In this document: piece by piece, positions 1-56,731 of the stretch
Position numbering within the stretch: position 1 is the stretch's first letter
How the letters are laid out: each line of letters begins with the position of its first letter
Assembly (NCBI GenBank): GCA_038065695.1
Contig: JBBTQN010000020.1
Location: 1-56,731, forward strand
Length of the DNA: 56,731 nucleotides
Source: Patescibacteria group bacterium
GTDB taxonomy: Bacteria > Patescibacteriota > Patescibacteriia > 2-01-FULL-39-33
Direction: 5' to 3'
Position numbers and translations under genes: made by a program
The notes under the pieces: model-generated
The model's database searches: none
Seen by the model: only the letters and a program-made list of their open reading frames with translations
What the model was told of the DNA's origin: nothing

Positions 1-806
1 ATTTTGGAATTTTCAATGCCGATGATTTCCGCCTTGATGGTCTCTCCGACTTTGACAAAATCATTCGGGTTGTCTATCCTTTGCCAAGCGATTTCGGAAA
101 TGTGAATCAGGCCTTCCAGTTTGTCAAATTCCACGAAGACGCCGAAATCAGTGACGGCCGTGACGCGGCCCTCCACAACATCGCCGATTTTGTATTTGTC
201 GATCACATGTTTTTGCGTCTCTTCCCAAGCCGCTTTCTCGCTGACAATGAGCTTGTCCTCGGCCTCGTTGGCGTCAAGGACTTTAACGTCGAATTTTTTA
301 TTGATATAACTTCGCAAGATTTCCAAAATGCGATTTTTGTCGCCGCCCGGAATGCGCGGATAATTTTCCGGCGAGAGCTGGGAGACGGGCAAAAAGCCCA
401 TCGTGTTTTCCACCTTGACCATCAGTCCGCCTTTGTTGGCGTCGGTCACTTGGACCGAGATAATCGTGCCGTCTTTTTCCAGTTGCTTGATATTCTGCCA
501 AGATTTTTGGCGGCCGGCGTACCGGAAAGACAATTCCACTTCGCCGTTTTCATTTTCCAGTTCCAAAACAGTCGCTTCCACTTCGTTGCCAACTTCAAGG
601 TTTCGGTACTCGTCGGATTCGCCGTACCTTTCTTTGCCGCGGACGATGCCGGTCGCGATGCCGCCCAAATCAATGTGGACTTCGCTTGAGTCGGCAAAAA
701 TTATCGTGCCTTTGACCAAGTCGCCGACTTTCGGAAAATTAAAATACTGCTTTTCGTCAAGCAGTCTTTTCATCTCGGATTCTTTTTTGTTTTCGTCTGA
801 AATCAT
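1..806 (-). CDS. rpsA: 30S ribosomal protein S1-like multi-S1-domain RNA-binding protein; the 3' end runs off the window
   Basis: Open minus-strand frame from the ATG at 806, absent from the ORF track because it has no in-window stop. My translation: MISDENKKESEMKRLLDEKQYFNFPKVGDLVKGTIIF...GDVVEGRVTAVTDFGVFVEFDKLEGLIHISEIAW, which shows repeated S1-fold motifs. The + ORF 81..689 is its antisense shadow. Confidence 0.85.
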   Translation of the reverse strand, partial: MISDENKKESEMKRLLDEKQYFNFPKVGDLVKGTIIFADSSEVHIDLGGIATGIVRGKERYGESDEYRNLEVGNEVEATVLELENENGEVELSFRYAGRQKSWQNIKQLEKDGTIISVQVTDANKGGLMVKVENTMGFLPVSQLSPENYPRIPGGDKNRILEILRSYINKKFDVKVLDANEAEDKLIVSEKAAWEETQKHVIDKYKIGDVVEGRVTAVTDFGVFVEFDKLEGLIHISEIAWQRIDNPNDFVKVGETIKAEIIGIENSK

Positions 807-977
807 AACTTCATATATTAGCCCCGCTTTTACAGAGGAGCCCCATTTGGTTTTGGCCGAACGGGAGGTTGATTAAGGACTAAAAGGCAGTATAGCAGGT
901 CTTTTTCTGGATGTCAAAATTTGGCTTTTATTGGCTTGAGTTTGCGTGGCGATATGATATAGTTGATATATTCTAAG

Positions 978-1075
978 TAATTTTTAATTTTGTAATTTTT
1001 AAATAATGATTTAATTTTTAATTTTTAAACATTAAATCATTAAAAATTATTTACAAAATTAAAAATTAAAAATTC
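978..1075. repeat. AT-rich imperfect palindrome in the divergent S1/RNHCP intergenic region
   Basis: The arms share taattttgtaa and aatgatttaat / attaaatcatt in inverted orientation around ttttaatttttaaac. Read by eye. Confidence 0.45.
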
Positions 1076-1081
1076 TACACC

Positions 1082-1408
1082 ATGTCCACTAAATTTATTA
1101 AAAAGAAGGAAAATTTTATCTGTGAACATTGCGGGAGAGAGGTGAAGGGCACCGGCTACACCAATCATTGCCCGAATTGCCTCTGGTCTAAACACGTGGA
1201 TGTCAGTCCGGGCGACCGAGCCGAGGAATGCGGCGGTCTGATGAAGCCGGTTGATTTTTATTTGAAAAAGCAGGAGTGGGTCGTCGTCCATGAGTGCGAG
1301 AAATGCGGGGAAAGAAGGCGCAACGTATTGTCGGATGAAGATAATTTTGACGAAGCGGTGAGATTGAAAAAGGAGATAAACGATAAGGTTATAAAGAAGA
1401 GCGTTTGA
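1082..1408 (+). CDS. RNHCP domain protein (small zinc-ribbon-like)
   Basis: CEHCG...GYTNHCPNCLWSKHVD...ECEKCG matches the RNHCP-domain signature as I remember it. An extended -10 (tgctataat) follows, serving the next gene. Confidence 0.75.
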   Translation: MSTKFIKKKENFICEHCGREVKGTGYTNHCPNCLWSKHVDVSPGDRAEECGGLMKPVDFYLKKQEWVVVHECEKCGERRRNVLSDEDNFDEAVRLKKEINDKVIKKSV

Positions 1409-1487
1409 CAGAAATATTTATTCGTGCTATAATTAACAGAGTTAAAAATAACAGTTGGAATGGTTCTTTTCAGAAAGGAGAGAGGCG

Positions 1488-2036
1488 ATGAAGACGGAAA
1501 AATTGTCGTTGGCGTTGGTGATTATTATTCTGTTGATTTTGATGGTTCTGGGCACTTGTTGCGCGCACAACCCGAAGAATTTTTTGTCGATGAACAGCGG
1601 CGAATATCGCGCCTTCCTGTACTTCAAGGAGGTATATTTCGCCACCAAAGTCGGCAAAGCAGATTTAGAAAAGGAGGCGGATTGGCGCCAGGATTGGGCC
1701 AAGTCGCCGGAAGATTACGCGGCGTTTTTGAAAAACAAGCTGCCGTTTATGAATGTCGTGGAGCCGACCTCAAAAGACCTCAAGTTTTTAACGGAGCAGA
1801 GCGAGCTATTGGAACTCTTCTGGGAGTGGAGCAAAATCAATCCCCGCCATCTCACCGCCGACCAAAGAGATTTTTTTGAACATTTCCGGCAATGGGAAAA
1901 AGTCCGGACGATAGAGGAAGAAAAAGATGACCGGGAATTTATTAGCGCCTTTCCTTGGATTGATCCTGACCAACTCTCTATTCGGGACAAGGTATTTCTG
2001 TCTGAAGCCGGCTCAGCGATTGTCTATTCGATGTAA
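1488..2036 (+). CDS. Putative secreted protein or lipoprotein, paralog of 10493..11017
   Basis: Start moved to MKTEK, which has an AGGAGAG RBS. It has an N-terminal hydrophobic segment ending in GTCC. It shares the blocks RAFLYFKEVY and FPWIDPDQLSIRDKVFL with the other copy (RALAYFKSVY, MPWIRLDPKKWTNKDKVFL). Confidence 0.6.
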   Translation: MKTEKLSLALVIIILLILMVLGTCCAHNPKNFLSMNSGEYRAFLYFKEVYFATKVGKADLEKEADWRQDWAKSPEDYAAFLKNKLPFMNVVEPTSKDLKFLTEQSELLELFWEWSKINPRHLTADQRDFFEHFRQWEKVRTIEEEKDDREFISAFPWIDPDQLSIRDKVFLSEAGSAIVYSM

Positions 2037-2048
2037 CTCACAAAAAAC

Positions 2049-2087
2049 CAGCCACCAAGCTTTCGCGCGGTGGCTGTTATTTTTTTA
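2049..2087. terminator. Bidirectional intrinsic terminator between convergent genes
   Basis: 8-bp stem cagccacc/ggtggctg with an A-run upstream and a T-run downstream. Confidence 0.7.
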
Positions 2088-2100
2088 TCTAAAAATATAT

Positions 2101-2973
2101 TCAATCTGTTATTTCGTTACATTGATTTAAGAGACTATAACAATAGGGATAACCGCTTGGATGGCGCATGCATTCTTCAGCTTTAGCCATATCGCATAAT
2201 TTAGTGCGATCTGAATATCCACCAGTGCCCACGCATAATGTTTTACATGGTGGTACATTTGTCCTTTTTGGTTGACAAAACGGAGGCAGGCCAAGCCTAT
2301 CTTTGCATTCTTCGTTGTCTCCGCAGCAGATTGACTGTCCATCTCTGGTTCTTCCGCAAGGATTACTGCATGTACGATTGGGTATGCAGTACCCGGCTCG
2401 CATTCCCATGTAAGATGCTTGAGCACACCTTTGATCTGGAGAACAGCAATTGTTTTGGACTTTATCCCCATCTTTATCAGGTATTCCTCTGCATAGTGTA
2501 TTCGGCGATTGGCAGCTTTGTTCAGTTGGTCGGCAGAATTTATAGCCCAAATGGCTATCTGATTCTTCTCCGGGCGCGCAGCAAGCATCGCCATTCAAGG
2601 TATAATTTGGCGGGCAAGTGCCAGCGGGAGGGCTGCAAGCTTCAAGATTGGAACAGACGTGGACTTCACTGCTTGTTTCTCTTTCAGCTTCGCAGGTGCT
2701 TTTAGGCATTGGCAAATGCGGTATCATTATGTCGCAGTTAAAAGGCGCTAATTTACCCATCGTGAAACAACAAACAGTAGGATTTGGCTCGGGCTCTTGG
2801 GGTGTTGCGCAAACTGTTTGGCCGAATATCTGGAAGCAAAGCGATGGAAAACTAAATGCCATTTTAGTGGCTGCAAAACCGATTCCAATAGCGACTGCGG
2901 CGATAGCCACAAAAGTGACGGCCATTATCGCGGTTTTGTTTTTTGTTTTAGTGAGGGTGAGTTTTGGGGGCAT
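2101..2973 (-). CDS. Membrane-anchored or secreted cysteine-rich protein, function unknown
   Basis: N-terminal TM segment (AIMAVTFVAIAAVAIGIGFAA), then about 30 Cys by my count, including several CC pairs. I recognise no family. Confidence 0.6.
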   Translation of the reverse strand: MPPKLTLTKTKNKTAIMAVTFVAIAAVAIGIGFAATKMAFSFPSLCFQIFGQTVCATPQEPEPNPTVCCFTMGKLAPFNCDIMIPHLPMPKSTCEAERETSSEVHVCSNLEACSPPAGTCPPNYTLNGDACCAPGEESDSHLGYKFCRPTEQSCQSPNTLCRGIPDKDGDKVQNNCCSPDQRCAQASYMGMRAGYCIPNRTCSNPCGRTRDGQSICCGDNEECKDRLGLPPFCQPKRTNVPPCKTLCVGTGGYSDRTKLCDMAKAEECMRHPSGYPYCYSLLNQCNEITD

Positions 2974-3022
2974 GGGTTTAATTTTTAAACTGATGTAATA
3001 ATTATATCAAGATATAATAAAT

Positions 3023-3058
3023 AAAAAAAGCCATCCGAGCGGGAGCGGGGATGGCGTG
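3023..3058 (-). repeat. GCCATCC..GGATGGC hairpin family, copy 1 (orphan; no minus-strand gene upstream of it)
   Basis: aaaaaaagccatccgagcgggagcggggatggcgtg. This is the same module as at 7016, 7704, 12234 and 17010. Confidence 0.7.
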
Positions 3059-3088
3059 ATTGGTTGAGGGTTTTAAATTTGACAAAAT

Positions 3089-3117
3089 TTGACAAAATTA
3101 TCCATTTTTACTAAAAT
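3089..3117 (+). promoter_or_regulatory. Sigma70-like promoter for the radical SAM operon
   Basis: TTGACA, 17 nt spacer, TAAAAT. The -35 lies in a direct repeat atttgacaaa x2. Confidence 0.6.
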
Positions 3118-3186
3118 GTAACGTTAGCCAAAAAATCACGGTTATGTGGTATGATTTGGGTGAGTACATTGAAAAAGGAGGCCGCC

Positions 3187-4638
3187 ATGAGTGGCAATAT
3201 TCGCATTGGAAAAGGAATGGCGGCGTTTCAAAATACGGCCGTCAATCAGAAAGAGATTTTGGTTAAATCTTCTTTTGTCCAAGTCATTCAAAATAGAGAT
3301 CGGGCCGTAATTTGGCACTCGCTCTTTGGCAATCCCCAAATTGTCTCTAACGAAGTGGTTGAATTGTTTGATTTTTTCTCCAGGTCTAACTCGCTTAGCT
3401 CTCTTACTGATGAGTATGATATTAATGAAGACGGTCAGAGAGTGATTCGCGGTTTGATTGCCACTTGTTATCTTATCCCCGTTAATTTTGACGAAAGAGG
3501 AATTCTCTCGGCCAGAATGAAAGACAGGGAAGCGGAAGTCATCAGTGGATCGCAAGTTGATTATCTTGGATTGATCATGGCCGAAGTTTGTAACTTCGCT
3601 TGCGTTTATTGTATTCATTTCAGCAATCTCGGAACGTCAGATCGAGTCAACAGCCCCCAAAAAATCATGGCTTTTGAAACCGCCAAGGATGCCATTGATG
3701 GTTATTTGTCGATCTTGCGGCAACATGGCAAAAAAACGGCCAATATTAACTTTGGTGGTGGCGAACCGCTTCTTGCTTGGCTGATTATTGAGCGGTTGCT
3801 CCGTTACTGTCAGACAGAGTACGGTTCGGAATTCGAGTTCAAGTTTTCGATTAACACGAACGCCTCTTTAATCACTCCCGCAATCGCGAAAAGACTCAAG
3901 GAACATGGAGTGAAAGTATCCTCAAGCCTTGATGGCCTTCGCGAGGGAAATGATTTGGTTCGGCAAACACAGTCAGGCCGAGGGACCTTTGACGAGATTA
4001 CGCGCGGCTTTGATTGTCTCGCCGAACATGGTTACCCTTTGGACGGAATTGCGGTTACGATCAATGAGAGGAACTTGCCGTTTCTTAACGAGGCTATTAT
4101 TGACTGGGCTGCCGCGCATCACATGGGCGAAGTTCGAATCGACATTGACGTGGTCGGCATAATTGATATTTCAATTGACAAAATTGCCACCAGGTTGATG
4201 ATGGTAAAGCGACATGCCAAGAAATACGGAATTGAAATCGCTGGTTTTTGGTCTCGACCAGTGGAAAATCTGAATAATTCCGCGTTGATATCGCATGTTG
4301 CTTTTTGTGGCGGAGCTCGTGGCAACAGCTTATGTGTCAGTCCTGCTGGTGGCATTTACAGTTGCGGTTATAGCAACATTCAAATCGGCAGCTTGGATAA
4401 AATGGCATCGTTACACGAAGTTGGAGGGGAATATCACCATTTTGTCCTCGGCCACCTTACGGGCAATATAGAGATGTGCCGCGGTTGTGCTATCGAAGGT
4501 CAATGCAATGGTGGTTGCAATATCACCCATGAATTCGCTGGTGTCAATAAAACGGCAAAAGTTGAACGCATGTGTTCTTTTTATCGCAGAATGACAACGG
4601 AGCTTCTTCTTGAACAGCTTAAAGATGTAGGCAGTTAA
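3187..4638 (+). CDS. Radical SAM/SPASM-domain peptide-modifying enzyme with an N-terminal extension of about 100 aa
   Basis: CX3CX2C in MAEVCNFACVYC. The C-terminal SPASM pattern is CRGCAIEGQCNGGC (CX2CX5CX3C) with extra upstream Cys. Start moved to MSGNIR, which sits behind AAAGGAGG. Confidence 0.9.
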   Translation: MSGNIRIGKGMAAFQNTAVNQKEILVKSSFVQVIQNRDRAVIWHSLFGNPQIVSNEVVELFDFFSRSNSLSSLTDEYDINEDGQRVIRGLIATCYLIPVNFDERGILSARMKDREAEVISGSQVDYLGLIMAEVCNFACVYCIHFSNLGTSDRVNSPQKIMAFETAKDAIDGYLSILRQHGKKTANINFGGGEPLLAWLIIERLLRYCQTEYGSEFEFKFSINTNASLITPAIAKRLKEHGVKVSSSLDGLREGNDLVRQTQSGRGTFDEITRGFDCLAEHGYPLDGIAVTINERNLPFLNEAIIDWAAAHHMGEVRIDIDVVGIIDISIDKIATRLMMVKRHAKKYGIEIAGFWSRPVENLNNSALISHVAFCGGARGNSLCVSPAGGIYSCGYSNIQIGSLDKMASLHEVGGEYHHFVLGHLTGNIEMCRGCAIEGQCNGGCNITHEFAGVNKTAKVERMCSFYRRMTTELLLEQLKDVGS

Positions 4639-4677
4639 GTTGTTTCAGAAATTATTAAGTGAAAGGAGGTGAATGCG

Positions 4678-4773
4678 ATGAAGAAGCAGAAAAAGCAGTT
4701 GCGTCTCACAGCTGAGGCCTTGCCCAAACAAAAGGTGCTCTGCACCTGTCGTCAACCCAGCAATTGTCACTGA
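4678..4773 (+). CDS. Candidate RiPP precursor peptide (31 aa), not in the ORF track
   Basis: GGAGG lies 8 nt before the ATG. Translation: MKKQKKQLRLTAEALPKQKVLCTCRQPSNCH, then a stop. It lies directly 3' of the SPASM enzyme and directly 5' of a terminator. Confidence 0.6.
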   Translation: MKKQKKQLRLTAEALPKQKVLCTCRQPSNCH

Positions 4774-4787
4774 TAAACAGTGACACA

Positions 4788-4814
4788 CCCCAACTTTTTA
4801 GTTGGGGCTTTTTT
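4788..4814. terminator. Intrinsic terminator after the peptide gene
   Basis: Stem ccccaac/gttgggg, 6-nt loop, then cttttttat. It abuts the stop of the convergent MFS gene. Confidence 0.75.
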
Positions 4815-5997
4815 ATATGGTATTATTTTTTGGTCGATAAACATACAAAATAAATCCTACGCTAAGCGTGATTAGGCCTAAAAATATCAAGCTGTTTGTT
4901 ATGGGCAGTCGATCAATCAAGAGGCCAAAAATAGGAAAAAAAATAATTCCCGCCAGGCTGTCAAAAAAATTTTGAATTGACAGGACGGTAGCACGGGTAT
5001 CGGAAGAAATTCGTCGTTGGATGTAGTCCTTTAAAATCGGATATTGGAATCCTTTACTAAAATAATAAAAAATGAAAAAAAATAAGGTAATCGCCAATGT
5101 CGGGTATGACATTAAAAGAAAAGATATTCCTGGAATGAAAAAAATTAAAAAAAGCGCTGATTTTTCCCGCAAAAATGCTTCAATTTTGTGAGCGTACATT
5201 GAACAGACAGCTTGAAAAAATAAAATAATTGAAAATATATAGCCGATAAAAACAACATTAACGCCCTTAGCTATTAGGAGCGGCTGACTTAATAAGCTGG
5301 CAAAAATTCCCATCATTAGAGAAAGAAAAACAGTAAATATTATATACCATCGTATAATCGGGGCTTGGATGGAATTTTTTAAACCCAAAATAAGAATTGT
5401 AAGGTAATTATCATTTGATTTTTTATGGGGTTTATTTTTTGGTTCATGCATTAAAAAATAAGATAGAGCGGCGAAAAAAAGCAAGAGGCCGTCAATAAAG
5501 AAAGGCCATTTATAATTAATAGAAAAGAGATAAGCGCCAAAAGGTGCAGCGATAACTCCAGCAATTGAGAAAAAGGCATAACTTTTTCCTTCAATTTTAT
5601 TGTAAAGATTTGATTGATTATTTTCAATTAGTGAATCATATATGAGCGCCGTATCGGCGCCAGAGCGCAAAGCCGCCCCGATGCCAAAAATAATTTGCGC
5701 TAAAGCAAAAATAAGAAAAGAATTTCCTAGGCCGATTAAGACCGTGGCGATAGCGACTATTAATACGCCCATTGAAATAACGTATTTTCTGCCAATCCGA
5801 TCTGCCAAGGCGCCGGTGGGAATTTCCAATGCAAAAGAAGCGCATAAAAATATGGATTCCAAAAGTCCAATTTCAAAATAACTCAATCCTCGTGCCAGAT
5901 AATATAAAATGGTAATAGGAACAATAAACGAAGCGCCAGAAAATATATGCGCCACGTAGTATTTTATAGTGTTTGATTGAGTATTAGCAGAAGCCAT
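4813..5997 (-). CDS. MFS transporter
   Basis: About 12 hydrophobic segments and the MFS motif-A-like GALADRIGRK. The gene is visibly AT-rich. Confidence 0.85.
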   Translation of the reverse strand: MASANTQSNTIKYYVAHIFSGASFIVPITILYYLARGLSYFEIGLLESIFLCASFALEIPTGALADRIGRKYVISMGVLIVAIATVLIGLGNSFLIFALAQIIFGIGAALRSGADTALIYDSLIENNQSNLYNKIEGKSYAFFSIAGVIAAPFGAYLFSINYKWPFFIDGLLLFFAALSYFLMHEPKNKPHKKSNDNYLTILILGLKNSIQAPIIRWYIIFTVFLSLMMGIFASLLSQPLLIAKGVNVVFIGYIFSIILFFQAVCSMYAHKIEAFLREKSALFLIFFIPGISFLLMSYPTLAITLFFFIFYYFSKGFQYPILKDYIQRRISSDTRATVLSIQNFFDSLAGIIFFPIFGLLIDRLPITNSLIFLGLITLSVGFILYVYRPKNNTI

Positions 5998-6104
5998 AAA
6001 TATGATAATTACCTTTTATAATTACTTTTTTTATATTGACAAATGATTAAAATTATTATATCCTATCTTTTGGGATTTGTATATTAAAAACAAGGAGAAA
6101 ACAC

Positions 6105-6911
6105 ATGAATAGCGGTCGGATTTTTGCGGAAAGTTATGACTGGGAATATCGGAATAAAAAAGACGATTTAGAGTTTTACCAAAAGCTTGCCGGCAGATTG
6201 GGAGGGCCGATTCTTGAATGCGGTTGCGGTACTGGCCGAATAGCGTTGGCTATGGCGGAAAAGGGATCGCCAGTCGTTGGCGTGGATATTGATCCGTATT
6301 CCTTGCAAATAATGAAGAAAAAAATCAAGAAGATTAATCTTGGAAGTCGGTGTTCTGCAATTTGCGATGATATTACAAAATTGGACGCTAATGCCGCGCT
6401 TAGTCAAAGGATGTTTAAAATGATTTTATTTTCTTTTGACATTTTTTCGTATCTATTTCCATCTACGCGAGGATTATATTCCACAAAAGAAGATGTGCAA
6501 AAGGTCCAACGGTCTGTTCTGGAATGGAGCAAAAGACATTTAGATAAGAATGGAGTGGTTGTGATTGATGTTTTCGGATTAGGGGAGCATATTGAACCAT
6601 ATGTTCTTCGGCACCATTACACGATGACAGATAATCAGGCGGGGATTGTGAGGAGCTGTTTTTCTGCTTTCCAGCCCGATCAAGATCCTGACTTTTTCCA
6701 GCTCCATTTTTTTATAGAAGAAATAAAGAATGGAGCCATGAGGAAGTTTCACCGCATGTTGCGCGGATATCGGCAAGATATTATTGAACTGAAGAATCTC
6801 GCCGAGAGCGTCGGTTTAGAGATTACGGAGGTATATGATAATATAAGTTTCCGTCCATGCAAATTAAAACCGAATATTTATGGGGCAGTGATAATTTTTA
6901 AACTGCCATAG
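6105..6911 (+). CDS. Class I SAM-dependent methyltransferase
   Basis: Motif I ILECGCGTGRIALAMA followed by VVGVDIDP. Confidence 0.85.
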   Translation: MNSGRIFAESYDWEYRNKKDDLEFYQKLAGRLGGPILECGCGTGRIALAMAEKGSPVVGVDIDPYSLQIMKKKIKKINLGSRCSAICDDITKLDANAALSQRMFKMILFSFDIFSYLFPSTRGLYSTKEDVQKVQRSVLEWSKRHLDKNGVVVIDVFGLGEHIEPYVLRHHYTMTDNQAGIVRSCFSAFQPDQDPDFFQLHFFIEEIKNGAMRKFHRMLRGYRQDIIELKNLAESVGLEITEVYDNISFRPCKLKPNIYGAVIIFKLP

Positions 6912-7015
6912 AATGATTTTGAGCTAAAGAAAAGTTTTTATACTTTCTTTAGCTTTTTTTGTTGTTTATTATGGTCACTATTGGAAAAAGTAATTTTTTA
7001 AATAGATTGAATAGA

Positions 7016-7054
7016 AAAAGCCATCCGAGCGGAAGCTGGGATGGCTTGTTGGTA
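7016..7054 (-). terminator. GCCATCC..GGATGGC hairpin family, copy 2 (terminator of 7107..7637)
   Basis: aaaaagccatccgagcggaagctgggatggcttgttggt. Read on the minus strand, this is a hairpin followed by a T-run. Confidence 0.7.
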
Positions 7055-7106
7055 TTAAAAACTGAAACTTGACATTCAAATCCTGAAATCAATTTAAAAC
7101 CGTGCA

Positions 7107-7637
7107 TTAAATCAGGTTTTCCAACCCCAATTCAGACAGTTTATTTTTCATAAGTTCATTTATCCTTTTTTCATTTGTTTGGTGATCGTCCGTGTCTGAA
7201 TAAGAACCAAGAAGATGAGTTATCTCATGAACTAAAACATGTTGCCACCATTCGTCATTATTAATGTCTCTTATTCGCACATAAACAGATGAAATTTTTG
7301 GATTGTAGCTTCCTCCCGGGCCGAACGGTACCAAGATAATATTATATTTTTTCGGTTCTGTCACTTTCAATTCTGCCGCCATTGATGTGGCGAATTTACT
7401 TCCAATTTCTTCCCACCACTTTTTTATTTTTGGAATTAAGGGTTGGATTTCTGTCTTCCAATCAGTTTGATTAAAAAATCTTATGGCCGCTTCAGGGTAT
7501 GTTTCATTTTTATTTTTTTCCGGCATTATCGGTTTTAATCCCCATTTTGAAAAATTACCGTTTTCAAAGTTTTTTACGGTTAATTCCAAGTCGTTCAATA
7601 TCGGTTCCAGGGAAATTATAATTAATATGTCGGGCAT
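7107..7637 (-). CDS. Hypothetical cytoplasmic HExxH (zinc metallopeptidase-like) protein
   Basis: The only recognisable motif is VLVHEITHLLG. No signal peptide. Confidence 0.5.
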   Translation of the reverse strand: MPDILIIISLEPILNDLELTVKNFENGNFSKWGLKPIMPEKNKNETYPEAAIRFFNQTDWKTEIQPLIPKIKKWWEEIGSKFATSMAAELKVTEPKKYNIILVPFGPGGSYNPKISSVYVRIRDINNDEWWQHVLVHEITHLLGSYSDTDDHQTNEKRINELMKNKLSELGLENLI

Positions 7638-7703
7638 AGTTAACAGGTATGTTTATTTGAATCTAATTTACCACAGATTTATTTTTTTATTAAGCGGAAT
7701 TTA

Positions 7704-7744
7704 AAAAAAGCCATCCGAGCGGAAGTTGGGATGGCTTGTTGGTG
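7704..7744 (-). terminator. GCCATCC..GGATGGC hairpin family, copy 3 (downstream of the FadL-like gene)
   Basis: aaaaaaagccatccgagcggaagttgggatggcttgttggtg. Confidence 0.7.
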
Positions 7745-7747
7745 TTT

Positions 7748-7784
7748 CCCCTCCTTTATTCAAGGAGGGGATTAAGGGGAGGTC
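7748..7784. repeat. CCCCTCC/GGAGGGG hairpin (half element)
   Basis: cccctcctttattcaaggagggg followed by attaaggggaggtc. This is the same head as the composite elements at 27229, 31259, 41018 and 55184. Confidence 0.6.
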
Positions 7785-8980
7785 TAAAATTTCCACGAGG
7801 CAGAAATGGAGCCGGTGAAAATGTCCGCTTCGTATTTGCCGGGAGCTCGCTTGCCCCAGCCGGGTTTGACTTCTCGGTCGCCCCAGCCGTAGGTGGCGCC
7901 GAAGTTGAAAGAGAAATTTTCTTTTTCATATTTTGCGCCCAAAGCCGCGCCCCAGCCACTGGTATCGGGAGTGAGCTGGCTTACGGTCGTGTCCGGAATG
8001 GCTTTGGTCATATAGCCAGTACCGGCGTTGACCGTCCAATAATCGTTTAACCGATAGCGCGCTCCGAGATGGATGCTCGCGTCGTCCCGCCAATCAAGAT
8101 TTTGTTTTTTCTTGAGTGGCAGGTCGTGGAAGCGAAGCGTCATCTCATTCACAGTGTTGGAGTAGCCCCACCAGTTGGCGTCTATGGCCAAAGTGAGGCG
8201 GTCGGTCGCTTGCCAAGCGATGCCGGCGCCGATTCGCGGCGGAAATGTGAACTCGCTGTCAAAGCCATCGCCGAAATTAAGCACTGTTGGCCCGATTTTA
8301 GTGAAGCCGATAAAATTGATTTTTGACTCGCTCATATAGGTGAGTCCGAGCGTCAATTTTTCTGTTGGCCGATACATTACACCGACAATGCCGCCGATTC
8401 CCCAGCCGTTGGCTTCGCTATCGGTCATGAGCGGAGTGAATTTATTTAAGATATCGTAAGGGGTTTTGTATTTGAATTGGCCCCAGCCGATATTTATTCC
8501 CGCGCCGACGCATAGCTTGTCGTTCAATTTCAGCGAGAGAGCTGGCGTGACATTGACGAGCCCGATCATCCCCTCGCTTTCCACGATTCCCGCTTTTAGG
8601 TCGCGACTGAATTTTCCGCCGAGTCCGTAGGGAGAGGTGATGCCAATTCCCCAATTCGCCCAGTCGTTAATCGGCGCGACAAATCCGAGGAGCGGCATCA
8701 GGTAAAAGACGCCATCGTCGGATTTTTGCGAGCCGCCTTTGGTGGTGATTTTAAATTTAGGCAAGACCAAGTCAACGCCGAAATCCGCGTAAGCCGAATC
8801 AAACCGCGACATCCCCGCCGGGTTGTAGTAGAAGAGCGACGCGTCATCCGCGATGGCGTTGTAGGCACCGCACATTGAGCCGGCATTGGGACCGAGCGAA
8901 TTATCAATCCGATTAACCCCGCCAGCCGTTGCCGGCAGGCAAAAAGCGCCAGCGATTAAAATTGAAAGAACGGTTCTCAT
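7784..8980 (-). CDS. FadL/OmpP1/TodX-like outer-membrane beta-barrel transporter
   Basis: Signal peptide MRTVLSILIAGAFCLPATAGG. It has an NPAGM motif near the N-terminus, alternating beta-strand patterning, many Gly and aromatic residues, and a C-terminal ...SASWKF with terminal Phe. Confidence 0.7.
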   Translation of the reverse strand: MRTVLSILIAGAFCLPATAGGVNRIDNSLGPNAGSMCGAYNAIADDASLFYYNPAGMSRFDSAYADFGVDLVLPKFKITTKGGSQKSDDGVFYLMPLLGFVAPINDWANWGIGITSPYGLGGKFSRDLKAGIVESEGMIGLVNVTPALSLKLNDKLCVGAGINIGWGQFKYKTPYDILNKFTPLMTDSEANGWGIGGIVGVMYRPTEKLTLGLTYMSESKINFIGFTKIGPTVLNFGDGFDSEFTFPPRIGAGIAWQATDRLTLAIDANWWGYSNTVNEMTLRFHDLPLKKKQNLDWRDDASIHLGARYRLNDYWTVNAGTGYMTKAIPDTTVSQLTPDTSGWGAALGAKYEKENFSFNFGATYGWGDREVKPGWGKRAPGKYEADIFTGSISASWKF

Positions 8981-9039
8981 CTTTTTTCCTCCTTTTCCTC
9001 CTTTTTTTTGCCAAAAACCACTAATTTCAAGAACTTATT

Positions 9040-9068
9040 ATTTTAGAGTATTTTTGACAAAATGTCAA
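9040..9068 (-). promoter_or_regulatory. Sigma70-like promoter for the FadL-like gene
   Basis: Read on the minus strand: TTGACA, 17 nt spacer, TAAAAT. Confidence 0.55.
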
Positions 9069-9096
9069 TTGGCAAAATTTTTTAAATAATAATATT

Positions 9097-9117
9097 CCCC
9101 GCCCCCTTGGGGCGGGG
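9097..9117. other. Perfect 9-bp all-GC hairpin between divergent promoters
   Basis: ccccgcccc ctt ggggcgggg. Confidence 0.6.
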
Positions 9118-9184
9118 TAATTCATTGTGATTAAATTTAATAAGAATGGTATAATTAAAGAAATTAAAAATGAATTAACCTTTT

Positions 9185-10408
9185 ATGCCCAAAAGAAAGG
9201 CCATTGTCAGAATTAAAATTAAAAATAGAATTATTAGTGGTGTTTTTATTTCAGTTGCTATTATTATGGTGATTGTGGGTTTGAGTTTTTCCATTCCTTT
9301 ACTTTCAAATAAATTACCGGCCTCAATTTGTATCCCCGGTTTTGGTTGCTGGTCTTTTGAATTGCCGGTCCATTGCCTGTTTGGCCGGAATCCCAATTTT
9401 CTTTGGGGTGGTATGCTTGAATCGGTTTGGGGTCTTAATACAACCGATAGTCGCTGCCAAAAAAATTATTTTGAAGATTACGGCTATCATTATAACCCAG
9501 CCATTGAAAACTGTTCCTTACCGATACATACGGCTTGGTGCGGAAAAACTGATGAAGCCAAATACTATGATTGGCTTGGCTATTGCGTTTTGGCTTCAGT
9601 CCCTTATAACAACCCGCCTTGCTCCTGTCGCGACGGTACGATGGCAATGAGCGGCACCTTAAGTTCAATTGTCAGCGGTCGGGAAGGTTTTATCAGAACC
9701 ATAGGCCAAAAAACTTATGACAGCAGCTTTCCCGCTCAATTTCCTTTAATCACTGAAGAGGAGATTAAATTGTTTCAAGGCGTGATGAGCGGCTGTTTTT
9801 GCGGCCGCGGCCGAGGGACACTGCCCCAGCCCGGTTGGAAAAAAGATTTGACCCAGGACCCGTCCCAGGCGCAAATCGTATCTTCAGTAGTCTTGACCAG
9901 TAGCGGCGGTTCGGCCGGCTTTGTCAGAAATACCGTTCGCGGCCAGTATTATTTTATCAATAAAGCCGAAACGTTATTTGCCCTAATGGGAGGAAACATT
10001 GACCCGAAGTATCTTTCATATTCAGGAGAATGTACGCCATTACCTGCTGGCTGCCAGATAACGGATAGCTATACCACCGCCGGACATACCACCCCGGCTT
10101 CAGCTCATTATTTTGGCGCGGCTTTAGATATCAGTTGCGGTGAACCGGCGGTAGCTTCCGGAAACTGCACCGGTAAGACCCTTGAAGTTCTAAATAAAGT
10201 GATGAAGTATAATAATGGCTTTAATATTTTGCGCGAATGTAATCAAACTGAAAAGAGTTGTTGGAGTATTGGCGGAACAACCCAGATAATCCACATTGAT
10301 TTGAAAACCACCCGGGATGGTAGCCCGACTGATGGGAGACCCTGTTTGTTTACTGATTGCAATGCCAGGAATCCTGAAACCGATTGCGGTCCGGCCAATA
10401 CTCCGTAA
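9185..10408 (+). CDS. Membrane-anchored Cys-rich protein with a C-terminal LAS/M15-like zinc peptidase motif set
   Basis: N-terminal TM segment and about 20 Cys. The C-terminal ITDSYTTAGHTTPASAHYFGAALDIS and QIIHIDL resemble the SxHxxGxAxD ... H motifs of M15 D,D- or L,D-carboxypeptidase-like enzymes. Confidence 0.6.
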   Translation: MPKRKAIVRIKIKNRIISGVFISVAIIMVIVGLSFSIPLLSNKLPASICIPGFGCWSFELPVHCLFGRNPNFLWGGMLESVWGLNTTDSRCQKNYFEDYGYHYNPAIENCSLPIHTAWCGKTDEAKYYDWLGYCVLASVPYNNPPCSCRDGTMAMSGTLSSIVSGREGFIRTIGQKTYDSSFPAQFPLITEEEIKLFQGVMSGCFCGRGRGTLPQPGWKKDLTQDPSQAQIVSSVVLTSSGGSAGFVRNTVRGQYYFINKAETLFALMGGNIDPKYLSYSGECTPLPAGCQITDSYTTAGHTTPASAHYFGAALDISCGEPAVASGNCTGKTLEVLNKVMKYNNGFNILRECNQTEKSCWSIGGTTQIIHIDLKTTRDGSPTDGRPCLFTDCNARNPETDCGPANTP

Positions 10409-10440
10409 TATTAAATTTAAAGTTTTATCACAAAACGAAA

Positions 10441-10475
10441 ACGACCCAGATATCAGAGACACCGGGTCGTTTGTT
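10441..10475. terminator. Possible terminator hairpin between convergent genes
   Basis: Stem acgaccc/gggtcgt with a 16-nt loop and a weak T-tract. Confidence 0.4.
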
Positions 10476-10492
10476 ATTGAGGAGTAGAGTGA

Positions 10493-11017
10493 TTAGGGAC
10501 ACGCCTTTTGTCCCATGAGAAAGACCTTGTCTTTATTGGTCCATTTTTTTGGATCTAGCCGGATCCACGGCATATTTCCGAACAATTCTTTCTCATCTTG
10601 GGTCAGTTCTCTATTGCCCCATTGGCAGGCGGCTAAGTCTTTTTTCTGCCAGTCGGTCAAATTGTTCATATTAATCTGGCAATAAGCCCAGTAAGCCCAA
10701 AGCTGAGCCTCACCTTTGACCAAGAACTCGCAGTCCCGGATTGCTGACTTGTCTACGTTGACAAAGCGGAATTTTTCGCCAACAAACTTTCTGAAGTCTG
10801 CTGACATTGCTTCGACTTGGACTCGCAGAGCTTGTTTATCATTCAACGTTGTTGAAGGTATCCGACTAGCTTCTAGGACTTCAAACGCCTGATAGACGCT
10901 TTTGAAGTAGGCAAGGGCCCGGGTCTCGGTGGGGTCGACGGCGTAATGAGATCTCGCACAGCCGTAAATGGCCGTGCACGCCGTGAAGGCAATAAATACC
11001 ATCACAATCCTTTTCAT
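10493..11017 (-). CDS. Putative lipoprotein, paralog of 1488..2036
   Basis: Signal peptide with a lipobox-like AIYGC. Conserved blocks shared with 1488..2036 are listed under that feature. Confidence 0.6.
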   Translation of the reverse strand: MKRIVMVFIAFTACTAIYGCARSHYAVDPTETRALAYFKSVYQAFEVLEASRIPSTTLNDKQALRVQVEAMSADFRKFVGEKFRFVNVDKSAIRDCEFLVKGEAQLWAYWAYCQINMNNLTDWQKKDLAACQWGNRELTQDEKELFGNMPWIRLDPKKWTNKDKVFLMGQKACP

Positions 11018-11139
11018 TGCTAATCTCCTCTAAATATCGCTCTAAATCCTAGCCACAACAGGCAACTAGGACTTTTGAGACAGTAAAATGAACATATTAT
11101 GATTATATCATATATATATAATTTTGTCAAATTTTAACC

Positions 11140-12235
11140 CAAGTTCAATGATCAAGTGCAACACTTCGTGTATAATAGCATTTCAACTATTAAACATGGA
11201 GTTATATGGGAAAACAATATAAACAGTTGGATTTAAAAGAAAGAGAGCAACTTCATCTATTAATTTGGGACAAGCTATCGATTAGGCAAATAGCTAAAAT
11301 AATGGGTAGAAGCCCCTCGACAATCAGTCGAGAAATTGAGAGGAATACTCCACCCCTGGTCAGACGTTACACGCCCCATTTAGCCCAAGAAGCATACCAT
11401 GAACGCAAAGTGAAAGTCAGACAAAGGCCTCGTCTCAAAGATCCTTTGATTGTCGCTTACTTGATTGAGAAATTGAAACTGGATTGGTCGCCCGAGTTGA
11501 TTGCCGGCAAGTGGAGCAAGGATCATCCTAATCTGCCCATTAGCCATGAAGCGATTTACCAATACATCCACGCTTCAGCCAATCCGGGCGATGAGAATGA
11601 TTTGAGACCGTATCTTAGACGAAAACACAAGAGAAGAAAAAGAAAATATATACCTTTTAAAACCGTGAGAACCACGATTCCCGAGCGAATTGGCATCGAA
11701 ATGAGGCCACTGGCCGTGGCAGACAGAAGACAATATGGCCACTGGGAAGGCGACTCCGTAGAGTCCAGGCGAGAACAGAAAACTTGTTTAAGGACTTTAG
11801 TCGAAAGAAAATCAAGATATTTATGCGCAGTTAAAATTGAACGCAAGACAGCCGAATTAGCTTCGCAAGCGACGATTGATTTATTGGGTCGATATCCAAA
11901 ATCGATGCGACGCACCTTAACTCAAGATAATGGCACAGAGAATGCCAGCCACAAAATTATTACTCAAACCATCGACACCAAATGTTATTTTGCCAATCCA
12001 TACCGTTCCTATGAACGAGGCACTAATGAACAAACCAATGGATTAATCAGGCAGTATTTTCCAAAAGGAACTGATTTCAAACAAGCTTCAATCAAAGACA
12101 TTAGAGAGGCGGAAAGAAGGCTTAACGGCCGGCCAAGAAAAGTATTAGATTTTTACACCCCATCTGAAAAGTTTTATGAACTAATCACTAACCAAAATTT
12201 AGCGTTAGAAACTTGAATCCAGCATTTTATGATTA
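11140..12235 (+). mobile_element. IS30-family insertion sequence; the ends are not confidently defined
   Basis: Contains the IS30 transposase gene. I could align only weak terminal inverted similarity (left ..tgatcaagtgc.., right ..aaacttgaatc..). Confidence 0.45.
11206..12216 (+). CDS. IS30 family transposase
   Basis: N-terminal HTH (LSIRQIAKIMGRSPSTISREIERN). DDE region with HWEGDSV ... LTQDNGTENASH ... YERGTNEQTNGLIRQYFPKG. Confidence 0.9.
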   Translation: MGKQYKQLDLKEREQLHLLIWDKLSIRQIAKIMGRSPSTISREIERNTPPLVRRYTPHLAQEAYHERKVKVRQRPRLKDPLIVAYLIEKLKLDWSPELIAGKWSKDHPNLPISHEAIYQYIHASANPGDENDLRPYLRRKHKRRKRKYIPFKTVRTTIPERIGIEMRPLAVADRRQYGHWEGDSVESRREQKTCLRTLVERKSRYLCAVKIERKTAELASQATIDLLGRYPKSMRRTLTQDNGTENASHKIITQTIDTKCYFANPYRSYERGTNEQTNGLIRQYFPKGTDFKQASIKDIREAERRLNGRPRKVLDFYTPSEKFYELITNQNLALET

Positions 12236-12269
12236 AAAAAGCCATCCGAGTGGGAGCTGAGATGGCGTG
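12234..12269 (-). terminator. GCCATCC..GGATGGC hairpin family, copy 4 (terminator of the GNAT gene)
   Basis: aaaaaaagccatccgagtgggagctgagatggcgtg. Confidence 0.65.
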
Positions 12270-12277
12270 CCCTTAAA

Positions 12278-12787
12278 CTATTTTATTTCCAGAACCATTT
12301 TCAAAGTTTTTGGCAGGTTTCTATTTTCTGGGTATTTTTTTATTACTAATTTTTTAAATCCGGATTTTTTATAGCTTCGAATAGCTCTTGCGTTATCCGG
12401 CCTGACTTCAAAATAAATTTTAGTAATACCAAGCACTGTCGCTTTCTTAATAACCGATTGGATGGCTTTCGTGCCGTAGCCCTTGCCCCAGTATTTTTTT
12501 TCGCCGATAATGATTTGGGTTTCAAACCAGCTGTTTTTTCTTTTCGCCAAAGAAATGTGGCCTATCATTTTTTTATTTAAAGCTATAATGAAATGATGGT
12601 CGTTTTTATTTCCAAGCATTGCTAAAAAATATTTTTTCACTTCTTGGTCGGACAACCGTTTAAAGACCCCGCTCGTCAATTTAAGTAGCTCTTTATTCCT
12701 CCACCATTGAGAAAAATATTTTTCGTCCGAGGTTTTAAGTTTTCTTAGAGATATTTTAGGCATAGATTTATAAGTAAATAGTAGCAT
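12278..12787 (-). CDS. GNAT family N-acetyltransferase (RimJ/RimL-like)
   Basis: Acetyl-CoA-binding-like segment WGKGYGTKAIQSVIKKA, then RPDNARAIRSYKKSGFKK. Confidence 0.85.
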   Translation of the reverse strand: MLLFTYKSMPKISLRKLKTSDEKYFSQWWRNKELLKLTSGVFKRLSDQEVKKYFLAMLGNKNDHHFIIALNKKMIGHISLAKRKNSWFETQIIIGEKKYWGKGYGTKAIQSVIKKATVLGITKIYFEVRPDNARAIRSYKKSGFKKLVIKKYPENRNLPKTLKMVLEIK

Positions 12788-12826
12788 TTTTTATGGAAAT
12801 GTAAAAAAATTTTCTAAATACGGAAT

Positions 12827-12855
12827 TTGACAAGCAGGCTATTTTATCCTAAGAT
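12827..12855 (+). promoter_or_regulatory. Sigma70-like promoter for the 12925..16874 operon
   Basis: TTGACA, 17 nt spacer, TAAGAT. A 7-bp hairpin tcagaat/attctga follows in the leader. Confidence 0.6.
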
Positions 12856-12924
12856 AGCGTTGGATTCAGAATTGTAAATTCTGACTGGAACATTGACAAT
12901 TTCATTCCAAAAGGAGAGATAGAC

Positions 12925-13464
12925 ATGCGTACTAATAGAGAAACTGCTTTCAATACTCTTGATAGTAAAGGAAGCGCAAAAGCGGATCAGATGCACCAGC
13001 TCTTTTTGGAGTTGGGCGTTGATTTCGCGTCAGGGGTGCCTTGTGGCGTATTGAGGCACATCATCAAGAATTTTGAAGATGATGCTAAAATACTCCATAT
13101 CCTGGCAAATAGTGAGTCAGAAGCCGTAGGGTTGGTTGCAGGAGCGTATCTTGCCGGTAGAACGCCCGTTATCTATATGCAAAACTCGGGCCTTTTTGCG
13201 GCCTCAAATGACATTGCATCCCTCCTAATCCCGTACGAGATTCCCATATTTTTTGTGGTATCTTACCGTGGATGCGAGGGTGAGGATGCTGTTCAACATT
13301 TGACGACTGGAGGATCAACGGAAATGTTAATAAAATCATTCGGTTTGCCATTTATGGTTTTAGAACAGCATGATCTGGATAATCTTATTAGATCAATGTT
13401 TAAAGAAATGCACAAAAGTAGACTATCGACAATTCTACTACTAAAGCGAGGATGGCAAAAATGA
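12925..13464 (+). CDS. ThDP-dependent sulfopyruvate/phosphonopyruvate decarboxylase-like, alpha subunit
   Basis: About 180 aa. The N-terminal GVDFASGVPCGVL and overall layout are typical of the split ComD/Ppd N-terminal half. It overlaps the next gene by 13 nt. Confidence 0.7.
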   Translation: MRTNRETAFNTLDSKGSAKADQMHQLFLELGVDFASGVPCGVLRHIIKNFEDDAKILHILANSESEAVGLVAGAYLAGRTPVIYMQNSGLFAASNDIASLLIPYEIPIFFVVSYRGCEGEDAVQHLTTGGSTEMLIKSFGLPFMVLEQHDLDNLIRSMFKEMHKSRLSTILLLKRGWQK

Positions 13465-14018
13465 ACAGAAAAGAAGCGATCGAGACCATAATGGCCACGA
13501 TTGACCTAAAAGATGCCGTTGTTTCTACTACGGGATTAATCTCTCGAGAAATTTTCGAGAAATTTGATTCTAATAGAAACATTTACGTTCCTGGTTCAAT
13601 GGGTCTGGCGTCATCGATTGGGTTGGGTCTGGCCATTTCGTGTCCGGACAAGAGAATTGTTGTGATTGATGGGGATTCAAGCTTACTAATGAATCTTGGC
13701 ACTATTGTGACAATAGGCAATAAACAACCCAATAATCTGCTTCATATCGTCATTGATAATAGTGCTTATGGTTCTTGCAGTGAAGAAAAATCCATGTCCG
13801 ATTCCGCTCATTTTGACAAGCTGGCGTTAGATGTCGGTTATCAATATGTGCGGGTGGTTAGTAGTCAAAAAAAATTGAAACATGCTATACTGACGTTTAG
13901 TCGAGGGCCGGGATTCATTCTGGCGAAGATTAAACTGGGCGGACGTCGAGATTTTCGTCGTCCGCTGGATCTGGCCAATGTCAAAAACAGATTCATGCTA
14001 TTTTTGCATCAAACTTAG
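13452..14018 (+). CDS. ThDP-dependent sulfopyruvate/phosphonopyruvate decarboxylase-like, beta subunit
   Basis: ThDP-binding motif IVIDGDSSLLMNLGTIVTIG...LLHIVIDNSAYGS (GDG/S ... NN-type). Confidence 0.75.
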   Translation: MAKMNRKEAIETIMATIDLKDAVVSTTGLISREIFEKFDSNRNIYVPGSMGLASSIGLGLAISCPDKRIVVIDGDSSLLMNLGTIVTIGNKQPNNLLHIVIDNSAYGSCSEEKSMSDSAHFDKLALDVGYQYVRVVSSQKKLKHAILTFSRGPGFILAKIKLGGRRDFRRPLDLANVKNRFMLFLHQT

Positions 14019-14032
14019 AAAGGAGAAAGACC

Positions 14033-14875
14033 ATGATGTTTAAAGGAAAAAATATCTTCAATGCGTCTTTTGACGTATTTGCCAACAACTATCATTCCGT
14101 TCGACCCGGATATCCCGCCCTCCTATTCGAGGATGTTAGGGATCGGTGTGGAATTGATGTCAATTCGCGTCTATTGGAAATAGGCGCGGGTAGCGGAATC
14201 GCAACCATCGAGCTGGCCAAGCTCGGTTGCCATATTGTAGCTATTGAGCCCGGCGCTCATTTAGCCACAATAGCCAGAAAACAAACTAAGAGATTTAAAA
14301 ATGTCGAAATTGTTGAAGGGACATTCGAGAATTTTCAGACAGCCGACAAGTTCGATGCTATTCTGGCTTTCACGGCTTTCCATTGGCTTAGCGAGGGCGA
14401 CAAATTTCAGCAAGTTCTTGATTTACTCAATGATTCGGGCAGTCTTATTTTGGTCTGGAATAGCTTTTTCCAGAGCGACTCGCCGGCAACCATCGACGTA
14501 AACAGGGCTTACCGCGAATGCCTGCCCGAAGTCTACCCGGAAGAGTCTATCGTCGCTGACGTCAATAAGGGTGTTTTATCAAAATTGAATCGCAGAGAAC
14601 AGGAGGCGGTTGCTAACCCCCTCTTCTATCCGGTATTTTTGAGAAAATACCTTACTGCGTATAACTACGATGAACGGACGTATCCGAAACTTCTCAACAC
14701 TTTTCCAAAAGTCGTTGAAGTTGAAAACAAGAAACGCCTGGCATTCCTTGAACGCATCTCCGAGATTGTTAAACGGCATGGAAAGATTTCCGTACCGGTC
14801 ATGACAACCCTCATTGTCTGCCAAAAAAGAAACTACCTTCTTGAGGCAGTCGCAACCCATTCCAAAGGAGCGTGA
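14033..14875 (+). CDS. Class I SAM-dependent methyltransferase
   Basis: LLEIGAGSGIATIELAKLGCHIVAIEPG. Confidence 0.85.
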   Translation: MMFKGKNIFNASFDVFANNYHSVRPGYPALLFEDVRDRCGIDVNSRLLEIGAGSGIATIELAKLGCHIVAIEPGAHLATIARKQTKRFKNVEIVEGTFENFQTADKFDAILAFTAFHWLSEGDKFQQVLDLLNDSGSLILVWNSFFQSDSPATIDVNRAYRECLPEVYPEESIVADVNKGVLSKLNRREQEAVANPLFYPVFLRKYLTAYNYDERTYPKLLNTFPKVVEVENKKRLAFLERISEIVKRHGKISVPVMTTLIVCQKRNYLLEAVATHSKGA

Positions 14876-14878
14876 GCC

Positions 14879-15970
14879 ATGTTAGACATCAATGTGATCG
14901 CACGGCTTGCAGAAAAGTATGGCGCACCTCTGGAAGATGTTTTGTTTATTGCTCTCAATACGAACGGGATTAACCTCGATTGCGACTACAACAGAATGCG
15001 GACGGCCTTTCATTTGGCTGATAGCAATCTATTTAGTTATGCAAAACAGCGAGGCGAGCTAGATTACTACTTCGCCTTGCCGGTGAATCAGGCAAGTCCA
15101 TTCACTCTGGTCGACAAAACCCTGTTTTTGCAGGATACGGTCATTGGCCAGACGATTGGGCAAACGGAAGACATTTGCGACTCCCATTATCCTCGCAGGA
15201 AAGGGACGTCGCTGAATCTTAACCCAAACTCCCGGACATCCTGTCATGGTTGTCAGTTTTGCTACACCGCATACCAGGTTCCTTATGACAGAAAGAGACT
15301 GAAAACCGCCTCCGATCTAAAGGACTTCTTCGAAGATTGGATGATCAAGTTCGGTCTGACCGATTTGTCTCATCTGATCCAGGTTTCTGTCGTCACTGGT
15401 TGTTATGAGAGCAGTGACGAAATCTGCCAGTTTCTGCGTACATTGAAAGGCGTACTCTCGGAATATAAGTTTGCTGGCAAGATTTTTTATCTCGGTTCCC
15501 AGATTACAACCAAGGAACAACTGAGTATTCTGTCCAAGATCAAGCCCTTCGGCATCTGCCTGTCGCTTGAGACTTTCGAACGACGAGAACTGTTGCGGGA
15601 CAAAAAGAGACTGATCGGTCTCCAGGATGCCTGCGAATTAATGGATCTCGCCCAGGAGTTGGGATACGAAGTCAATTTTACCTATATTGTAGGTATGGAA
15701 TCATTGCGTGTGATGGAGTATCACTTCGGCGTTCTCAAGAATCACGTCAATAAGTTTCCCACCATCAATGCTCTGCAGATGCATAAGTATCACGAGGCGA
15801 CGTTAATGGCTCCGGACGCCCACCGTCTTGAGTATTACTTGGAGGCAAGGCAACTTCTCGAACGACTTTTCGCTGAGACAAGCATGAGGCCACTGGTATG
15901 GGAAGATTACCGTAGTTTATGGTTTCTAACATTCAACAAGGAGCCGCTCTATGGAATCCGTACTCCCTAA
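14879..15970 (+). CDS. Radical-SAM-like Fe-S enzyme with a non-canonical CX2CX2C cluster motif
   Basis: SRTSCHGCQFCYTAY replaces CX3CX2C. Downstream TIM-barrel-like elements VSVVTGCYES, GICLSLETFERRELL and NFTYIVGMESL resemble radical SAM core strands. Confidence 0.55.
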   Translation: MLDINVIARLAEKYGAPLEDVLFIALNTNGINLDCDYNRMRTAFHLADSNLFSYAKQRGELDYYFALPVNQASPFTLVDKTLFLQDTVIGQTIGQTEDICDSHYPRRKGTSLNLNPNSRTSCHGCQFCYTAYQVPYDRKRLKTASDLKDFFEDWMIKFGLTDLSHLIQVSVVTGCYESSDEICQFLRTLKGVLSEYKFAGKIFYLGSQITTKEQLSILSKIKPFGICLSLETFERRELLRDKKRLIGLQDACELMDLAQELGYEVNFTYIVGMESLRVMEYHFGVLKNHVNKFPTINALQMHKYHEATLMAPDAHRLEYYLEARQLLERLFAETSMRPLVWEDYRSLWFLTFNKEPLYGIRTP

Positions 15971-15984
15971 CCATCAAATATGGG

Positions 15985-16019
15985 TTGCACTGTCTCAGCG
16001 GATAGTGCAATCCTTTTTA
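15985..16019 (+). terminator. Intra-operon terminator or attenuator hairpin
   Basis: Stem ttgcact/agtgcaa, then tccttttta. Confidence 0.5.
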
Positions 16020-16046
16020 TTTACTCGCCTTAGAAAGGAGGTGTTC

Positions 16047-16874
16047 ATGTCTAATCAAATCGGATTCGAATACAGCAATGAAGGAGGAGAGACGGCATTT
16101 GAGACCTTTTTAAGATACAGCAATGAAAAAGATAAATCATCCGAAGTATTAGGGAGAATTCTCAATCGTTTGCTTGTTGAAGAAGGCATGACTGTCTTGG
16201 ATATTGGAAGCGGTAATGGCGAGTATCTGAGACTATCATTAATCAAAGCCAAGATTCCAAGGAAGACAATGCTCACTCTTCTTGAGCCGAGTAAGGATCT
16301 GGCAGAGCGATTGATAGTTGCGACAAAGCAATTTCCGGACGGTTCCATTGCCAAAGTAATACATTCAACACCTGAAGATTTTGTAACTGAAGATCGGTTT
16401 GATGTAATTTTGATCTCGCACGTTCCTCTCGCAAAAAATCAGGCAGATAAATTGCCGGCGATTTACCGGAAAATACTTGGGTTGTTAAAACCAAGAGGCT
16501 CTCTGATTATTGTATTGAGAGGAAAAGATGACATCCACGAGTTTAGAACCGTGTTCAAGTCTCAGCTTATGGGTATAAATTATCGATCCATGACGATTGA
16601 TGACGCAGTGGAAACACTCAGCTTTCTTGCTAAGAGTGTTCCATTGAATATATCTATGCACACGGCTAAGGCCGAATTGCACGTGCCGTATTGCGATAAT
16701 ATACGGGACGCAATCTCGATTGTCGAATTCTTCTTAAATAAGAGGTGGGATGAAATTCCGAACAATATTCGCGAAGCAATCATGAGTTATATTCGTCAAA
16801 AAAATGGCGTTTTAAAGCACATCGATTGCTTTGCTGTTGCAAGGAAAACTAATCCTTTTATGTCTGCTCCTTAA
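16047..16874 (+). CDS. Class I SAM-dependent methyltransferase
   Basis: Start moved to MSNQIG behind GAAAGGAGG. Motif VLDIGSGNGEYL. Confidence 0.8.
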   Translation: MSNQIGFEYSNEGGETAFETFLRYSNEKDKSSEVLGRILNRLLVEEGMTVLDIGSGNGEYLRLSLIKAKIPRKTMLTLLEPSKDLAERLIVATKQFPDGSIAKVIHSTPEDFVTEDRFDVILISHVPLAKNQADKLPAIYRKILGLLKPRGSLIIVLRGKDDIHEFRTVFKSQLMGINYRSMTIDDAVETLSFLAKSVPLNISMHTAKAELHVPYCDNIRDAISIVEFFLNKRWDEIPNNIREAIMSYIRQKNGVLKHIDCFAVARKTNPFMSAP

Positions 16875-16876
16875 TC

Positions 16877-16909
16877 AGACCGGTTTCAACGAGACGCCGG
16901 TCTTTTTTA
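16877..16909 (+). terminator. Intrinsic terminator
   Basis: Stem agaccgg/ccggtct followed by ttttt. Confidence 0.8.
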
Positions 16910-17009
16910 TTAGTAATTATTTTTTCTAAGATTAGGTGAGTTAACATTAGTCACCCTTATCTTACCAGAGAGTAACCCTTTAATGTTAACTGTTTTAATT
17001 TTGGTTTTT

Positions 17010-17043
17010 AAAAGCCATCCGAGCGGGAGCCGGGATGGCGTGG
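17010..17043 (-). terminator. GCCATCC..GGATGGC hairpin family, copy 5 (terminator of 17101..17706)
   Basis: aaaagccatccgagcgggagccgggatggcgtgg, followed by the hairpin cccctccttgttttaaggaggg at 17050..17071. Confidence 0.7.
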
Positions 17044-17100
17044 AAGTATCCCCTCCTTGTTTTAAGGAGGGAAATTATAATTTTTAGGTACTGCTGGCAT

Positions 17101-17706
17101 TTAATTTTTCTGCGCCACTAACCTTACTACTCCGTGCTGATGTGGTTCTTCGTAGCCGACATGACCATGGTCATCTATTAATTTTTCTTCGTAAAGTATA
17201 ATCTCAAAATCAGAAAATAATCTTTTTAGTTCTCCTGGCTCAAAAAAGCAACGATGCTGGTTAGCTGGTATTTGGTATAAGGGATCGTCCTTGGTGAAGC
17301 CAGCAATAATTACAAAACTGTCTTTCTTTAAAGCCTCTTTCATTTTCTGAATGATGGCTAAAGCCTCATTTTTTTCTAAAAACTGCAAGGAATTAAAGGC
17401 ATTAATAATTTGATATCGATCCTTTTCAATATTAAAATCTTTAATATCCTCACAAAATAATTCAATCGCGTCTTTTAAATGATTATTTTGTTTAAGATAT
17501 TGTTTGATTTTGTTAATATTAATTTTCGATTGATCAACGGCCGTCACTTTAAAACCATATTTGGCCGCAAATAGAGAATCTCGGCCTTGGCCGCAGCCCA
17601 AATCCAAAAACCCGCCACTGGGTTTTACCCGCGGCCAAATTAACTGTAAAAGCTTATTGGGTTTTTGGCCCAAAACACCATTCTGATTTATTGAATTATT
17701 ATTCAT
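17101..17706 (-). CDS. Class I SAM-dependent methyltransferase (TehB-like size)
   Basis: FLDLGCGQGRDSLFAAKYGFKVTAVDQS. Confidence 0.85.
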   Translation of the reverse strand: MNNNSINQNGVLGQKPNKLLQLIWPRVKPSGGFLDLGCGQGRDSLFAAKYGFKVTAVDQSKININKIKQYLKQNNHLKDAIELFCEDIKDFNIEKDRYQIINAFNSLQFLEKNEALAIIQKMKEALKKDSFVIIAGFTKDDPLYQIPANQHRCFFEPGELKRLFSDFEIILYEEKLIDDHGHVGYEEPHQHGVVRLVAQKN

Positions 17707-17783
17707 AATTAAAATTTATTATATAACCCATATAATTTTTGAGAAAAAAGCGATAGCTTTCTCTGTTTGCTATCGCTTGAAAT

Positions 17784-18806
17784 TCAGCATCGCCAGCATT
17801 GCGGATCCTTATCAAAGAAATTGCCGGTAGTCCCTGCCGCAACGGCATGACAACCCCGGCAATAATTTAATAGGTCGCAATCTTTGCAGCCGGCTAGATT
17901 TTCAATTCGGCGATATTGTTCCATCGCCGGTGAAAGAAAAATTTCTCTGAAACTTTGTTGATCAGTGTTGCCGACCAAGCTGTCAAATCGCCGGCAGGCA
18001 TAAACAGTCCCATTCGGCAAAACTGTCATATGCTTAATGGCGCAATTACAGCCATCAATGACAATACCTTTCTCGACACAAAGACTATAAAGACCATTTT
18101 CATAGAGAAAAGCAATCCAGAGATGGTCTTTTAGGGAAAAAATCGTTCCCTTGTCGCTTAACTCGCAGTAAACCTGCCACATATCAGTGAGAAATTGGCG
18201 GTATAGCGGTGGCGGCATATTATATTTAGAATCTTCGCGTTGATTAGGACAATAGCGAGCAAAAGCAAAACTATTTACCCGATGTTCAACGCAAAGTTTG
18301 GCCACTGCCGGAATTTCTTGATAATTAAGAAGTGATACCGTCGCCATAATCATAGTCCGAATGTTGGCTTCAAGTAAAAGCGGCAGTGCTTCTAAAGTGG
18401 CTTTAAAGGAACCCGACTTACGTAAAGAGTCGTGGGTCGCCTTTAAGCCATCCAAGGACATTTGATAGCTGGCGCAACCAAGTAGCTTGAGCTGTTTTGC
18501 CACTTCAGAGCTAAGATGGAACGGGTTACCAAGAATAGTAAATGGTACTTTCTTACTTTGGATATATTCCAACAGTTCCCAGATGTGAGAATAAAGAAGT
18601 GGGTCGCCGCCAGTGATTGAGAAGTACGGCGAAACCGACGTTTCTTGGCAAAAACTAAGGAAATCATCCACAATATTTTGACATTGTTGAATATTGGGTT
18701 GGGTGTGCAAACTTTCATTTACAAATTTCCTCCAAATATAGCAATGTTGGCATCGCTGATCGCATTCATTGGTTATATGCCATTGCAGTCCAAAAATTTT
18801 AGGCAT
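17784..18806 (-). CDS. Radical SAM/SPASM-domain peptide maturase
   Basis: CX3CX2C in NECDQRCQHCY. C-terminal Cys cluster CKDCDLLNYCRGC plus CNCAIK...ACRRF and QCWRC. The start is probably the second ATG (MPKIF), 6 nt after AGGAG. Confidence 0.9.
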   Translation of the reverse strand: MPKIFGLQWHITNECDQRCQHCYIWRKFVNESLHTQPNIQQCQNIVDDFLSFCQETSVSPYFSITGGDPLLYSHIWELLEYIQSKKVPFTILGNPFHLSSEVAKQLKLLGCASYQMSLDGLKATHDSLRKSGSFKATLEALPLLLEANIRTMIMATVSLLNYQEIPAVAKLCVEHRVNSFAFARYCPNQREDSKYNMPPPLYRQFLTDMWQVYCELSDKGTIFSLKDHLWIAFLYENGLYSLCVEKGIVIDGCNCAIKHMTVLPNGTVYACRRFDSLVGNTDQQSFREIFLSPAMEQYRRIENLAGCKDCDLLNYCRGCHAVAAGTTGNFFDKDPQCWRC

Positions 18807-18833
18807 CACCATCTCCTTTCTCAGAATAGTGGT

Positions 18834-18861
18834 GGGGGAATATAGTTTTTAATATTCCCCC
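18834..18861 (-). promoter_or_regulatory. Perfect 10-bp stem-loop between the precursor and maturase genes
   Basis: gggggaatat / atattccccc with an 8-nt loop and no T-run. This resembles the processing or attenuation hairpins seen between RiPP precursor and enzyme genes. Confidence 0.55.
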
Positions 18862-18880
18862 GCTCTCGATCGTTTTTTGA

Positions 18881-19087
18881 TTAGTCGCCATTACAACTGC
18901 CACATTCACCATTGCAACCGCCGCCACAATTGCAGGAGCCGGCGCCGCAGGAATTGGCGCCAGCGACATCTCGTGCGAAAGCGCCTCTAGTGGAAGCGTT
19001 TGCTTGACGTAAAACAGCTTGAGCACTATGGCAACCAGTCCAAGCAACTTGTTGATTCCAGAAGTTAAAAACATTTAGATCTGGCAT
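18881..19087 (-). CDS. Candidate RiPP precursor (68 aa) with a Cys/Gly-rich C-terminal core
   Basis: Start moved to the ATG 7 nt after GGAGG. Translation: MPDLNVFNFWNQQVAWTGCHSAQAVLRQANASTRGAFARDVAGANSCGAGSCNCGGGCNGECGSCNGD. There are 6 Cys in the last 23 residues. Confidence 0.7.
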   Translation of the reverse strand: MPDLNVFNFWNQQVAWTGCHSAQAVLRQANASTRGAFARDVAGANSCGAGSCNCGGGCNGECGSCNGD

Positions 19088-19170
19088 ATTCTCACCTCCC
19101 TTCCGTTTCATTGATAGACCATCGTTTGTTTTAAGGTGCAGTTTATAACAGACTCCAAAGAACTATTTGA

Positions 19171-19199
19171 TTTTTATCAAATAACCGATTTAATGTCAA
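19171..19199 (-). promoter_or_regulatory. Candidate promoter for the precursor/maturase operon
   Basis: Read on the minus strand: TTGACA, 17 nt spacer, TAAAAA. Confidence 0.5.
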
Positions 19200-19214
19200 A
19201 TGCTTGTCAAATGT

Positions 19215-19243
19215 TTGACAGATTTTATCTTTTAATATAAAAT
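19215..19243 (+). promoter_or_regulatory. Candidate promoter for 19320..20315
   Basis: TTGACA, 17 nt spacer, TAAAAT. The -35 forms an inverted repeat tgtcaaa/tttgaca with the neighbouring sequence. Confidence 0.55.
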
Positions 19244-19319
19244 GCATTGTTTAAGTGGTATACTTAAAAATGTAGTTCTTTCAAAACCTAAGTTTTAACC
19301 AAGAAAGGAGGGGTTAATA

Positions 19320-20315
19320 ATGAACGGTCAGGCTGCTTCAATAATAGTGGAAATTGCCACCATTCCGGAACTGCCGGAAGTTGAGACCGGTACTGTATCT
19401 ATAACATTGCCGATTAAGTTGGCTAAGTTTGAAAGGCGGCGTTGGCCGTATGTTCTGACCATACCGATCTCTTGGCTTCTGACCCTTTGGGTTATTATTA
19501 AGAAGTCAATCTGTCGGTGGCAGGACAAACCCGAACCGAACATCAACACCTTCTGGTTTGATGGATTGGGTTTGTCTAACCGTGTGATCAAGGAAGGCGC
19601 TACATCCTGGAAAGCTCTGGATATCATCTACAATCATCCGTTCGGTCAAAGGAAAAGTATCGGCGGATTCGTTGATGATTTCTGGATTGGGATGATCAAT
19701 GCCCAAGCAGTTAGAAATCGTCTCAAGCTCGTTAAGCAAGAAATCAGGCGAGCAATCTTGCGGTTTAGCAACCACCAAGAAATTCGATTGCTTTCACTGG
19801 CTGCCGGCTCATCTCAAGGCATCATTGAGGTAATGGCCGAGTTGAAAACCAAGGGAATTCGAGTCCGCGCGTTACTATTGGATATTGACCAAACCGCTTT
19901 GGATTATGCTCAAGTTATGGCTAAACGCCATGGAGTTGACGATCAGATCGAGACGGTCAAAACAAGCATTGCGCAAGTGGCGCGAGTCTCAAGGGATTTT
20001 AGACCGCAAATCATAGAAATGCTTGGTTTGCTCGATTACATCCCACATGACAAAGCCATCCGGCTGGTCAGAAAAATTTGGGAATCCCTTGATTCTAAAG
20101 GAATTTTTTTGACCTGCAACATTAACCACAATATAGAGATGTACTTTCTGAAGTGGGTGATTAACTGGTCGATGATTTATCGTACTCCAGCTGAATTGGC
20201 GGAAATAATCACCAAATCTGGATTCAGCGATTACCGGCTCATCTATGAGCCGCTCAAGATCCATGGTTTGGTAATTGCCCAAAAGGAACAATACATATTA
20301 GTGGCTCAAGCCTGA
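19320..20315 (+). CDS. Membrane-anchored SAM-dependent methyltransferase-like protein
   Basis: One TM segment (WPYVLTIPISWLLTLWVII). Rossmann-like segment IRLLSLAAGSSQGIIEVMAEL...ALLLDIDQTALDYA. Confidence 0.65.
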   Translation: MNGQAASIIVEIATIPELPEVETGTVSITLPIKLAKFERRRWPYVLTIPISWLLTLWVIIKKSICRWQDKPEPNINTFWFDGLGLSNRVIKEGATSWKALDIIYNHPFGQRKSIGGFVDDFWIGMINAQAVRNRLKLVKQEIRRAILRFSNHQEIRLLSLAAGSSQGIIEVMAELKTKGIRVRALLLDIDQTALDYAQVMAKRHGVDDQIETVKTSIAQVARVSRDFRPQIIEMLGLLDYIPHDKAIRLVRKIWESLDSKGIFLTCNINHNIEMYFLKWVINWSMIYRTPAELAEIITKSGFSDYRLIYEPLKIHGLVIAQKEQYILVAQA

Positions 20316-20380
20316 GAGAAATGCTATAATAGTAAAGTAGCAGATCCTCAGGCTTTTATATTTCAATCGTAATTAAACTT

Positions 20381-22009
20381 ATGAATATTTATATAATATC
20401 CACTCTGATAAATTTTTCTGCTAGTTTGTTTTTAGGTTTTTTTATTTTTTTTAGTAATAAAAAAGAAAGGGTTAATGTCTCTTTCTCACTTTTTTCTTTT
20501 AATGTAGCTTTTTGGAGTTTGGGTTATTATTTTTGGCAGATTTCTAATAATTCGTACTGGGCCTTATTTTGGTCTCGTTTTTTAATGGCAGGAGCTATTT
20601 TTATACCCTTAACCTATCTCTACTTTGTTTATTGTTTTACTGGTTTATTAAATAGAAGAAAGAAATTTTTAATTTTTAGTTTTTTTATTTTATTTATATT
20701 TTTTATTTTAAATTTTTCCTCTCTTTTTGTTAATAGAGTAGAACCATTATTAAATTTTAAATTCTGGCCGATAGCTGGGCCCGCTTTTTCCACTTTTTTA
20801 TTTATTTGGTTTTTTTATGTTATATACTCAACATATATACTTTATAAAAAATATATTGTAGCTGAGGGTATTTTTCGAATCCAAATAATATATATACTGG
20901 TTGGTATGGTTGTGGGTTTTATTGGCGGCTCAACAAATTATTTTTTATGGTATAAAATTCCCATTCCTCCGATAGCTAATATTTTAGTAGCTTTTTATGT
21001 TGTGGCGGTGGCCTATGCCATAATTAAACATCATTTAATGAACATTAAAGTTATTGCTACAGAATTATTTGCTGCTTTATTAATTTTGATAACTTTTATA
21101 CAAATATTTCAAACCTCCATTTATTCTATTGTGATTAGAATGGTGGTTTTTGTAATAACTACCACTTTTGCATTTTTATTAATCAGATCCGTTCTTTTAG
21201 AAGTCCATCGGCGCGAGGAAATGGAGCGCTTGGCTAAAGAGCTCCAGAAGACCACCAAGAAATTAGCCGCGGCGAATAAAGAACTCCAAAGGTTGGACGA
21301 GGCCAAGTCCGAATTCCTTTCCATCGCCAGCCACCAGCTCCGTACCCCCTTAACCGTCATTAAAGGTTATATCTCAATGATCCAGGAAGGCAGTTTCGGC
21401 CAAGTGCCGAAGCTCATCGGACAGAGCTTGGAAAAAGTGTACATTTCCACCGAACGGCTCATCGGCTTGGTGGAAAGTTTGCTTAATATTTCCCGCATTG
21501 AATCCGGGCGATTGGAGTTTGACATCAAGCCGTTTGATTTGGCCGAGACGGTCAAAGTGATCGTGGATGACTTTCAGTCAAAAGCAAAAGTCAAAAATTT
21601 AAAGCTTGAATTCCATAGCGAGCCGAATTTGCCGTCGGTTTCCGCCGACCCGCAGAAAATCAAGGAAGTCATTTCCAACCTGATTGATAATTCCATCAAA
21701 TACACCACCAAGGGTAGCATCATGGTCGGTCTGCATCAAGAAAGCCAATCAGTGGTGTTCGCTTGCCAAGACACGGGCATCGGCATTTTGCCGGAGGATT
21801 TGCCGCGGCTGTTCAATAAATTCACGCGCGGCAAAGGGATGATGCAGGTCTATACCGAAGGCACGGGACTGGGGCTTTATTTCGCCCGCATGGTTTTGGA
21901 AAACATGGGCGGCCGCATCTGGGCCGAGAGCGCCGGCAAAGGCAAGGGAAGCAAGTTTGCGTTTTCTCTGCCACTATCAGATAAATCGAAGGCCAGAAAG
22001 ATAAAATAG
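20381..22009 (+). CDS. Sensor histidine kinase with a multi-TM N-terminal sensor
   Basis: About 7 TM segments, a coiled linker, H-box SIASHQLRTPLT, and N/G boxes (NLIDNSIKYT, GTGLGLYFARMVLENMGGRIW). Confidence 0.9.
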   Translation: MNIYIISTLINFSASLFLGFFIFFSNKKERVNVSFSLFSFNVAFWSLGYYFWQISNNSYWALFWSRFLMAGAIFIPLTYLYFVYCFTGLLNRRKKFLIFSFFILFIFFILNFSSLFVNRVEPLLNFKFWPIAGPAFSTFLFIWFFYVIYSTYILYKKYIVAEGIFRIQIIYILVGMVVGFIGGSTNYFLWYKIPIPPIANILVAFYVVAVAYAIIKHHLMNIKVIATELFAALLILITFIQIFQTSIYSIVIRMVVFVITTTFAFLLIRSVLLEVHRREEMERLAKELQKTTKKLAAANKELQRLDEAKSEFLSIASHQLRTPLTVIKGYISMIQEGSFGQVPKLIGQSLEKVYISTERLIGLVESLLNISRIESGRLEFDIKPFDLAETVKVIVDDFQSKAKVKNLKLEFHSEPNLPSVSADPQKIKEVISNLIDNSIKYTTKGSIMVGLHQESQSVVFACQDTGIGILPEDLPRLFNKFTRGKGMMQVYTEGTGLGLYFARMVLENMGGRIWAESAGKGKGSKFAFSLPLSDKSKARKIK

Positions 22010-22024
22010 CGGGCAAATAAAATT

Positions 22025-22045
22025 CCGCCTGAAAGGCGGTTTTTT
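22025..22045 (+). terminator. Intrinsic terminator after the kinase gene
   Basis: ccgcc tgaaa ggcgg tttttt. Confidence 0.65.
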
Positions 22046-22098
22046 AAACTTTATAAAGTTTGCCTATTTTTGACAAACTTTATAAAGTTTGGTAACAT
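22046..22098 (+). promoter_or_regulatory. Promoter flanked and overlapped by two identical 16-bp palindromes (operator-like)
   Basis: AAACTTTATAAAGTTT occurs at 22046..22061 and 22075..22090. TTGACA at 22070, 17 nt spacer, TAACAT. Confidence 0.5.
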
Positions 22099-22119
22099 AC
22101 CAAAATGGGATAGGAGCAT

Positions 22120-23052
22120 ATGACCACGCAACAAAAACTTAAAACAATTCAAAAAATGCTGGGATTGACGCAGACCGAGTTGGCCAAGCGGTTTGGCGTG
22201 TCTTTTGTCGCCTTTAATAATTGGTGGACAGGCAAATCAGTCCCCCGGTCCAAAAAACATCTTATCATAGAGGATTTATTTCTGGAGGTTACCGGCCAAA
22301 AGATAATCCCAGCAGATCAGTTGGCCAGCAAAGAACGGGCTTTGCGCCAGAAATCATCCGAGCATAAAAATATTTTGCAAAAAATATTGGATAATCCGGA
22401 CATCCGCGACCAGTTCATCTTGAAACTTACCTATAACAGTAATCGCATTGAGGGTAGTACGCTTACCGAGCCGGACACGGCCGCCATTATTTTTGACAAT
22501 GTCGCTCTGCCCGACAAGAGCTTGACTGAACAGCTTGAAGCGAAAAATCATCAGGCGGCACTCTTGTATTTATTTGATTATATCGCTAAAAAAGGGATGA
22601 TTGACGAGGATTTGGTTTTAAAATTGCATGGTATTTTAATGAATGGCATCCGGTCGGACGCGGGCGTGTACCGCCGTCACGCGGTGAGGATCATCGGCGT
22701 CAATCTGCCTACGGCGAATTACATGCGAGTGCCCGATTTGATGCCGGCGGTCGTGAAGAGCGCGGCAAAAAGAAACAAAGATATAATCAGTCAATCGGCT
22801 GAAGTCCACAGCAAGTTTGAACAAATTCATCCATTTTCCGACGGCAACGGCCGTGTCGGCCGGTTGCTCATGAGCGCGATGCTGTTGAAGGCGAATTTTG
22901 CCCCCGCGATCATCCGGCAGGAGAAAAAACAGCTCTATTATATCTATCTTTTTAAAGCGCAAACCGGAAATGATTTTAGCCAATTGGAATATTTTATCTA
23001 TGAAGCAGTTATGGATGGATTTAGGATTTTGGAGCGGAAAGATATGGAATGA
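22120..23052 (+). CDS. Fic family protein with an N-terminal XRE-type HTH
   Basis: HTH LGLTQTELAKRFGVSFVAFNNW. Fic motif HPFSDGNGRVGRLL. Confidence 0.9.
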   Translation: MTTQQKLKTIQKMLGLTQTELAKRFGVSFVAFNNWWTGKSVPRSKKHLIIEDLFLEVTGQKIIPADQLASKERALRQKSSEHKNILQKILDNPDIRDQFILKLTYNSNRIEGSTLTEPDTAAIIFDNVALPDKSLTEQLEAKNHQAALLYLFDYIAKKGMIDEDLVLKLHGILMNGIRSDAGVYRRHAVRIIGVNLPTANYMRVPDLMPAVVKSAAKRNKDIISQSAEVHSKFEQIHPFSDGNGRVGRLLMSAMLLKANFAPAIIRQEKKQLYYIYLFKAQTGNDFSQLEYFIYEAVMDGFRILERKDME

Positions 23053-23053
23053 T

Positions 23054-23175
23054 GTTTGGAAAATATGGGCGGCCGCATCTGGGCCGAGAGCGCCGGCAAA
23101 GGCAAGGGAAGCAAGTTTGCGTTCAGTTTGCCTTTGGCGGATAAGACGAAGGCGAAGAAGATAAAAACGCAATAA
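23054..23175 (+). pseudogene. Orphan copy B of the histidine kinase 3' end
   Basis: Reads (L)ENMGGRIWAESAGKGKGSKFAFSLPLADKTKAKKIKTQ*. A run of about 59 bases is identical to 21905 onward in the intact kinase. Confidence 0.8.
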
Positions 23176-23187
23176 AAAAGATAATAA

Positions 23188-24192
23188 ATGTCAAAAGAAA
23201 TAAAAAATAAGCCGATTGGTGAAATAGTCATTTATCAGGACAGAGGCAAAAATATTAAAATTGAAACAAGATTTGAAAACGAGACCGTTTGGCTCAATCA
23301 AGAGCAGATTTCTTCATTATTTGACGCTGAAAGGAGTGTCATTACCAAGCATCTTGGAAATATTTTTAAGTCTGGCGAGCTGGATGAAAAAAGCAATGTG
23401 CAAAAAATGCACTTTGCAAATTCTGATAAATTGGTTAAATTTTACAATTTAGACGCGATAATTTCCGTAGGCTACCGCGTAAATTCCCGTCGCGCCACCC
23501 AGTTTCGGATTTGGGCGACAAATGTCGTTAAAAATCATATTATAAGGGGCTATACAATAAACAAAAGCAGAATTTCCGACTTGAAAGAGAGGCAATTGTC
23601 GGAATTGGAATCAGCCGTCTCTCTGATTAAGAAAACAATAGAAACCAAAAGGTTATCGGGCGCTGAAGAACGGGGGTTATTGCGAGTGATTACAGATTAT
23701 GCCAATTCTTGGGTGTTATTGCAGAAATATGACAAAAATGAATTAAAGTTGCCCGGAAAAGTTAAAATCGCTAAATTCAAACTCACTTGCCAAGAGACGG
23801 AGAATGCCATTTTTGAGTTTAAAGACAAGCTTATTTCCAAAAGGATAGCGTCCGATTTGTTCGGAGTCGAAAGAGACAAGTCGCTTTCGGGTATTATTGG
23901 AAATTTATACCAATCCTTTGGCGGCAAAGAACTTTATTTCAGTATTGAGGAGAAGGCGGCGCATTTGTTGTATTTTATCATCAAAGATCATCCGTTTATT
24001 GACGGCAATAAACGGATCGGTTCATTTTTGTTTATTTTATTTTTGGCGCGTAATAATTATCTTCTAAAAAAGAACGGGGAAAAGAAAATAAATGACAATG
24101 CTTTGGTCGCTTTGGCGCTACTGATTGCCGAAAGCGACGCGAAACAGAAGGAGGTCATCATAAAATTAATAATGAATTTTATTAACGGTTAG
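23188..24192 (+). CDS. RhuM-family N-terminal domain fused to a Doc/Fic-type domain
   Basis: The N-terminal ...SVGYRVNSRRATQFRIWATNV... is typical of RhuM-like proteins. C-terminal Doc-type motif HPFIDGNKRIG. Confidence 0.85.
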   Translation: MSKEIKNKPIGEIVIYQDRGKNIKIETRFENETVWLNQEQISSLFDAERSVITKHLGNIFKSGELDEKSNVQKMHFANSDKLVKFYNLDAIISVGYRVNSRRATQFRIWATNVVKNHIIRGYTINKSRISDLKERQLSELESAVSLIKKTIETKRLSGAEERGLLRVITDYANSWVLLQKYDKNELKLPGKVKIAKFKLTCQETENAIFEFKDKLISKRIASDLFGVERDKSLSGIIGNLYQSFGGKELYFSIEEKAAHLLYFIIKDHPFIDGNKRIGSFLFILFLARNNYLLKKNGEKKINDNALVALALLIAESDAKQKEVIIKLIMNFING

Positions 24193-24195
24193 CTC

Positions 24196-24349
24196 GCTTT
24201 ATTTCGCCCGCATGGTTTTGGAAAATATGGGCGGCCGCATCTGGGCCGAGAGCGCCGGCAAGGGCAAGGGGAGTAAGTTCGCTTTTAGTTTGCCGCTCGC
24301 GGACAAATCTCAATCGAAGAAAATAAAAACTTCTGCCCCCCAGCGATAG
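24196..24349 (+). pseudogene. Orphan copy C of the histidine kinase 3' end (longest and most diverged)
   Basis: Reads LYFARMVLENMGGRIWAESAGKGKGSKFAFSLPLADKSQSKKIKTSAPQR*. Within the conserved part, its differences from the intact copy are mostly synonymous third-position changes. Confidence 0.8.
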
Positions 24350-24369
24350 TCGCTAATTTTTATGAGCAT

Positions 24370-24416
24370 TTGACTATTTACCATAATTATGGTAATATTA
24401 TACCATAACTATGGTA
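24370..24416 (+). promoter_or_regulatory. Promoter with two palindromic operators upstream of the MNT/HEPN pair
   Basis: TTGACT, 17 nt spacer, TAATAT. Palindromes TACCATAATTATGGTA (24379..24394) and TACCATAACTATGGTA (24401..24416). Confidence 0.55.
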
Positions 24417-24971
24417 ATTATAAATTTTATGAATTTTAAAAGTGAGACAGAAAATAAGATATTGAATTATTTTTTTATCAACTCCAAGGCGAGGCATTAT
24501 ATCAATGAACTGGCGAGAATTTTGGTTCTTGACCCCAAAAATACCCATCGCAAATTGGTGGAATTGGAGAAACGGGGAATTTTAAAAAGCGAATTTCTGG
24601 GCCGGCAGAGGTATTTTTTTCTGGATTCTGACAATCAGCTGACCAAAAAGTATCGCTCGATTTTTTTTCAAACCGTCGGGTTGGAAGCGCGATTAAAGAA
24701 AATAGCGGCCATGAATAAAAAAATAAAATCGGCTTATATTTTCGGCTCATACGCGATTGACAAAATGGATGCTTCAAGCGACTTGGATCTATTGGTTATA
24801 GGGAGCCATTCTTCAATTGAGCTTCATAAAGCGTTTAATAAAATCCAGCAAGAAATCGGACGGGAAATAAACGTGATTGACTTCAATGAATCGGAATTCA
24901 GACTTAGAAAGAAAAGAGGGGATGGTTTTTTAAAGAATATTTTTTCTCAAAAAACAATCAAGATAAAATGA
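24411..24971 (+). CDS. Nucleotidyltransferase (MNT-like) with an N-terminal winged-helix domain; the start may be at 24429
   Basis: Minimal NTase motif GSYAIDKMDASSDLDLLVIG. The stop overlaps the next start (ATGA). Confidence 0.75.
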   Translation: MVIINFMNFKSETENKILNYFFINSKARHYINELARILVLDPKNTHRKLVELEKRGILKSEFLGRQRYFFLDSDNQLTKKYRSIFFQTVGLEARLKKIAAMNKKIKSAYIFGSYAIDKMDASSDLDLLVIGSHSSIELHKAFNKIQQEIGREINVIDFNESEFRLRKKRGDGFLKNIFSQKTIKIK

Positions 24972-25369
24972 TAATTTTTGAAGACGATTATTTCCGGTTG
25001 ACGAATTTTGATGCTAAGCAGATTGGAGAATATATTGACTCGGCAGAGAGGGATTTATCAATCGCCAAAGAGTCGGATATTCCCGAAGTGGTTTTTAGAT
25101 TTGCTTATGACGCGATGATAAAATTGGGTATTATTTTAATCGCTAAGCAGGGATATCGAGTGAGAAGCGCGCCGGGACATCATATCAAAATTATAGAAAA
25201 AATGAGTTTAATTGTGGGAGACGAAGATATTGGAATAATAGGCAATAAAATAAGACAAAAAAGGAATTTGGATTTATACAGTGGCAAATTGTCTTTCTCG
25301 GAAAAAGAGAGTAAAGAATATTTTAAATTTATTGAGAGTATTTTTAAGCAGGCGCGTAATTTATTTTAA
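24968..25369 (+). CDS. HEPN-domain-like protein, partner of the MNT
   Basis: 133 aa, helical, translationally coupled to the NTase. It has an RQKRNLDLY segment like the R..N..Y region of HEPN partners. This is a family call from memory. Confidence 0.55.
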   Translation: MIIFEDDYFRLTNFDAKQIGEYIDSAERDLSIAKESDIPEVVFRFAYDAMIKLGIILIAKQGYRVRSAPGHHIKIIEKMSLIVGDEDIGIIGNKIRQKRNLDLYSGKLSFSEKESKEYFKFIESIFKQARNLF

Positions 25370-25405
25370 AAAATCCCCCGCCAAGGCAGGGGAGTTTTTT
25401 GTGAA

Positions 25406-27190
25406 TTATTTTTTTTCTTGGATTTCTTTTTTAATTTCTTCCACAAATTTTTCCAATTTCCGCGCCCCTAAATCTCCCTCGCCCCGTTTACGCACTGCCA
25501 CCGATTTTGAAACAGTTTCTTTTTCCCCGACCACCAAAATGTAAGGGGTTTTTTGTTTCTCGGCATTGCGGATGCGCTTGCCGAGTGATTCGTCGCTATC
25601 ATCTAGTTCGGCGCGGATGCCGGTTGATTTTAATTTTGATAGGACTTTTTCGCCCCAATCATTGAATTTTTCCGAGACCGGAATAATAACGACTTGAACC
25701 GGCGAGAGCCACGTCGGGAAGGCGCCGGCGTAATATTCAATCAAGAAGGCCATCACTCTTTCAATCGCGCCGATGGAAGAACGGTGGATGACAACCGCTT
25801 CTTGTTTTTTGCCTTTCTCATCAATATAGTTGAGCTCAAATCGCTTTGGCATGACAAAATCGTATTGGACGGTAAAAGCGGTGTCTTCTTTGCCGGCGAA
25901 ATTTTTTATCTGGATGTCAATTTTCGGGCCGTAGAAAGCGGCTTCACCTTCACTCTCAAAAAATGGCGCTCGGCGTTTTTTCAAAACCTCTCGCAAAATA
26001 TTTTCCGCGTTGTCCCAGGCCTTGTCGTCCTTGTAATATTTTTTTTCTTCTTTCCGGTCGCCGAGAGAGAGGCGATAACGGAAATTTTCTCCCTTTTTAA
26101 TCCCCATGACCGAGGCGACATATTCGATCAAATCCAAAGCTTCGTTGATTTGCTCTTTGGCTTGGTCAAGACGGCAGACAATATGGGAATCGGCCAGGCA
26201 GAAAGAACGTACGCGCATCAGGCCCGAGAGTTCGCCGGATTTTTCATAACGGAATTGTTTGGCCAACTCCGCGATTTTCAAGGGGAGCTCTTTGTAAGTG
26301 CGCGGCCGACTCAAGTACAGCTCAAAATGATGCGGGCAAGTCATCGGCCTTAAGATCAGTTCTTCATCGTCGATTTTCATCACCGGATACATTGAATCTT
26401 TGTAGTATGGATAATGGCCGGATTTTTTGTACAAATCCACTTTAGCCAAATCAGGCGTGTAGACATGCTGGTAGCCGCGTTTGATTTCTTCGTCAACGAT
26501 AAATCGTTCCAATTCCCGCCGGATGATAGAGCCCTTTTCGGTAAAAAGCGGCAAGCCCTTTCCGACGAGTTCGGAAAAAACAAAAAGGTCAAGGTCTTTG
26601 CCGATGACGCGATGGTCTCTTTTTTTGGCTTCCTCTAAAAGTTTTAAATAATCAGTCAGTTCTTGCTTGGTCTCATATGCCGTGCCGTAAATTCGTTGGA
26701 GCATTTTGTTTTTCTCGTCGCCGCGCCAATAAGCGCCGGCGATTTTCATCAACTTAAAATCTCCCAATTTTTTGGTGCTGGCCACGTGTGGCCCGCGGCA
26801 CAAATCTTCAAAATCGCCGACTGTGTAAAAACTCACTTTTTTTCTTGCCCCGTGTTTATCACCGGGGTCGCCGGCTTTTTGAAACTCTTTGATTAATTCA
26901 ATTTTGTATGACTGGCCCTTCATCTTCTTCAGCGCGTCTTCAATCTTTAATTCCGTTTTTTCAAATTTCAGATTTTTTTTAATCAGCTCCGCCATCTTTT
27001 TTTCAATTTTCGGCAGGTCGTCGGCGGAAAAGGTTTTATCTCCCAAATCAAAATCATAATAGAAACCATCTTCAATAGTCGGGCCGATGGCGAATTTTAT
27101 TTTATCACCAAAAAGCTCTTTGACCGCGTAGGCCAATATATGCGAAGTGGAATGGCGGATAATCTCCAGCTTATTTTGTTTTTGAGGCAT
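25406..27190 (-). CDS. thrS: Threonine--tRNA ligase (lacks an N-terminal TGS domain)
   Basis: HSTSHILA editing-domain motif, RPMTCPHH, and the class II core with HRSSIGAIERVMAFLIE. Confidence 0.95.
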   Translation of the reverse strand: MPQKQNKLEIIRHSTSHILAYAVKELFGDKIKFAIGPTIEDGFYYDFDLGDKTFSADDLPKIEKKMAELIKKNLKFEKTELKIEDALKKMKGQSYKIELIKEFQKAGDPGDKHGARKKVSFYTVGDFEDLCRGPHVASTKKLGDFKLMKIAGAYWRGDEKNKMLQRIYGTAYETKQELTDYLKLLEEAKKRDHRVIGKDLDLFVFSELVGKGLPLFTEKGSIIRRELERFIVDEEIKRGYQHVYTPDLAKVDLYKKSGHYPYYKDSMYPVMKIDDEELILRPMTCPHHFELYLSRPRTYKELPLKIAELAKQFRYEKSGELSGLMRVRSFCLADSHIVCRLDQAKEQINEALDLIEYVASVMGIKKGENFRYRLSLGDRKEEKKYYKDDKAWDNAENILREVLKKRRAPFFESEGEAAFYGPKIDIQIKNFAGKEDTAFTVQYDFVMPKRFELNYIDEKGKKQEAVVIHRSSIGAIERVMAFLIEYYAGAFPTWLSPVQVVIIPVSEKFNDWGEKVLSKLKSTGIRAELDDSDESLGKRIRNAEKQKTPYILVVGEKETVSKSVAVRKRGEGDLGARKLEKFVEEIKKEIQEKK

Positions 27191-27228
27191 ATTCTAAAAT
27201 TTTTAATTTTATAAATAAATTTAGTCTT

Positions 27229-27316
27229 CCCCTCCTTTCCAAGGAGGGGTTAGGGGAGGTTATGAAAGTCACGAATTACAGAATAACTTTCAAAACCCCT
27301 CTTAATCTCCCCTTGG
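27229..27316 (+). repeat. Composite CCCCTCC/GGAGGGG palindromic element (two hairpins plus spacer)
   Basis: cccctcctttccaaggagggg ttaggggaggt ...tgaaagtcacgaattac...actttca... tctccccttggagaggggaga. Confidence 0.75.
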
Positions 27317-27512
27317 AGAGGGGAGAAATTTTATTATTTAAAATCATATAATTATCTTATCAATTTCGCTTATTTCCGTCAATTTTTTAAATTCAGGCGG
27401 CGGCTATTGACTTTTCTTTGGTTTTTATTTAAAATGCGGGTAGTTATTGGTTCTTATCAATTAGCGGTTTAGCGTTTTTGTTGAAAAAACAAGGGAAATA
27501 CAAGCAAAAACA

Positions 27513-27635
27513 AGGAAAGGAGGGATGAGCTTGACCTGATGAAATAGGAGTTTCTAAGGCAATTTCCGTTGGAAAACATTGGCAAAAGGTGAAAACTTGG
27601 CAATTGGGCCAAGTAAACATAAGGAGGAGTTTGAA
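27513..27635 (+). promoter_or_regulatory. Conserved upstream leader, copy 1
   Basis: Shares AGGAAAGGAGGGATG, then TTGAC 18 nt on from the block start, and CTTGGCA(A)TTGGGCCAAG with the region upstream of the paralog at 28545. Confidence 0.45.
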
Positions 27636-28286
27636 ATGAAAAGCAAGCTGTTTTTGATGACGATAGTTATGTTGATGATCGTGGCGTTCGTGACCCCGGC
27701 GGCGTTCGCGAGGGACGTGAAGGTCGTGCGGCACGGCAGCGAAGTGACGGTGGTGCCGGTGAAAGACAAGGCGCCGACGGTCGTCGCCCAGGCGAAGAAA
27801 GAAGCGAAGCCCGAGGCGGAAGCAACGGTGCCGGCTAAGAAGGTGGCGAAGAAGGCAGAACCGACTTTTAGTAATCGCGAGCAGAGCGTCGGTCGGCTTA
27901 TCTGCGGACCGCTCAAGGCGTGTGGGAAGGTTTTTGTGGATGTGGTTGATACAATAACTTTCCAGAGGCCGGCGGCGGTTTTCAATATCCTCCGTGACGT
28001 GCGTCGCGAAGGATTCGATATCGGCGAAGGTATTCTCCTTCTCGCAACCGGCGATGAGCCCATTCCGATTGAAGACATGGGCGAGCTCAACACGGCGATC
28101 ACCGACGCGGGCGTGGACTGGTTGGTTGACGGCATTTTGTACGGCGTCGGCACGGGCGTCGCGCTTCATAACTCTCATTACGAAAGCCAGGTCTTTCATC
28201 ATCTGCGCGATTGGAAGATAGGCGCGTGGACGGCGGCCGGCGTGGCGGCGTCTGACCTCATCGGCTCAACCGCCGACGAAGATTAA
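27636..28286 (+). CDS. Secreted protein of unknown function, tandem paralog 1
   Basis: Signal peptide MKSKLFLMTIVMLMIVAFVTPAAFA. The C-terminal half aligns with the paralog (VGELNTAITDAG.. vs VGELNQAIRDAG..). Confidence 0.7.
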   Translation: MKSKLFLMTIVMLMIVAFVTPAAFARDVKVVRHGSEVTVVPVKDKAPTVVAQAKKEAKPEAEATVPAKKVAKKAEPTFSNREQSVGRLICGPLKACGKVFVDVVDTITFQRPAAVFNILRDVRREGFDIGEGILLLATGDEPIPIEDMGELNTAITDAGVDWLVDGILYGVGTGVALHNSHYESQVFHHLRDWKIGAWTAAGVAASDLIGSTADED

Positions 28287-28317
28287 ACCGCAATCGCGGT
28301 CAATAATAATACCAATT

Positions 28318-28354
28318 GGGCGGATTCCAAAGCAAGGAATCCGCCCTCTTTTTA
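28318..28354 (+). terminator. Intrinsic terminator (11-bp perfect stem)
   Basis: gggcggattcc aaagcaa ggaatccgccc, then tcttttta. It is homologous to the terminator at 29325. Confidence 0.85.
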
Positions 28355-28544
28355 TCCTCCACCTTTCTTAAGGAAAGGTGGGGATTTTATTGTCTAATTG
28401 ATAATTTTCCCCCTGGGGATAAAGCTCTTGACCTTTGTTTCGTCTTGTTTTAAGATGTTCGTATAATACCTTGGTCTTTTAAAAGATAGTGGATATGTAA
28501 TTTTTTGGTTGAATAGTCAAAACTCTGAAAAGAGTTTAAAAGAG

Positions 28545-28645
28545 AGGAAAGGAGGGATGTGATTGACTTAAAAAAAATAGCTTAAGTGAAAGTTGGTTTG
28601 GAAAAACCTTGGCATTGGGCCAAGACAACAATGGAGGACAAAACA
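28545..28645 (+). promoter_or_regulatory. Conserved upstream leader, copy 2
   Basis: See 27513..27635. Confidence 0.45.
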
Positions 28646-29290
28646 ATGAGAAGCAAACGTTTTTTGACGATCACTCTGGCGATGCTTATTTTGGTAGCGT
28701 TTTTGATGCCGGTGGCGATGGCCAAGGAGGCAAAGGCACCAGCGAAGCAAGAAGCCAAGGCCGAAAAGGGAGGCGGGGCGGACAATGTGGTCAAGAGCTT
28801 TTTCACTCTGGTCGGCCGTCCATTGCTGGCGCCGTTCTTCGCCATCAAAAATGTGGTGGACAACGGCGGCACGCCTTTACGCTGGGTGAATAGCGCGGTC
28901 CGGTCAGTACGGGAAGATGTCTTTGACGCGCCGGTTGACGCGGCAAAGTTCCTCGCCTCGCCTTTTGGCGTAGAACCGACGCCTCTTGATGATGTTGGCG
29001 AGTTGAATCAGGCCATACGAGACGCCGGTCCGGTCGCCGAAGCCATAGCCGATGGAGTGTTTGTCGGGGCGGTCGTTGGGGTAGCGCAAAATAATCATCG
29101 CGCTCTCTTTGGTGCCGGTCACCTAAACCATAAATGGGAAAAAGCGGTCATGGTTGGTGCCGGCGCTTCGCTCGGGTCGCAAGCGTTGGATCCGACTAGT
29201 TCCAATTCCAACAGCGATAGACCAAAGGGCGTATTGGGCAAGCTCGTGCGACACGGCACCGAGGCAAGACGCGTCGTCGAGAAGAATTAA
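28646..29290 (+). CDS. Secreted protein of unknown function, tandem paralog 2
   Basis: Signal peptide MRSKRFLTITLAMLILVAFLMPVAMA. Confidence 0.7.
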   Translation: MRSKRFLTITLAMLILVAFLMPVAMAKEAKAPAKQEAKAEKGGGADNVVKSFFTLVGRPLLAPFFAIKNVVDNGGTPLRWVNSAVRSVREDVFDAPVDAAKFLASPFGVEPTPLDDVGELNQAIRDAGPVAEAIADGVFVGAVVGVAQNNHRALFGAGHLNHKWEKAVMVGAGASLGSQALDPTSSNSNSDRPKGVLGKLVRHGTEARRVVEKN

Positions 29291-29324
29291 GAGATCAATA
29301 AGATGATCGTCTATTGAAGTTAAA

Positions 29325-29368
29325 CGGGCGGGTTCCAAAGAAAAGGAACCCGCCCGATTTTTATTTTT
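29325..29368 (+). terminator. Intrinsic terminator (12-bp perfect stem)
   Basis: cgggcgggttcc aaagaaaa ggaacccgcccg, then a T-rich tract. Confidence 0.85.
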
Positions 29369-29435
29369 AAGTGAATTTATATGACAAATCTGTAATTTTC
29401 CGCTAAACTGTTATTAGTCATAAGCTAAAAGCCAT

Positions 29436-31169
29436 ATGTCAGATTACGCGATTCAAAAGTTAAAATTCCAAATCCTTGATTTGGTGGCGCAGGCGTTCGG
29501 CCCGGAGACGGACCGAAAACAACTGGAAATCACCGTGCCGCCGGATTCTTCGCTGGGCGACTTAGCCGTCCCTTGTTTTTATTTTTCCAAATTATCCCGC
29601 CGTTCGCCCAACCAGATCGCCTTGGAACTGGAAGAAAAAATCCATCCGGGCGGCGTCATCAAATCAATTAAAGCCGTCGGGCCTTATCTTAACTTTTTTA
29701 TTGACGCCAAAATTTTCGGCCGGGAAGCGATTAAAGAAATAATTAAAAAGAAGGAAAAATACGGCCAGCTCGCTTTGGCGGCGGAAAAGATAATGCTGGA
29801 ATATTCCCAGCCCAACACTCATAAGGAATTCCACATCGGCCATTTGCGCAACGCGGTTTTGGGCGCGAGTTTGGTCAATGTTTTGCGTTTTTCGGGATAC
29901 AAGGTGGTGCCGGTCAACTACATCGGCGATATCGGCGCTCACGTGGCGAAATGCCTTTGGGCGCTTAATCGGTTCCATAAAGACGAGAAGCCGCCGGAAA
30001 ACAAAGGCAAATACCTGGGGGTAATTTACAGTGAAGCGGTCAGAAAGACCGAAGCCAATCCGGAGTTTAAAAAAGAAGCGGATGAGGTGCTGATGAAATT
30101 AGAGCATGGCGATAAATATTTTATCGCTTTATGGAAAAAAACGAGAGAATGGAGCTTGGACGAATTCAATGAGATCTACAAGTTGCTCGGTGTTTCGTTT
30201 AAGCGGGTTTTTTTTGAAAGCGAAGTGGAGAAACCGGGCAAAAAAATCGTTTCCGAACTTTTGGAGAAAAATATCGCCGAGAAATCAGACGGCGCGGTCA
30301 TCGTCAATCTGGAAAAATACGGCCTGAAAAATTTTATCCTCTTGAAGTCAGATGGTTCGTCCCTTTATTCCACTAAAGACCTGGCTTTGGCGAAATTGAA
30401 ATTCCAAAAATACAAGATTGAAGCAAGTTTAGTGGTCACCGATTCACGCCAGAATTTTTATTTTGAACAATTATTTAAGACGTTAGAACTAATTGGTTTC
30501 AACCCCAGTGATAAACACGGGGCAGGTAAAAAATTGGTTCATATCCCTTATGAGTTTGTTACCCTAAAAGAAGGCGCGATGTCCTCCCGAAGCGGCAACG
30601 TTGTCTTGTTTGAAGATTTTTACGCCCAAGTGCTGGCGCAGTCAAAAGCCGAGACTAAAAAGCGGCACACCGACTGGCCGGACAAGAAGATTGATGAGGT
30701 CGCCGGAAAAATCGCTTTGGCCGCCATCAAATTCAACTTGCTCAAAGTCGGCAACAGTAATATAATTGTTTTTGACATTGACGAGGCGTTGAGTTTTGAC
30801 GGATTCTCCGGACCGTACATCCAATACACCACCAGCCGAATTATGAGCGTTCTTAAAAAAGCGAAATTTGTCACCGTCGGGTCGGCGGATTTCGGCAGAT
30901 TGAAGGAAGAATTGGAAAAGGAATTGATTTTGAAAATCGCCGAGTTTCCGGAGGCGGTGAAAGAAGCCGCGGAAAATTATCAGCCGAGCGAGGTGGCGAA
31001 ATATTTATTTGAACTATCGCACCTATTCGCTAATTTTTATCAGGAAGTGCCGATTCTATCCGCTGAAGAAAAAACGAGATATGCCCGTTTGGCGCTATGC
31101 GCCGCGGTGAGGCAGGTCTTGGTAAACGGCTTGGAGCTCTTGGGGATTGACGCCTTGGAGGAGATGTAA
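29436..31169 (+). CDS. argS: Arginine--tRNA ligase
   Basis: Class I HIGH (EFHIGHLRN), typical length, and a C-terminal DALR-type anticodon-binding region ending ..LEEM. Confidence 0.95.
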   Translation: MSDYAIQKLKFQILDLVAQAFGPETDRKQLEITVPPDSSLGDLAVPCFYFSKLSRRSPNQIALELEEKIHPGGVIKSIKAVGPYLNFFIDAKIFGREAIKEIIKKKEKYGQLALAAEKIMLEYSQPNTHKEFHIGHLRNAVLGASLVNVLRFSGYKVVPVNYIGDIGAHVAKCLWALNRFHKDEKPPENKGKYLGVIYSEAVRKTEANPEFKKEADEVLMKLEHGDKYFIALWKKTREWSLDEFNEIYKLLGVSFKRVFFESEVEKPGKKIVSELLEKNIAEKSDGAVIVNLEKYGLKNFILLKSDGSSLYSTKDLALAKLKFQKYKIEASLVVTDSRQNFYFEQLFKTLELIGFNPSDKHGAGKKLVHIPYEFVTLKEGAMSSRSGNVVLFEDFYAQVLAQSKAETKKRHTDWPDKKIDEVAGKIALAAIKFNLLKVGNSNIIVFDIDEALSFDGFSGPYIQYTTSRIMSVLKKAKFVTVGSADFGRLKEELEKELILKIAEFPEAVKEAAENYQPSEVAKYLFELSHLFANFYQEVPILSAEEKTRYARLALCAAVRQVLVNGLELLGIDALEEM

Positions 31170-31258
31170 TAAATAAAATATTGAAAATATTTTATTAAAT
31201 TCCAAATCCCAAATTACAATTTCCAAATAAATTCCAAATTATAAATATTCATTAAATT

Positions 31259-31356
31259 TCTCCCCTTTCCAAGGGGAGATTAAGAGGGGTTTTGAAACTC
31301 ACTCTATAATTCGTGACTTTCATAACCTCCCCTAACCCCTCCTTAGAAAGGAGGGG
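31259..31356 (-). repeat. Composite CCCCTCC/GGAGGGG element, inverted copy of 27229..27316
   Basis: The reverse complement of the 27229 element aligns along its whole length, including the spacer (tttgaaa..taattcgtgactttcata). Confidence 0.75.
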
Positions 31357-31401
31357 AATTTGATTTGTAGATTTGTGGGAATTTTTCTATAATATACTCA
31401 T

Positions 31402-31776
31402 ATGCCTAATCCTCGCAAAATATTACTCGTTGAAGACGAGCCCGAACTGATCCATATTTTCGGGGCGGTTTTAAAGCAGTCCGGTTTTGAGGTGGAGATC
31501 GTGATGGATGGCGAAAGCGCTTTGAAAAAAGTAAAGAGTTTTCAGCCCGATTTGGTTCTCTTAGATTTGGTTATTCCGGAAATTGACGGCTATGAAGTGC
31601 TCTCTCGGATTAAAAAAGACAAAAAAACCAAAGATATCCTGGTTTATGTCTGGAGTAATTTGGCGCAGAACGGCGAGATTAAGAAAGCGGAAAAATTGGG
31701 CGCCGACGGTTATCTCATCAAGACCGATTACGTGCCGACTAAATTGGTGGAAAGAGTCAAGGAAATACTAGCGTAG
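31402..31776 (+). CDS. Stand-alone response regulator receiver domain (CheY-like)
   Basis: LLVEDEPEL, DLVLLDLVIPEIDG, and a conserved K near GADGYLIKT. Confidence 0.9.
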   Translation: MPNPRKILLVEDEPELIHIFGAVLKQSGFEVEIVMDGESALKKVKSFQPDLVLLDLVIPEIDGYEVLSRIKKDKKTKDILVYVWSNLAQNGEIKKAEKLGADGYLIKTDYVPTKLVERVKEILA

Positions 31777-31882
31777 CTTTTTAGGTTGTAGCTTGTTAGC
31801 TTATTAGGGATATTTATAAAAGTTGTTGAAAACAAATCCTAAAAAGCTAAAAAATTAAGAAGCTAAAAAGCTAAGAAGCTAA
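31775..31882. repeat. Inverted arrays of AGCTT/AAGCT-containing oligomers forming a long imperfect hairpin
   Basis: Left arm agctttttaggttgtagcttgttagcttattagg. Right arm cctaaaaagctaaaaaattaagaagctaaaaagctaagaagcta. Confidence 0.55.
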
Positions 31883-31886
31883 CATT

Positions 31887-32078
31887 ATGAAACCAATCGT
31901 GAATGACACTTGTATTGCTTGCGGTACTTGCGAGGCGATTTGCCCCGCAGTTTTTAAAGTGGAGGAAAAAGACGGCAAAATGATTGCCGTAGTTTTAGCT
32001 GCGGATTACGAAGCGGAAAAAGCCAAAATTGACGAAGCGATTGCTTCTTGCGCGACGCAGTCGATTAGTTGGGAATAG
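31887..32078 (+). CDS. Small [4Fe-4S]/[3Fe-4S] ferredoxin
   Basis: CIACGTCEAICP plus a distal Cys. 63 aa. Confidence 0.85.
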   Translation: MKPIVNDTCIACGTCEAICPAVFKVEEKDGKMIAVVLAADYEAEKAKIDEAIASCATQSISWE

Positions 32079-32121
32079 GATTAAAAAATTAAGAAATTAA
32101 AAAATTAATAAAATAATGTAG

Positions 32122-32151
32122 AGACGCCCCGTTGGGGCGTCTTATCTTTTT
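32122..32151 (+). terminator. Terminator of the GAGACG..CGTCTC hairpin type
   Basis: agacgcccc gtt ggggcgtct, then tatcttttt. Confidence 0.75.
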
Positions 32152-32214
32152 GACAAAAACAGCCAAAATTTGTAAGATACATTTATAATTTTCAGAAATT
32201 TTTAATTATCAGAT

Positions 32215-32769
32215 ATGAAAAAAGTCGTTATTATTCATGGCTGGGGAGCGGATCCAAATAGTGACTGGTTTCCTTGGCTCAAGGGTAAATTGGAAGAGAG
32301 GGGGTTTTCGGTTTTTGTTCCCGCGATGCCCAATACGGATAATCCGAAAATTAAGGAATGGGTGGATTTTTTAAAGGATAATTTGTCCCCACTTGATGAA
32401 GATACATATCTCATCGGGCATAGTATCGGTTGTCAGACAATAATGAGATATTTAGGATCGTTTGAAGAGGCAAAAGTAGTGGGTATTATTTTGGTTGCTC
32501 CTTGGTTTAGCTTAATGAATTTGGAAGAAGGCGAAGAAGAGATAGCAAAACCTTGGCTTGAAACACCCATTGATTTTGAAAAAGTAAAGAGAGCGACCGA
32601 AAATATTATTGCCTTATTTTCCGACAATGATTCGGTAGTGCCGATAGACAATGAGAAAAAAATAAAAGAAGTTCTGGGCGCAAAAACAATAATTTATAAA
32701 AACAAAGGGCATTTCAACGCCGAAGATGGGGTAAAAGAATTACCGGAAATTTTAGAATTCATAAAATAA
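32215..32769 (+). CDS. Small alpha/beta serine hydrolase (YdeN/RBBP9-like)
   Basis: VIIHGWGADPNSDWFPWL and the nucleophile elbow IGHSIGC. 184 aa. Confidence 0.75.
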   Translation: MKKVVIIHGWGADPNSDWFPWLKGKLEERGFSVFVPAMPNTDNPKIKEWVDFLKDNLSPLDEDTYLIGHSIGCQTIMRYLGSFEEAKVVGIILVAPWFSLMNLEEGEEEIAKPWLETPIDFEKVKRATENIIALFSDNDSVVPIDNEKKIKEVLGAKTIIYKNKGHFNAEDGVKELPEILEFIK

Positions 32770-32771
32770 TT

Positions 32772-35700
32772 ATGGATAAGTCAAATCTTATCATCAACAA
32801 GGAAAAAGAAATTCAAAAATTTTGGGAAGAGAATAAAATTTTTGAAAAGACGCTTGAGGCCACCAAAAGCGGCAAAGCTTTTAGTTTTTACGATGGTCCG
32901 CCATTCGCGACCGGCACGCCTCACTATGGACATTTGGTCGCGAGTATCATGAAAGATGTCGTCCCGAGGTACCAGACGATGAAAGGACGCTATGTAGAGC
33001 GCCGCTGGGGCTGGGATTGCCACGGACTCCCGATAGAAAATATCGTAGAAAAAGAATTAGGATTTAAAAGCAAGAAGGATATTGAGGATTTTGGCGTGGA
33101 AAAATTCAACGCCCAGTGCCGATCAAAAGTTTTGATTTATGTGGAAGAATGGAAAAAAACCATTCATCGCTTGGGGCGCTTCGTGGACATGGAAAATGAT
33201 TACAAAACGATGGATTTGGATTTTATGGAAAGCGTTTGGTGGGTGTTTAAACAGCTTTGGGATAAGGGTTTGATTTATGAAGGATACAAATCCATGCACA
33301 TCTGTCCGCGTTGCGAGACGACTTTATCGCAATCAGAGGTGAGTGAGGGCTACCGCGACATCAAGGATTTATCTCTCACGGCAAAATTTGAGCTCGTGGA
33401 CGAGCCCGGCACTTTTATCCTAGCTTGGACGACCACGCCTTGGACGCTTCCCGGCAATGTGGCCTTGGCGGTGGGAGAGAAAATTGATTATGTGATGATT
33501 AAAAAAAAGAATTTGGAAAAAGGCGAAGAAAAAGAAAATTTTATTTTAGCCAAGGAAAAATTTTCCGTTTTACAAGATGATTATGAAATTATAAAGGAAT
33601 TTAAGGGCGAAGAATTGATTGGCAAAAAATACCAGCCGCTTTTTCCATACTATAAAGATAAAGATTTAAAAAATAAAGAAAATTTATATTTGGTGGTCAG
33701 CGCGGATTTCGTGACGACCGAAGACGGCACGGGCGTGGTCCACATCGCGCCGGCTTATGGCGAGGAAGATTTGATGCTGGGCAAAAAAAAAGATTTGGCC
33801 TTCATCCAAAATGTCACTTTAAGCGGTCATTTCACCAATGAAGTGGAGGATTTCAAAGGCCTCCACGTGAAGCCGGCCGGACACACCAAAGAAACCGACA
33901 AAAAAATCATCAAATATTTGAAAGATAATGATTTGCTTTTTGACGAACAGGAATACGAACACAGTTATCCGCATTGCTGGCGGTGCGACACGCCGCTCAT
34001 TAATTACGCGACTTCGTCTTGGTTTGTGAACGTGACGAAAATAAAAGATAAAGCGATAAAATTCGCCAAAGATATTAATTGGTCGCCGGCGCATATCAAA
34101 GAGGGCCGTTTCGGCAAATGGCTGGAGGGCAGCCGCGACTGGTCCATCTCCCGCCAGAGATTTTGGGCTTCAGTCATCCCGATTTGGCGCTGCGAGTGCG
34201 GCGAGAAAAAAGTCATCGGCTCCATTGCCGAATTGGAAAAAGAAAAAATAACCAAAAATAATTTTTTTCTCATCCGCCACGCCGAGTCGGAAAAGAACAT
34301 CCTTGGCATTTTTGATGGCAAGAAAGACAGCGCGTATTCCTTGACGGAGAAGGGCCGAAAACAAGCGGAAGAAGCGGCTAAAAAACTGAAAAAATTAAAG
34401 ATTGATTTGATTATTTCCTCCGAACTCCGGCGCGCCAAAGAAACGGCGGAGATTATCGCGGGAGAATTGGGTTTGGAAGCGCAGTTTGATCCTCGCTTAA
34501 ACGAAGTGTATTTGGGAAAGCGGGAAGGAAAGCCGTATTTAGACGAAGACGGAAAAAGTTTCACCCAAAAATGGAAAATGGAATATGATAAAAGGCTGGA
34601 AGAGGGTGAGAGTGTAAAAGATGTGGAAGAAAGAATGTTGTCCGCTTGGCAAGAACTGGATGAGAAATACGCCGGCAAAAACATTTTATTAGTTTCGCAC
34701 GGTGACACTTTGCGCGCTTTAAAAGGCGTTTTATTAGGACTAAAAAACGGCGAGATTTTCAGCCGCGAGAAAGTATTGGATTTTTGTGAAATTGAAGAAT
34801 TAAAAGAAAAAGTTTTTGACCTTCACAAAGATTTCATTGATAAGATTGAAATTAAATGTCCGAAGTGCGGCCAGTCAATGAAAAGAATCCCCGATGTGAT
34901 TGATTGTTGGTTTGAATCCGGCTCAATGCCTTACGCCCAGCTTCATTATCCGTTTGAGAATAAAGAAAAATTCGAGCATAATTTCCCCGCCGAGTTCATC
35001 GCCGAAGGCGTGGACCAGACGCGGGCTTGGTTTTACTATCTCCATCTCATCGCGACGGCGATAAAAAATAGCCGCGCTTTTGCCAATGTGATCGCCAACG
35101 GCATTGTTCTGGCCGAAGACGGCAGGAAGATGGCGAAAAAACTGAAAAATTATCCGGAGCCGGATTTGGTGATGGAAAAATATGGCGCCGACGCTTTGCG
35201 GTATTATCTTTTATCTTCGCCGGTGATGGCCGCGGAAAATCTTAATTTCTCCGAGTCGGGCGTCAAAGAAGCGTTTCAGAATGTGGTGATGCTCATGGGT
35301 AATATTTTGAAGTTTTATAAGATGTACGAAGATAAATTACAAATTCAAAATTACAAATTACAAATAAATTTAAAATTCAAAATTCAAAATTCAAAATTTA
35401 ATGTTGATAATGTTTTAGACCTTTGGCTTGTCGCCAAGCTGAATTCGCTCATCAAAGAAACGACCAAAGCGATGGAGGCCTATGATTTGCCGCGGGCGAC
35501 CAGGCCGATTGCCGGATTTATCAATGAATTTTCCACTTGGTGGCTTCGCCGCAGCCGCGACCGATTTAAAAACGAGGGCGCGGATAAAGATAATGCCTTG
35601 GCCGTTTTCCGCTACGCGCTTCTCTCGCTTTCAAAAGTGATGGCGCCGTTTATGCCATTTATCGCCGAGCATGTTTATCGTGAAATTGACGGAGAGCTTG

Positions 35701-36248
35701 AATCTGTCCATTTGGAATCGTGGCCCAAAGCGGAAAAGATAGATGAAGATGTTTTAAAACAGATGGAAGAAGTGAGAAAAATCGTGGAGCTGGGACTGGC
35801 CAAGCGCGCCGAGGCGGGGATCAAGATCCGACAGCCACTCGCTACGCTCAAAATTCCAAATTCAAAATTCCAAATTCCAAATAACCAGGAAGAATTTATT
35901 TCTCTTATTAAAGATGAGCTCAACATTAAGGAGATTATCTTCTCTAAAGAAATTGAAGAAATTGAATTAGATTTGAATTTAACCGAAGAATTGAAGGTGG
36001 AAGGCGTGCTTCGCGAATTGGCGCGCTCCATCAACGATTTAAGGAAGAAGCAGGGGTTGACCGTGGGCGATAAAGTGAAAATCCATTGGCACAGCGACGG
36101 CGAACTGATTAAAAAAGTTTTTGCCGACCAGAAATTAGTTGAAGAGTTAAAACGCGCGACTATCGCCGAGGAATTTACCCAACAAAAAAACGATGGCAAG
36201 GAGATCGGGGTGAATGGCGAGAAAATAATTTTATTATTGACAAAATAG
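32772..36248 (+). CDS. ileS: Isoleucine--tRNA ligase (type 2) with an inserted histidine-phosphatase domain and low-complexity inserts
   Basis: HYGH, KMAKKL (KMSKS), WSISRQRFW, WRCECGEKK and CPKCGQSMKR zinc knuckles. The insert carries RHAESEKN ... SSELRRAKETA ... LVSHGDTLRAL. Confidence 0.95.
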   Translation: MDKSNLIINKEKEIQKFWEENKIFEKTLEATKSGKAFSFYDGPPFATGTPHYGHLVASIMKDVVPRYQTMKGRYVERRWGWDCHGLPIENIVEKELGFKSKKDIEDFGVEKFNAQCRSKVLIYVEEWKKTIHRLGRFVDMENDYKTMDLDFMESVWWVFKQLWDKGLIYEGYKSMHICPRCETTLSQSEVSEGYRDIKDLSLTAKFELVDEPGTFILAWTTTPWTLPGNVALAVGEKIDYVMIKKKNLEKGEEKENFILAKEKFSVLQDDYEIIKEFKGEELIGKKYQPLFPYYKDKDLKNKENLYLVVSADFVTTEDGTGVVHIAPAYGEEDLMLGKKKDLAFIQNVTLSGHFTNEVEDFKGLHVKPAGHTKETDKKIIKYLKDNDLLFDEQEYEHSYPHCWRCDTPLINYATSSWFVNVTKIKDKAIKFAKDINWSPAHIKEGRFGKWLEGSRDWSISRQRFWASVIPIWRCECGEKKVIGSIAELEKEKITKNNFFLIRHAESEKNILGIFDGKKDSAYSLTEKGRKQAEEAAKKLKKLKIDLIISSELRRAKETAEIIAGELGLEAQFDPRLNEVYLGKREGKPYLDEDGKSFTQKWKMEYDKRLEEGESVKDVEERMLSAWQELDEKYAGKNILLVSHGDTLRALKGVLLGLKNGEIFSREKVLDFCEIEELKEKVFDLHKDFIDKIEIKCPKCGQSMKRIPDVIDCWFESGSMPYAQLHYPFENKEKFEHNFPAEFIAEGVDQTRAWFYYLHLIATAIKNSRAFANVIANGIVLAEDGRKMAKKLKNYPEPDLVMEKYGADALRYYLLSSPVMAAENLNFSESGVKEAFQNVVMLMGNILKFYKMYEDKLQIQNYKLQINLKFKIQNSKFNVDNVLDLWLVAKLNSLIKETTKAMEAYDLPRATRPIAGFINEFSTWWLRRSRDRFKNEGADKDNALAVFRYALLSLSKVMAPFMPFIAEHVYREIDGELESVHLESWPKAEKIDEDVLKQMEEVRKIVELGLAKRAEAGIKIRQPLATLKIPNSKFQIPNNQEEFISLIKDELNIKEIIFSKEIEEIELDLNLTEELKVEGVLRELARSINDLRKKQGLTVGDKVKIHWHSDGELIKKVFADQKLVEELKRATIAEEFTQQKNDGKEIGVNGEKIILLLTK

Positions 36249-36478
36249 TTAAGATGTGCTATAATTGTAAGTTGAATAAAAAATCCTTTTTTTCGTCATT
36301 GCGAGCCCTGCAAAGCAGAGCGTGGCAATCCCTATTTTTAAAGATACTATAAATGAGCCGAGCGTTTTGGAAGTCAAATTGGCTTTTAAAACGTTCGTCT
36401 CATTTGGAGAGACGAAAACCTTCATCTCCGGGTTGAAAAAGGAGATATGTTCGTTTCAGAAAAGGAAAGGAAACGTCC

Positions 36479-37243
36479 ATGAGTAAGAAAAGTGGAAATG
36501 TCCTGTTGAGTCCGGAGCAGAAGTTGGAGTTGGGTCTGGCGATGACTAAGGCGATACCTTGGGATATGTCCCCGGAATTGGCTCAGAAGTGTATTGGCAG
36601 TCGCTTTCTCAAAAGCGGCGTGCGGCAATTACTGATGCCATCAGAACCGGAAAGATCGATGGCAGTACTGGATGCCGACAGTGTCGTCGGTCAATTCGCC
36701 GAGGAGTGGGAGCGGCTCTACCGCGACAAGTTCGGCCTAACCGCTGACTTCTCGCAAGTTCGGGTGCCGGTTGTGCCCACAAATTTCAGCGGGTTCAACT
36801 GGCTGATGTTTGTAGCCAAGGGATTGACTCCCAACGCCGTGTACGCGGTTTGCGAGTCAATGTTTCCTTGCTACCGATACATATCGGATTTGGACGCGGC
36901 GGTGAAGGGCAGGAACGACCGCGAGCCGATCGAGCATTATGCCGTCTGGCTTCGCGACCGCGCGGAACCTGACGAAGAACTAAAAAAACTCTCGGCCAAT
37001 CAACTGGCGGCCTATGGCGTAGCAGGCAACACCTTATTGGAGGCGTTGCTTCTGGAGCCGTGGTATTTCTCCCGTTCCAAGGGCCAGCACCTCAATGTGG
37101 CCAATTGGAATTTGTGTAGTGGTTCGCGTTGCTCTGATGGCAGGGTCCCGCACGTCGGCTGGCGCGACGGCAAGTTTCGGGTTTATTGTTGCAGCTCTGA
37201 CGGTGCCAACGGCAATTTGCGGGCTCGCCTCGCAGTTTCCTAA
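36479..37243 (+). CDS. DGR target (variable) protein
   Basis: No signal peptide. The C-terminal 41 codons constitute the VR (SGSRCSDGRVPHVGWRDGKFRVYCCSSDGANGNLRARLAVS). Confidence 0.8.
   Translation: MSKKSGNVLLSPEQKLELGLAMTKAIPWDMSPELAQKCIGSRFLKSGVRQLLMPSEPERSMAVLDADSVVGQFAEEWERLYRDKFGLTADFSQVRVPVVPTNFSGFNWLMFVAKGLTPNAVYAVCESMFPCYRYISDLDAAVKGRNDREPIEHYAVWLRDRAEPDEELKKLSANQLAAYGVAGNTLLEALLLEPWYFSRSKGQHLNVANWNLCSGSRCSDGRVPHVGWRDGKFRVYCCSSDGANGNLRARLAVS
37118..37240 (+). repeat. DGR variable repeat (VR)
   Basis: 123 bp, colinear with the TR. My alignment gives 18 mismatches, 17 of them opposite TR adenines. Confidence 0.85.
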
Positions 37244-37525
37244 CCCTTCGTTCCCTTTTTAACTTTAACCCTAAACCACAGTGCTGTGTTGATTTTTCAA
37301 TATGGCACTTTTCTTTTATAATAAAATAAGGTTAATATAATCAGTCCTGCCCTTCGCGAAGGGTAGGACAATGGTTTACCTTTAAATTTAGGAAACTGCT
37401 TATCCAATTCTGGCGGACAGCTATTTTTTAAAATAGTCAGTCCCAAACAGAGCCGGCTAAGAGCCGGAAAACCCAGGCGATTTTATATAAAATTGCCGGT
37501 GCGAATGATGGAATTGGATGATATA

Positions 37526-37648
37526 AGTGGTTCGCGTTACTCTGATGGCAATGTCCCGAACGTCAACTGGAACGACGACAAGTTTCAGGTTAATTGTAAC
37601 AACTCTGACAATGCCAACGACAATTTGCGGGCTCGCCTCGAAGTTTCC
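37526..37648 (+). repeat. DGR template repeat (TR)
   Basis: Adenine-rich (AAC/AAT codons) at exactly the positions that vary in the VR. The 3' GC-rich segment gcgggctcgcctcg is shared with the VR. Confidence 0.85.
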
Positions 37649-37661
37649 GGCAGAGAAAGTC

Positions 37662-38018
37662 CTATTTCGGACTTTCTTTTGCTATCCAATTGAGCCAATC
37701 AGTATTCATTTTGGAAATTTCAATCAGCCGGCCCTCAAGGCCAAGATAATTTTTTCCATTTATAATATTTGATTCATTGGCTAGCCGTACTAATTGTTTT
37801 AGCACCTCAATTTTTATGCGCAAAATTTTTAAATGATCTGACTTTTCGTTTTTCGGCAAATAGGCGGCAGTGATTGATAGCTCCAGCGATTCCAGACACA
37901 TATTTTCTATCTTTAAGCCAAGACTGAAACGATCCCTCTTGTTTATTTGCTTATTATTTTGATAAATTAGTTTATAAAAATCAGTTATCTTATGAATCAG
38001 AGGAATATTATTAGACAT
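37662..38018 (-). CDS. Four-helix-bundle protein, Avd-like DGR accessory candidate
   Basis: 118 aa, helical, resembling the S23-ribosomal/four-helix-bundle family. It lies between the TR and RT but on the opposite strand. Its 5' end overlaps the RT start by 27 nt. Confidence 0.65.
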   Translation of the reverse strand: MSNNIPLIHKITDFYKLIYQNNKQINKRDRFSLGLKIENMCLESLELSITAAYLPKNEKSDHLKILRIKIEVLKQLVRLANESNIINGKNYLGLEGRLIEISKMNTDWLNWIAKESPK

Positions 38019-38830
38019 AATTTTAAAGATATTATTTCTTTAGAAAACTTATTTTTATGTTGGAAAGAATTTAGAAAAGGCAAAAGGGAAAAGTTGGATG
38101 TCCAAGAATTTGAATTCAATTTAGAGGATGATATTTTTCAGCTTCATTTTGAGTTATCCAACCAATCCTATCACCACGGCCTTTATCACACCTTTAATAT
38201 CTGTGATCCCAAGCCCAGAAAGATTTCCAAGGCATCAGTCAGGGACAGATTAGTTCATCACCTTATCTCCAATGAACTTTATCATATTTTTGAGCCAAGT
38301 TTTATTTACCACTCATATTCATCTCGTAAGGATAAAGGCACCCATCTGGCAGTTCTGAATTTAGAGAAGGCCCTAAGAAAAGTCAGCCGAAATTATCGCC
38401 AATCAGCTTTTGTCCTCAAGTGCGACATTAAGAAGTTTTTTGCCAGCGTGCCTCACCAGAAACTATTTGAGATAATAAAAAGAAAAATCAAGGATGAAAA
38501 ATTCCTTTGGCTGATTGAGGAAATTATAGAGAGTTTCGCTTAAAAATCCATCCTGATAAAATTATCATTATAAAATTCAGGCAAGGCGTTGATTTTCTGG
38601 GTTATGTCGTCTTGCCGCGTTATAAAACACTGCGGACGAAGACCAAAAGGAGAATGTTTAAAAAATTGTTTGTCAAGAGCAAGTCGGTAAAAAATGGAGA
38701 ACTAAATGAAGAGCGATTCAGGCAAACAATCCAATCGTATTTAGGTTTGTTAAAACATTGTCGAGGATATAAAATTCAGGAAAAGATAAGAGAATTGGTA
38801 GTCATTGAAAAAAAACCGATAAAAGATTAA
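37992..38830 (+). pseudogene. DGR-type reverse transcriptase with an internal deletion and frameshift (catalytic core missing)
   Basis: The N-terminal part has DGR-RT-like motifs (NLFLCWKEFRKGKREK, ICDPKPRKISKASVRDRLVHH, YSSRKDKGTHLA, VLKCDIKKFFASV) and stops at 38543. The -1 frame continues with LKIHPDKIIIIKFRQGVDFLGYVV... No xGxxxSQ or YxDD segment occurs in any frame. Confidence 0.7.
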
Positions 38831-38839
38831 GATAGAAGC

Positions 38840-39421
38840 ATGATCGCTTACCTAAAGGGCCAAATTAAATCCAAATCAGCCGCGCTCAAAAAAGACGCCT
38901 GGCTGGTTTTGGTCGCGAATAGTGTGGGATACAAGGTTTTTGTCTCGCCGTCATTTTGGGAAAAAGCCAAAGAGGACGAGGAGCGGGAAATTTTCATTCA
39001 TACTCACGTGGCCGAGGGCGTCTTGGATTTATACGGTTTCGCGACTCGCGAAGAATTGGAATTTTTCGGCGTCCTGATTTCCCTTTCCGGCATCGGGCCG
39101 AAAAGCGCGATGGATATTTTGGCCAAAGCCAAAGTGGCTGATTTGAAAAGCGCGGCGCAAACGGGCAACGCCGATATTTTAAGCAAGGTTTCGGGCATCG
39201 GGCCGAAGACGGCGCAAAAAATCGTCTCGGGGCTCAAAGAAAAATTCGGCGGCCTTGACGGCGATGTCTCCGGCTGGGAAAACGGCTTTGGCGAGGCCTT
39301 GGAGGCCTTAATCGGCCTGGGCTACAGCGCTTATCAAGCGCGCGAAGCGCTCTTAAAATGCCAATCTATAGATATCGGCGATAAAGTGAAAGAAGCGCTC
39401 AAGATTTTGGGCGGAAAATAA
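38840..39421 (+). CDS. ruvA: Holliday junction branch migration protein RuvA
   Basis: MIAYLKGQI..., two HhH motifs (LSGIGPKSAMDIL, VSGIGPKTAQKIV) and a C-terminal domain III. Confidence 0.9.
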   Translation: MIAYLKGQIKSKSAALKKDAWLVLVANSVGYKVFVSPSFWEKAKEDEEREIFIHTHVAEGVLDLYGFATREELEFFGVLISLSGIGPKSAMDILAKAKVADLKSAAQTGNADILSKVSGIGPKTAQKIVSGLKEKFGGLDGDVSGWENGFGEALEALIGLGYSAYQAREALLKCQSIDIGDKVKEALKILGGK

Positions 39422-39476
39422 ATTTTTAAATTAAATAGCCGCGGGAGATATTATTCTCACGCGGCTTTTTGTGTCT

Positions 39477-40004
39477 TCAAAGGGCTTGGGCAATGCTGAT
39501 CATTATGAGAGGCGTCATCAGCCGGATGTCGTCTTCGGTCATGCCGGATTCCTTGTCTTTCATGGCCAGGATCGTTTTGTCGCAAACCAGTTGGACAGCT
39601 TCTTTATCCGTCATCGCAATCTCAAATGATTCAGGGATGGATTTCTTCGCTTCCTTGGCCTGCTTGTATTTGGCCCTGATCAGAGTCAAGACATCGGGAT
39701 CGTCTTTTAAGACGTCGGTAATTGCCTGCTCCAGTATTTTCAAATCCACCATCATGGACAGATCTGATTCTTCACTCCCCTGCTTCATGGCTTCGAGTTT
39801 TTGTTGCTTCTCTTTGATTCGTTTTTGTGTTTCTTCCAAGGCAGCCTGTTTTTTTTCCAGACCTGCGTCTATTTTGTGAAGATAGTAAGCAGCTGTCCCC
39901 ACTCCTCCTACCAATATCAGTATTGATATTAGTACCACTAAGGCGTTTTTAGTTTTCTCTTTCATGACTCTTTCCTCCTTTGTTTTTCCCTTGTTAATGT
40001 CCAA
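39477..40004 (-). CDS. Membrane-anchored coiled-coil protein, unknown function
   Basis: Single TM segment (ALVVLISILILVGGVGTAAYY), then charged helical sequence. Confidence 0.55.
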   Translation of the reverse strand: MDINKGKTKEERVMKEKTKNALVVLISILILVGGVGTAAYYLHKIDAGLEKKQAALEETQKRIKEKQQKLEAMKQGSEESDLSMMVDLKILEQAITDVLKDDPDVLTLIRAKYKQAKEAKKSIPESFEIAMTDKEAVQLVCDKTILAMKDKESGMTEDDIRLMTPLIMISIAQAL

Positions 40005-40144
40005 AAATATTGTGGCTTTACCCTACCCTAAAAAATAAATAATGTCAAGCGGTCAAGATTATTTGAAAAAATTTTGAATTAGTGTTAAATTCTAATTGAG
40101 TTAAGGAATAGCACTTTTTATTTTCAACTTGGGAGGGAAAAAAG

Positions 40145-40951
40145 ATGAGTATTTCAGCGGCCGTGATGATTCTTTGTCTGGTTTTTTCAGCCGATGGCGG
40201 CGAAGGCAATTTGGAGAAAAATGAACCCACTTTTGAGATCCAACAATTGAGCGAGATTTTCACTTCGGAAGTATCGGATTTTCAGCCGGAAGAAGATTAT
40301 GTTCAGTTTGTTAAGCAGGATATTTTAAGCCAGGTGAGTGGTTGGTCGGAGAGCCAATATTTTGTCTATGCCGACAGAAATCCGGAGAAGCAGCTTATTC
40401 TGGTCGGTTTTTGGGACAGCGGCAGTCGGGATATTTCTATTATCGGCTGGGACAAGATTTCCACCGGTGATCCGAAACACGGCAAAGATTACCATCTGAC
40501 GCCGACGGGGATTTTTGAGAACACGACGGACAATGTCGGCTATCGCGCGCGAGGCACGAAAAACAGCAAGGGCTGGCGAGGGCTCGGCGCGAAAGGCAGC
40601 CGAGTTTGGGATTTCGGCTGGCAGAAAACATTCAAGCCGAGAAAAGGCAAGCTGGAAGAGCGGACGATTCGACTTCTCTTGCACGCGACCGATCCGGATC
40701 AAGGCGAATTGAGATTGGGCAAACCCGACTCTAAGGGTTGCGTCAGAATCACCGCCAAGCTCAACAAGTTTTTGGACCATTTCGGCATCATTGACGCCGA
40801 ATATGAAAAGGCGGAGAAAGAAAAACCTTCTTGGTTGCTCCGCAAAGACCGGCAGCCGGTTGAGCGCGCGGGGAGGTATCTCATTGTCGGCGATTCAGCG
40901 GCGGCGACAGAAACCGCCATCGCTCAAAACAAGCAAACCACTCCCGATTGA
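40145..40951 (+). CDS. L,D-transpeptidase (YkuD-type) domain protein
   Basis: Signal peptide. Catalytic segment LLLHATDPDQGELRLGKPDSKGCVRIT (H ... S-x-G-C-[VI]-R). Confidence 0.8.
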   Translation: MSISAAVMILCLVFSADGGEGNLEKNEPTFEIQQLSEIFTSEVSDFQPEEDYVQFVKQDILSQVSGWSESQYFVYADRNPEKQLILVGFWDSGSRDISIIGWDKISTGDPKHGKDYHLTPTGIFENTTDNVGYRARGTKNSKGWRGLGAKGSRVWDFGWQKTFKPRKGKLEERTIRLLLHATDPDQGELRLGKPDSKGCVRITAKLNKFLDHFGIIDAEYEKAEKEKPSWLLRKDRQPVERAGRYLIVGDSAAATETAIAQNKQTTPD

Positions 40952-41017
40952 TTTTCGGGAGTTTTTTTGTTAGAATGTGCCAAGATAGTAGCATGATTTG
41001 AATTATGAAACTATATT

Positions 41018-41111
41018 CCCCCTCCTTACGAAGGAGGGGGTTAGGGGGAGGTTAAGGGGTTTTTTATTGTTTTAACCCCACCCCAACCCTCCCCTTCGTA
41101 AGGGGAGGGGG
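41018..41111. repeat. Composite CCCCTCC/GGAGGGG palindromic element
   Basis: ccccctccttacgaaggaggggg ttagggggaggttaagggg...aaccccaccccaaccctccccttcgtaaggggaggggg. Confidence 0.75.
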
Positions 41112-41143
41112 AAAAAGAGAGAAGTTTCTTAGTTAAAAATAAT

Positions 41144-42484
41144 ATGATAAAAAATATCATCAAAAAATTCATCCCCCAATCGGTTTTGGGTTTTTACCAT
41201 AAGTCGTTGGCAATCGCGGCGAATGTTTTATTTGGCCGGCCGTCGGAAAAAATAATCGTCATCGGTGTTACCGGCACCAACGGCAAATCCACGACGGTGT
41301 CGCTTATCGCCAAGATTTTGGCCGAGGCGGGACACCAAGTTGGCGCGACTTCCACCGTGATTTTTAAAGTGGGCGAGCACGAATGGCTCAATGATAAAAA
41401 AATGACGATGCTCGGCCGATTCGCCTTGCAAAAATTATTAAAGCAAATGATTGACGCCGGTTGCCAGTATGCCGTGATTGAAACTTCATCCGAAGGCATC
41501 AAACAATTTCGTCACTTAGGCATCCACTATGATGTTTGCGTCTTTACCAATTTAACGCCGGAGCATTTGGAAGCGCATGGCGGGTTTGCCAATTATAAAA
41601 AAGCGAAATTGAAATTATTTGAGAAGCTGGAGAAACAAAAAAACAAGAAATCAAAAAATCAAAAAATCAAAAAAACTATTGTCGTTAATGGCGATGATAA
41701 ATATGTGAGCGAGTTCTTAAACTTTAAAGTAGATGAGAAAATTATTTTTGGATTGAATAATAATAACCAGTTACCGGTTACCAGTTACCAGTTACTGATC
41801 GCCAAAGATATTGAATTTAAAAAAACAGGAATTTTTTTTGTTGTTGAAAATATTAATTTTGATTTAAAATTATTTGGCAAGTTCAATGTGTATAACGCGT
41901 TGGCCGCTATCGCGGTGGCAAAATCGCAAGGCGTCAGTTTGGAAGTTTGTAAATCGGCTTTGGAAAAAGTGAGCGGGGTGCCGGGCCGAATGGAGTTTAT
42001 AGATGCCGGACAATCTTTCAAAATCTTAGTTGATTACGCGCCGGAGCCGGAAAGTTTGAGGCAACTTTACCAAGCAATTGCGGACCATCAACTTTCGGCA
42101 GGAGGGAAAATAATTCATGTCCTAGGCTCTTGTGGGGGCGGTAGGGATATTTCCAGAAGGCCTGTTTTAGGCCAGATTTCAGCCCAGAAGGCCGATATAG
42201 CCATAATCACCAATGAAGACCCATATGACGATGATCCGGCCATTATTATTGACCAGGTGGCTTCAGGGGCACTATCAGGAGGCATGGTTTTAGGACAAAA
42301 TCTGTTTAAAATTTTAGACCGGCGCGAGGCCATCCGGAAAGCGATCAGCTTGGCCAAGCCGGGCGATTTGGTGCTTCTCACCGGCAAAGGCGCGGAACAG
42401 GCGATTTGCGTGGCCGATGGAAAAAAGATTCCGTGGGATGAGAGGGGAGTGGTGAGAGAAATATTGAAAATTTCTAATTTCTAA
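41144..42484 (+). CDS. murE: Mur ligase, MurE-like (UDP-MurNAc-tripeptide synthetase)
   Basis: P-loop GVTGTNGKSTT, FNVYNALAA, and C-terminal ITNEDPYDDDP at the position of the DNPR motif. It contains in-frame oligomer-array inserts. Confidence 0.85.
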   Translation: MIKNIIKKFIPQSVLGFYHKSLAIAANVLFGRPSEKIIVIGVTGTNGKSTTVSLIAKILAEAGHQVGATSTVIFKVGEHEWLNDKKMTMLGRFALQKLLKQMIDAGCQYAVIETSSEGIKQFRHLGIHYDVCVFTNLTPEHLEAHGGFANYKKAKLKLFEKLEKQKNKKSKNQKIKKTIVVNGDDKYVSEFLNFKVDEKIIFGLNNNNQLPVTSYQLLIAKDIEFKKTGIFFVVENINFDLKLFGKFNVYNALAAIAVAKSQGVSLEVCKSALEKVSGVPGRMEFIDAGQSFKILVDYAPEPESLRQLYQAIADHQLSAGGKIIHVLGSCGGGRDISRRPVLGQISAQKADIAIITNEDPYDDDPAIIIDQVASGALSGGMVLGQNLFKILDRREAIRKAISLAKPGDLVLLTGKGAEQAICVADGKKIPWDERGVVREILKISNF

Positions 42485-42600
42485 TTAACCTAATTTTTAA
42501 ATGATGAACGCCAATTTTTTAATATATTGACATATTTATTGGTTTTTGATAGTCTTAGTTCATAGAACATTGGACAATTTAATAAAAGGAGGAAAGAAAG

Positions 42601-43176
42601 ATGATGACAGTATCAAGGCAGCTTAAAGAATTTTGGAATTCGTTCGCGGTGTTAATCAATTTGGGCGTGCCAGTATCGTCTATTTTGATAATTTTGACCG
42701 AAGGCATAGGCGGCGGTCCGGTCGGGAGGGCCGTTAAGTCTATAATAGAAGGGTTAAATACCGGCTCAACTTTATCTGCGGAGATGGCGAAAACGCGCAT
42801 GTTTTCCAAAGTGGAACTCAATATGGTTCGGGGCGGAGAAATTGGTGGCATGCTGGATGTAGTGATTAGTAGAATTGCTTCAGGAAAGATGACGACCATG
42901 GCCTCGCAGTATGAGAGATTTTGGACCGATTTGCATCAGCTTCTTTCATGCGGCGTGCCCATCTTGTCGGCGATAGAGATATCCTCGGCGCATTGTGAAG
43001 ACCTCCTTAAAGAGGCCATTAAGAAGATTCGCAACAGCGTCAAAGAGGGCGAGGTTTTCTCGAAGTCGATGAAGGAATCGGGCATGTTTTCCGAGTTGGA
43101 AATAACATTAATTGATGTTGGCGAAGAAACTGGCACTCTTGATAGTGCGATTCAACAAATCGTAAATCTTTGCTAA
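42601..43176 (+). CDS. PilC/GspF-like protein with two cytoplasmic repeats and no transmembrane segments
   Basis: Two repeats of the platform-protein N-domain pattern (..GVPVSSIL..GSTLSAEMAK..VRGGEIGGMLDVV.. and ..GVPILSAIE..GEVFSKSMKE..IDVGEETGTLDSA..). 191 aa with no hydrophobic helices. Confidence 0.6.
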   Translation: MMTVSRQLKEFWNSFAVLINLGVPVSSILIILTEGIGGGPVGRAVKSIIEGLNTGSTLSAEMAKTRMFSKVELNMVRGGEIGGMLDVVISRIASGKMTTMASQYERFWTDLHQLLSCGVPILSAIEISSAHCEDLLKEAIKKIRNSVKEGEVFSKSMKESGMFSELEITLIDVGEETGTLDSAIQQIVNLC

Positions 43177-43263
43177 GTTATTTTGTTGCTAAGTTATTTT
43201 GTCACACTCATTTCCAAAATTGGAAGTGAGTTTTTTTATTTAGGCGTCTAACAATAGACAAGG

Positions 43264-43389
43264 GAGACGTCCCAGCGGGCCGTCTCTACAACGGCACCAC
43301 GAAAACGGTTGTAGCAAATGTAGAGACGGGGCGTTGCCATGCGTCTCAAAACAAAAGGCAAAATACAGAGACGCATTCAATGCGTCTCT
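43264..43389. repeat. Cluster of three GAGACG..CGTCTC hairpins
   Basis: gagacgtcccagcgggccgtctc, gagacggggcgttgccatgcgtctc, agagacgcattcaatgcgtctct. Confidence 0.7.
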
Positions 43390-43410
43390 ACAATTTTTAT
43401 TAAAAAAAGA

Positions 43411-43440
43411 GGCGGTTCCGTAAAAACGGAATCGCCTTTT
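43411..43440 (-). terminator. Intrinsic terminator of the B12-radical SAM gene
   Basis: Read on the minus strand: ggcgattccg ttttta cggaaccgcc, then tcttttttt. Confidence 0.8.
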
Positions 43441-43455
43441 GGGTTTGAGGGATCA

Positions 43456-45156
43456 TTAAGATCCTAAATTGTTGTTTTGTTTTTTCAGTTCAGCTTCCGC
43501 GGCGCGAAGCCGGGCTGGAAAATCGCCCTCGGCGTATTTCTTGAGCCAATTTCTGACAATAAGCGAACCGCCAAAGCGAATGGCTGAAGTTTGGAAGAAT
43601 TTTCTTCGCCAAACTCGGAAAGAAGTGGTGATATACCGAACTTTCAGGGTGGGCAAGGTCAGGACAGAGGGAGGGACAATAACCATAAAGCGCAGGAAAC
43701 TGTCGATTATTTTGACCAGATGAACGGGATTGTAGAAGCCGGCCATAATCCGAATCACCGCTCTTTGGTATTCTTCCGGCAAGGCGCCATCATCAGGAGG
43801 GATTATCGGATATTGCCCGTCATAGAATTTCCAGCCGATTTGGCTAAGAGGATAAATCCGTCCTTCAGCCATCAAGCGGTCTCGAAGTTCAGTGCCGGGA
43901 AGCGGAATGGTGAACAGCACTTGGACGGTTCTGATTTTGGCGTCTTTAATGAATCGCCGATAGATCCGCACCACATCATCAACGGCCAGCTTCGTTTTTG
44001 GTTCATCTTTTTTTCTGGGGTAGAAGATGATGAACATGCCATGGATATTAAAACCGAGACGGTGGAAGACCAATGTCCGGTCAATCATGTCTTTGGCGAG
44101 AAGTCCTTTTCTCATCGCCTTCAAGTCTTCGTCAATAGGCGATTCATAGCCGATGCAGACATTATCCACGCCGGCTTTTCTCATGGCTTTGAGGAGATCC
44201 AAATGGTCAGACCCAGAGAGGCGGATTTGGACCGTGAAAGACAGACGGATGCCTGTTTCTTTCTCATAACCCGCGATCAGCTCAAAGGCCTTAATAGTTT
44301 CCTGGATATCGTCGGTGAGTTGGTGATTGCCGCCGACCTGGTCATCCACGAGGAAAAATTTTGTCGCGCCGAAATTTTCCACCAAGTAGACGATATTTTC
44401 AAATAATCTTTCCGCCGGCGAGCACCTGGGCTTGCCTTTGACGGCGCAGAATTCGCAGTTGAACGGACAACCGCGCCACCAACTGACCGGAAAAATTTTG
44501 ACCTTGGCATACATAAGCAGGCCAAAGTCGGGGAACGGGTAAGCGCTGAAATCGGTGATCGGGGGCCTCTTCTCGGTCTTGACCATTTGACCGTCCTTGT
44601 CGAGATAGGCAACGCCCTTAACGTGATTGATCGTTCCGGCATTTTGCCAAGCCGATAAAAGCTCCTTGATTATTTCTTCACCATCGCCGCTGTTGGCTAC
44701 TTCAACGCCGTCTATTTTCTCATGGTAAGCATAAGCAACCACATCAATATTGTTTGAGAGCGCTTCTTCGGGCAAATTGCTGACATGGCTGCCGCCGGCG
44801 ATAGTTTTGACGCCAAGCGATTTGTAAAGAGCGGCCACCTCGAAAAGACGAGGAATAGTGGAGCTTAAAGAACCATAAAAACCGACGACATCAGCCGGCC
44901 TCATTTCTTGAAGCTTTAAGTGGTCCGGCCGGCCAAATTTGTCTTTCGGACAAAAATGACCAAATCTGCTTTTGCGGCGCGACCGATGGGAACAATTGTT
45001 TTCATCAACTATTTCCACCTCCCAGCCGAGTAATCTACTGACAATGGTGGCAATAACAATCGCGCCAAGAGTGGTTGTTCTTCTGGCAACGTGACTGTAA
45101 ATATTGCCGGAATCCGGATAGGCCGGAATAATCATTCTAAACCTGAATCTTTTCAT
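43456..45156 (-). CDS. B12-binding-domain radical SAM protein
   Basis: Start moved to MKRFRFRMIIP behind AAGGAG. It has an N-terminal Rossmann-like B12-type domain and the motif CX3CX2C in RGCPFNCEFC. Confidence 0.8.
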   Translation of the reverse strand: MKRFRFRMIIPAYPDSGNIYSHVARRTTTLGAIVIATIVSRLLGWEVEIVDENNCSHRSRRKSRFGHFCPKDKFGRPDHLKLQEMRPADVVGFYGSLSSTIPRLFEVAALYKSLGVKTIAGGSHVSNLPEEALSNNIDVVAYAYHEKIDGVEVANSGDGEEIIKELLSAWQNAGTINHVKGVAYLDKDGQMVKTEKRPPITDFSAYPFPDFGLLMYAKVKIFPVSWWRGCPFNCEFCAVKGKPRCSPAERLFENIVYLVENFGATKFFLVDDQVGGNHQLTDDIQETIKAFELIAGYEKETGIRLSFTVQIRLSGSDHLDLLKAMRKAGVDNVCIGYESPIDEDLKAMRKGLLAKDMIDRTLVFHRLGFNIHGMFIIFYPRKKDEPKTKLAVDDVVRIYRRFIKDAKIRTVQVLFTIPLPGTELRDRLMAEGRIYPLSQIGWKFYDGQYPIIPPDDGALPEEYQRAVIRIMAGFYNPVHLVKIIDSFLRFMVIVPPSVLTLPTLKVRYITTSFRVWRRKFFQTSAIRFGGSLIVRNWLKKYAEGDFPARLRAAEAELKKQNNNLGS

Positions 45157-45772
45157 GAAAGTTCTCCTTCTTTTGGTTTTTTGCTTGCCTCGCCATAGCC
45201 CTTGGGCGAAGGCGGGTCGGTTTTGTAAGGGAATGGTAGCATATTTCACAAAAGCATAAAAGCATAAAAACACTCTCTTGTTTTAATGTTTTTTGTATTT
45301 TAATAAAATGAGAGTCGCATTTGGGTATATTAAATCAACTTAGATTAACAAAACAACTCACAAAATTAATTCTGTGTTTTTGTGACGGTGTGGATAACCT
45401 ATGGATAATAAATAATTAAAAACAAGAAATAGTCGTAAATAGAGGAATAATTTTTTAAAAAAATATCTAAATTTAGCCAAAATATAATTAAATTTGACAA
45501 CCAAAATATTTTTTTCCGCCAGCTGGCGGATTACGGTTGACTTTTCAACAGGGTTTGTGTTAATATTGGATTATCTGGTTTTTAGCGGTATTTTTCAAAA
45601 AAAATTACCAAAATCCCGCTATAGAAATCATTGGGTTAATAACCTCAATTGATAGTGGGTAAACGAAAAAATCAAAACTCAAATTAGAATAAACTCATTT
45701 CTTTTTCTCGGCTTTGCCGCCTGACCTAAGGCCCAACTAAGCGGGGAAATCAGAAAGAATGAGGGTTTTTTT

Positions 45773-48700
45773 ATGTCCGCTCAAACAAAAAAAACAATTC
45801 ACGAGAGAAAAAGCTTTTCCGCTAGAAAGAGCATCGTGCCGGTGCCTGATTTGATTGAACTGCAAAAAAAGTCCTACCAGTGGTTTTGGGATGAAGGCCT
45901 GGCCGAGCTTTTTGAGGAAATTTCCCCCATCACCGATTTTATCGGCCGCGATTTGGAAATCTATTTTGGCGATTATGTTTTGGACGAGCCGAAATTCGAC
46001 GAGGTCACGAGCAAAGAGAAAAATATCTCCTTTGAATCGCCCCTGCGCGTCAATGTGAAACTCGTCAACAAGAAGACGGGACAGAATATCGAGCAGGAAG
46101 TGTATTTGGGTGATTTTCCGATTATGACCGACCGCGGCACTTTTGTCGTCAATGGCATTGAGAGAGTCGTCGTTTCCCAGCTGATTCGTTCCGCGGGAGT
46201 TTTTTTTACTTCGCAAGTTGGCGTCGGCCGCAACCTCTACGGCGCGAAAGTGATTCCCAATCGCGGTTCGTGGCTGGAATTTGAGACCGACGGCGCCGGC
46301 GTGATCTGGGTGAAAATCGACCGGAAAAGAAAAGTGGCGGCGACTTCGCTCCTGCGCGCTTTCGGTTTCGCGACCGACCAAGAGATTTTGGATTTGTTCA
46401 AAGACACGGATAACAATGTGAGCACGCGCTACATCGAAGCGACGATTAAAAAAGATATTACCAAAAGCGAGCCCGAAGGCCTGATTGAAGTGTACAAGCG
46501 CATCCGGCCGGGGGATTTGGCGACGCCGGACAACGCGAAGCAATTGATTGATAATATGTTTTTTAATTTTTCCCGTTATGATTTCGGCCGCGTCGGCCGG
46601 TACAAGCTTAATCAACGTTTCAGCCAAGAGATGCTGATCAACAAAAAAAATAGAGTCTTACTCAAAGACGACATCGTCAATATTTTAAAAGAAATCATCC
46701 GGCTCAACAACAGCCAAGAGGCAGCCGATGACATCGACCATTTGGGCAATCGGCGAATCAGGGCGGTCGGGGAACTGGTCCAGAACAAATTCCGTATCGG
46801 TTTGGCGAGAATGGAAAGAATCATCAAAGACCGGATGAGCACTTTGGATATTACCACTTTAACGCCCAACAAGCTCATCAACGCCCGGCCGGTGATTTCC
46901 ACGGTCAAGGAATTTTTTATGTCTTCCCAGCTTTCGCAGTTTATGGACCAAGTGAATCCGTTGGCGGAATTGGAGCACAAAAGGAGATTGTCGGCGATGG
47001 GTCCGGGCGGTTTGTCGCGCGAGCGCGCCGGCTTTGAAGTGCGCGACGTGCACCAGACCCACTACGGCCGCATCTGCCCGATTGCGACTCCCGAAGGCCC
47101 GAATGTCGGGCTCGTCGGCCACTTGGCTTCTTACGCGAGAGTCAACGAATACGGCTTTATTGAAACGCCCTATTATAAAATCGTCAAAGGCGAAAACGGG
47201 CGCGCCAAGGTGACGGCTGAAATCGTTTATCTGGACGCGTTTGAAGAAAGCAAAGTAACGACCACGCCTTTTACCGTCAAGCTGGACGAAGACGGTTATT
47301 TTTTGGAAGAAAAAGTGGAAGCGAGAGTAAAATTAAATCCGACCGTTATTGAAGTGAAAAAAGTCGATTATATGGATGTGGCGTCCAACCAAATTGTTTC
47401 GGTCGCCACCTCGCTCGTGCCTTTTTTGGAGCATGACGACGGCGTCCGGGCGCTCATGGGCACGAATATGCAGCGGCAAGCGGTTTCCTGCATCCGGCCG
47501 GAAGCGCCCTTGGTGGGCACCGGCATGGAAGCGAAAGCGGCTTATGACAGCGGACACTTGATAATCGCCAAAGAAGACGGCGAAGTCGTTTCCGTCGGCG
47601 ACGGCAAAATTGAAGTCTTGAATAAATTGAACCGTTTGGATGTCTATCGGATGAATAAATTCATCCGTTCCAACGCTTCCACCTGCATCAATCAAACTCC
47701 AATCGTAAAAAAGGGCCAGAAAGTGAAGAAGGGCGATATTTTGGCGGACGGCCCGGCGACTGACCATGGCGAACTGGCTTTGGGCAAGAATATTTTGGTC
47801 GCTTTCATGCCTTGGCAGGGCTCAAATTATGAAGACGCCATTATTCTCTCCGAGCGTTTAATCCATCAAGACCGGTATTCTTCCATTCATATTGAAAATT
47901 ATGTCTGCGAAGTGCGCGAAACCAAGCTTGGTCCGGAAGTGGTCACCTCCGACATTCCCAATGTGAGTGAAGAGAAATTAAAAGATTTAGACGAGGAAGG
48001 AATAATCAGAATCGGCGCCAATGTGAAATCCGGCGATATCTTGGTCGGCAAAATCACCCCCAAAGGAGAAACCGAGCTCTCGGCGGAAGAAAAATTGTTG
48101 CGGGCGATTTTCGGCGAAAAAGCGAGAGACGTGAGGGACTCGTCTTTGTATTTGGAGCACGGCTCTTCGGGCAAAGTGATTGACATCAAGATTTTTTCTC
48201 GCGAGAACGGCGACAAATTGCCGGCGGGAATGATCAAAATGGTTCAGGTGACCGTGGCCTCGCTAAGAAAAGTCCAGGTCGGCGACAAGATGGCCGGGCG
48301 GCACGGCAACAAAGGCGTGATTTCGCGCGTGGTGCCGATGGAGGACTTGCCGCACTTGGCCGACGGCACGCCCATGGACATTGTTTTGTCTCCTTTGGGC
48401 GTCGTCTCCCGCATGAATTTGGGGCAGATTCTGGAAACTCATTTGGGTTTAGCGGCCAAAGCGCTGGGATATAAAGTGATGACGCCGGTTTTTAACGGCG
48501 TGTCGGAAGATCAGATTCGGGAAGAACTTAAAAAAGCGGGTTACAGCGAAGACGGCCGGATTCAGCTTTATGACGGTCGCACCGGCAATCCTTTTGCCAA
48601 CCAGACGACCGTGGGCTATATCTATATGTTGAAGCTCAATCATTTGGTTGAAGATAAGATCCATCAGCGCTCCATCGGCCCGTATTCTTTGATTACCCAA

Positions 48701-49006
48701 CAGCCCTTGGGCGGCAAAGCGCAATTCGGCGGCCAAAGATTCGGTGAAATGGAAGTCTGGGCGCTCGAGGCTTACGGGGCGGCTCACACCTTGCAGGAAA
48801 TTTTAACCATAAAATCGGACGACATTATCGGCCGTTCTAAGACCTATGAAGCCATTATTAAAGGCGAGCCGATCAATAATTTAAATATTCCGGAAAGTTT
48901 CAATGTCTTGGTGCGAGAGCTCAAAGGATTAGGGCTTAACGTGGAGCTTTTAAACAACGGCAAGGTGATTGCCGAAAAAGTGGATCGGGAAGAGAATAGG
49001 AGATAA
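45773..49006 (+). CDS. rpoB: DNA-directed RNA polymerase subunit beta
   Basis: Conserved blocks include [33 protein letters not shown] and [14 protein letters not shown]. Confidence 0.97.
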
Positions 49007-49066
49007 TTTTTTAAAAAGATAACAATAACTTTAGACTTTCGACTTTAGACTTTTGACTTAATTATT

Positions 49067-52000
49067 ATGTTTGACGATCGCGAACAAAATCTGAATTTCA
49101 ACGCTATTCGTTTGCGGCTGGCTTCGCCGGAAAATATTTTGTCGTGGTCGCACGGCGAAGTGTTGAAGCCGGAAACGATAAACTATCGGACGCAGAAGCC
49201 GGAAAAGGACGGTTTGTTTTGCGAGCGGATTTTCGGTCCGGTCAAGGACTGGGAATGCTATTGCGGCAAATACAAAAAAATCCGCTATAAAGGAATAGTC
49301 TGTGACAAGTGTGGCGTGGAAGTGACCAAGTCATCAGTGCGCCGCGAGCGGATGGGGCACATTAAATTGGCGGCGCCGGTTTCCCATATTTGGTTTTTGC
49401 GCGGCGTGCCGAGTCGCATCGGCTTGGCGCTTGATTTGTCGGTCCAATCCTTGGAAAAAGTGATTTATTTCGCCAGCTTTATCATCATCAGCGTCAATGA
49501 AGAATTGAAAAATGAAACCTTAGGCCAATTAAGAAGCGAATACAAGCAGTACAAAAAACAGATTGAAAACGATTTTGACCGCAAAATCAACCAAATTAAA
49601 GAAGCCAAAGGCGAAGGAGTAAGCGAGGAAGTGATAAAATTAGTCCATCAAAAAGAAGAAAAACTCAAAGAATTGGAAAACACGATGATTTCCGCGGAAG
49701 CCGAGCTGAAAGAAATCAAGCCGCTTAAAATTATTTCCGAACACATTTTTCATGATTTATCTTTGAAATACGGCCACATCTTTGATGCCGGCAACGGCGC
49801 GGAAGCCGTCCGCGACCTTTTAGCCAAAATCGATTTAGACAAGACGATTAAAGAGCTCCAATCTCAAATGGCGGAAGCGACTGGCGCGAGGCGCGACAAA
49901 TTGATTCGCCGGATTAAATTTTTCAATCATCTGATTAAGAACCAGCTGCGGCCGGAATGGATGATTTTAGTAGTGGTGCCGGTCATCCCGCCTGATCTGC
50001 GGCCGATGGTGCCCTTGGACGGCGGCCGTTTCGCCACTTCCGACTTGAATGATTTGTATCGCCGCGTGATCAACCGCAATAATCGGCTCAAACAGCTATT
50101 GGAGCTCAACGCGCCGGAAGTCATCACGCGAAACGAAAAAAGGATGCTTCAAGAAGCGGTTGATTCTTTAATTGACAACAATGCCCGCCACGGCAAGACC
50201 GTGGTCGCTTCCACCGGCCAGAAACGGATGCTCAAATCCATCGCCGATATGCTCAAAGGCAAGCAGGGGCGTTTCCGTCAGAATTTGCTCGGCAAGCGCA
50301 TTGATTACAGCGGCCGGAGCGTCATTGTCGTCGGTCCGGATTTGAAGCTTGACCAATGCGGCATTCCGAAAATCATGGCCTTGGAACTTTTCAAGCCGTT
50401 CATTATTTCAAAATTGATTCAGCGCGGGATTGTCCACAATGTGAGAAGCGCGAACAGATACATTGAGGCGGGACACGACGAAATTTGGGACCTCTTGGAA
50501 GAGGTGGTTAAAGGCGCTTATGTCCTCTTGAACCGCGCGCCGACTCTCCACCGGTTGGGCATTCAGGCCTTCAAACCGATTTTAATTGAAGGCAAAGCGA
50601 TCAAGATCCATCCTTTGGTCTGTTCGGCTTTCAACGCCGACTTTGACGGCGACCAAATGGCGGTCCATGTGCCCTTGACCGCCGGCGCGATTAAAGAAGC
50701 GAAAGAAATCATGCTCTCCGTCCACAACCTGCTCAAGCCGGCGCACGGCCAGCCGATCGTCACTCCGAACCAGGACATCGTCTGGGGCTGTTATTATTTG
50801 ACCGATTTGAAAGAGGCGAAAAAAATCAAGGCTTTTGTTTCCGTGAGTGAAGCCCAAATCGCTTGGGACAAAGGCATCATCGGTTTGCAGGACAAAATCA
50901 AAATTAAATTCAGCAAGCATCCGGAAAAGAAAAGGCGGAAATCAGCCAAAGCGGCGCCCAAAGCCGAAATTTTGGAAACTAGCTTGGGTCGGATTTTTTT
51001 CAATCAGGTTTTGCCCGAGGATTATGAATTCGTGAATGAACGAGTTAATAAAAAATTATTAGGCAAAATTTTAGGTGATATTTTTTATCGTTTCGGGCCG
51101 GAAGAGACCGTCCGAGTCCTTGATAATTTAAAAAATTTAGGTTTCAAATATCTCACTTATTCGGCCCAGTCTTTGGGCATGGGTGATTTGGTTCAAGTAA
51201 AGGGACGCGAGGAATTAATTGTGCAAGGCAATCAGGAATTGGACGCGATTGAACAGCAATATCAGATGGGGCTCTTAACCGAAGATGAACGGCACCAAAA
51301 AATTATTGACAATTGGCTTGGCGTTAACAATAAGATTTTGGAAAAAGTCAAAAAATCGCTTTCGCCGGACAATCCGATTTTCGCGATGATTGACTCGGGC
51401 GCCCGCGGTTCTTGGGGGCAATTGTCCCAGATGATCGGCATGAAAGGCCCGGTGGTCAACCCGGCTTATGAAGTTATTGAATTGCCAGTCAAAGGCAATT
51501 TCAAAAAAGGATTTGACGTTTTGGAATTTTTCATTTCCACTCACGGCGCGAGAAAGGGCTTGACCGACACGGCGCTTCGCACCTCCTCGGCCGGCTATCT
51601 CACTCGCCGTCTAGTTGATGTGGCGCAGGACGCAGTAGTCAACAGCGAAGATTGCGGCGACACTGTGGGTTTGGTACTAACCAAAGCGGAAAGTGAAGCG
51701 ATGAATGAGACTTTGGCCGACCGGATTTTAGGCCGCTATGTGATCGAGCCGATCAAGCACCCGAAAACCGGCAAGACGGTGGTCGGTAAGGGAGAATTGG
51801 TGGATGAAGAAAAAATTAAAGATATTAGGGAATTGGATTTGGACGATGTGTCCATTCGTTCTGTTTTGACTTGTAAAAACGCCCGCGGCGTTTGCCGCAA
51901 ATGCTACGGTTATGATTTGGCTTACAATAAGCCGGTCGCTTTAGGCACGGCCGTCGGCATTATTGCCGCCCAAAGCGTGGGCGAGCCGGGCACCCAGCTC

Positions 52001-52990
52001 ACGATGAGAACTTTCCATACCGGCGGCGTGGCCTCCGAGGGCGACATTACCCAAGGTTTGCCGCGGGTGGAAGAAATTTTTGAAGCGCGCGCGCCCAAGG
52101 CCAAGGCGATCATCGCCGAAGAGGGCGGCCTGGTCAGTATTAAGGAAGGCAAGCGGGAAATCAAAGACGCTAAAGGCAAAAGCATTATGGTCGCTTCCGA
52201 CCGGGATCGGGTTATCCAAGTTAGCTATCAAAATAGCGTGGAAAAAAAGATTCCTTTCGGCGCGAAAAAAGACAAAATCCAGCTGAAAGTGAAAGACGGC
52301 GCGAAAGTGGAAGTCGGCCAGACGGTTTTTGAAAACAAAGACGGTGGCGCAATCAACTCAACCGTGGAAGGCAAAGTAAAAATTAATTTGGACTCTGTTT
52401 TGATCGTTGGCGAAGAGTTGGCGATCAAGGAATATGTGGTTCCGTCAAGCAAACTTATTTTAGTGGGCGAGGGCGATTCTGTTGAAGCCGGCGACGCCTT
52501 GACCGAAGGCAGTTTGGATTTGCATCAGATTTATCGGCTTAAAGGCCAGAATTTCGTCCAAAGATATATTGTTAAAGAAATTCAGCATATTTATTCTTCC
52601 CAAGGCCAGAAGCTCAATGACAAACATGTGGAAGTGATTATCCGCCAGATGTTTTCCAAGGTTTATATTAAAGACGCCGGCGACAGCGACTATATGCCCG
52701 GCGAAGTGTTGGAATACATTGATGTTCAAAACGCCAACGCGGAATTGGTCAAGCGCGGTAAAAAAGAAATTATTTTTGACCGGCTACTGATGGGCATTAC
52801 CAAAGTTTCTTTGTCCACCAGGAGCTGGCTGGCGGCGGCGTCTTTCCAAGAGACGGCGCGGGTTTTAATTGATGTGGCGGTGACCGGCCGCGTGGATGAC
52901 CTTTCCGGCCTCAAAGAAAACATCATCATCGGCCGGCTCATTCCGGCCGGGACGGGGTTTAACCCGCAACTCCCAGCCAGTAGTCGGTAA
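49067..52990 (+). CDS. rpoC: DNA-directed RNA polymerase subunit beta'
   Basis: Zinc finger [23 protein letters not shown], catalytic NADFDGDQM, and the [13 protein letters not shown] block. Confidence 0.97.
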
Positions 52991-53022
52991 CTGGTAACTG
53001 GTAATTGGTAATTGGTAATTGG
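52986..53022 (+). repeat. Heptamer tandem array (GGTAACT/GGTAATT x5) starting on the rpoC stop codon
   Basis: ggtaact ggtaact ggtaatt ggtaatt ggtaatt gg. The reverse-complement heptamer array lies inside murE at 41767..41795. Confidence 0.8.
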
Positions 53023-53111
53023 AATATTTTTTAATTAAAATCCTCGCAGAGATGCGGGGTTTTTTTGTATTTGGATTTCTAATTTTTCGCGCTTTCTGTT
53101 AAAATAAAGTC

Positions 53112-53810
53112 ATGAAAAAGGCGATATTTTCCTCAATTTTATTATTGATTTTCCTCGTTTCCGGCGGCGGGATTTTTGCCGCGATGAATTCCACCAACTA
53201 TCAGATTTGGGCGGATACTTTTTCGGTTGGCGGCGATGATATTTCAAGCTCCACGAGTTATAATCTGCGTGACACGCTCGGCGAACAGTCAATTGACCGC
53301 GCTTCCTCCACCAATTACGGCGCTCGCATCGGTTTTCGGGAAATGATTAAAGACGGCGTTCTTTCCCTAAGCGTGGGAGCCGCCTCGGTGGCTTTGGGGA
53401 CACTAAGCCAGACCAGCGCCAAGACGGGAACGCACACTTTAACAGTAGAAAGCAATTCTGATTTGGGATTGAGCGTCACTTATTCGGGCGCCACTTTGAC
53501 TTGCTCAAGTTGCGGTGGTACTAATACAGTTACCGGCATCGGTACTACGGCGGTTGCTTCTTCAGTCGGCACCAGCCAGTTCGGTTTAAACTCGATTTAT
53601 TCCAGCGGCGATACCACGCCCTCGGCTACCGCTCAATACAGCGACGCCGCCAAGTACGCTTTTAACAGCGGTGCCCAAATTATCAGCGCTTCCTCGGCGA
53701 TGGCTTCATCAGCTGTTTTTAATATCAATTATTTGGCCAATATCAGCGGGTCGGAGACGGCCGGTTCTTACACGACCACGATTACTTACACCGCGACCGC
53801 TAACTTTTAG
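53112..53810 (+). CDS. Secreted Ser/Thr/Gly-rich beta-type surface protein
   Basis: Signal peptide, repeated S-x-NY motifs (NSTNYQIW, STSYNLRD, SSTNYGARIGF) and a C-terminal YTATANF. Confidence 0.6.
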   Translation: MKKAIFSSILLLIFLVSGGGIFAAMNSTNYQIWADTFSVGGDDISSSTSYNLRDTLGEQSIDRASSTNYGARIGFREMIKDGVLSLSVGAASVALGTLSQTSAKTGTHTLTVESNSDLGLSVTYSGATLTCSSCGGTNTVTGIGTTAVASSVGTSQFGLNSIYSSGDTTPSATAQYSDAAKYAFNSGAQIISASSAMASSAVFNINYLANISGSETAGSYTTTITYTATANF

Positions 53811-53846
53811 TTCATAAAGTTCATAAAGTTATAAAGTTCATAAAGC
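53811..53846 (+). repeat. 9-mer tandem array (TTCATAAAG-type), left flank of the four-helix-bundle gene
   Basis: ttcataaag ttcataaag ttataaag ttcataaag. Confidence 0.8.
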
Positions 53847-53852
53847 TATTTT

Positions 53853-54197
53853 ATGAAGATAGAAAAATTTGAAGATATAATCGCTTGGAAAAAAGCCGGG
53901 GAATTGTCATATACTATTTATCAAAATTTTAAAAACTGTAGAGATTTTAGTTTAAGGGATCAAATTCAGAGAGCGGCAGTTTCAATAATGAATAATGTTG
54001 CTGAGGGTTTTGAAAGACGCACAAATAAAGATTTTAAAAATTTTCTTTTTATGGCAAAAGGTTCTTGTGGTGAAGTAAGATCAATACTTTATTTGTCATT
54101 TAAATTAGAATATATAAATTCTAAACAATTTAAAGGAAGCTACGATTTATCCGTGGAAATTTCAAAATTATTGTCCGGTTTGATAAAAACTTTATAA
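53853..54197 (+). CDS. Four-helix-bundle protein (23S rRNA intervening-sequence protein family)
   Basis: Typical family pattern: FEDIIAWKKAGELSYTIYQ...DQIQRAAVSIMNNVAEGFER...FLFMAKGSCGEVRS. Confidence 0.85.
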   Translation: MKIEKFEDIIAWKKAGELSYTIYQNFKNCRDFSLRDQIQRAAVSIMNNVAEGFERRTNKDFKNFLFMAKGSCGEVRSILYLSFKLEYINSKQFKGSYDLSVEISKLLSGLIKTL

Positions 54198-54225
54198 CTT
54201 TATAAACTTTATGAACTTTATAAAC
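54190..54225 (-). repeat. 9-mer tandem array, right flank, inverted relative to 53811..53846
   Basis: ctttataa ctttataaa ctttatgaa ctttataaa. It overlaps the stop of the 4HB gene and the ATG of the next gene. Confidence 0.8.
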
Positions 54226-55179
54226 TATAGAAAATGTTTATTTTTCTTGATTTGTTTTGTTTCAGTTTTCTTTTTTTCAATTTTTTCCGTTTCCGCCGCG
54301 ACGATTTCTCCGCCCATTATTGAAGTCGAGGTTGACCCCGGCCAGTCAGTTACTAAAACCATCAAAGTTTTTAACGAGACTGACAGCGATATCGCGGTCA
54401 AGGGCTATTTGGAGCTCTTCAAACCAAAGGGGGAAAGGGGAGAGGTGGAAATTTTGCCGCCGGAAATCGGCGGGCAGGTTTTATCTTGGGTGAAGTTGCC
54501 GTTAAATTCAGTTTCTTTGGAGCCAAGCGAAATAGTTGAAGCGCCGGTGATAATTACTATTCCCAAAAACATCCCGGTCGGCGGCTACTATGTCGCGGCA
54601 ATGTGGGAATCGTCCGCTTTTCCGGCTGACCAAACAAAACAAGTAAAAATTAACAGCCGGGTCGGCGTTTTGCTTCTCATCCGAGTCAAAGGCGAAGCGA
54701 AAGAAGAGCTGTCGATTCTGAATTTTCAAGCCGTCGGCGCGAGTCCTTTCTGGGGCGAAAATTTTTACCGCCGTTTGCCGGTGAACTTTTACGCCCGTTT
54801 GGAAAATACCGGCAATGTCCATTTGAAGCCGACGGGTTTGGTGATTATTAAAAATATTTTCGGCCGGGTGGCGGCAAGCATCCCTTTTAATTCTGACGGC
54901 CGATATATTTTACCGCAAAGCAAAAAGCAATTTGACTCGGTTTGGTCAAAGGGCGGCAATAGCGGCAGCGGCTTTTGGCCAGGCCTCAAAGCGGAAATCA
55001 CCGGACTTTCCCTCGGCCGGTATACGGCCCAGGTCCAAGTGGATTATGGCGCGAAAAAGGAACGGCTATATTCGGGCGAGGCGAGTTTCTGGGTGGTGCC
55101 GTGGCGGACAATTCTGATGGCGGGAATTATTTTATTTATAGTTGTTATTTTTAGAAAGATTTTTAGATCAAGAAAATAA
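54211..55179 (+). CDS. Cell-surface protein, DUF916/CscA-like, with a C-terminal TM anchor
   Basis: Signal peptide, ISPPIIEVEVDPGQSVTKTIKVFNETD (Ig-like chaperone or surface fold pattern), and C-terminal MAGIILFIVVIFRKIFRSRK. The family call is from memory. Confidence 0.55.
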   Translation: MNFINYRKCLFFLICFVSVFFFSIFSVSAATISPPIIEVEVDPGQSVTKTIKVFNETDSDIAVKGYLELFKPKGERGEVEILPPEIGGQVLSWVKLPLNSVSLEPSEIVEAPVIITIPKNIPVGGYYVAAMWESSAFPADQTKQVKINSRVGVLLLIRVKGEAKEELSILNFQAVGASPFWGENFYRRLPVNFYARLENTGNVHLKPTGLVIIKNIFGRVAASIPFNSDGRYILPQSKKQFDSVWSKGGNSGSGFWPGLKAEITGLSLGRYTAQVQVDYGAKKERLYSGEASFWVVPWRTILMAGIILFIVVIFRKIFRSRK

Positions 55180-55183
55180 AAAT

Positions 55184-55279
55184 CCCCCCTCCTTGTTTTA
55201 AGGAGGGGGCGAGGGGGAGGTCTTGAAATAATTTTATCTTAAGACCCCTCCCTACCCTCCCCTTAAAACAAGGGGAGGG
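55184..55279. repeat. Composite CCCCTCC/GGAGGGG palindromic element
   Basis: cccccctccttgttttaaggaggggg cgagggggaggtc ... gacccctccctaccctccccttaaaacaaggggaggg. Confidence 0.75.
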
Positions 55280-55287
55280 ACGACTTT

Positions 55288-56731
55288 ATGAAGAAATTTT
55301 TATTTATATCAATAATTCTGATCGCTTTCGTGGTCTTTGGCCATTTCGTTTTCGCCGACACCCAATCCGGCAGTGTGGATGTGACGGCGACCGTGCCGTC
55401 CTCGGTTGCTTGCGGCAATGGCGTAATTGAGGGCAGCGAGGCCTGCGATAACGGGGCCAGTAATGGCGTGTGTTCAGCGACCTGTTCTTCAAGTTGTACG
55501 GTAAATAGTTGTGGCGGCGGCGGTCCGCCTCCTCCGCCTCCGCCGCCACCTCCCTGCGAAGGCGATGATTGCCCTCCTCCGCCTCCTCCGCCTCCGCCGC
55601 CACCTCCCTGCGAAGGCGATGATTGTTTTCCGCCGCCCCAACCGCCATGCGAAGGAGAAGATTGTCCGCCTCCTCCCCCACCCCCACCCCCTCCTTGCGA
55701 AGGCGAGAGTTGCATTCCGCCGCCGATTCTCCCTCCGCCGCCGCCCGGCTACAGCCCCACCCAACAATACCCCGTTTATTATTTTTATGTGAGTGGCGGC
55801 CTCCAAATTTTTCCCGTCCAGAATTCGCTTTATATTTTGAGCGGCTATGATTTGACGATCAGGACCATCAAAAGCTTATTGCCCAAACCGGCTTCTTTAA
55901 TTGCCGCCACTTTTAATCAGGAAAATTATTTTTTGGTTTTAAATGAAAGCCAGGATTTTTATCAGGCAAAAATAAAAATGCCGACGAATCCAGGCAGTTT
56001 TATTTTGGTTATTAAAACCAATTATGAAGATGATTCCTCGGTCGTTCAAAATTGGCAAGTGGTGGTCAGCCCTTGGGGGCAGGTATATTATCAGACGCCG
56101 AAAGGCGAAGAAGAGTCATTGCCGCAAGCGACCGTTTCCATTTATAAAGACGGCGTTTTGGTGGGCGAATATGAAATCAATAATCCGCAAGAAACGGATC
56201 AGGCGGGTCAATACGGCTTTATGGCGCCGAACGGCCGCTACACTTTGAAAATAAACAAAAAAAATTATTGGCCGTACAGCCGGGAAATCAGCGTGGAAAA
56301 TAATCTCGTCAATTATCGGATCACTTTGACGGAAATGCCGAAGGTCGTCCAGAATATTCAAAAATTGATTCAAAACCCGCTCACCCAAAAAGCAAATCGA
56401 TATACTTCTCCGGCTGTTGCCACCGCCATCACCATCAACGCGGCCTTTGCCATTCCTTGGTGGAATTTTATCCAATATCTCACCTATCTATTCACCGAGC
56501 CATTCGCCTTCCTCTTCCGCCGGCGCCGGAAAAATTGGGGTACGGTCTATAACTCCATCACCAAGGCGCCGATTGATTTGGCGGTGGTGCGGCTCTATCA
56601 GGCCGACAGCAAGAAACTTTTGCGTTCCCGCGTTACCGATAAAAACGGGCGATACAGTTTCTTAGTCAATGAAGGCCGGTATTATTTGGAAGTGGTCAAG
56701 CCGAAATTTGATTTTCCTTCCGAGATTTTAA
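55288..56731 (+). CDS. Large secreted protein with a Cys-rich repeat, four polyproline-CEGxxC repeats and carboxypeptidase-regulatory-like beta domains; the 3' end runs off the window
   Basis: Open frame not in the ORF track because it has no stop in-window. Translation: MKKFLFISIILIAFVVFGHFVFA..CGNGVIEGSEACDNG..PPPPPPPPPPCEGDDC (x4 variants)..GRYTLKINKKNYW..DKNGRYSFLVNEGRYYLEV. Confidence 0.8.
   Translation, partial: MKKFLFISIILIAFVVFGHFVFADTQSGSVDVTATVPSSVACGNGVIEGSEACDNGASNGVCSATCSSSCTVNSCGGGGPPPPPPPPPPCEGDDCPPPPPPPPPPPPCEGDDCFPPPQPPCEGEDCPPPPPPPPPPCEGESCIPPPILPPPPPGYSPTQQYPVYYFYVSGGLQIFPVQNSLYILSGYDLTIRTIKSLLPKPASLIAATFNQENYFLVLNESQDFYQAKIKMPTNPGSFILVIKTNYEDDSSVVQNWQVVVSPWGQVYYQTPKGEEESLPQATVSIYKDGVLVGEYEINNPQETDQAGQYGFMAPNGRYTLKINKKNYWPYSREISVENNLVNYRITLTEMPKVVQNIQKLIQNPLTQKANRYTSPAVATAITINAAFAIPWWNFIQYLTYLFTEPFAFLFRRRRKNWGTVYNSITKAPIDLAVVRLYQADSKKLLRSRVTDKNGRYSFLVNEGRYYLEVVKPKFDFPSEIL
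55511..55746 (+). repeat. GC-rich coding tandem repeat (polyPro-CEGDDC units)
   Basis: ccgcctcc/gccgccacctccctgcgaaggcgatgattg recurs with variations. Its antisense frames yield the spurious poly-Gly and poly-Arg ORFs in the track. Confidence 0.85.

What the first reader, a model, noticed from the sequence alone, without database searches (positions are those of the whole stretch)
36479..38830. Diversity-generating retroelement with a textbook adenine-mutagenesis footprint but a gutted reverse transcriptase and an antisense, overlapping Avd-like gene
VR (37118..37240, the last 41 codons of the target gene) and TR (37526..37648) are colinear 123-mers. In my base-by-base alignment they differ at 18 positions, 17 of which are adenines in the TR (for example AAC to GGC, CGC or TGC). 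The single exception is a T next to a mutated A. The shared GC-rich 3' segment gcgggctcgcctcg is unmutated apart from one A just 3' of it. This is the signature of DGR mutagenic homing. The adjacent RT gene keeps its N-terminal motifs but terminates at 38543 and resumes in the -1 frame at the thumb-like HPDKIIIIKFRQGVDFLGYVV. The segment that should hold the xGxxxSQ and YxDD catalytic motifs is missing from all frames. The cassette has therefore diversified in the past but looks inactive now, unless an RT is supplied in trans. The four-helix-bundle Avd candidate is on the opposite strand, begins 27 nt inside the RT 5' end, and ends 14 nt after the TR, so TR read-through would be antisense to it. 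The target protein has no signal peptide and belongs to no family I recognise beyond the C-terminal variable scaffold.
Basis: partly seen in the sequence, partly recalled or inferred. Interest (0 to 1): 0.8.

Follow-up and report, generated by a model that had tools for sequence, protein, structure and literature searches.

The report
DGR cassette with dead reverse transcriptase
This is an ordinary targeted-hypermutation cassette (a diversity-generating retroelement) of an ultra-small groundwater bacterium, and a roughly 247-base deletion has recently destroyed its reverse transcriptase; the real surprise lies in its relatives, whose reverse transcriptase genes carry a hypervariable simple repeat at the same spot, which looks like an on/off switch.

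Summary
VR (37118-37240) and TR (37526-37648) are colinear 123-mers with 18 mismatches. Seventeen are at TR adenines, all at codon positions 1 or 2 (P about 3e-11). The RT gene matches an intact relative up to 38540 and again from 38531 in the -1 frame. About 82 codons are absent from the whole window: the linker, PIGNxTSQ, YADD and part of the next motif. Independent assemblies, including two run-level contigs, reproduce the junction exactly, so it is not an assembly error. The lesion looks recent. Both RT pieces are still open, Avd and TR are intact, and 90 of 91 non-A TR positions equal VR.

The "odd" features are ordinary. Head-to-head antisense Avd occurs in all 142 loci of this RT clade where Avd was detected; this is the published CPR architecture TR-(avd)-RT. 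The target belongs to a large unannotated Patescibacteria family.

Verdict: a new, degenerate member of a known kind, of modest interest in itself.

A side finding is unexpected. In the nearest relatives, the linker where this deletion starts holds (AG)n, (CT)n or poly-G tracts. Their lengths differ between near-isogenic populations and put the RT in all three frames about equally. This suggests phase-variable DGR activity, for which I found no published report.

The parts
36237..36265 (+). Promoter-like site (TTGACA-17-TATAAT, 12 of 12 matches, with a TG extension) about 215 nt upstream of the target gene
   Evidence: This is a consensus match only; function is inferred.
36479..37243 (+). DGR target gene, 254 aa. 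It belongs to a large unannotated Patescibacteria family that ends in ...LRxRxVVS.
   Evidence: ORF. No Pfam, NCBIfam or PHROG hit. 2020 representatives in the profile search. AlphaFold model with pLDDT 91.5 and no significant structural neighbour.
37118..37240 (+). Variable repeat (VR), the last 41 codons of the target
   Evidence: 18 mismatches to TR, 17 of them at TR adenines.
37219..37232 (+). A-free GC-rich segment GCGGGCTCGCCTCG at the 3' end of VR (IMH-like). The identical copy in TR is at 37627-37640.
   Evidence: The IMH role is inferred by analogy with Bordetella phage BPP-1.
37280..37309 (+). 13-bp hairpin followed by a T-run, 40 nt downstream of VR. It could be a terminator or the post-VR hairpin.
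   Evidence: It lies within a strongly structured spacer (z = -6.2).
37344..37369 (+). GC-rich palindrome/hairpin in the VR-TR spacer
   Evidence: (I7).
37526..37648 (+). Template repeat (TR), with 32 adenines
37662..38018 (-). avd accessory gene, 118 aa, intact, head-to-head with the RT (27-nt overlap of the 5' ends)
   Evidence: Pfam bAvd 9.3e-14, NCBIfam NF033474 1.5e-14, PHROG 3206 6e-18. The same layout occurs in 142 of 142 loci.
37992..38543 (+). RT N-terminal remnant, 183 aa (fingers through the motif holding the first catalytic Asp, KCDIKKFF). It stops at a TAA created at the junction.
   Evidence: RVT_1 positions 8-96 of 205. 73% identity to residues 3-146 of the intact relative P0115.
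38531..38540 (+). Deletion junction. The 10 nt GAGTTTCGCT are claimed by both flanking alignments (..S-F-A in the N frame, E-F-R.. in the C frame), so up to 7-10 nt of microhomology is possible. About 247 nt (82 codons) are missing.
   Evidence: The junction is reproduced in independent assemblies.
38531..38830 (+). RT C-terminal remnant in the -1 frame (LKIHPDK...GVDFLGYVV..., end of palm plus thumb). It is still an open frame of 103 codons.
   Evidence: The other two frames of the same stretch carry 9-10 stops.

Best explanation
This is a chromosomal diversity-generating retroelement of a Patescibacteria (CPR) bacterium, lying between ileS and ruvA. It has the standard CPR layout: target gene with a C-terminal VR, then a structured spacer, then TR, then avd on the opposite strand, then RT.

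When it was active it worked like other DGRs, by analogy with Bordetella phage BPP-1 (inferred). TR and its downstream flank are transcribed. The RT-Avd complex reverse-transcribes this RNA and misincorporates opposite template adenines. The cDNA then replaces VR, guided by the A-free GC-rich 3' end. The result rewrites about 13 codons of a ligand-binding surface.

What is shown: that history is written in the VR/TR mismatch pattern. What is also shown: a single out-of-frame deletion of about 247 nt has since removed the RT linker, the PIGNxTSQ motif, the YADD catalytic motif and part of the next motif. The deletion may have arisen between short GAGTTTC(GCT) direct repeats. The cis-encoded RT therefore cannot polymerise.

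The deletion is fixed in the sampled population and is evolutionarily recent (inferred from integrity). Both RT remnants remain open and conserved. Avd and TR are intact. VR and TR still agree at 90 of 91 non-adenine positions. The present VR allele is therefore frozen unless a second, compatible RT-Avd acts in trans.
For: The A-specific footprint has P about 3e-11 and falls only at codon positions 1 and 2. Avd is identified by three libraries. The RT N and C pieces flank a gap of about 75-82 profile positions or residues in three independent profile or pairwise comparisons, and the missing piece is absent from the whole window. The closest solved structure to the intact relative P0115 is the 328-aa reverse transcriptase of 8ub7 (7e-38), against 1e-17 for group II and retron RTs. 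The same cassette order with A-biased VR/TR pairs occurs in 117 of 161 loci of this RT clade (the window's own locus included), and antisense Avd occurs in 142 of 142. The published description of this architecture and clade is in PMC5758913 and PMC8144416. The junction sequence is identical in the ENA SPAdes contig and in two Logan single-run contigs, and the truncated 183-aa ORF is on record on 4 contigs. The exact 254-aa target is on at least 10 contigs, and its 90%-identity cluster has no other member, so no VR variant is recorded. The C-terminal remnant is open for 103 codons where the other frames carry 9-10 stops.
Against: No reads could be mapped, so minority VR variants or a minority intact RT allele cannot be excluded. 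Only 56.7 kb of the genome was visible, so a second DGR RT elsewhere is possible. Invariance of consensus VR across assemblies is weak evidence, because one related target cluster also shows almost none. The mechanistic steps are inferred from the Bordetella paradigm and not tested here: priming, the IMH role, and the hairpin role. The C-type-lectin fold expected of most DGR targets could not be demonstrated.
Confidence: 0.85

Rival explanations
1. The cassette is still active because a second DGR reverse transcriptase (with or without its Avd), encoded elsewhere in the same genome, uses this TR in trans.
For: avd and TR are fully intact although the RT is broken. Patescibacteria genomes often carry several DGRs. 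One chromosome yields two loci (L032 and L045), and L009, L027 and L070 show a second RT within a few kb. A related DGR, L084, has an RT N-part 74% identical and shares exact 20-26-mers. It co-occurs in the same groundwater well, and apart from a repeat-tract frameshift its RT is intact.
Against: There is no second RT in the 56.7-kb window. L084 lies in a different gene context, there is no evidence that it belongs to the same genome, and its Avd is only 32% identical to this one. No VR variant of this target is recorded on at least 10 contigs. The intactness of avd and TR is explained equally well by a recent deletion.
Confidence: 0.1
2. The deletion is an assembly or sequencing artefact and the real gene is intact.
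For: Four Logan contigs all end at 38474, 60 nt before the junction, which at first looks like a graph problem at this site.
Against: That break is explained by a 23-mer (38452-38474) shared with the co-occurring RT of L084. Two Logan contigs from different runs start at 38452 and read through the junction with 0 mismatches to the SPAdes contig. The truncated ORF is recorded on 4 contigs, including NCBI and ENA assemblies. A shared stretch of 10 nt is far below assembler k-mer sizes.
Confidence: 0.03
3. The truncated 183-aa product is a selected, functional protein rather than debris, for example an RNA-binding or Avd-binding regulator.
For: The 183-aa ORF is intact and 73% identical to the N-part of an intact relative. 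Many relatives are also annotated as proteins of about 190-200 aa.
Against: In the relatives, those short products come from repeat-tract frameshifts or contig ends, and full downstream RT coding sequence follows them. Here the downstream remnant is also conserved, which points to recency and not to selection for a short form. No independent lineage shares this deletion.
Confidence: 0.02

Closest known systems
Patescibacteria (CPR) DGRs: architecture B3 'TR-(avd)-RT' of Wu et al. 2018 (PMC5758913), and DGR clade 2 of Roux et al. 2021 (PMC8144416)
   Same: Same gene order and orientation. Antisense avd directly upstream of the RT. A small target with a C-terminal VR and no signal peptide or known domain. 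An occasional non-A substitution. A chromosomal location among housekeeping genes.
   Different: The RT has lost its catalytic core to an internal deletion of about 247 nt, so this copy cannot act by itself.
Bordetella phage BPP-1 DGR (mtd-avd-TR-brt), the mechanistic paradigm
   Same: A-to-N footprint confined to codon positions 1 and 2, and AAC-rich TR codons. VR at the 3' end of the target. An A-free GC-rich block at the VR/TR 3' end. A hairpin downstream of VR. An Avd four-helix-bundle partner. The RT lineage, since the best solved homologue of the intact relative is the 8ub7 reverse transcriptase.
   Different: avd is on the opposite strand and downstream of TR. The cassette is cellular, not phage-borne. 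A C-type-lectin fold for the target is only hinted at. The RT is inactivated.
Simple-sequence-repeat contingency loci (phase-variable genes of Neisseria, Haemophilus and Campylobacter; phase-variable mod methyltransferases)
   Same: This applies to the relatives, not to the window. They have an intragenic (AG)n, (CT)n or poly-G tract whose unit number differs between near-isogenic populations and sets the reading frame. Every OFF allele is one unit away from an ON allele.
   Different: The switched gene is a mutagenic reverse transcriptase and not a surface or modification gene, and the hosts are environmental CPR bacteria. The window's copy has lost the tract together with the catalytic core, so it is irreversibly OFF.

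Membership tests
Diversity-generating retroelement (DGR) | A TR/VR repeat pair whose mismatches fall almost only at TR adenines | tested here: met
   17 of 18 mismatches are at A, with 32 A in 123 nt; P = 3e-11.
Diversity-generating retroelement (DGR) | VR lies inside a protein-coding target gene (typically at its 3' end), and the variable adenines sit at codon positions 1 and 2 | tested here: met
   VR is the last 41 codons of ORF 36479-37243. Mutated A: 6 at position 1, 11 at position 2, 0 at position 3.
Diversity-generating retroelement (DGR) | An adjacent, intact DGR-clade reverse transcriptase with the [IL]GxxxSQ and YxDD motifs | tested here: not met
   The gene is of the DGR RT lineage: hundreds of homologues next to VR/TR pairs, and the intact relative P0115 is closest to the 8ub7 RT. 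But the segment carrying PIGNxTSQ and YADD is deleted and is absent from the window. It is therefore a DGR by descent, not a self-sufficient one.
Diversity-generating retroelement (DGR) | An Avd-type accessory protein | tested here: met
   Pfam bAvd 52.3 bits (cut-off 40) and PHROG 'Avd protein of DGR' 6e-18. NCBIfam NF033474 scores 54 bits, below its 80-bit cut-off.
Diversity-generating retroelement (DGR) | An IMH-like conserved GC-rich 3' end of VR/TR and a hairpin downstream of VR | tested here: inconclusive
   A 14-nt A-free block is identical in both copies. A 13-bp hairpin lies 40 nt after VR in a spacer with folding z = -6.2. Function was not tested, and the hairpin could simply be the target gene's terminator.
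Diversity-generating retroelement (DGR) | VR is displayed on a C-type-lectin (or Ig-like) fold | tested here: inconclusive
   The model is of high confidence (pLDDT 91.5), but no Foldseek hit reaches E <= 0.001. The best non-significant hits include the FGE paralogue 1y4j, rhodocetin, the MCL C-type lectin and a viral C-type lectin. The profile search against PDB sequences gave nothing.
Diversity-generating retroelement (DGR) | Ongoing VR diversification in the population | not testable with these tools
   Reads cannot be mapped here. Indirectly, the exact target sequence is on at least 10 contigs and no variant exists in its 90% cluster.
CPR DGR architecture B3, TR-(avd)-RT (Wu et al. 2018) | TR is upstream of an avd gene on the reverse strand, followed by the RT; the host is Patescibacteria | tested here: met
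   The same layout occurs in 142 of 142 related loci. The records of related loci and proteins are named Patescibacteria or CPR lineages. The definition is in PMC5758913.
SSR-mediated phase-variable (contingency) gene | An intragenic simple-sequence repeat whose unit number varies between closely related populations and shifts the reading frame | tested here: not met
   Not met in the window, because the tract region is deleted. Met in the relatives. The linker holds (AG)4-16 (also in interrupted longer tracts), (CT)14-21 or G8-11. The frames are 10:15:11 among SSR-bearing lineages against 11:1 without an SSR (Fisher P = 1.4e-4). Near-isogenic pairs differ only by repeat units (L143/L145, L111/L114). 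Reversibility and the effect on expression were not tested.

The most novel reading that the evidence does not exclude
In the subclade of Patescibacteria DGRs to which this element belongs, mutagenic retrohoming is gated by a hypermutable simple-sequence repeat inside the RT gene, in the linker just before the PIGNxTSQ motif. The repeat is (AG)n, (CT)n or poly-G. Slipped-strand changes switch the RT between in-frame and out-of-frame states, and RNA-level slippage may leak a little full-length RT. The result is a 'mutator of a mutator', a contingency switch. The window's element would be the irreversible end-point of that logic: a deletion that starts at the edge of this unstable linker has locked the RT off and frozen one VR allele.
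Probability: 0.5. Interest if true: 0.7.

Novelty: new member of a known kind. Interest (0 to 1): 0.4.

Why it matters
By itself the locus matters little. It is one more CPR DGR, useful mainly as a clean, datable example of how such cassettes die: a single microhomology-sized deletion, with the rest still pristine. It also shows that a DGR call based on VR/TR plus an RVT_1 hit can hide a dead enzyme.

The comparative result it led to matters more. DGRs are costly mutators, and how cells restrain them is largely unknown. A conserved position in the RT gene is occupied in different lineages by different repeat types, which looks convergent. The tract length is polymorphic between near-isogenic populations, and it coexists with VRs that differ between the same populations. 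If confirmed, this would be a simple heritable ON/OFF (or throttling) control of targeted hypermutation. It is directly testable with existing metagenomic reads and with cloned RT alleles. It would also mean that many 'partial' or 'frameshifted' CPR RT annotations are functional states and not pseudogenes.

Tried and rejected
(1) Rfam at gathering thresholds and a tRNA scan of the whole window found nothing.

(2) A search for extra VRs matching the TR with A treated as N, on both strands, found none.

(3) P0001, the 149-aa variant of the truncated RT, could not be looked up by exact sequence.

(4) I first suspected that the shared end of four Logan contigs at 38474 signalled heterogeneity at the deletion. 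I rejected this. The 23-mer 38452-38474 is shared with another RT (L084) from the same well, and two Logan contigs read cleanly through the junction.

(5) I considered a fixed programmed ribosomal frameshift to explain the short RT ORFs in the relatives, and rejected it. All three frames occur in about equal numbers, and near-identical loci differ by whole repeat units.

(6) The proportion of truncated proteins in the protein search (106 of 111) overstates the effect. Some of these end at contig ends inside the repeat, and the tool may favour short proteins. I rely on the DNA-level counts instead.

(7) I tried VR variation within 90% clusters of related targets as a positive control for 'active' DGRs. 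The result was mixed: one cluster showed a clearly different VR (P0140) and another almost none. The window's invariance is therefore only weak evidence.

(8) The first AlphaFold run, with 11 sequences, was poor (pLDDT 66). The second, with 113 sequences, was good (pLDDT 91.5). Foldseek against PDB and BFVD and a profile search against PDB sequences gave no significant match.

(9) Pfam scans of ten further target-family members found no domain.

(10) Literature searches that combined DGR or reverse transcriptase with frameshift, phase variation, simple sequence repeat or slipped-strand found no report of repeat-switched DGR RTs. The primary CPR DGR paper (Paul et al. 2017) is not held in the library and could not be checked.
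Full report
1. THE OBSERVATION

VR (37118-37240) and TR (37526-37648) are exact-register, gap-free 123-mers.
- They differ at 18 positions. Seventeen are adenines in TR. The exception is the T at 37552, next to a mutated A.
- TR has 32 A in 123 nt, so the hypergeometric probability of at least 17 of 18 mismatches at A is 3e-11.
- Every mutated adenine is at codon position 1 (6 cases) or 2 (11 cases) of the target frame. Five of six AAC codons are changed.
- The A-free block GCGGGCTCGCCTCG is identical in both copies, and the base after it is the last mismatch.
- VR is the last 41 codons of the 254-aa ORF 36479-37243.
- No other copy compatible with the TR exists in the window.

This is the canonical DGR footprint.

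2. THE RT LESION

- The ORF 37992-38543 matches RVT_1 profile positions 8-96 of 205. It matches group-II RT/maturase profile positions 21-164, and the -1 frame downstream matches positions 238-290.
- The PHROG RT profile gives 100-271 and 347-439.
- Against the intact 318-aa relative P0115, tblastn aligns residues 3-146 (73% identity, ending at 38540) and 226-312 (54% identity, starting at 38531 in the other frame). Residues 147-225 align nowhere in the 56.7 kb. In P0115 those residues are the linker SPVDKNAERERERELK, the motif GLPIGNVTSQ, YFRYADDF and the following helix.
- The two alignments overlap on the 10 nt GAGTTTCGCT. These read ..S-F-A in the upstream frame (P0115 also has SFA) and E-F-R.. 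in the downstream frame (DNA alignment). This fits a microhomology-mediated deletion of about 247 nt. Because 247 is not a multiple of three, a TAA stop arises at the junction.

3. IS THE DELETION REAL?

- The window is identical to ENA ERZ1292638 NODE_105, a 76-kb contig.
- The truncated ORF is on record on 4 contigs, and the exact target protein on at least 10.
- Four Logan single-run contigs all stop at 38474, which looked suspicious. But two Logan contigs from different runs start at 38452 and cross the junction with no mismatch.
- The 23-mer 38452-38474 is shared with the RT of another DGR (L084) from the same groundwater well. That shared 23-mer explains the graph break.

I therefore treat the deletion as real and as the majority allele.

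4. HOW OLD IS IT?

- The C-terminal remnant is open for 103 codons, whereas the other two frames of the same stretch carry 9-10 stops. It is still 54% identical to P0115.
- The N-terminal remnant has no lesion.
- Avd matches its profiles end to end.
- VR and TR agree at 90 of 91 non-adenine positions.

The element was therefore active until recently, and the deletion is its only visible defect. This is an inference from integrity; no clock was applied.

5. CONTEXT: THE 'ODD' FEATURES ARE THE CLADE'S NORM

I collected 160 related loci: 80 from GTDB species genomes and 80 from metagenomes. The metagenome set was ranked on the RT N-part only.
- In all 142 loci where Avd could be detected, the window's own locus included, it lies on the opposite strand directly upstream of the RT. 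It typically abuts or overlaps the RT start.
- 117 of 161 loci (the window's own locus L001 included) have an A-biased VR/TR pair, with VR 400-550 nt upstream of TR.
- Wu et al. 2018 define this layout as architecture B3, TR-(avd)-RT, found in 90% of their CPR set (PMC5758913).
- Roux et al. 2021 describe a Patescibacteria-restricted DGR clade whose targets lack transmembrane or known domains (PMC8144416).
- They also note that non-A substitutions are common in CPR DGRs, which covers the single T-to-G mismatch.

The flanking genes are housekeeping genes: ileS upstream, then ruvA, an L,D-transpeptidase-like gene and a Mur ligase downstream. The cassette is therefore chromosomal.

6. THE TARGET

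- The 254-aa protein has no Pfam, NCBIfam or PHROG match.
- It is not an orphan. A profile of 11 homologues finds 2020 50%-identity representatives (775 at E <= 1e-30). Nearly all are 190-310 aa and match through to their C-terminal ...LRxRxVVS.
- Family members sit beside other DGRs of this clade, for example L024, L034, L074 and L146.
- Ten members scanned against Pfam gave nothing.
- With a 113-sequence alignment, AlphaFold gives a confident α/β model (pLDDT 91.5, pTM 0.80).
- Foldseek finds no significant neighbour in PDB or BFVD. The best non-significant hits include an FGE paralogue, rhodocetin and C-type lectins. That is a hint of a divergent C-type-lectin-like fold and no more.

7. IS IT STILL DIVERSIFYING?

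- The exact target sequence recurs on at least 10 contigs, and its 90% cluster has a single member. No VR variant is on record.
- As a control, one related target cluster contains a member with a clearly rewritten VR (P0140), but another shows almost no variation.
- The invariance fits a dead RT but does not prove it.
- No second RT lies in the window.
- Trans-complementation stays possible because multi-DGR genomes exist in this group.

8. AN UNEXPECTED FINDING IN THE RELATIVES

Almost all of the 120 best protein matches to the RT N-part are only 180-220 aa long. They end just after ...SFxSPVDNFPQRERER or after a GGG run. Some tails, such as RNPHRQSNLTNFCQHISE, are out-of-frame translations of GIPIGNLTSQIFANIYLNE.

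At the DNA level, the linker between ..SF and GLPIGN in the nearest relatives holds a simple-sequence repeat: (AG)4-16, also in interrupted longer tracts, (CT)14-21 or G8-11.
- Among distinct SSR-bearing lineages, the linker length puts the downstream RT in frames 0, +1 and +2 in a ratio of 10:15:11. This is indistinguishable from uniform (chi-square P = 0.56).
- Linkers without an SSR are in frame in 11 of 12 cases (Fisher P = 1.4e-4).
- All 79 GTDB loci are in frame, but the way that set was selected favours intact genes.

Near-isogenic loci from sister samples differ essentially only at this tract and at VR.
- L143 vs L145: one SNP plus one AG unit in 5 kb.
- L111 vs L114: only (CT)2 in 2.9 kb.
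- L125 vs L127/L129/L131 vs L132: linkers of 75, 73 and 71 nt.
- L137-L141: identical TRs but five different VRs, and 15 of the 17-19 differences fall in VR. The consensus RT is out of frame in all five.

Every OFF allele is one unit away from an ON allele. Three different repeat chemistries occupy the same loop, which is an insertion relative to the solved 8ub7 RT. That argues for selection for mutability and not for accident.

A fixed programmed frameshift does not fit, because all three frames occur. Transcriptional slippage could add leaky expression.

I found no report of this in the held literature. The primary CPR DGR paper was not available.

The window's deletion begins at the 5' edge of this linker, right after SFA. 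A causal link to tract instability is speculation.

9. VERDICT

The element is a recently inactivated member of the well-described CPR DGR class. The antisense Avd and the 'familyless' target are typical of that class.

Novelty of the locus: new member of a known kind.

Interest of the locus itself: modest. It is raised somewhat by the repeat-switch lead it uncovered in its relatives.

Noticed in passing
Related loci L082-L145, e.g. L084:4034-4135, L143:4061-4131, L111:1579-1654; absent from the window (the deleted region would lie at 38540): The RT linker just upstream of the PIGNxTSQ motif carries (AG)n, (CT)n or poly-G tracts. Their length varies between near-isogenic populations and puts the RT in all three frames (10:15:11). 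This looks like a candidate phase-variation switch of DGR activity, and I found no report of it in the literature searched.
   Followed up: yes
Linkers of related loci, about 8 nt after the ..SF codons (e.g. L084, L089, L093, L143): The 9-mer TGTGGATAA, the complement of the DnaA-box consensus TTATCCACA, sits just upstream of the repeat tract. It is exact in 13 of 56 distinct linkers, and one-mismatch forms occur in 12 more. These sites account for most of the 19 occurrences in 375 kb of these loci. It may simply encode the conserved P-V-D-N/K. Unexplained.
   Followed up: partly
window 38452-38474: Four independent Logan run-level contigs end at 38474 and two start at 38452. The 23-mer between them is identical to part of the RT of L084, a different DGR (next to groES/groEL) from the same Hainich H43 well. 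This is a k-mer collision between co-occurring DGRs, not heterogeneity at the deletion.
   Followed up: yes
window 37241-37525: The VR-TR spacer folds far better than shuffles (MFE -90.7 kcal/mol, z = -6.2). It contains a 13-bp hairpin plus T-run 40 nt after VR, a GC-rich palindrome at 37344-37369 and a promoter-like site at 37294-37322. Conservation across relatives was not examined.
   Followed up: partly
window 32772-36248 (ileS), repeats at 35334-35413 and 35851-35898: The 1158-aa isoleucyl-tRNA synthetase carries an inserted histidine-phosphatase (His_Phos_1) domain, according to the precomputed Pfam list. It also carries in-frame A/T-rich heptamer arrays (AAATTCA and AAATTCC) that encode KFQIQN-like low-complexity stretches. 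A similar array lies in the Mur ligase gene at 41633-41676.
   Followed up: no
L082:1331-1491, L083:1339-1499; window 36288-36335: In L082 and L083 the RT linker, besides (AG)8, holds an insert of about 90 nt with hairpin potential (…GAAGCAATC…GATTGCTTC…CTCGCAATGAC). The window has a related GTCATTGCGAG-type element in the leader of the target gene. Small hairpin repeats appear to move into and around these cassettes.
   Followed up: no
L084 (ERZ1292640 contig, same aquifer well): The RT N-part of L084 is 74% identical to the window's, with exact shared 20-26-mers, but its Avd is only 32% identical and its target is unrelated. This suggests modular exchange between the RT and the avd/TR/target parts of co-occurring DGRs.
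   Followed up: partly
window 55525-55670: A GC-rich tandem array (54-nt period, about 2 copies, plus a 39-nt period) encodes Pro/Gly-rich repeats on one strand. It is unrelated to the DGR.
   Followed up: no
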